From the NCBI GenBank assembly GCA_046761065.1, contig JBHIFL010000054.1, forward strand, positions 1 to 27,975: DNA of 27,975 bases. The letters run 5' to 3'. This DNA is from Candidatus Heimdallarchaeota archaeon. GTDB taxonomy: Archaea > Asgardarchaeota > Wukongarchaeia > Wukongarchaeales > JBHIFL01. Below, piece after piece: positions 1 to 27,975 of this stretch (position 1 is the stretch's first letter; every line of letters starts with the position of its first letter). The notes beneath the pieces were generated by a model. The model had not been told where the DNA came from and ran no database searches. It saw nothing but the letters and a program-made list of their open reading frames with translations. A program made the position numbers and the translations under genes.

Positions 1-102
1 CCCCCTCATTGTGAGTGTAACAGAGCACTAGTCTCACATCCCTTTTTTTTAAAAATTAAGTTTATTAGTTCTAGACATCCTTCAATCATAAGAGCATGAA
101 CA

Positions 103-1536
103 CTAGAGTGGAGGAGACTTATTACGTAATTCAGGCGTGGCCTTTTCAAATGCATAAGCCATTTTGAGTAAAGCTGGCTCACCTAATTTTGGGGCCATGA
201 ATTGAATGCTCAACGGCAAGTTATCATTACTGTATCCACAAGGAAGAACGATTGTTGGTATTCCTGTGATGTTTCCTAGTCGGGTAAAGTGAGTACAACC
301 CGATATGACATTAATTTTTGTGGAATTTATAATAACTGTTTTTTCTCCAATTTTTGATGGTCGAATTTGAGTCGGAGGCGACATGAGAAAATCGACTTTT
401 TGGAATAAGGTCTCACATTCACGAAGGATAACTTCCCGCGTTCTTATCGCTCTAATGTATTCATCGATTCGAATATTCTGACCCGCCCTAAATCGTTCTA
501 TCACATTTGCCCCATACCTATCCGAATATTTCGCTAGGAGTTCAGTATGCTGAACCGCCGCTTCTGCTAAAAGGATGGTTGACGAAGCATCCTCAATCAT
601 GTTTGCAGATGCCAAGCGCACATCGAGAATTTCTCCCCCTAAACGTTCAATTTTCGAAATTGCGGTCTTGAAGGCTCTTTCTACCTCAGAGTCTAAAGGT
701 GTAGGGTTTAAATCCTTGGAAATCGCAAATTGAACTCCTTCTATAGTGGCATCTGCAAAACCGTCACGATAATTGGGAACTGGAGCCATAAGGCTGCGCG
801 GATCGTCTTCATCAAATCCCGCTAAAACTTGAAGCAAGATGGCAGCATCCTCCACAGTTTTTGTGATTGGGCCTACATGATCTAAACTTGTTGCAAGTGG
901 GAAGACTCCTTGTAGGCTAACTCGACCATAGGTTGGCTTAAGTCCGACTAAGCCACAAAATGCCGCTGGAATTCGAATGGATCCCCCGGTGTCAGATCCG
1001 AGCGCTGCGAAGCAAAGATGGGCTGCTGTAGCGGCCGCAGATCCTCCACTTGATCCTCCAGGAATAAGATCAAAATTCCAAGGATTTCTCGTAGGACCAA
1101 AATGTAGATTATTTGTTGTGATTCCTAGAGCAAATTCATGAGTGTTTGTTTTAAAAAAGGGGATTGCACCAGCTCGTTTCAGCCGTTTGACTACCATTGC
1201 ATCCTTATTAGGAATATTATTCCTGTATATGGCAGATCCGTATGTGGTGACAATCCCTGCAGTGTCGATAAGATCTTTAATGCCGATCGGAATCCCATGA
1301 AGGGGACCTCGATACTTACCAACCCGAATCTCCTTTTCAGCTTTCTTTGCAGCTTGTTTGACTCGATCAAAATCTATTGTGACAAAGGTATTCAATTTAA
1401 TATTTAGCTGTTCAATTCTAGCCAATAACTGTTCTACAAGTTCAACGGGAGAGATCTCACCTGTTTTGATTTGTTCAGATATCTTGGCGATGCTAAGAAA
1501 AATTGGAACATCCGCCATTGAAATCATCTCGTCCAA
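103..1536 (-). CDS. Amidase signature family protein (GatA/AtzE-like amidase)
   Basis: Amidase signature motifs: GPLHGIPIGIKD (catalytic Lys), PGGSSGGSAAA and LGSDTGGSIRIPA (Ser-cisSer-Lys triad). The start may be the TTG at 1536 or a Met a few codons downstream. No gatB/gatC is adjacent, so it is not called gatA. Confidence 0.9.
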   Translation of the reverse strand: MDEMISMADVPIFLSIAKISEQIKTGEISPVELVEQLLARIEQLNIKLNTFVTIDFDRVKQAAKKAEKEIRVGKYRGPLHGIPIGIKDLIDTAGIVTTYGSAIYRNNIPNKDAMVVKRLKRAGAIPFFKTNTHEFALGITTNNLHFGPTRNPWNFDLIPGGSSGGSAAATAAHLCFAALGSDTGGSIRIPAAFCGLVGLKPTYGRVSLQGVFPLATSLDHVGPITKTVEDAAILLQVLAGFDEDDPRSLMAPVPNYRDGFADATIEGVQFAISKDLNPTPLDSEVERAFKTAISKIERLGGEILDVRLASANMIEDASSTILLAEAAVQHTELLAKYSDRYGANVIERFRAGQNIRIDEYIRAIRTREVILRECETLFQKVDFLMSPPTQIRPSKIGEKTVIINSTKINVISGCTHFTRLGNITGIPTIVLPCGYSNDNLPLSIQFMAPKLGEPALLKMAYAFEKATPELRNKSPPL

Positions 1537-1746
1537 TATAGCTATATAAAATGAGCTACTTCATTTAAACCTTTCACAGGTGTTTTTAACTCTTGAGTCG
1601 ATCTTTGAATATGAATTTGTTTGTCGTTGATAAAATTATTCGTGGAAATCCTGTGAATGTAGACGTCATTACAAATATGACCTATAAGACTACGTTTGGA
1701 CACAAAGCCATATTAAGTTTGAACGACCAAGGATCAATCGAGTGCG

Positions 1747-2574
1747 ATGACAGCTATTTCTCTTTATCTTACCCCACAAGAAATTGCCAGGCTGCAAGGT
1801 CGAATTCGAGAACTTGGCTTGAGGGAATTACCTCTTAAAACTCCTCATGAACTTTTAAGAATAAAACACAGGGATGTACAACTTGTTATTTATACGTCTG
1901 GCAGTATAGTCCACAATGGAAGTCAAGCATCTCGAGAACTGATTCATTCGATTCTTATGGTAGATACAACGTATGACTTTATTATAGGAAGCGATGAAGC
2001 TGGGAAAGGAGAATGGTGGGGTCCCCTTGTAGTTGAAGCTGTGGCTTTGTCTCCCACTGAAATTAATGCTCTTAGAGAGTTGGGAGTGAAGGATTCAAAG
2101 ATCTTAAAAAAGAAACGCCTTTTAGAACTCGCCGAGGAACTCTTGAAACTCAAATTTAAAAGAAAACTACTCCTATTGAGGCCTAAAACATACAATGAAC
2201 AATATAGTGAGTTTAAAAAAGAAGGAAAAAGTCTGAATGACCTCCTCGCATGGGGTCATGCGCGTGTGATCAAAGATGTGCTTCAAAGCCTCTCATATCA
2301 GCAGGTAAAAATTGTAATTGATAAATTCGACATTCAAAAAACAGATTTCCGTCTTAAGACTATTGCATCACCTTCTATTCGGATTCTACAAAAAACAAGA
2401 GGTGAATCAGAAATTTCTGTAGCTGCTGCGAGTATTCTTGCTAAATATATATTTGAAATAGAAGTCGACAAACTAGACAGGAAATATCAGTTAGACCTAC
2501 GAAATTCAAGTCCTAGTGATATCCCTCCATCAATTCTTCCTCTTGTCGCCAAACTACATTTTAAAAATGTGTAA
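1747..2574 (+). CDS. rnhC: Ribonuclease HIII (type 2 RNase H with N-terminal TBP-like substrate-binding domain)
   Basis: Motifs IGSDEAGKGEWWGPLVV, GVKDSK, IVIDKF and SVAAASILAK. An N-terminal extension of about 70 aa contains LVIYTSGSIVHNG, typical of the RNase HIII TBP-like domain. Confidence 0.85.
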   Translation: MTAISLYLTPQEIARLQGRIRELGLRELPLKTPHELLRIKHRDVQLVIYTSGSIVHNGSQASRELIHSILMVDTTYDFIIGSDEAGKGEWWGPLVVEAVALSPTEINALRELGVKDSKILKKKRLLELAEELLKLKFKRKLLLLRPKTYNEQYSEFKKEGKSLNDLLAWGHARVIKDVLQSLSYQQVKIVIDKFDIQKTDFRLKTIASPSIRILQKTRGESEISVAAASILAKYIFEIEVDKLDRKYQLDLRNSSPSDIPPSILPLVAKLHFKNV

Positions 2575-2812
2575 ACGGCTTTTAATCAATAAAAAATTTC
2601 TTCCAATTAAGTTTAATACCTTTTTGATAATCAAACAGCTTTATTATTAAACACATGGACAACTGTTAAAAACTTATTTACTTCATAAAGAGGTTTCTTC
2701 CCATAAGTTCTATATAAAAATTAACTATAGTTAATCCCAAAACCGGCAAATAAAGGTTTATTTGAGAAAAAATGCATACGAAGTTATTAAAAGATAATTT
2801 TAGGAGATAAAA

Positions 2813-3610
2813 TTGATCAAAGAACAAAAAATAGGTTTTTTAGTTGTCATCCTTGGCTCAATCGTTCTGATGAGTTTAATGGTACCTTTAGGATCACTTG
2901 GAAGTCCCGAACAAACTCAAATGAAACCAACTCAATTGAAAAAAGAAAGCAAAATGTCTCTAACCACCGCTCCTCCTCAAATCGACATAATTTCTTGGAG
3001 ATTAAAAATCGATGGATCAATCGAGCACCCCATGAGTCTCACATATGACGAACTTGGGGCGTTGCCAGCAGTTACTGTGTCTACCAGTTTAACTTGCGTC
3101 AGTGGTGCACGGGTTGACGCGGGGAATTGGACTGGAGTCCAACTGAGCTACCTTCTAATCCTAACTGAAGTGAAATCTGAAGCTGTAGATATGGTTTTTT
3201 ATGCGACAGATGACTATTCAAGTAGTTTACCGGTCAAAGAGGTTCGAAATCGTCCAGATATGATCTTAGCTTATGAGAAAGATGGGAAACAATTAACTGA
3301 CATTGAAGGGTTTCCAGCGATTGTCGTTGCCCCTGGTAAATGGGGGTATAAATGGGTAAAATATGTTGAACATATAGAGCTAGTCGTTGAGGATTATCGA
3401 GGTTATTGGGAGAATCGAGGATATTCGGATGCGGCTGACATTCCCAATTACGCTCATATCCCAGCTGAAGTCATTTTTCTCACAACTGAGCCTTCAGTAT
3501 ACTCAATCATACAAGAAAAAACGGTTATTGTCACCGAGTTTGGAAGAGCGATCAGTTACGTAGTAATTACGCTGTTAGGATTGCTTAGTATCGGATACAA
3601 AAAACGATAA
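2813..3610 (+). CDS. Molybdopterin-dependent oxidoreductase (sulfite oxidase/MsrP fold) with N-terminal signal/TM and C-terminal membrane anchor
   Basis: Motifs WRLKIDG, LTCVSG (Mo-ligating Cys), WTGV, GFPAIVVAPGKWGYKWVKYV and GYWENRGY. Hydrophobic N-terminus and C-terminal TM followed by KKR. GGAG lies upstream of the TTG start. Confidence 0.88.
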   Translation: MIKEQKIGFLVVILGSIVLMSLMVPLGSLGSPEQTQMKPTQLKKESKMSLTTAPPQIDIISWRLKIDGSIEHPMSLTYDELGALPAVTVSTSLTCVSGARVDAGNWTGVQLSYLLILTEVKSEAVDMVFYATDDYSSSLPVKEVRNRPDMILAYEKDGKQLTDIEGFPAIVVAPGKWGYKWVKYVEHIELVVEDYRGYWENRGYSDAADIPNYAHIPAEVIFLTTEPSVYSIIQEKTVIVTEFGRAISYVVITLLGLLSIGYKKR

Positions 3611-3810
3611 TAGCCTTTTTGTGGCGGAAAAGTATAAATGGGGCCAGTAGCCTTTTCTTTATTAAGTTGTTTTTCTCCTTTACTCGTATTTTTTTGCATT
3701 TAAGTTCATGTACTCTAACTCAATATCATACTTAAGACGTGAGACTCATTTAAGGAAATCGAACCATGATTAGATGCAAAAATCACGACCTCAAAAATGA
3801 TTTTCGTGTC

Positions 3811-4338
3811 TTAGAGGCGGCAAGCCACGACACTGTAGGTTCTATGATCTTCAGTTAACAATTGAATATTTCGGAACGCTTCGGTTTCTAAAAGATTGAA
3901 GAGGTTCTGTTTTGAAACAGGATAGGGGATCCAAGGAAGTGGTGAAGAAACGGAATATTCCACAATGACTAATCTTCCTCCTTTTCGTAAGATACGGTGC
4001 GCTCTGACAATCAATTTCTGTGGAGTGGGCGAAAAATGCAGGGCATTCGCCATGAGAACTCCATCACAGGAGTTCAATTTCAAAGGGGGATGATGGAAAT
4101 CGCCACGAAGTACTAACACGTTGAAAAGCTTTTGGGTCTCAACTAATTCTATTAAAACTTTTAGACGTCGAGGATCCAATTCAAGAGCGATCACAAACCC
4201 GTCTTTAATGTATTCTTGAAGGACTAAAATGTATGTTCCATATCCTGCGCCGAACTCGATCCAAAGGCTTCCTGGTTTGATGAGACTCTTTGTCAGGAAT
4301 TTCTTAGCCCGCATGATCCGGCGCTCCGTAGGCCACAT
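3811..4338 (-). CDS. Class I SAM-dependent methyltransferase
   Basis: Motif I-like EFGAGYG, acidic ALELD, GDFHHPP, DGVLMANALHF, and RILRKGGRLVIVE. Confidence 0.85.
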   Translation of the reverse strand: MWPTERRIMRAKKFLTKSLIKPGSLWIEFGAGYGTYILVLQEYIKDGFVIALELDPRRLKVLIELVETQKLFNVLVLRGDFHHPPLKLNSCDGVLMANALHFSPTPQKLIVRAHRILRKGGRLVIVEYSVSSPLPWIPYPVSKQNLFNLLETEAFRNIQLLTEDHRTYSVVACRL

Positions 4339-4572
4339 ATTATTCTGCCTCTCTAATATTCATTATTTCTTAAGTAATAGAATCGCAGAATAGGAATACA
4401 TTGGATAATTGCTTATTGGTTTTTTTAAGAAGGTATGAAATCGTATTGAGGATTTTAATTAATAGAGTATACAAGGAAAAGATATGTTGCATAATATCAG
4501 TATTGTAAGAACACATCTAAAGGATTAATTGATTTTAATTTAATCATGTTCCAAAGGTCGAAGGCCTTCTTA

Positions 4573-5040
4573 TTATCTCTTGGAATAAATAGGATGTTTC
4601 GTAACCAAAATTGGAACTGAAAGACTGGCTATTAATTTTTTTGCGAACGGGAGAGCACCTGAAATAATGACTAAATCAATGTTATGATCTTCCACGAATT
4701 TTTCAATCATATCTGGTTGGAAAATATCAACCTGTTGATCAAGAGCAATATTCACTTGAAGATCAGATGCCTGTTCAATAATGAGAGGTGCATGAATACC
4801 TTTATGCATTATGAACAGATCTGCTTTAAACTGATGGGCTAAGCGTAGTGCAAATATTCCCGCATATAAGCAACGGGACTTGGGAGACATGATTAATAAG
4901 AGCTGGTTGAGCTTAGGTGGCGTTTCATCTACTACATGGAAAAACTCCTCCAATTGCTGGGTCATCTCATCAGCTTGATCCAAATACCGTTGCATGTTTC
5001 GTTTTCTTAGACCAACCAGAATCCGATGAAATTCTTTCAT
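4573..5040 (-). CDS. USP-like (universal stress protein fold) hypothetical protein, paralog A
   Basis: Clear paralog of 5403-5897. USP-like C-terminus (IDLVIISG...SLSVPILVTK). Start moved to ATG 5040 because both paralogs share TGGTTTT-ATG there and similarity starts at that point. Confidence 0.6.
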   Translation of the reverse strand: MKEFHRILVGLRKRNMQRYLDQADEMTQQLEEFFHVVDETPPKLNQLLLIMSPKSRCLYAGIFALRLAHQFKADLFIMHKGIHAPLIIEQASDLQVNIALDQQVDIFQPDMIEKFVEDHNIDLVIISGALPFAKKLIASLSVPILVTKHPIYSKR

Positions 5041-5402
5041 AAAACCATCTCTACACAAAGGAACAGGTTCATACACGTTTTTTCTCTGTTGGAATCTAGA
5101 AATCAAAAATTCTTATTTAATTAAACCATTCCTCCCTTTTGCAGACAAAGAGGTTTTGCGTTGTCTTTATAAGAAAATTCTTTTTATAACTACTTCTATT
5201 TTCCTAATTAGAATTTTACGAGTAAATGGAAAATTATAACTTACCTATATCGATAAATGACATCCAATCGATCAAAAATTTAGCTTATTGTGCGTTTTAA
5301 TTTTGGAAAACAGACGGTATCCTTATTAATGCATAATTATTAATTATTTATATTAAAATAAGTACAAATCAAGAATTAACAAACCATTTCTTATTCATCT
5401 TG

Positions 5403-5897
5403 TTATATAGAACTCGAATCATGTACCCTACTCTGCGAATACATGTGATGTTTTGTGAACAAAATTGGAATGGAAAGTTCACTTAACAACCTTGTTGCAA
5501 ATGGAATATTACCTGAAGTTATAATCAAATCAATGGAATATTCTTCTACAAACTGCACAATCTCGTCAAACTCTATAGAATCAACTTCCTGATCTAATAC
5601 AACCGTCTCTTGGAACTCAACAGCTTGTTCTAAGATGAGAGGTCCTAGTATACCCTTATGGAGTAAGTACAGATCCGTCTTAAACTGGTCTGTAAAGTTC
5701 AAGGCAAAAAGACCTGCGTCAATACATCGAGGTATATCAGAATCTAAAACACACAAGATCCTATTAAGTTGGGGGGGTGTCTCTTCAACTTCGGTGAAAA
5801 GCCCCTCTAACTTCTGCGCAAAAGAATCACTTTGATCTAAGTATTTCTGAGCACTTCGAGTCTTTAATCTCAGTAGGATGTCATGGAGTAGTGCCAT
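5403..5897 (-). CDS. USP-like hypothetical protein, paralog B
   Basis: Aligns end to end with paralog A (YLDQ, ETPP, FAL, HKGI, EQA, LDQ, IDL, SG.PFA, PIL.TKH). Start refined to ATG 5897. Confidence 0.6.
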   Translation of the reverse strand: MALLHDILLRLKTRSAQKYLDQSDSFAQKLEGLFTEVEETPPQLNRILCVLDSDIPRCIDAGLFALNFTDQFKTDLYLLHKGILGPLILEQAVEFQETVVLDQEVDSIEFDEIVQFVEEYSIDLIITSGNIPFATRLLSELSIPILFTKHHMYSQSRVHDSSSI

Positions 5898-6372
5898 AAA
5901 ACCACTTTCATATAGTTGATCAAATATGCTCCTCATCTTTTATTCTTTTGTTTAAACAGTGATTTCAATAGTCCATTGTTTTAATTAATTTTACAATATC
6001 AAAACCCTAAAGAAGACCAATATTACTATTTTAATGGAAATTTAAACAGTCATCATTTTTTAAAAAAAGTTAGAACTTACAATATGGTTTATATTTATTA
6101 ATCATGTTATAAGTATACTTTGATACAATAAAGAATCTCTCTATAGATCAATCATCCCACATTTACTAATTCCCATCTTTTACGATAAAAGTTAAATCAA
6201 CATAAGTGTTGACTTCCATAAAAATCGCGATTTAAGTCCCTGACGTACATAAAATTCTACAGAATGGATTTCTCAAACATAGGGATGCAAAGTCTTAGTA
6301 AACTCCTTCAATGAGATAAGATGTAATAATTTAGCTATAAAACCAATTGTAAAATTAAGGAGGAATACCTGA

Positions 6373-6600
6373 ATGAATGTAGAAATTCTCAAAACCGGAT
6401 ATAAATACGTGGATAGTGGTTTTTTCCTTGTCAAAGAGGATACAGGTGAGTTCTATGTGCATATCGCCACATGGAACCCCTTTGATAAAGCAGTAGAAGA
6501 AGCTAAAAAGTTAGCTAGAAAAATAAAAGGCCATTACATTGTCGCTCGCAAAAAAAACGGATCTGGAGATATTTATAAAGCCTTAGAAAGCTCATATTAG
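6373..6600 (+). CDS. Hypothetical protein (75 aa)
   Basis: Isolated ORF in AT-rich DNA with a strong AAGGAGG upstream of the ATG. Protein-like composition but no recognised motif. Confidence 0.65.
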   Translation: MNVEILKTGYKYVDSGFFLVKEDTGEFYVHIATWNPFDKAVEEAKKLARKIKGHYIVARKKNGSGDIYKALESSY

Positions 6601-6749
6601 ATTAAATGAAGCTTATACGGTTCTGGATTTATTTCTTATAGAGAAATATGCTACGAATCTACTCATTTTTAAGAAATAAACAGTTTATTCGCCAATGTTG
6701 AGGGGGAGGATTCACATCATTGATTATTTATAAAGGATCATTCTTTTTA

Positions 6750-7970
6750 TCAATACCGAGATCCCTCCCAATTTTCTAATCGTTTTTCTACTTCCTGAAG
6801 TGTTTCATCTTTCTTACTAAAAGTAAATCGAACATAGCGTTTGTCTAATATTTTGTTATTGTAGAATCTAACAAGCGGAATACATGCAATTTGAGCGGTT
6901 TTAATTAGCTGCTTTACAAATTCAATATTATCATTGAACCCCATTCGTTTGACGTCAGCAACGATGTAAAATGCCCCATTCGGTTTTATACAGGTTAGTC
7001 CAGCATTCGTTAGAGTTTCAAGGAGTAAATCTCTCTTATGAGCAAATGTGTTGGCAAGTTCTTCATAATATGATGCTGATAATTCCTGCAAGACCTCTGC
7101 AATCGCGATTTGGAGCGGATGGGGGCCCGAAACGGTGAAAAGACCATGTAAATCTTGAATTGCTTTGGAAATAGTTTTATTGGCCACTGTGTAGCCGACC
7201 CGCCACCCTGTGCATCCAAAAACTTTGGAAAAGCCACTTATAGTGATGGTTCGTTCTGCCATACTTCCAAGGGTCGCAATACTAATGTGTTTCAGGTCAT
7301 CATAGACAAAATGTTCATAGACTTCATCTGTTAAGCAGATCACGTTATAGTCTTCACACATATCAGCAATAAGTTGAAGTTCTTCGCGTGAAAACACCTT
7401 TCCAAAAGGATTATGTGGCGAATTCAAGAGGATGGCTTTTGGTCTGTTTGTAAAAGCATTTTTCAAATGTTCAGGATCTAAATGACATGTTGGTGCGTGT
7501 AAAGTCATGAAGAGGGGTTTAGCCCCGGTAATTCTAGCCATTGGTAAGTAACTTGCGAAAAAAGGCTCAAATAATACTATTTTATCTCCAGGGTTTAGAA
7601 TAGCATGCATAGAGACTGTTAAAGCCTCACCAGATCCGCAACACACTATAATATCTGTCTCAGGATCTGCATCAATGCCATTGAACCATCGTAATTTCTC
7701 ATCTATGGCCATTAGAAGAGAGTTAGTCCCTTTAAAACAATACTGATTAAAATTCTCATCTATTGCTTTTTTGGCAGCATCTTTCAATTTTTTTGGGGTT
7801 TCATAATCTGGAATGCCCCCGAGAAGGCTGATACACTCGTACTGCTGGGCAAGACTACCAATCTCCTCCCAAACTGAATATGAAAATATCCCAACTCTCT
7901 CAGCAAGGTAGGGGTTTTTCGTAGATACCTGCCTAGCGTTTCTATTGTTATTGGAGGACATATATATCAT
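6750..7970 (-). CDS. PLP-dependent aminotransferase class I/II (YbdL/kynurenine aminotransferase-like)
   Basis: Motifs LLNSPHNPFG, DEVY, SGFSKVFGCTGWRVG (PLP lysine), GAFY and YVRFTF. The start may be the Met at 7961. Confidence 0.92.
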   Translation of the reverse strand: MIYMSSNNNRNARQVSTKNPYLAERVGIFSYSVWEEIGSLAQQYECISLLGGIPDYETPKKLKDAAKKAIDENFNQYCFKGTNSLLMAIDEKLRWFNGIDADPETDIIVCCGSGEALTVSMHAILNPGDKIVLFEPFFASYLPMARITGAKPLFMTLHAPTCHLDPEHLKNAFTNRPKAILLNSPHNPFGKVFSREELQLIADMCEDYNVICLTDEVYEHFVYDDLKHISIATLGSMAERTITISGFSKVFGCTGWRVGYTVANKTISKAIQDLHGLFTVSGPHPLQIAIAEVLQELSASYYEELANTFAHKRDLLLETLTNAGLTCIKPNGAFYIVADVKRMGFNDNIEFVKQLIKTAQIACIPLVRFYNNKILDKRYVRFTFSKKDETLQEVEKRLENWEGSRY

Positions 7971-8142
7971 AGTTTATCACATCTTTTACTTGAATCTAAC
8001 CTATTCTAACTATGTTTTTGCAGGAGGTATGCATTATCATTACCTGTTTGACACTTAGACGCCCTCAGGGGCGTGGAGGAGCAATTGTGCATGAATGAAT
8101 AAAAAGCAACTGACCTGTAAGTATTTAGTGTTCTATATGTAT

Positions 8143-9606
8143 CTAAGTAACTAACTCCTCATGTGCCTGCCTTACTAGATTGTCAAGTTCCTCGCGAACA
8201 TCTTTGTCGAGGGGTTCCGGATGATGTTCTTTGAGGATTTCTTTTGTTACCTCTCTTGCTCTGTCTGCAATGTCCCTCTCACCTAATTTCATCCACTCAT
8301 CCGCACTATTTCGTTCACTAATTCTGTAGTCTGGCATCCAATGTTCTCCTCTTCTAAAATAATCCCGTGTATGGGGTTGAGCCAGAAAGGTTCCACCCTC
8401 AAGGTTTGTAACGTGTTCTATCACATCTAGAGCTAGAGCATCATCATCAATCGGAAAGATAGGAGTCCGTAATGTACGGAAGATCATCCCAAAAAGCTCA
8501 TTGTCGATAACAAGTTGTTCATAGCTGCTGGTGTCGCCTCCAAGTAGCCCCATCCCAGAAATGAAATTAGCACCTGTCAATGCCGGAAGAAGTCCATTAA
8601 ATGCTTTTTCATAACCGACCTGAGCATCTGGCAGCTTAGCATCGGTGGAAACACCGTAAACATCGGAAGGCAAGTTGTAATATTGGGCCAATTGAACTGC
8701 ACAAGCGCCCATGATTCCCAACTCTGGACTTCCCCAACAATTGAGGGCTGTTCGCATATCCAAAGTACTTGCACGCGCCGCATAGATTACTGGAGTCCCA
8801 GGATTTACAATTTGAACAATTGTTAGACCGGTTAGAATCTCGGCATTTTGCAATACCAACATCCCAGCTAGTGTCATTGGACCAGACGCACCAGAAATTG
8901 GCGCAGGCAACATCCCTATAGGTAGACCATTTTTAGCACACACATGGATAGCTTGTGATATCTTTTTTTCAAATTTCAAAGGACTAACCGGTGAAATTCC
9001 TGGTTGGGGCCATGGGTTTTTACGGAACTCCTCTGCTCCAGCACTAACAAGGACTCCCATTCGGATGAAGAATCTAGCTTCCTCCGCGGAAGAGATCGTG
9101 TTAAGATAAACCGGTTTCATAGTATTCTCAATCATTTCTTTGAGGCTTATAATCGAGATCAAGGCTGGAGGTACATCACTACATGTTACTAGGGGCGAAC
9201 AAGCATCAACTTGTTTCAAAGCATCCATGAGCCGCGTAGTCTCTCGTATGTCCTGTTGTAGCCCTTCTCTTCGCTTTTCATTATCAGGATCCACAATATA
9301 TGTAGTTGTGCCTCCATTATGGGTATACACTCTTTTTCCTTCTAATTTGACACATTTCTTGGGATCTCTTCCATGAACCTCCAATCTGCTTGGTGCTTTT
9401 CTTATACATTCCTCCACTAAATAGTCCGGTAGCTTTGCTTTCCGTGTTACATAGTTAACAATGGCTCCTGCGGCTTCAAGGTCACTAAGTATCTGTTCTT
9501 CATCAATGAATACGCCACGTCCGAGCAAATCTAGAGTGGCGAGATGCAACTCATAAATATCTTCCTGACTCAAAATCTTTAGCAACCCGCCCTTTAAGAT
9601 GCTCAT
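8143..9606 (-). CDS. Trimethylamine methyltransferase (MttB) superfamily corrinoid methyltransferase, non-pyrrolysine
   Basis: Motifs LKILSQEDIYELHLATLDLL, SPVSPL, SGASGPMTLAGMLVLQNAEILTG, DMRT, GSPE, DAQVGYEK and SYEQLVIDNE. No in-frame TAG, and Ser occupies the Pyl-equivalent site (GVSTDAK). ATGA overlap with the upstream corrinoid gene. Confidence 0.93.
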   Translation of the reverse strand: MSILKGGLLKILSQEDIYELHLATLDLLGRGVFIDEEQILSDLEAAGAIVNYVTRKAKLPDYLVEECIRKAPSRLEVHGRDPKKCVKLEGKRVYTHNGGTTTYIVDPDNEKRREGLQQDIRETTRLMDALKQVDACSPLVTCSDVPPALISIISLKEMIENTMKPVYLNTISSAEEARFFIRMGVLVSAGAEEFRKNPWPQPGISPVSPLKFEKKISQAIHVCAKNGLPIGMLPAPISGASGPMTLAGMLVLQNAEILTGLTIVQIVNPGTPVIYAARASTLDMRTALNCWGSPELGIMGACAVQLAQYYNLPSDVYGVSTDAKLPDAQVGYEKAFNGLLPALTGANFISGMGLLGGDTSSYEQLVIDNELFGMIFRTLRTPIFPIDDDALALDVIEHVTNLEGGTFLAQPHTRDYFRRGEHWMPDYRISERNSADEWMKLGERDIADRAREVTKEILKEHHPEPLDKDVREELDNLVRQAHEELVT

Positions 9607-10277
9607 TGCTCTTCACCTTCTGGTTTGCGAGTTTGATCCATCAATCGTTTTGCTTCTGCAACGGCAGAAACAGCATTATCCCCATAGGCATCTGCACCAA
9701 TCTCTTTTGCCCACATCGGGGTTACAGGTGCTCCTCCTACTATGACTTTAATTTGATTCCTTAATTTCTCCCGCCTAAGGGCTTCAATCAACTTCTGTTG
9801 TTCTGGTAACGCTATTCTCAAGAGAACCGAGACTCCGACGATGTCGGGTTTCAACTTCCGTACCGTTTCAATGAATTTATCAACCGATACATCGACACCT
9901 AAATCATGAACCTCAAAGCCAGCGGCTGCTAACATGGCAATTACGATGTTTTTTCCGATATCATGAATATCTCCAGCTGCGGTTCCAATAACAATCCGAC
10001 CTTTTGATTTCATTTGTTGCTGTGTTCTCTGTAATTCGGGTTCTAAAATTCGGATGCCGGCTTTCATCGCTTCAGCGCCCATGACCAGATCTGGTAAAAA
10101 ATACTCGCCTGCCTCAAATTTTTCACCAACAATACGAACTCCTCGGGCTAACCCATCTTCGAGAATTGTTAAAGGATCCATGCCATAATTTAAATACCTC
10201 ATAGTCAATTCTTTGGCTCTTTTTGCATCACCAAGGATCACTGCTTCAGCTAACGCACTCGAAGGTTCATCTGTCAT
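9603..10277 (-). CDS. Methyltransferase cognate corrinoid protein (MttC/MtbC-like)
   Basis: B12-binding DxHxxG motif (GDIHDIGKNIV), N-terminal cap domain (GEKFEAGEYFLPDLV), and VIVGGAPVT...IGADAY. Start refined to ATG 10277, which follows a GAGGAG SD-like sequence. Confidence 0.95.
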   Translation of the reverse strand: MTDEPSSALAEAVILGDAKRAKELTMRYLNYGMDPLTILEDGLARGVRIVGEKFEAGEYFLPDLVMGAEAMKAGIRILEPELQRTQQQMKSKGRIVIGTAAGDIHDIGKNIVIAMLAAAGFEVHDLGVDVSVDKFIETVRKLKPDIVGVSVLLRIALPEQQKLIEALRREKLRNQIKVIVGGAPVTPMWAKEIGADAYGDNAVSAVAEAKRLMDQTRKPEGEEQ

Positions 10278-10492
10278 AAGTACGATCCACTCCTCTTTGG
10301 TTATGCACCATCCATGGTAATAATTAATAAAATTGTTGTCAACGATCTTAAGTCGAGTTTTTTCAAGTAACAAACACCTGCCGATTATTTAGTCAAAGTT
10401 ACATTCTACAATATTTGATTGTTTCTAGTTGGGTTTATTTTATTAATTAATTCCATGAAATAAACTTCTGATTAGGTTGAAGGCGAGAAAGT

Positions 10493-11698
10493 TCACTTGA
10501 GGACGGATGAATAGAGCGACTCAATCTGATCCAATACAGCTTCCCAAGTAAAAAGCTGTTTTACCCGTTCCCGCCCGTTATTACCCATTTTTAAAGCGAG
10601 ATCAGGGTCTTCAAGTATTTGACAAATATATTGTGCAATTAGTTCGGAATTTTCTCTTTCTGGAGCACGAAAAAGGAATCCATCGACTCCATGACGTACT
10701 ACATAAGACACACCCCCACTTAATGAAGCGACAACCGGGGTTCCCAGATAAAGGGATTCGGCAAGTGACATCCCAAAGGCCTCATATGAAGATGGAAGCA
10801 CATTTACCGTGGCATGCTTAAGGAATGAATTGCGCTCAGGATCCGTTACAAACCCCACAATCGTGATATGATCTTGCAAGGAGTTTTCATTTATGAATTT
10901 AACCGTTTCTTGATATTGATCACGTTTACGACCGACTAAAACAAGATGCGTATCTGGATGTTTTTCATGGACAATTTTAAATGCTTTTGTGGCATAAAGG
11001 GGACCTTTTCTTTGATCCAAAAGACCTAAAAATAAGATATAGTGTTGATCAATTGGAATTCCATACTTTTTAAGAGTTTGAGTGAAGTCTGCTTCTTTAT
11101 GAAGTTGATTCGGTGCAATCCCACAACCAATTACATGGATTTTATTAGGGTCTACTCCGTATTCGTCACTAAGTGTTTCTTTTTCCATTGGAGAGACTGC
11201 GACGATTGCGGTTGCTAAATTGAAGAGGACTTGGAGAAATGTTGATTCATAAATTCGTCTGAGCCGCCTTTCTGTATCTGTATGAAACCCCCAATAGAAA
11301 AGACTGTGTGGGGTGTACACAAATGGAACTCGTTTGAGACGTGATGCCAAAGCAGCTAGCTCGGTTGGTTGAGTAAAAGTGGAGTGTGCATGAATTAAAT
11401 CGCATTCGATATCGATAAGACGTTTCAAGAAATTAGGAATCACAACACCTGATGGAGGGAGTTCCACAAGATATCCAGGCTCCCGAGTTACATGAATTCC
11501 GTCAATCCATTCCTCATCCCGATCAACTCTGTTGCTACCAGAACTAAAATTAGATGTGATCACTGTTACTTCATGTCCGCGTTTCACCAGACGCCTTGAA
11601 ACCTCATAAACATGCCGTTCCTGTCCTCCCTCAATTCCTGTAATTTCTCCATCCTCTGATAAGTAAGGGAAACGATGATGCACTTGAAGAATTTGCAT
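10493..11698 (-). CDS. Glycosyltransferase family 4 (GT-B)
   Basis: Motifs GGQERHV, RGHEVTVIT, DLIHAH, LFLGLLDQRKG and PSSYEAFGMSLAES (ExxxxxxxE). Confidence 0.92.
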   Translation of the reverse strand: MQILQVHHRFPYLSEDGEITGIEGGQERHVYEVSRRLVKRGHEVTVITSNFSSGSNRVDRDEEWIDGIHVTREPGYLVELPPSGVVIPNFLKRLIDIECDLIHAHSTFTQPTELAALASRLKRVPFVYTPHSLFYWGFHTDTERRLRRIYESTFLQVLFNLATAIVAVSPMEKETLSDEYGVDPNKIHVIGCGIAPNQLHKEADFTQTLKKYGIPIDQHYILFLGLLDQRKGPLYATKAFKIVHEKHPDTHLVLVGRKRDQYQETVKFINENSLQDHITIVGFVTDPERNSFLKHATVNVLPSSYEAFGMSLAESLYLGTPVVASLSGGVSYVVRHGVDGFLFRAPERENSELIAQYICQILEDPDLALKMGNNGRERVKQLFTWEAVLDQIESLYSSVLK

Positions 11699-11884
11699 AT
11701 ATTTTTACTCCCGAATATTTACTATAAATCTGCTTTTGTCAATTTAAAGTTACCTAGAATTTCACTTAGATTTATCTAATCGCTTCCTAATTAATCCTGC
11801 CCACACGAGTTGTTCAACAGCCATAGTAACAAAGGATCAATTCACAATCCGAAAAAACTAAAATATTTCATCGTTAATGATTTT

Positions 11885-12976
11885 TTACTGATTAACGCCT
11901 TGTATAATTGTCTTAACGAAATCTTCGGGCGTAGTTCCTGGAGCTTGAATCTTGTTTTGCTCATAAAATTGAGTTATTACCTTTTGTAACTTTGTTAGCT
12001 CAATTTTTGTTCCACGCAGTGTCTTTTCCAAACTATTCACAGATCGCTCTGGAAGCATCCAAAAATCGCCGGTGATTAATTTATCTTTAATCGTTTCATG
12101 ATCAATCTCCATTAGAAGTCTGATAAGCCCCCCAGGAGCTTTATAGAGGCTCTGGATCACCTGAAGACTCCCGCTTATTTTTAAGCTTTTCACTAATCGG
12201 GGGTTTCTCCTTGTGACTTGAAATAGCCATTCTTCTGTTTGATATTTGTGTTTCAAATTGTCCATAATTTCGAGCGTGCGTTCATCTAACTCTCCCCATT
12301 CGAAATCTATTCCAAGTAATGCTTCAAAATTTCGCGTATAGATTTCTATGATCTCTTTGCGAGATGGGATACTTCCAAGTTCGTCCTTTAGACTGGTTAC
12401 TCCGGCTTCAAGGGATTTAATTACTTTGTCTCTAAATTTCTCGTTCGGTACTTTGAGGATTTGCGCCATTAGTTTCCGAGGGAATTCCAATATAAAATTG
12501 CCAACAAGTTCCATGGCAGACTCGAATGTAGCGGCTCCATTTCCAGAGATCTTGCGACCTCCTACTACTATATCATTGACAGGTCTGAATTGTGCATTAA
12601 CTCCCAAATCTTGGTATGTTTTCACCACCGGCGCGAGTAATTGCTCATAGAACTTATCAGCTTTCCTAGCAATGCCGGGAGTATCAATGTGTGTCACTAC
12701 CTGATAAAAAATTTGATCCCTATCTAGCAGAACGGTTCCCCCTCCACACGCTCGCCGATAGAAGGGGATCCCGTTTGTTCTACAATAATCAACATCAATT
12801 TCGAGATCCACGGTTTGATGAAACCCGATACAGACAAAGGGGCGATCTGGCCAATTAATCAGTACCGTATTTCTACGGACTCCTTCGCTCACTGCTAAAG
12901 CCACAGCATGATAGATAACTTGGGTTTCTAAACCATCTAACTCGCCAAGATTCACTAGACTCCATTTTGTGCGCAT
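11885..12976 (-). CDS. lplA: Lipoate-protein ligase A family protein (with C-terminal domain)
   Basis: Motifs RRACGGGTV, NDIVVGGRKISGNG (adenylate-binding Lys), and C-terminal YKAPGGLIR...ITGDF. Confidence 0.88.
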   Translation of the reverse strand: MRTKWSLVNLGELDGLETQVIYHAVALAVSEGVRRNTVLINWPDRPFVCIGFHQTVDLEIDVDYCRTNGIPFYRRACGGGTVLLDRDQIFYQVVTHIDTPGIARKADKFYEQLLAPVVKTYQDLGVNAQFRPVNDIVVGGRKISGNGAATFESAMELVGNFILEFPRKLMAQILKVPNEKFRDKVIKSLEAGVTSLKDELGSIPSRKEIIEIYTRNFEALLGIDFEWGELDERTLEIMDNLKHKYQTEEWLFQVTRRNPRLVKSLKISGSLQVIQSLYKAPGGLIRLLMEIDHETIKDKLITGDFWMLPERSVNSLEKTLRGTKIELTKLQKVITQFYEQNKIQAPGTTPEDFVKTIIQGVNQ

Positions 12977-13306
12977 GATATATAAACAACCACTTCATTT
13001 TTAGAAGGATCACTGGCTAAGTGATAGAAAAACGTTTTTCTTCACACCATCCATCGCACCATACATGATAATTGTTAACAAAATGATTATTATCAGTCTT
13101 TCTTGCACCCTTAAGCTTCTCAATTACTACAATCTTCAGCGTGTTTTCATTTTATTAACAGTATAATGTATATATAATTTTTAGCTAGTGTAATCGTAAT
13201 GTAACTGATTTGGGTTTTAATACTAAAACTTTTATGAATCATCATGAAAGATCATCTATTCCCAGAATAAGACGCAGAAAAGTGTTAGATTGGAGAAGCA
13301 AGAAAT

Positions 13307-14053
13307 ATGATAACAAATAAACCCTTGATTCTGTTGTTTATTCTGATGCTTGGAACTGGCTGGGCATTCCAAGTTGATGTCGTTGTCCCTTATAACGAGA
13401 CTTCCCAAGTCGTCATAGATGGCACTATTAACCAAAATGAGTATGCTGGTCATTATGAAGAATCCAACACAGGAATGCAAATTCATTGGGAGCATAATGG
13501 AGAAAATATGTACATTGGTTTGGTTAGCCCCGGAACAGGCTGGGTAGCTGTAGGATTCGGTCCGTTGGGACAAAAAATGGATAAGGCAAATGTGATTCTT
13601 GGAGCTGTTGATGATGCCACGGGGGAGGCAACTCTATCCGATCAGTCGGTGTCAGGACGAAGTCACACTGAAGATTCCCATAATAATATTATTGAAGGTG
13701 CAGGAACCCAAAGAGCTGAGGAAACATTAATCGAGTTCGTTTTTCCATTAAATTCAGGAGATGATGCCGACCATAGTTTCGAGATGGGGGGGACTTATGG
13801 ATTTATCGTGGCCTGTCATGCGTCATCCGATGATTTCGGAAGCAAACATACTAAACGGGTTGCATCCTTATCCTTGCAAATAGAATCTCCTCTTGAGATA
13901 ACTGGAAAGCCAACAACTGAACCTACAACAGAATCTGAAACAACAGAAGTGCCAGAATTGGCTTTTTCAAATGGTAATATGGTGCTTCTTTTATTTGTGA
14001 TTGGTGGATTCATCACGATTACTTGTTATCGAATCTCGAAAAAATATCTCTAG
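13307..14053 (+). CDS. Secreted, membrane-anchored DOMON-domain protein
   Basis: Signal peptide, DOMON motifs (MYIGL...GWVAVGF...MDKANVILG), a Thr/Glu/Pro-rich linker, and a C-terminal TM with a basic tail. Confidence 0.8.
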   Translation: MITNKPLILLFILMLGTGWAFQVDVVVPYNETSQVVIDGTINQNEYAGHYEESNTGMQIHWEHNGENMYIGLVSPGTGWVAVGFGPLGQKMDKANVILGAVDDATGEATLSDQSVSGRSHTEDSHNNIIEGAGTQRAEETLIEFVFPLNSGDDADHSFEMGGTYGFIVACHASSDDFGSKHTKRVASLSLQIESPLEITGKPTTEPTTESETTEVPELAFSNGNMVLLLFVIGGFITITCYRISKKYL

Positions 14054-14151
14054 AGTATGGGAGAATCTTTCATAAGTCATTTTCCACATAGCAGATGAGA
14101 TATACAATACTGAGATAATGGGTTAGAGAATTTTGGTAAGAAGGCAGGTGA

Positions 14152-14598
14152 ATGGATCTTTTTACCATTGGGCATTCAACAAGAACCCTCGATGAACTAA
14201 TCAGAATCCTACAAACCTATGGAATAAAGACCCTAGTTGATGTGCGACGGTTTCCTGGCTCAAAGAAGTTCCCCCACTTCAATAGAGAAAATCTAGAGAA
14301 AGTCTTACCGAAACATTCAATCAGATATTGCTGGCTAGGAGAATCTTTAGGTGGCTTTCGGAAGGGAGGGTATAAAGAGTACATCAAAACCGAAGAATTT
14401 GAGCACGGCATCAATCAACTCCTCACAATCGCAAAGAAAGCACGAACTGCCATCATGTGTAGTGAAATCGTTTGGTTCCGCTGTCACCGAAATTACATCT
14501 CGGAGCACCTCGTAAGAATAGAGCATCAAGTGATCCATATTGTGAATGAAAAAAGAAAGTACGAGCATAAGCTACGTAAAAATCCCAAAGTCTCTTGA
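14152..14598 (+). CDS. DUF488 domain-containing protein
   Basis: Motifs LFTIGHSTR, LVDVRRFPGS, LGGFR and IMCSE...RCHR. AGGTGA SD-like sequence upstream. Confidence 0.88.
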   Translation: MDLFTIGHSTRTLDELIRILQTYGIKTLVDVRRFPGSKKFPHFNRENLEKVLPKHSIRYCWLGESLGGFRKGGYKEYIKTEEFEHGINQLLTIAKKARTAIMCSEIVWFRCHRNYISEHLVRIEHQVIHIVNEKRKYEHKLRKNPKVS

Positions 14599-14703
14599 AT
14601 CTAATTCTTCTATTGGCAGTACCGTCCGTTTGTAACGCCTTAATTCCGATATAGTTGCCTAAAAATCACTCCTTGTTTACAATAGTTCCAGACAAGTTCT
14701 CAT

Positions 14704-15060
14704 TTAGTTAATATCATCATTACTTGTCTTCAAAATCAACTTTATTTGTGATTCAAGCAGGGGTATGTCAATTAATAGGATCTCCCAGACAATATGAGTG
14801 CTGACGCCAAAGTTAGCTGACTGAGTTTGTCTCTCATACAACTCAATACCTTCCAATTTACTCTATTATAATTCTCCTTAATCTCCACAAGAATATTTTT
14901 AAAGCTTTTCCAATAATCTCTAGATTCATAATAACTGCATCTATTGTTTTTTCATCCCGCATAAACTCCTGATAGCTCAGATCCCGAGTATATAACTTAA
15001 TTTTATTAATGGCTTCAAGGAATCTAGCAGAAAGAGCCTAACAGTTCGCTTTTTAGGCAT
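14704..15060 (-). pseudogene. HepT/DUF86 HEPN RNase toxin pseudogene (three 1-nt deletions)
   Basis: Not in the ORF track. Manual reconstruction gives MPKKRTVRLFLLD/xLEAINKIKLYTRDLSYQEFMRDEKTIDAVIMNLEIIGKA/xKNILVEIKENYNRVNWKVLSCMRDKLS/xANFGVSTHIVWEILLIDIPLLESQIKLILKTSNDDIN*. The ATG overlaps the end of the upstream MNT gene. Confidence 0.88.
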
Positions 15061-15346
15061 AAACGGTCTCTTCCAAGATATAAAACTTTATTAGAGGCTT
15101 TAGGGCATCTGAAGTGACAAAATCGACTCGTACTCTAAGCAACTCGTTTAAGTGATCTTCAAGCTCTATAATTGCGAAGAATCCCACTGGCTTTTCAAAC
15201 TCCACAAGCACATCTATGTCACTACCCTCAGTCTGTTCTCCCCTCACCCAAGAGCCAAATATGCCGATCCGTTTTATCTGGAACGTTTCCTTAAGGTTGG
15301 AATGTTCTTCTTTCAGGATTTTTAGAACTTGCTCCTGGGTTCTCAT
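15053..15346 (-). CDS. Minimal nucleotidyltransferase (MNT, MntA-type antitoxin)
   Basis: GIFGSWVRGEQTEGSDIDVLV (GSx10DxD) and RVDFVT. GGAGGT SD upstream, and it sits directly upstream of the HEPN gene. Confidence 0.92.
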   Translation of the reverse strand: MRTQEQVLKILKEEHSNLKETFQIKRIGIFGSWVRGEQTEGSDIDVLVEFEKPVGFFAIIELEDHLNELLRVRVDFVTSDALKPLIKFYILEETVYA

Positions 15347-15444
15347 CTATCATACCTCCTGTTAGATAGGCTTACATTGTCTAGGTATACTTCTTATATA
15401 TAATGTAGTAATTCCTCGATTTAAACGAAGGATGCAAAATTACG

Positions 15445-16941
15445 TTAGCCTTTTATTTCTCTTTGTTCAATGTCCCGGACAATTTCATTGACTGCATTCT
15501 CAATATCTGGATCCAAGGGTTCTGGCTCATGTTCTGCTAAAATTTGCATGGCCCGTTCTCGTGCCACCTTCCGCAAACTCCGTCCTCCTGCTTTCTTCCA
15601 GTTCTCGAACATCTCCCGACTCAGGATGGGAGGGAAAAAATGTTCAGTTCTGAAATAAGCTGATGTATGTTTTGAGTAGAGGTAATTCGATTCTCCTCGC
15701 CAAACCAAAGGAGCTATCTTATGTATCTCATCGACGGCTAAGGTATCGTCGTCAATAGTGATCCCTTCCAAAATTCTAGTGATCATACCGAGCATATCAT
15801 TGTCTGTGACCTGTTTCTCGTAGGAGATAGCTAGAACTCCGGGTTCCACGCCTCCACTTGAATTAAACACAAAGTTGATACCTGCAAGCGCGCATATTAA
15901 AGCCCCCATTGCGCTTTCGTAACCTGCTTGAATATCGGGAATGATCGCATCAGTTGTTCCTCCTGTCCCTCGTGAGGCCATCCCATAATAGCGCGCGAGT
16001 TGCGCTGATGCAGCATTTAACAACCCACTTTCCGGGGAACCGAGGGCACAAACTCCGGATCTCATGTCCACGACATGGCTTACACACCCATAGAGGACTG
16101 GTGGACGGCGCTGGGGGCTGGCCGCCATCTGGGCAATTGTGAGCCCACTCAGGACTTCTGCATTTTGTTGGACGAGAATCCCTCCAAGTGTTGCAGGGCC
16201 TGATACGCCACCCATAACCTCGCTTGCAAAAAGAATCGGCAATCCTTGTTCTGCATACACCACCACACTATCAGTTTGTTCTTTACTATGCATTAGCGGT
16301 GCTACTGGATTGCTCCACATCCAACCGATCGGTTTTCGTTGTAACTCTTCAATTCCTCCCATCACAGCTGCTTGGAGTCGAATCGCGTCATTTGCCGCAA
16401 AGACGAATGCATCCGTGGCTAAACCCGGTTTGTCCGTGTTCTTCAATCTTAATAGGAAGCGACGAGCCATTGTAACGGGCTCTGGAACCCCAATCTCTTC
16501 AACAGCACCAGGAAGTATAGCGCCCGCTATGTGAATGTATTCGAGAGCATCTGTAATTTTGATCAGATTCTCAATATCTTGATAAGTCGCTCTTCTTCGG
16601 ATTCCATCTAGATCTAGGACGTAAGGTGGGGCACCTGAAACACTGAAATACACTCTTCCATCCTCAAATTTACATTTTTTTAACGAATTTCGTCCATGGA
16701 GTGTAAAACGGGGAGGATTCTTTCGGATGGCTTCTTCTACGAGATGGGGAGGGATTTTTGCAATTTGTTGTTTTGGGTTGACCTCAGCGCCCGCCTTCTC
16801 CAATACACGAAGAGCTTTCTCCGACTTGATGTTCACTCCTGTTTGTTCAAGAACTTCCAAAGTTGCATAATGAATGTCCAAAATCTGTTCTCGACTTAGG
16901 AACTTGAGTTGTCCCCCACGAATACTTTTTAACCATGTCAT
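15445..16941 (-). CDS. Second MttB-superfamily corrinoid methyltransferase, non-pyrrolysine
   Basis: Motifs LKFLSREQILDIHYATLEVL, GGVSGPATLGGILVQQNAEVLSG, DMRSG, GSPE, DIQAGYES and SYEKQVTDND. Thr occupies the Pyl-equivalent site (GGTTDA). Start refined to ATG 16941, with GGAG 9 nt upstream. Confidence 0.93.
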   Translation of the reverse strand: MTWLKSIRGGQLKFLSREQILDIHYATLEVLEQTGVNIKSEKALRVLEKAGAEVNPKQQIAKIPPHLVEEAIRKNPPRFTLHGRNSLKKCKFEDGRVYFSVSGAPPYVLDLDGIRRRATYQDIENLIKITDALEYIHIAGAILPGAVEEIGVPEPVTMARRFLLRLKNTDKPGLATDAFVFAANDAIRLQAAVMGGIEELQRKPIGWMWSNPVAPLMHSKEQTDSVVVYAEQGLPILFASEVMGGVSGPATLGGILVQQNAEVLSGLTIAQMAASPQRRPPVLYGCVSHVVDMRSGVCALGSPESGLLNAASAQLARYYGMASRGTGGTTDAIIPDIQAGYESAMGALICALAGINFVFNSSGGVEPGVLAISYEKQVTDNDMLGMITRILEGITIDDDTLAVDEIHKIAPLVWRGESNYLYSKHTSAYFRTEHFFPPILSREMFENWKKAGGRSLRKVARERAMQILAEHEPEPLDPDIENAVNEIVRDIEQREIKG

Positions 16942-17184
16942 CAGAACGATCTCCATCTGCAGATGCTTGAATCTTAAAGTAATATACTTTGCTACGTTTT
17001 TCTTAAAATGGCTCAATAGGAGGAACAACTCTTTTATGAAAAAGTATTCATTATTATCTTCTGAGCCTGATATTCCTGTCCTTTTAAGCCTATTTCATTC
17101 TTTGAAGTGTTTACAAAAGGACTCCCTATGTATGAATTTAGTTAATGCATTTCAATTTAGATGCCAGTTAATTCAATAAAATAA

Positions 17185-17193
17185 CACCAATGA
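17185..17193 (+). repeat. Left target-site duplication CACCAATGA (9 bp)
   Basis: Identical to 18727-18735 and directly abuts the left TIR. Confidence 0.95.
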
Positions 17194-17215
17194 GGTATTT
17201 TTCACATTTCGGGGA
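17194..17215 (+). repeat. Left terminal inverted repeat GGTATTTTTCACATTTCGGGGA
   Basis: Exact reverse complement of 18705-18726. Confidence 0.95.
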
Positions 17216-17274
17216 GGGATGGTAGCAACCGACAAAAATATCCTTGGAGGGGGATTTGGTTGCTCTGATATACC

Positions 17275-18687
17275 ATGAACAAAACAACCCCCACTCTCCA
17301 GGGATGGCTCCGCTTGGCCATCTCAGAGCCAGCTCCTTCTGGCACGGCGCAGCTTATAAGTGTTTTCATTCGGTTTCTGATTAAATGTCCCAATCCCGCC
17401 TGTCAGTCCTCTGCCATCTGGAAAGACGGCCGCGATGCCTCCCACAGCCAGCGCCCCCAGCGCCTGGTCTGCTCCCAGTGTGGTAAGCAGTTTTATCTGC
17501 ACACCTCCTATGTCTTCCACGTCCTGAGCCAATCTCTTCTCGATGAGCTCCTCGATGCCGTCCTGCGGCAAGGCACGCCCCTTGCGGCCTTGGCACAGCA
17601 GTACCACGTCTCCAAGGCCTTTCTTTCCGGTCTAACTCAGCGCCTGCGCGAATTCCTCCAGGAGCGCACCACGCGGGCCAAGAAGGCCCTGGCGCGGACG
17701 AAACTCCGAAAACAGCTTCCAGAGAACCTGAAACACGTTGTCTACATGGATGAGACCTTCCTGCGGATCGTCGGGAAGCAATTCAAATTGATTCTCGCCA
17801 TTGACTCCTCAGGCGCCGTCTTGGGCTGGGTATTGCGCCCGACCCGTACGGCAGCGGATATCAAAGCCGTTTTAGAGCAGGTTTTGGCTAGAATAGGACG
17901 GATTGCCGTCTTGATCACCGATGGGTTCAGCAGCTACAAGACCGCAATCAAGCACCTGCGACTGAGCCTGCTTCACATCCGCCACCTGCACTCCCACCCC
18001 TGGCGGGACGTCCACCTGACCGCTTATGAGTACTGGCCAAAAGAACGCCTCATCCAGGAGGTAACAGTTGGCATCGCCTATGATGCGTTTACTCGGCCGG
18101 GTTCGGCCTTTGGGAGGGTCTTCACCCAAACCCGGCGGGTGTCCGGGCCCGGCCGGGGTCCAGGCCGGCCCCAAGGCGCCAAGGATAAACAGGCCCGACG
18201 GCGCCGGAAACAGGCCACCTCCTCCCCCAAAGGGGCCCCCAAGACCAACAGCCAAAAAAGAGGACCGAAGAACGTTTTGGAGGATGGGCGCCTCTTCCAA
18301 TTTCACGTGGAGCCCTCCGAGCAGGTGCTAGAGCTGGAGGGGGCCGCCTTGGGGCGCTCGGAGGAGCTTGGGGAGGAGGTGGGGCGGGGGGAAGTCCTTC
18401 GGCTCCTGTGGACTGCGGCCTGGCTCTTTCAGTGGAGTTATGTGACGACTAATCTCATCGAAAGGCTGATCAGTCAGATCAAGCTCCACCTCCCCCAGCG
18501 CGGGCGGAACTCGGAGGAAGCGGTGAAACGGCGGGTCGAGGCGATCCTAGCCTACCCGGAGGTCCCCGAAGGAACAGACGAAGCAGAGGAGCTGGGGCTC
18601 TTGCCCACGTTCCCCCACTTAGGGTTTAGAAACCTGGGAGCGTTTATCACCCCCCAAATCGAGGCGATGGAGGTGATCCGGGCCTAG
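17275..18687 (+). CDS. DDE transposase with N-terminal Zn ribbon and HTH
   Basis: CPNPAC...KDG...QRLVCSQCGKQF (InsA-like Zn ribbon), an HTH-like LAALAQQYHVS, YMDETF (D159), LITDG (D216) and TTNLIER (E396). Confidence 0.9.
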   Translation: MNKTTPTLQGWLRLAISEPAPSGTAQLISVFIRFLIKCPNPACQSSAIWKDGRDASHSQRPQRLVCSQCGKQFYLHTSYVFHVLSQSLLDELLDAVLRQGTPLAALAQQYHVSKAFLSGLTQRLREFLQERTTRAKKALARTKLRKQLPENLKHVVYMDETFLRIVGKQFKLILAIDSSGAVLGWVLRPTRTAADIKAVLEQVLARIGRIAVLITDGFSSYKTAIKHLRLSLLHIRHLHSHPWRDVHLTAYEYWPKERLIQEVTVGIAYDAFTRPGSAFGRVFTQTRRVSGPGRGPGRPQGAKDKQARRRRKQATSSPKGAPKTNSQKRGPKNVLEDGRLFQFHVEPSEQVLELEGAALGRSEELGEEVGRGEVLRLLWTAAWLFQWSYVTTNLIERLISQIKLHLPQRGRNSEEAVKRRVEAILAYPEVPEGTDEAEELGLLPTFPHLGFRNLGAFITPQIEAMEVIRA

Positions 18688-18704
18688 AGGGGCCTTTTTG
18701 CCTA

Positions 18705-18726
18705 TCCCCGAAATGTGAAAAATACC
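18705..18726 (-). repeat. Right terminal inverted repeat TCCCCGAAATGTGAAAAATACC
   Basis: Exact reverse complement of 17194-17215. Confidence 0.95.
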
Positions 18727-18735
18727 CACCAATGA
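18727..18735 (+). repeat. Right target-site duplication CACCAATGA
   Basis: Identical to 17185-17193. Confidence 0.95.
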
Positions 18736-18879
18736 AGAAAACTAACATTATTAAGAATTCTTAATGTGCTCAGCGCTTGTGTCTTGGAAGCCACAAGTAA
18801 TATTTTTATAGACATGTTAAGTATCAACTGCAAGTCTATATGAATATATGGTAGACTCTTGAAAAATGGAGGAAACAAA

Positions 18880-20217
18880 ATGGAAAAACAGAAAGTAAAG
18901 TGGACAGGTGTTGCCTTAATTCTTCTGATGGTCGCAGTAACGTTCTCAGGTTGCGTTGGTCAAGAAGAAGCAGGAAAAGAAACAGTAACAACTACCAAAT
19001 TTGAAACAGTGACTACAACAGAAGTCAAATTAGAAACAAAACTGCCAGAGGTCATCAAGATTGGTATCGTTCTACCACTAACAGGAACCTTGGGCTGGCT
19101 AGGTCCCGATATGGTACGAGGTGCCCAAATTGCGGCGCATGAAATCAATCGCAATGGGGGCATCATGGGCAGTAAGATTGAATTAATTGTTGAGGACTCA
19201 GAAACAACCCCTGAAGGATCGGTAGAATCCGCATCAAAATTAGTTGATATCGACAAAGTTCAAGGAATCATAGGTGCTGCCGGCAGTAGCAACACGTTGG
19301 CAATCGCACGAGGCGTGACTATTGATGCAAACGTAATACTAATCTCCCCCGCCTCCACGTCCCCAGAGATTACGACGGTTGATGACGACGACACACTGTG
19401 GAGGACGGCTGGCCCTGACACTTGGCAGGGTAGAGCAATGGCGGATCTAGCAGATTACATGGGTTGGACAACGGCAGGCATGATGACTGTCGATAACAGC
19501 TATGGGATCGGATTGGCAAATGCTTTCGACGACGCTTGGGATGGAACCATCTTAAGACGAGTCGAGTACGATCCAGAAGTTCTCGCGTGGGAAGCAGAGT
19601 TGGCTTTGATAGCTGCCGATGAACCTGATTTCTTCTGGCTCTGTTGCTACGCAGAGGATGGCGCAGAAATGATGCGAGAGCTGAAAGAACTAGCTATTGA
19701 TCTTCCTGTGATGTCGGCAGATGGACTTGGAGATATCAACGTTGTGGCTGATGATGATGTTGCTAGCCGGATATCAAGTCCTGCCACCATTGGGACTCAA
19801 CCTTATACCCCTGAAAGCCCCGGAGGGGTTCATTTCAGGGAGCTCTGGGATGAAGCGCATGCTTCCGAGGCAGCAATCGAGGAATGGGGGTTATATGAAG
19901 GTGCAGCGGTTGGAGATCCTGTTGGTATCTATGCTCCGGAGTCTTATGATGCCTTAAACCTGCTTACAATGGCTATTTCCTTCGCTGGGGAATATACCGC
20001 TGATGCAATGAAGGCATGGCTGCGCTATGTGTCGACAATATACAAACCAGCCTCAGGAGACAAGACCTTTGACGAGTATGGGGATGTTGCCCAAGACTAC
20101 AACGTATATATGTTCACGGGTGCAACTGTAGCTACAGCTGCGCTGAATGTCATTGGGTCGTGGAATGCTATTACTGGTCTTTCCATTGTGACAAAACCCC
20201 CGCATGCTCCGCCGTAA
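18880..20217 (+). CDS. ABC transporter substrate-binding lipoprotein, LivJ/LivK (HAAT) family
   Basis: Lipobox-like FSG/C, Thr-rich linker, IKIGIVLPLTG, EINRNGGIMG, LISPASTSP and WRTAGPD. Start refined to ATG 18880, which follows GGAGG. Confidence 0.9.
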   Translation: MEKQKVKWTGVALILLMVAVTFSGCVGQEEAGKETVTTTKFETVTTTEVKLETKLPEVIKIGIVLPLTGTLGWLGPDMVRGAQIAAHEINRNGGIMGSKIELIVEDSETTPEGSVESASKLVDIDKVQGIIGAAGSSNTLAIARGVTIDANVILISPASTSPEITTVDDDDTLWRTAGPDTWQGRAMADLADYMGWTTAGMMTVDNSYGIGLANAFDDAWDGTILRRVEYDPEVLAWEAELALIAADEPDFFWLCCYAEDGAEMMRELKELAIDLPVMSADGLGDINVVADDDVASRISSPATIGTQPYTPESPGGVHFRELWDEAHASEAAIEEWGLYEGAAVGDPVGIYAPESYDALNLLTMAISFAGEYTADAMKAWLRYVSTIYKPASGDKTFDEYGDVAQDYNVYMFTGATVATAALNVIGSWNAITGLSIVTKPPHAPP

Positions 20218-20320
20218 CTCAACGTATCTTGGTACTTAATCTTTAACTGGCAATATACCCATAACTGGAATGTTTTAGAAACTGAGGATGAATAAAAGAG
20301 GAAAAGCCTATATCCCCCAT

Positions 20321-20336
20321 CTCTTCTCTTTTTTTT
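20321..20336 (+). terminator. Possible archaeal oligo-T terminator after the SBP gene
   Basis: Pyrimidine tract ending in T8 about 110 nt after the stop codon, in the convergent intergenic region. Confidence 0.35.
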
Positions 20337-20621
20337 GATAAATAATGTCATAATTTATCCAGAGAGTAATAGAACCTTATACGAAGTCATATTCTGCCAT
20401 GTCTTAGACTTAAGACAGTAATAAATGCCATTAGGAGAGCGAACTCGAACAACATGGCTTATATCTTTTAATTAATGGAAAAAATACTTGAAAATTCCAT
20501 GTAAAATCATATAAATGGGTTTAAATCCACAGGACACATTTTAAAACTACTTCTTAGTGTACTTGGGAGAACATCGATTTTCTTTCAAAAATCTTTCAGG
20601 ATAAAATTCATTAAAACTATA

Positions 20622-21371
20622 CTATAGACCCTTTTCTGCTTCAGACTCGGTCTCACCACCCAGAAATAACTGACCAATCTCCTCGCTTAGCAGGTCTTTG
20701 CCGCTCCCTTCATGAATTTTTTTACCCATTACTAATACATAACCCCGGTCTGAGATAGCTAATGATTTCCTTGCATTTTGTTCCACTACAAGGAGCGTTT
20801 TTCCTGTGTCTCGGATGTCCACGAGTTTCGCCAGAATAGTATCGACGAGGGCTGGAGCTACACTCGCGGATGGTTCATCCAAAATAAGCAAGCGTGGACG
20901 GCCCATGAGTGCCCGGGAAATAGCAAGCATCTGAGCCTCTCCCCCACTTAGATTGCCTGCTTTTACTTTCTTCCGCTCTTTTAGGATCGGGAACATTTCG
21001 TAGAGTTCTTTCATGTCCTCATGGACCTCCGGATCGGCTGTCCGAGTGTAAGCTCCCATTTCTAGGTTTTCTTGAACGGTGAGAGTTCGAAAGATGTTTC
21101 CAAGTTGTGGCACATAACCAATGCCCTTTGTCATGACCTCGTCAGGTCTCAACCCAGCGATATTCCAGCTCTGAAAGGTGATTTGCCCCTCCATCGGCCT
21201 TATAATCCCAAAAATGGTCTTCAGAAGGGTACTTTTTCCACTCCCATTGGGACCTATGATCGTTACGATCTCGCCGTGGTCGATGTGGATTGTAACCCCT
21301 CGTATGATTATAACCGGGCCATAACCAGAAACAACATTTTTAACATTTAAAAGGTGGCCATTTTCCTTCAT
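20622..21371 (-). CDS. livF: Branched-chain amino acid-type ABC transporter ATP-binding protein
   Basis: Walker A GPNGSGKS, GYVPQ, LSGGE signature, Walker B LLILDEP, and VEQNA. Confidence 0.92.
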   Translation of the reverse strand: MKENGHLLNVKNVVSGYGPVIIIRGVTIHIDHGEIVTIIGPNGSGKSTLLKTIFGIIRPMEGQITFQSWNIAGLRPDEVMTKGIGYVPQLGNIFRTLTVQENLEMGAYTRTADPEVHEDMKELYEMFPILKERKKVKAGNLSGGEAQMLAISRALMGRPRLLILDEPSASVAPALVDTILAKLVDIRDTGKTLLVVEQNARKSLAISDRGYVLVMGKKIHEGSGKDLLSEEIGQLFLGGETESEAEKGL

Positions 21372-21411
21372 ATATTCACCTCACGGCTCACCAACAAGTG
21401 TTGGGATCATA

Positions 21412-22224
21412 TTATCTACCTAAATAAGCTTCGATCACCTTTTTATCTTGCTGGATCTCTTCAGGAGCGCCCTCAGCAACAACCTCACCATAATCCATGA
21501 CGTAAACGTGCTCGCAGTAACGAAAAAGAACACCTACGTTGTGTTCTATGATAAAAAAGGTTTGTTTTTTCTCCTTTTTCAATTCAAGGGTTCGTTCAAA
21601 AATTTTTTGAGCGAGTATAGGATTCACACCTGCTATTGGTTCATCGAGTAAAACCAAACTAGGGTCAGACATAAGCGCTCGACCTAAGATGAGCAATTTC
21701 TGTTGCCCTCCTGACAAATTAGCTGCATACTCGTTCCATAGATGGTCTATCTCGAGAAAATCAAGCAACTGAAATGCTTTATGGGCATGTTCTTTTTCTT
21801 CCCGTGTCCAGCCTTCTACACTTTCTGGTTTCTTGATAAGAGAGGTCAGGAGTCGTGGGATGCCGATTAAAAACTGAGTTGTGCGTCGAAACAACGTTTC
21901 TCCTGTCTGTTCTAAAGGGCTGCTTAACATGTTTTCCAGAACTGTCATGTGCGGGAAGATTCGAATGGTCTGAAAGGTTCGATTCAACCCTTTCCGAGCA
22001 ACCACATTGGGGGACAATCCTGTAATGCGTTCTCCATTAAAAAACACTTCACCTTTATCCAACTCATAAAAACCTGTTGCACAATTAAACAACGTTGTTT
22101 TCCCTGACCCATTCGGTCCAATTAAGCCTGTAATTGATCCTTTCGCTACCTTCAAAGAGGCACTATTTAGGGCTTTCAGTCCTCCAAAGCTTTTATGGAG
22201 ATCCTCTACCTCCAATATCGCCAT
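21412..22224 (-). CDS. livG: Branched-chain amino acid-type ABC transporter ATP-binding protein
   Basis: KSFGGLKAL, GPNGSGKT, RTFQ, LSGGQ, LLDEP, IIEH and C-terminal VIEAYLG. Confidence 0.92.
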   Translation of the reverse strand: MAILEVEDLHKSFGGLKALNSASLKVAKGSITGLIGPNGSGKTTLFNCATGFYELDKGEVFFNGERITGLSPNVVARKGLNRTFQTIRIFPHMTVLENMLSSPLEQTGETLFRRTTQFLIGIPRLLTSLIKKPESVEGWTREEKEHAHKAFQLLDFLEIDHLWNEYAANLSGGQQKLLILGRALMSDPSLVLLDEPIAGVNPILAQKIFERTLELKKEKKQTFFIIEHNVGVLFRYCEHVYVMDYGEVVAEGAPEEIQQDKKVIEAYLGR

Positions 22225-22246
22225 GAAATCATCTCAAATCCACAAT

Positions 22247-24562
22247 CTAACTTTGTTCTGCTTTTTTTCTCTCCAGAGCTAATCCTATCTCCGTTGCTAC
22301 AGTTTGGATCGGTTCTTCTTTGAAGATACCCTCCCGGCGATACATTATAAAGATTACTAAGAGCAACCCAATCACAATGAACCGGAAATTTTCTGCAGAG
22401 AATCCAAATAAGGCATAGTTGGGCAATTTAAATCGAGTGAACCGGCGAAAATATTGGACTAAGATCGCCCCAAAAATCACTCCCCGATTATTCCCTGTCC
22501 CTCCAATAACCATCATAATCCAGATAGAAAACGTCACAAGAGGTAGAAAGTTACTTTCCGCAACAAATGTGACGTAACCTGCAAAAAGACTACCTGCGAG
22601 GCCGCCCATCCCTGATCCAATGATGAATGCTTTGGTCTTAAATTGATAAATATCTTTACCTAATGCTTCCGCTGCGACCTCATCTTCTCTAACTGACCGC
22701 AATACACGTCCGAACGGAGAGTTCAAGATCCGTTGAGAGAATAAATAACATATTAGGAGGCATAAATAGATTAAGGGGAAATAAAAGAGAATCCGATAAT
22801 ATAGTGTCCCAAGATCACTCAAGCCTGCTGCTAAGTGTTCGATACACCAATCAAAGAACGATTCAAATGGGCGAGAGACATTCAAACCAAAGGTGCTGCC
22901 TAAAGTTGGACGGAGTTTGGGGTCGCGTAACACAAAGCGCAAAATTTCTCCAAACGTGATTGTGACGATGGCCAGATAATCTGCCCTCAATCTCAGGGTA
23001 GGGATGGAGATTAAAAACCCAAAGAAAGCTGCCAAAAGTATGGATAGTATTAAACAAATTATGAATGGAAATGCTAAACCCGGGTTCAAGCCCGGAGTGG
23101 GGTCTTTTGGGCGTGAGAGGATTGCTGTTGTATATGCACCTATGGCAAAGAAGGCTACTTTCCCGAAGTTCATGAGGCCCGTAGTTCCAGCTTCAATGTT
23201 CAGACTCAGCGCCAAAATCCCGAAAATTCCCATGTATATGGCGGAATCAACTGAGAACGAAACCACATCAGCATCAGGGGAAAGAATCCAAACCAATCGT
23301 AATAGAATAGCAATAGAGGCAAATAGGCTGAACCATGTGGCACGTTCTTTATTTAACTCAAGTAAGGACCCGAATTCAAATTTTGTAGCTAATCCTAGCA
23401 AAGCCATGCATGCTATTAGCACAATAACCCCAAATCTTCTTTCGAAGATCCCCACAGGAGTCTGGTAGGAGGAATCCAGACCAAAAGCGATGAGATTCAC
23501 AGTAAAAGTCACCAAGATTATTAGTCGCGCAAGACGAGGACTTCTAACGCCATATTTTTGAGTTTCCCAAGCTATTCGGAGAAGAACGAGGCCCATCAAT
23601 ATAGCCAGCGTGCCACCGATTATGGATGCGCCAGAATCACCCATATATCCTGCAATTGCGCTAGATAAGCCTACTAGAACTGATGAGAAACCACAAATGG
23701 TCTCCAGAACCTCTAACATAAGAATTCCCATCTTTTGGGACATTTGAAACTCTTCTTGAACTGCAGTTTGGAGCAAGTAATAAAGAGTGAAAAGGGATGA
23801 AGCCACAACTAGGGCTCCATCGGCCCATTGAAGCATTCCAAATGAGATATTTATCATTGCAAGTGTTACAGTTTTAACATAGGCCCCGTTTCTAAAGGCC
23901 CAAAGACCAAATGCTGTAACGATAGAAGCCGATCCTGCGAGTATACCTCCCAAAAATACACCAATTTGCACTAAAGGACGGCCTTCATGGCCTATTAAGA
24001 GTATATGGAGTCCAATAAACAGTAATGTGACCCCAGTAACGAGATGTGATATTGTTGCTATGCGTATACGGTGAACGGGGGTACTAGAGGGCATAAATAA
24101 ACGGATCATTGCGATATTGACTGCTAAACCAACGATACCGATAGGAAGATGAAGGGATCCTCTAGGCATTCCAAGAAGGCCAAAGCTTAAGTTGAAAGTT
24201 GCCAAGCAAAGAACTGTAGGGTACATCTGTGGTTTCAGATTCCAAAGGAACCAAACCACAAGTAGATTTATTATACTGAATAGCATTACGACAATTGAAG
24301 CCGTAAGGAGGAAAAGAGTGGGTTCCTGGATCAACAGAGATTGAAGTAATTCTAGGATCGTACCCAGGGAAATGCCTCCAAATAGATCCAAGAAGATGAG
24401 TATTATATTCATAGGAGGTGTTATTCCTTGGAATTCCCTTGAAGTCTCTGTAAGAATAGTGATGGCGGCTAGTAGGATTCCAAGGAAAGCCACTACTAGT
24501 TCTATGATCACAAAATAGATTATTACCTTAGATTTTTCATCAAGAAACCCCGGACGTTTCAC
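22247..24562 (-). CDS. livM: LivM-type ABC permease with a large N-terminal extra membrane domain (771 aa)
   Basis: The C-terminal ~340 aa contain GLMNFGKVAFFAIGAY, LRLRADYLAIVT, SPFGRVLRSVREDE and GGTGN. GTG start overlaps the livH stop. Confidence 0.88.
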   Translation of the reverse strand: MKRPGFLDEKSKVIIYFVIIELVVAFLGILLAAITILTETSREFQGITPPMNIILIFLDLFGGISLGTILELLQSLLIQEPTLFLLTASIVVMLFSIINLLVVWFLWNLKPQMYPTVLCLATFNLSFGLLGMPRGSLHLPIGIVGLAVNIAMIRLFMPSSTPVHRIRIATISHLVTGVTLLFIGLHILLIGHEGRPLVQIGVFLGGILAGSASIVTAFGLWAFRNGAYVKTVTLAMINISFGMLQWADGALVVASSLFTLYYLLQTAVQEEFQMSQKMGILMLEVLETICGFSSVLVGLSSAIAGYMGDSGASIIGGTLAILMGLVLLRIAWETQKYGVRSPRLARLIILVTFTVNLIAFGLDSSYQTPVGIFERRFGVIVLIACMALLGLATKFEFGSLLELNKERATWFSLFASIAILLRLVWILSPDADVVSFSVDSAIYMGIFGILALSLNIEAGTTGLMNFGKVAFFAIGAYTTAILSRPKDPTPGLNPGLAFPFIICLILSILLAAFFGFLISIPTLRLRADYLAIVTITFGEILRFVLRDPKLRPTLGSTFGLNVSRPFESFFDWCIEHLAAGLSDLGTLYYRILFYFPLIYLCLLICYLFSQRILNSPFGRVLRSVREDEVAAEALGKDIYQFKTKAFIIGSGMGGLAGSLFAGYVTFVAESNFLPLVTFSIWIMMVIGGTGNNRGVIFGAILVQYFRRFTRFKLPNYALFGFSAENFRFIVIGLLLVIFIMYRREGIFKEEPIQTVATEIGLALERKKAEQS

Positions 24563-25710
24563 TCTTCACCAACTCCTGGTTCTTTCAGGCCTAGAAGCCC
24601 AGTGGGATGGATAAGGAGAACGATAATTAGGACAATGAAAGCCATAGCTTGGCGGTACTCCGTAGAAACACCAACCATCCCAAGTAATATCACACCAATG
24701 CTCTCAGCAAAACCAATAATATACGCAGCTAGAATACAACCGTAAAATGATCCGATTCCTCCAAGAATCACTACTGCAAAAATTAGTAATAGCAATTGGA
24801 ACCCAAGAATTGGTGCAAGTCTGGTATCTGCGGCGCGTAGGCAGCCTCCAATAGCTGCTGCTCCAGCTCCTACGAACCATGTGACACGAATGATTCGTTC
24901 GGTATGAATCCCTGCCGCTTGAGCTAAAATGGGATTATCAGCGGTTGCTCGCATCGCTTTTCCAAGTGTTGTATGAGTTAACAGCAGATGCAAAATTATT
25001 ACCATTACAATGGCAGAAACAATAATAATCAGGTGGAGTAAGGTCATGCGAGCTCCAAGAATGAGAAAGGATTTATTTAATGAGTCAATATCTTGCCCAA
25101 AGATTGATAATTCAAAGCGCGGCATATTATAATAAATGGGTGCACTCCCATAGCGTTGCTGAATCACATGTCGGATTATATAGCCGACTCCGATGGAAGC
25201 AATCATTAAAGACATCGATTCTGCTTCTTTTTTCCTAAGATGTTTATAAACCGCAGTATCACAACCTATACCGAGGAGTCCCCCGAGAAAAAAAGCCAAA
25301 ATCACACCTAGCAGAAGTGATATGCCGGGAGAGAGCCCTCCCCAATCAACATTCAGAATATATGCAGCATAAGCACCAAAGGTGATCAATTCAGCATGAG
25401 CAAAATTAGCAAACTTAAGGATCCGATAAGTCATCGTAAGACCGACACCAGCAAGAGCATATACACTCCCATGAACGAGGGAAATTTCAATGATTTGGAC
25501 AGGATATTCTCGTAGGAAGTGTATACCTTCAATAATCTGGCCAAGAACGTCTCGAAACACCATATCATCAAGATAGAGGCTTCGAATTATTCCTCCCAAG
25601 ACGATCGCAACTACGAATGGTAATACAAGTACTATAAGGAGAGGTAACCAAATGATAATAACGATACGATAGCTTCTGGACTTTTCTTTCTCAATAGAAG
25701 CATCTGCCAT
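24559..25710 (-). CDS. livH: LivH-type ABC permease
   Basis: YALAGVGLTMTY, NFAHAE, GKAMRATADN...AQAAGI, ILGGIGS and PTGLLG. Confidence 0.92.
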   Translation of the reverse strand: MADASIEKEKSRSYRIVIIIWLPLLIVLVLPFVVAIVLGGIIRSLYLDDMVFRDVLGQIIEGIHFLREYPVQIIEISLVHGSVYALAGVGLTMTYRILKFANFAHAELITFGAYAAYILNVDWGGLSPGISLLLGVILAFFLGGLLGIGCDTAVYKHLRKKEAESMSLMIASIGVGYIIRHVIQQRYGSAPIYYNMPRFELSIFGQDIDSLNKSFLILGARMTLLHLIIIVSAIVMVIILHLLLTHTTLGKAMRATADNPILAQAAGIHTERIIRVTWFVGAGAAAIGGCLRAADTRLAPILGFQLLLLIFAVVILGGIGSFYGCILAAYIIGFAESIGVILLGMVGVSTEYRQAMAFIVLIIVLLIHPTGLLGLKEPGVGEE

Positions 25711-26365
25711 TGAGTTTCACTCCATAAGGCAAAGTAGAATCAGCAAGAATCCCATGACTTCTTTTTATGTGGGTGTGCTCTTTGAGCGTTGCATTCTCAT
25801 TATATATCCTTTTTGGAGGAAACCGGATAAATAAAATTAAGGTAGTTGTGTTTTATGACACAGTTAAAGTTATATTGTGTTGTTTGTTCGATGGTGGGAT
25901 GTATCGTTTGGCATTTTCAGTCCTCTATGTTTTAATTAAAGAAATTACTAAATTAATTTTAAGAAAAACGGTTTATTAATATAGAATAATATTATTCAAG
26001 AACGTTTTTCCTTCAACGACATTCTTTACCTAGGAAAGGATATGCACATCCCATCAAAAATGGGAAATATGAGTTTTTCAAAACAGATCAATTATTAAAG
26101 CCGTTTATCCCTTCTATAGACGTCCTGCACCTAGAAAAGGATTTAATCATAATAATCCACTCGTCACAATGGTTTTTATGAGTTGTGTAAGTACAGTATG
26201 AACATTCTTTTAAAGACGCAAATAGTTTCTGGCAAAGTTGACGTGCTTCTGATGTGTTTTGGGGCATAGTTGTAGGATAGATTCCAAAGTACCTGTTATA
26301 TCTATATGGAAGAAGACATAATTTCTAGGAATGAGGAATGCAAAAGTAGTTGATGGCGAAAATTT

Positions 26366-26611
26366 TTGAAAATAAGAGTAGAAGTAAGAAAAGTGGATTC
26401 TCAAGGAAGATTCGTTCTACCCGCAGATTGGTGAGAATCGAAGCTCAAAGAAAGTAAAGAGGTTTACATCATAAAAAGACGGGGGTACTTAAAGATCATC
26501 CCCAAACGGAAAGCAGACTTGACCCGAGCTTTTGACAAAGTGGATCTGGGAGTCAAGGCGGTGCAAGAATGGAGGGAATTTGAGAAAAGTTTCTTCAGGA
26601 GAAGAGTATGA
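26366..26611 (+). pseudogene. AbrB/MazE-type (VapB) antitoxin with internal nonsense codon
   Basis: Not in the ORF track. Reads LKIRVEVRKVDSQGRFVLPADW*ESKLKESKEVYIIKRRGYLKIIPKRKADLTRAFDKVDLG...; in-frame TGA at 26432-26434 where the family usually has Arg. Stop overlaps the vapC ATG (ATGA). Start uncertain. Confidence 0.8.
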
Positions 26612-27032
26612 AGTTCTTGGATGCCAATGTCTTTATTTATGCCTACTACAAACTGAAGAGGGAGCTTAACGAATAAGAGAGAAGAATGAAGGAATTGGCA
26701 AAAGAAAGCATTCCCACGATCAATAATAGCGAAGAAGAGGTGACCACGACTGTTGTTCATCTATCTGAAATAGTCAACATTTCAAAACACAGAATGCCTC
26801 TCAGAGATCTTTTCACGGTTCTCCTAAATCTTTTCATGTTGGAGAATGTTAAAATAGTCGGAGTTACCCAGGAAGAATATTTTGCAGCCACAGAACTAGG
26901 ATCAGAGATGGATTTGGATCCAAATGACGCTCTTGCTGTTCAAGTTATGGATGAAACAGGAATTGACAGTATCTACTCATTTGATCAAAATTTTGATAAT
27001 ATAAAGGGAGTATAACCCGCTTACCTAAATAA
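26608..27032 (+). pseudogene. VapC/PIN-domain toxin pseudogene
   Basis: Reads MKFLDANVFIYAYYKLKRELNE*ERRMKELAKE...HLSE...DPNDAL...IYSFDQNFDNIKG. In-frame TAA at 26674-26676, plus a probable frameshift near 27010 (ITRLPK* in another frame). The 26686-27015 ORF is the remnant and lacks the first catalytic Asp. Confidence 0.85.
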
Positions 27033-27241
27033 TAGCAATATAATGTTTTCAAAAATAGGTAAAGATTATTCAAGCCCTTAAAATCCTTCTATCGGTGTTC
27101 TACACCTAGGATAGCATTACGCATCAGGATCCATTCATTCCAGTAATTTTTTTTATTTTAAAGTTTCTCAGAGTTTCACTTCAGCAACCGTTACAAGTTT
27201 TTTCCTTTATATTCCTCTAAAAAAGCTAAAGAAAGTGAAAA

Positions 27242-27472
27242 TCATATGGGCTGCCATAAGGAAGCTTTACTGTACTGCATACAACTCATGCACAAGAGTT
27301 CTGGATCACGAAGCGCTTTAATGGGCTCTTTGCTGTTCCCGCACAAACAATTATGGTTGAATTTACCATCAATGTAATATGGTACCTTTTCATTGGAACA
27401 GACCCAACAGGTCCAAGCTTTCTCGTCAACCGCTTCACAAACAGGGCATTTAAGATTCCATTGCATACTCAT
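27242..27472 (-). CDS. Small Cys-rich (putative double zinc-ribbon) protein
   Basis: Eight Cys arranged CPVC, CWVC, CLC, CMSC in 76 aa. Isolated ORF with a purine-rich upstream tract. Confidence 0.7.
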   Translation of the reverse strand: MSMQWNLKCPVCEAVDEKAWTCWVCSNEKVPYYIDGKFNHNCLCGNSKEPIKALRDPELLCMSCMQYSKASLWQPI

Positions 27473-27975
27473 TAAGAAATCCCGCCTTCACAGAATATTT
27501 TTACACTTACACATATTAAAATAACATCAAACCAAAATTTTGCTTGCTTGTACAATCCTAAGTGATAATAAATTCAATTCGTAGCTCTTTTTTGATAAAA
27601 AATTAGACTTTGATTAAACATCTTTCGATTTCTATTTTTTATCTCTACAATTAGCTAGTACTCTGTTACACCAATATTAAGGGGAGATATCTAAAGATAT
27701 GATGAACTCACTTCAAACATTCCTTTGCTGCCAGTTAAACGTATCTGGTTACCTTAACCGAGGTGAACGCACCTCATTCAACTAGCATTAGGAAAGAGAA
27801 GTAAGAAGGTGGAGCTGACAACGGAATGAGCAGTGGAAAAGAGTGGATTGGCCGTTTATGACGGTTGTTGCTCGAGTTCGTCTTAAGCGACTTTACCCAC
27901 CACATTCAGAGTAAGTGAGTACTAGCTTCTTTCAGTTCTAAAAAGGGCATCACTTTGAAAGAAAAAACTGATTTC

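Follow-up and report, generated by a model that had tools for sequence, protein, structure and literature searches.

The window analysed here comprises positions 1 to 27,975 (the whole 27,975-nucleotide stretch) of contig JBHIFL010000054.1 from the Asgard archaeon Candidatus Heimdallarchaeota archaeon, and contains a complete insertion sequence that carries one long transposase gene (Table 1). The G+C content of the element is ~59%, versus ~40-46% in the surrounding contig. It is neighboured on one side by a divergent MttB-family methyltransferase gene and on the other by a Liv-type binding-protein gene. The encoded protein combines an N-terminal zinc ribbon, a helical region and an RNase H-like core, and the core is divided by a large insertion domain from which a basic loop with two AT-hook-type motifs is predicted to protrude.

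Table 1. Features of the insertion sequence, with positions in the window (aa, residues of the transposase)
Feature	Position	Strand	Basis or remarks
Target-site duplication, left copy, 9 bp, CACCAATGA	17185..17193	.	Same as 18727-18735; abuts the inverted repeat
Complete insertion sequence, 1533 bp	17194..18726	+	Ends are perfect 22-bp inverted repeats, flanked by a 9-bp direct repeat
Left terminal inverted repeat, GGTATTTTTCACATTTCGGGGA	17194..17215	+	Positions 3-9 and 13-16 form A/T tracts
Transposase gene, 470 aa (P0001)	17275..18687	+	Zn-ribbon/HTH/DDE layout, from translation
N-terminal zinc ribbon, aa 36-74, C38/C43/C66/C69	17380..17496	+	Weak InsA and IS1-IS1595 Zn-ribbon matches; short modelled beta-strands
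Helical (HTH-type) region, aa 79-147	17509..17715	+	Modelled helices 79-97, 103-110 and 114-147; layout as in IS1/IS6 profiles
RNase H-like core, part 1, beta1-beta5, aa 155-238, with D159 and D216	17737..17988	+	Model, fold matches, conservation
His cluster HIRHLHSHPW, aa 234-243	17974..18003	+	End of beta5 and entry of the insert
Insertion domain, aa 239-392	17989..18450	+	AlphaFold models of the whole protein and of the insert alone
Disordered basic loop, aa 289-333, with both hook motifs	18139..18273	+	Low pLDDT
GRP core of first AT-hook-type motif, G297/R298/P299	18163..18171	+	Translation, family alignment
Second basic motif KRGPK, aa 328-332	18256..18270	+	Full second RGRPKG hook in some relatives
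Helix alpha4, N393/E396/K403, motif N-x-x-E-x6-K	18451..18489	+	Modelled helix 393-405; carries the predicted catalytic Glu
Right terminal inverted repeat	18705..18726	-	100% complementary to the left repeat
Target-site duplication, right copy, 9 bp	18727..18735	.	Matches the left copy

In a family alignment of 38 relatives, which share 20-30% identity with the window's protein, D159, E160, D216, R298, E396 and G410 are invariant (38/38), a pattern that goes beyond chance. The initial annotation had named D159, D216 and E396 as the catalytic triad, with about 180 residues between the second Asp and the Glu, and the alignment bears this out: the codons lie at 17749-17751, 17920-17922 and 18460-18462, the D-to-E spacing is 180 aa in this protein, and across the family it ranges from 157 to 191 aa. 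The opposing arrangement, a catalytic Glu close to D216, was not found, E396 being the sole invariant acidic residue after D216 in the 38-sequence alignment. That E396 is non-catalytic, the true third acidic residue lying near D216 and the "insert" being a C-terminal accessory domain, is a very improbable reading; it draws on D270 (D in 25/38), where alone, in the stretch from D216 to E396, a further acidic residue occupies at least 50% of a column, and on the Pfam and NCBIfam IS6/IS1 profiles, which end at ~aa 235. Against it, the N-x-x-E-x6-K helix around E396 (N393 in 36/38, K403 in 30/38) is typical of this transposase clan and fits the E--F---K signature of archaeal IS6-like transposases (PMC6807381), and integrase and transposase cores superpose on the model on both flanks of the insert. 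The whole-protein AlphaFold model (pLDDT 80.6) adopts an RNase H-like fold, for which Foldseek returned integrase, Mu and Mos1 cores at E 5e-5 to 1e-3, and VIA gave Z scores of 9-11 to retroviral integrase cores and 8.6-9.8 to TnsB, IstA and Mu. The protein is thus an RNase H-fold DDE transposase with three invariant acidic residues, on beta1, after beta4 and on alpha4, and an extra domain between beta5 and alpha4.

The division of the core is evident in the model, in which beta5 (residues 232-238) is followed by ~150 residues of sheet, helix and loop before alpha4 (393-405) begins. Integrase cores span model residues ~150 to 432 in the VIA comparison yet align over 125-148 residues, the insert being skipped. 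The interval described in the initial annotation as a large insertion domain, 17992-18429 (aa 240-385), falls within the insert as we delimit it (aa ~239-392), the residues and motifs listed there match the translation, and the domain interrupts an IS6/IS1-like DDE core between beta5 and alpha4, the canonical place for such insertions. The predicted order of strands followed by a helix also holds in both AlphaFold models, with strands at 245-254, 259-268, 276-288, 339-346 and 351-355 and a helix at 371-384. In these models a small antiparallel beta-sheet and one helix make up the insert, and a disordered basic loop of ~45 residues protrudes from it. The His cluster had been assigned to the insert and its conservation proposed as informative; it is indeed conserved (H237 in 35/38, H239 in 37/38; family consensus HIxHIHSxP) and marks the entry to the insert, but part of the cluster (H237, H239) is the conserved end of the core strand beta5 and does not belong to the insert.

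No described domain was matched by the insert, whether by sequence (Pfam) or by fold (VIA-align, Foldseek, ESM Atlas), in keeping with its earlier designation as undescribed. When the insert alone was compared by VIA-align with 48,161 PDB representatives, there was no convincing match; the best was the acetyltransferase RimL (Z 5.3), followed by a polo-box, a sulfatase C-terminal domain and other generic sheet-plus-helix folds, and no transposase appeared among the top 50. Foldseek found no PDB match to the insert at E <=1e-3, the ESM Atlas yielded no convincing match (TM <=0.41), and neither the protein nor the family profile retrieved a solved transposase from the PDB sequences. A missing fold match does not prove a new fold. 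The Pfam matches of the insert collected at E values up to 10, among them DUF4687 (E 0.008) and TAF1D, were set aside as chance-level and driven by composition.

Comparison with curated profiles places the family near IS6/IS26 and IS1, with scores below the thresholds of both. Among the profiles, IS6/IS26 (archaeal 'IS6-like'; DDE_Tnp_IS240; NF033587, NF033588) matches best, over beta1-beta5 (aa 139-235), with Pfam DDE_Tnp_IS240 scoring 45.6 bits over aa 156-235 only; the IS6 NCBIfam model is matched by 37/38 members (best E 3e-16), none reported above threshold. The family shares with IS6/IS26 a DET motif at the first Asp. In its ends the agreement is mixed: terminal inverted repeats (TIRs) start with GG, as in IS6/IS26, in the window's element and in several subgroups, and with GAG in other relatives, and target-site duplications (TSDs) have the 8 bp of IS6/IS26 in relatives but 9 bp in the window. 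In IS6 transposases the D-to-E spacing is a few tens of residues, far below the 157-191 aa of this family, and an IS6 element measures ~0.7-0.9 kb. Further differences are the score of 55.3 bits against a cut-off of 125, with profile positions 4-85 of 139 matched, and the ~1.5-kb element (1533 bp), whose transposase carries AT-hooks within the core and a Zn ribbon at its N terminus; archaeal IS6-like elements, which share the E-x-x-F-x3-K motif, are 789-880 bp long (PMC6807381). The IS1 profile (NF033558) covers aa 41-227, beginning in the ribbon and taking in the second Asp, and the order of Zn ribbon, HTH and DDE domain, the 9-bp TSD of the window's element and ends beginning GGT are all IS1-like. 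The match reaches only 33.7 of the 100 bits required, however, the gene is a single long ORF with no frameshift, and the insert is large; the IS1 model matches 24/38 members weakly. The IS1 family includes the archaeal ISMhu11 subgroup (ISfinder), on which our literature search returned nothing; the separation from IS1 stated here is that from the NCBIfam profile. No family member reaches a curated NCBIfam IS-family threshold.

An insert between beta5 and the Glu-bearing alpha4 is likewise found in Tn5/IS4, Hermes/hAT, RAG1, the P element, piggyBac and IS256 (ISCth4) (PMC8230255), and that of Tn5 is also beta-rich. The whole model scores lower against Tn5, ISCth4 and Hermes than against plain integrase cores, with VIA Z scores of 7.9 for Tn5 (1mm8; rmsd 5.3, 174 residues aligned), 8.0 for ISCth4 and 7.1 for Hermes, and the insert alone gave no transposase among its top 50 VIA matches. 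To our knowledge, none of the insertion domains of these six groups has been reported to carry an AT-hook.

The most distinctive part of the insert is the Gly/Pro/Arg/Lys-rich segment (aa 291-332). In both AlphaFold models aa 289-333 are devoid of secondary structure, with pLDDT values of 50-61 as compared to 85-94 in the flanking strands. The initial annotation had named conservation of the GRP loop, GRPxGxKD in this protein, as a check of its proposal, and the homolog alignment shows the loop to be conserved: beside the invariant R298, the alignment has G297 and G301 in 36/38 members each, N/D304 in 34/38 and K303 in 32/38, the motif being absent from two of the 38. Across the family the first motif has the consensus KRGRPKGSKN, and behind it comes a second one, KKRG(P/R)K, in which K328 (32/38), R329 (33/38) and G330 (31/38) are well conserved. 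RGRPKGSKN-type strings occur in most full-length relatives, with one to three hooks per protein and three tandem copies in one. The window's own copy is degenerate (PGRPQGAKDK), P296 replacing the first Arg (R296 in 26/38 members); it does have R294 and a tail rich in K/R. The replacement leaves this copy with a weakened hook.

The AT-hook is generally seen as a motif of eukaryotic chromatin, and the RGRPKGSKN(K/R) consensus is the sequence of HMGA1 hook 2. When the loop of one family member was searched against the whole PDB, HMG-I(Y) AT-hook 2 (2EZD) was the only match, with KRPRGRPKGSKNK identical (E 3e-4), which gives this member 13/13 consecutive residues in common with human HMGA1 AT-hook 2. 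The family profile also matches HMGA1 hook 2 in the PDB. Pfam AT_hook (PF02178), a model of ~13 residues that is seldom significant alone, matched 1/37 inserts, at E 2.3. Hooks of the HMGA/CarD type are disordered segments that bind in the minor groove of AT-rich DNA (PMC8156234), and the present loop resembles HMGA1 and the HMGA-like CarD domain of Myxococcus in its disorder and in its repeated hooks, one to three in this family, with basic spacers. They differ from it in that their hooks form a stand-alone architectural protein or a tail at the C terminus, whereas here the hooks sit in the catalytic domain of an enzyme, and the window's copy reads PGRP rather than RGRP. Taken together, the alignment and profile comparisons support the loop as a signature of the family and a putative textbook AT-hook at the family level, more so than in the window's copy.

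It is unlikely that the loop is instead a generic disordered polycation, with non-specific affinity for DNA or the nucleoid, or with a role in protein contacts, regulation or NLS-like targeting, the beta-sheet being the functionally important part of the insert. Such a tether would agree with the low-complexity spacer between the two motifs, which varies in length and sequence among relatives, with the residue at position 299 (P in 27/38, K in 11/38, so that GRK stands for GRP in 11/38 members), with the missing first Arg of the window's copy and with the insignificant Pfam AT_hook scores; moreover, Myxococcus CarD tolerates the exchange of its hook domain for other disordered domains of basic character (PMC8156234). 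A near-invariant G-R-x-x-G-x-K-(N/D) at 20-30% overall identity would be unexpected of a tether, as would 13 consecutive residues of HMGA1 hook 2. The suggestion that the basic tract is a nuclear localization signal is unsupported, and no sign of import of the nuclear type was found in the host; we put it aside as less economical than DNA binding, a DNA-binding AT-hook being the simpler account.

If the loop is a minor-groove reader, the DNA that it reads could be the target. We compiled nine TSD-flanked insertions from eight genomes, representing three subgroups only, and accepted element ends only where a TSD or a comparison of copies confirmed them. The restored sites ranked between the 67th and 99.9th percentile for AT content (mean 93rd; 8/9 at or above the 91.6th) among non-coding windows within ~9 kb, percentiles that, like the combined p-value, are approximate because the non-coding mask was crude (ORFs of at least 120 aa masked) and the windows overlap. 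TSD lengths in the family are 8-9 bp, the 9-bp duplication being that of the window and the 8-bp ones those of relatives, whose TIRs start with GG or GAG, and 10 TSDs of the family are ~80% A/T. Three metagenomic relatives with conserved TIRs had no matching TSD and were left out of these statistics; their assemblies may have joined flanks of different copies. Target sites across copies are AT-rich, in line with the earlier proposal, but the window's own TSD is only 5/9 A/T. An AT-rich target preference is known for IS1, an insertion sequence with no AT-hook, so AT-rich siting need not stem from the hook. The site composition is nevertheless consistent with a hook that steers integration to AT-rich DNA.

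These observations suggest a tentative model, to which we give a probability of about 0.45, in which the hook or hooks of the Asgard transposase insert capture or hold target DNA and bias integration to AT-rich intergenic DNA. The structured sheet would set the tether beside the catalytic pocket, as do the insertion domains of Tn5, Hermes and RAG1; the hooks would enter the minor groove of A/T-rich DNA beside the active site; and, if this DNA is the target, its capture would favour integration into the intergenic stretches richest in A/T, which are of promoter type. In other transposases, residues essential for DNA handling reside in the insertion domain (PMC8230255). The same hook or hooks may also, or instead, read an A/T tract in the element's own ends, and the invariance of R298, equal to that of the catalytic residues, makes a role in end recognition or in chemistry equally possible.

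Binding of the hooks in the minor groove of A/T tracts a few base pairs inside each TIR, where they would aid recognition, bending or opening of the tip for cleavage, is a possibility to be taken seriously, if not one that we would presume. The TIR tips of the five element groups examined (GGTATTTTTCACATTT in the window, and GGKTAATTTTAYA, GAGTTATTTTAAT and GAGAATTTCTTAATTCC) have G-R-K-W-W-W-T-T-T in common, and a second A/T tract is usually present within the first 16 bp; two hook motifs and two A/T tracts occur together. In the window's clade the TATTTTT tract is retained in an element of ~59% G+C, and the 22-bp TIR is essentially unchanged on elements whose transposases are only 67-85% identical; the invariance of R298 would fit an obligatory step. 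The TIRs are non-coding sequences in AT-rich genomes, however, in which A/T tracts are partly expected, the comparison covers only five element groups, the N-terminal Zn-ribbon/HTH region already supplies an end-binding module, and end binding alone does not account for the AT-rich insertion sites. GRP-centred motifs that read a recombinase's own A/T-rich sites are known from the GRPR-type arms of Tc1/mariner transposases and Hin and from the GGRPR of the RAG1 nonamer-binding domain; those motifs lie in N-terminal DNA-binding regions, whereas the present one lies in an insertion domain of the DDE core.

The family was found in 51 of 400 Asgard genomes, in a search confined to the host phylum, and is so far known almost only from Asgard archaea, the genomes searched being Asgard genomes. 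A genome search with a single peptide pattern, which under-samples the family, gave three Hodarchaeota matches; tblastn against plasmids gave none; and among the matches listed by a family-profile search of protein sequences there was only the close clade. Protein-cluster names for 10 relatives gave a single 'transposase-like protein' and nothing more. The curated NCBIfam models do not name the family, and its genes are therefore labelled only 'DDE domain' or 'hypothetical' in Asgard annotations. Our literature search found no paper linking AT-hooks to the core of an IS transposase or to Asgard insertion sequences, and an AT-hook loop within the catalytic core was not found described for any known insertion-sequence family.

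Insertion domains endow DDE enzymes with special abilities: Tn5 forms hairpins, the P element is under the control of GTP, and RAG1 handles DNA in a zinc-dependent manner. An insert with a conserved, predicted minor-groove reader would link a short motif to target choice or end recognition, and an insertion sequence that seeks AT-rich promoters can turn adjacent genes on or off. The AT-hook is typical of eukaryotes and the hosts are Asgard archaea, so the family offers a data point on pre-eukaryotic use of this motif. The most far-reaching version of the proposal, that canonical HMGA-type hooks, up to 13/13 residues identical to human HMGA1 hook 2, act within a DDE catalytic domain as a selector of AT-rich promoters, is a long shot. 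If true, it would establish a previously unrecognised mode of target selection for DDE enzymes and place the AT-hook on mobile elements already in the closest archaeal lineage of eukaryotes, where such elements would be a possible source of eukaryotic AT-hook proteins.

The plus strand of the window carries a complete IS element, whose translated ORF places D159, D216, E396, the His cluster HIRHLHSHPW (234-243) and a Gly/Pro/Arg/Lys segment (291-332) at the residues reported in the initial annotation (Table). Its G+C content (~59%, versus ~46% in the immediate flanks and ~40% in the whole window), together with perfect terminal inverted repeats (TIRs) and an intact target-site duplication (TSD), indicates that it came in very recently from a donor richer in G+C. 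The element occupies an AT-rich spacer between divergently transcribed genes encoding an MttB-family protein and a Liv-type binding protein. The host genome contains this one full copy and the terminal part of a diverged second copy at a contig edge (L002, G000:C87, 52-281; 230 nt at 85% identity, its 22-bp TIR unaltered), and further copies may be hidden by assembly gaps. The first MttB-family ORF of the window (8125-9606, minus strand) matches the Rfam mttB pyrrolysine insertion element PYLIS_3 with 60 bits at 8550-8649 (minus strand). Reading TAG as a residue in this ORF affects the natural stop alone (5 codons before the end), and the usual Pyl position lacks an in-frame TAG, so the match is due to coding-sequence homology and this MttB appears pyrrolysine-free.

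Coordinates of the IS element in the window (nucleotides) and of structural units of its transposase (aa)
Feature	Position	Strand	Description
Transposase ORF	17275-18687	+	470 aa; contains 17992-18429; sole long gene of the element
IS element	17194-18726	+	1533 bp, TIR-bounded
TIRs	17194-17215 and 18705-18726		perfect 22-bp inverted repeats
TSD CACCAATGA	17185-17193 and 18727-18735		9-bp direct repeat directly abutting the TIRs
N-terminus			Zn-ribbon-like (AlphaFold2 model)
Three helices	aa 79-147		AlphaFold2 model
RNase H core	beta1-beta3 155-188; alpha1 193-207; beta4 212-216; alpha2 219-227; beta5 232-238		AlphaFold2 model
Separate unit after beta5	strands 245-254, 259-268, 276-288		AlphaFold2 model
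Low-confidence loop	aa 289-333		AlphaFold2 model
Post-loop part of insert	strands 339-346, 351-355; helix 371-384		AlphaFold2 model
E396 helix	aa 393-405		downstream of the whole insert (AlphaFold2 model)

The element is a member of a coherent, so far unnamed Asgard IS family whose N-terminal half is related to the IS6/IS1 clan. The Pfam DDE_Tnp_IS240 match is confined to aa 156-235 (profile positions 4-85 of 139), and even the highest-scoring NCBIfam models stay well below their cut-offs: IS6 with 55 bits against 125 (aa 139-235), IS1 with 34 against 100 (aa 41-227, covering the Zn ribbon), and ISL3 and a Zn-binding IS256 variant lower still. HMMER, run exhaustively over 1.84 billion representatives, returned 154 clusters at E <= 1e-3, about forty of them full-length (420-480 aa) and aligning end to end at 24-35% identity over the matched stretches; a subgroup of 500-650 aa (P0018, P0024, P0028, P0029 and P0034) carries 50-100 or more extra N-terminal residues before the Zn-ribbon/HTH/DDE module. 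In the ESM Atlas, the closest clusters come from archaea, with Promethearchaeota the most frequent. Of 400 Asgard genomes from 85 genera, 51 genomes (29 genera) match the family profile, and a pattern scan covering 185,579 species, each represented by one genome, confirmed three loci, every one in a Candidatus Hodarchaeota MAG. The contigs of that scan recur among the genomes assigned to the phylum of the window (L003 = L007), which makes the host an Asgard archaeon. A literature search found no description of the family or of an AT-hook within a DDE core. DDE transposases that contain insertion domains are already known; what distinguishes this family is a beta-rich insertion domain, with no fold assigned, that bears canonical AT-hooks.

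In a 38-sequence alignment of the family, D159, E160, D216, R298, E396 and G410 are invariant, and F162, L172, R191, H237, H239, G297, G301 and N393 are conserved in at least 90% of members. The Asp residues are separated by 56-59 aa and D216 from E396 by 157-191 aa throughout the family, and the only other column in the latter interval that is at least 50% acidic is D270 (Asp in 25/38). E396 lies in the motif N-x-x-E-x-x-(F/N/I)-S-x-x-K, which agrees with the E--F---K signature of archaeal IS6-like transposases (PMC6807381). This conservation, spacing and motif make a catalytic Glu close to D216 very unlikely.

An AlphaFold2 model built on the alignment (mean pLDDT 80.6) places the insert at the predicted beta5/alpha4 junction, the canonical insertion position in DDE transposases (PMC8230255). 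Foldseek matched only the first ~90 core residues of the whole model (retroviral integrases, Mu, Mos1). Exhaustive structural alignment gave Z scores of 9-11 to integrase catalytic cores, with 125-148 residues aligned over a span of model residues ~150..432, so that the alignments recognise the core on either side and pass over the insert; Tn5, ISCth4 and Hermes scored below these plain integrase cores on the whole model (Z 7-8), and the insert may yet be related to known insertion domains. Modelled alone (pLDDT 79.8), the insert had no convincing relative among 48,161 PDB representatives (best Z 5.3), no Foldseek match at E <= 1e-3 and no ESM Atlas match above TM 0.41. The fold comparison proposed in the initial annotation upholds, in the model, an extra domain at this position, and offers no convincing relative for it. 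Of the His cluster (family consensus HIxHIHSxP), earlier assigned to the insert, H237 and H239 instead form the end and exit of core strand beta5, the last stretch still aligned by the IS6 profile.

By sequence, the basic loop consists of an array of AT-hooks. Its family consensus is (K/R)-R-G-R-(P/K)-K-G-S-K-(N/D), followed by 20-30 K/R/E-rich residues and K-K-R-G-(P/R)-K, the second motif being a full RGRPKG in several relatives. R298 is present in 38/38 sequences, G297 and G301 in 36 each, N/D304 in 34, K303 in 32 and R296 in 26, with Pro (27) or Lys (11) at position 299; the homologue alignment proposed in the initial annotation shows the GRP loop, H237 and H239 to be conserved. Hook copy number ranges from one to three: in P0053, a fragment of 280 aa retrieved among the representatives, three KRKRGRPKGSK(K/N)K units follow one another in tandem. 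A PDB-wide search with 30 loop residues of one member gave a single match, the second AT-hook of HMG-I(Y) on DNA (2EZD/2EZE), with KRPRGRPKGSKNK identical (E 3e-4), and the family profile retrieves the same chain from the PDB. The Pfam AT_hook model, at 13 residues too short to do so, did not reach significance on the inserts. Both AlphaFold models predict the loop to be disordered, a property it would share with the hooks of HMGA and CarD (PMC8156234). The window's own clade (five proteins, 67-100% identity) has a weakened hook, G-R-G-P-G-R-P-(Q/R/P)-G-A-K-D-K, in which Pro takes the place of the Arg in front of an intact GRP core; the label "AT-hook-like" is correct, and fits the family better than the window copy. 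Support for an NLS is limited to the basic composition of the stretch.

Either target DNA or the IS ends could partner this ~45-residue tether beside the active site, and both may do so. The window and eight further genomes yielded ten insertions with intact TSDs (CACCAATGA, TTTTAATC, GAATATTC, TAAAAATC, GAAATTTA, AAATTCTT, CAAATTTT, GAAATTAT, CTTATTAA and TCTTTTCG; ~80% A/T when pooled). At the first eight, A/T makes up 77-95% of the 30-bp flanks on both sides, versus 54-73% in the surrounding kilobases. Nine restored empty sites fall at the 67th-99.9th AT percentile (mean 93rd; 8/9 at or above the 91.6th) of non-coding windows within ~9 kb, a control that uses a crude non-coding mask and overlapping windows. 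Survivorship alone should not concentrate elements where spacers are richest in A/T and most promoter-like. These sites are consistent with the AT-rich targeting proposed earlier, of which the hook may be the cause. We favour, with a probability of about 0.45, target capture, in which the hook would hold A/T-rich DNA beside the active site, presumably through the minor groove, because target enrichment is the sole quantified signal and is predicted by the known biochemistry of the motif.

That the hook instead reads A/T tracts in the element's own ends is somewhat less probable, given this enrichment, and stays a close rival because R298 is invariant and Tc1/mariner, Hin and RAG1 provide precedents for end recognition. 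The TIR tips of all five element groups examined also share G-(G/A)-(G/T)-W-W-W-T-T-T, a family-specific pattern, and most have a further A/T tract ahead of position 16. The GC-rich window clade preserves TATTTTT and ATTT tracts in a 22-bp TIR that has hardly changed, at transposase identities of only 67-85% (L036, L037 and L038, encoding P0003, P0006 and P0004). These three loci, on metagenomic contigs, have no matching TSD, possibly because the assemblies join flanks of different copies.

The insert with its conserved AT-hook motif is a correct and non-random observation. Other Asgard genomes commonly hold decayed copies next to intact ones, either fragments or copies interrupted by one to three in-frame stops (for example L007 in G060, L011 in G135 and L019 in G158). 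The complete 4.36-Mb Asgard genome G135 holds three copies by family profile. Its related IS, with TIRs beginning GAG and 8-bp TSDs, is present as two identical 1461-bp copies (L039 and L040; G135:C1:1439508-1440968 and 1562097-1563557), alongside a truncated copy and another that is 74% identical. This genome would be a convenient natural system for study of the family.
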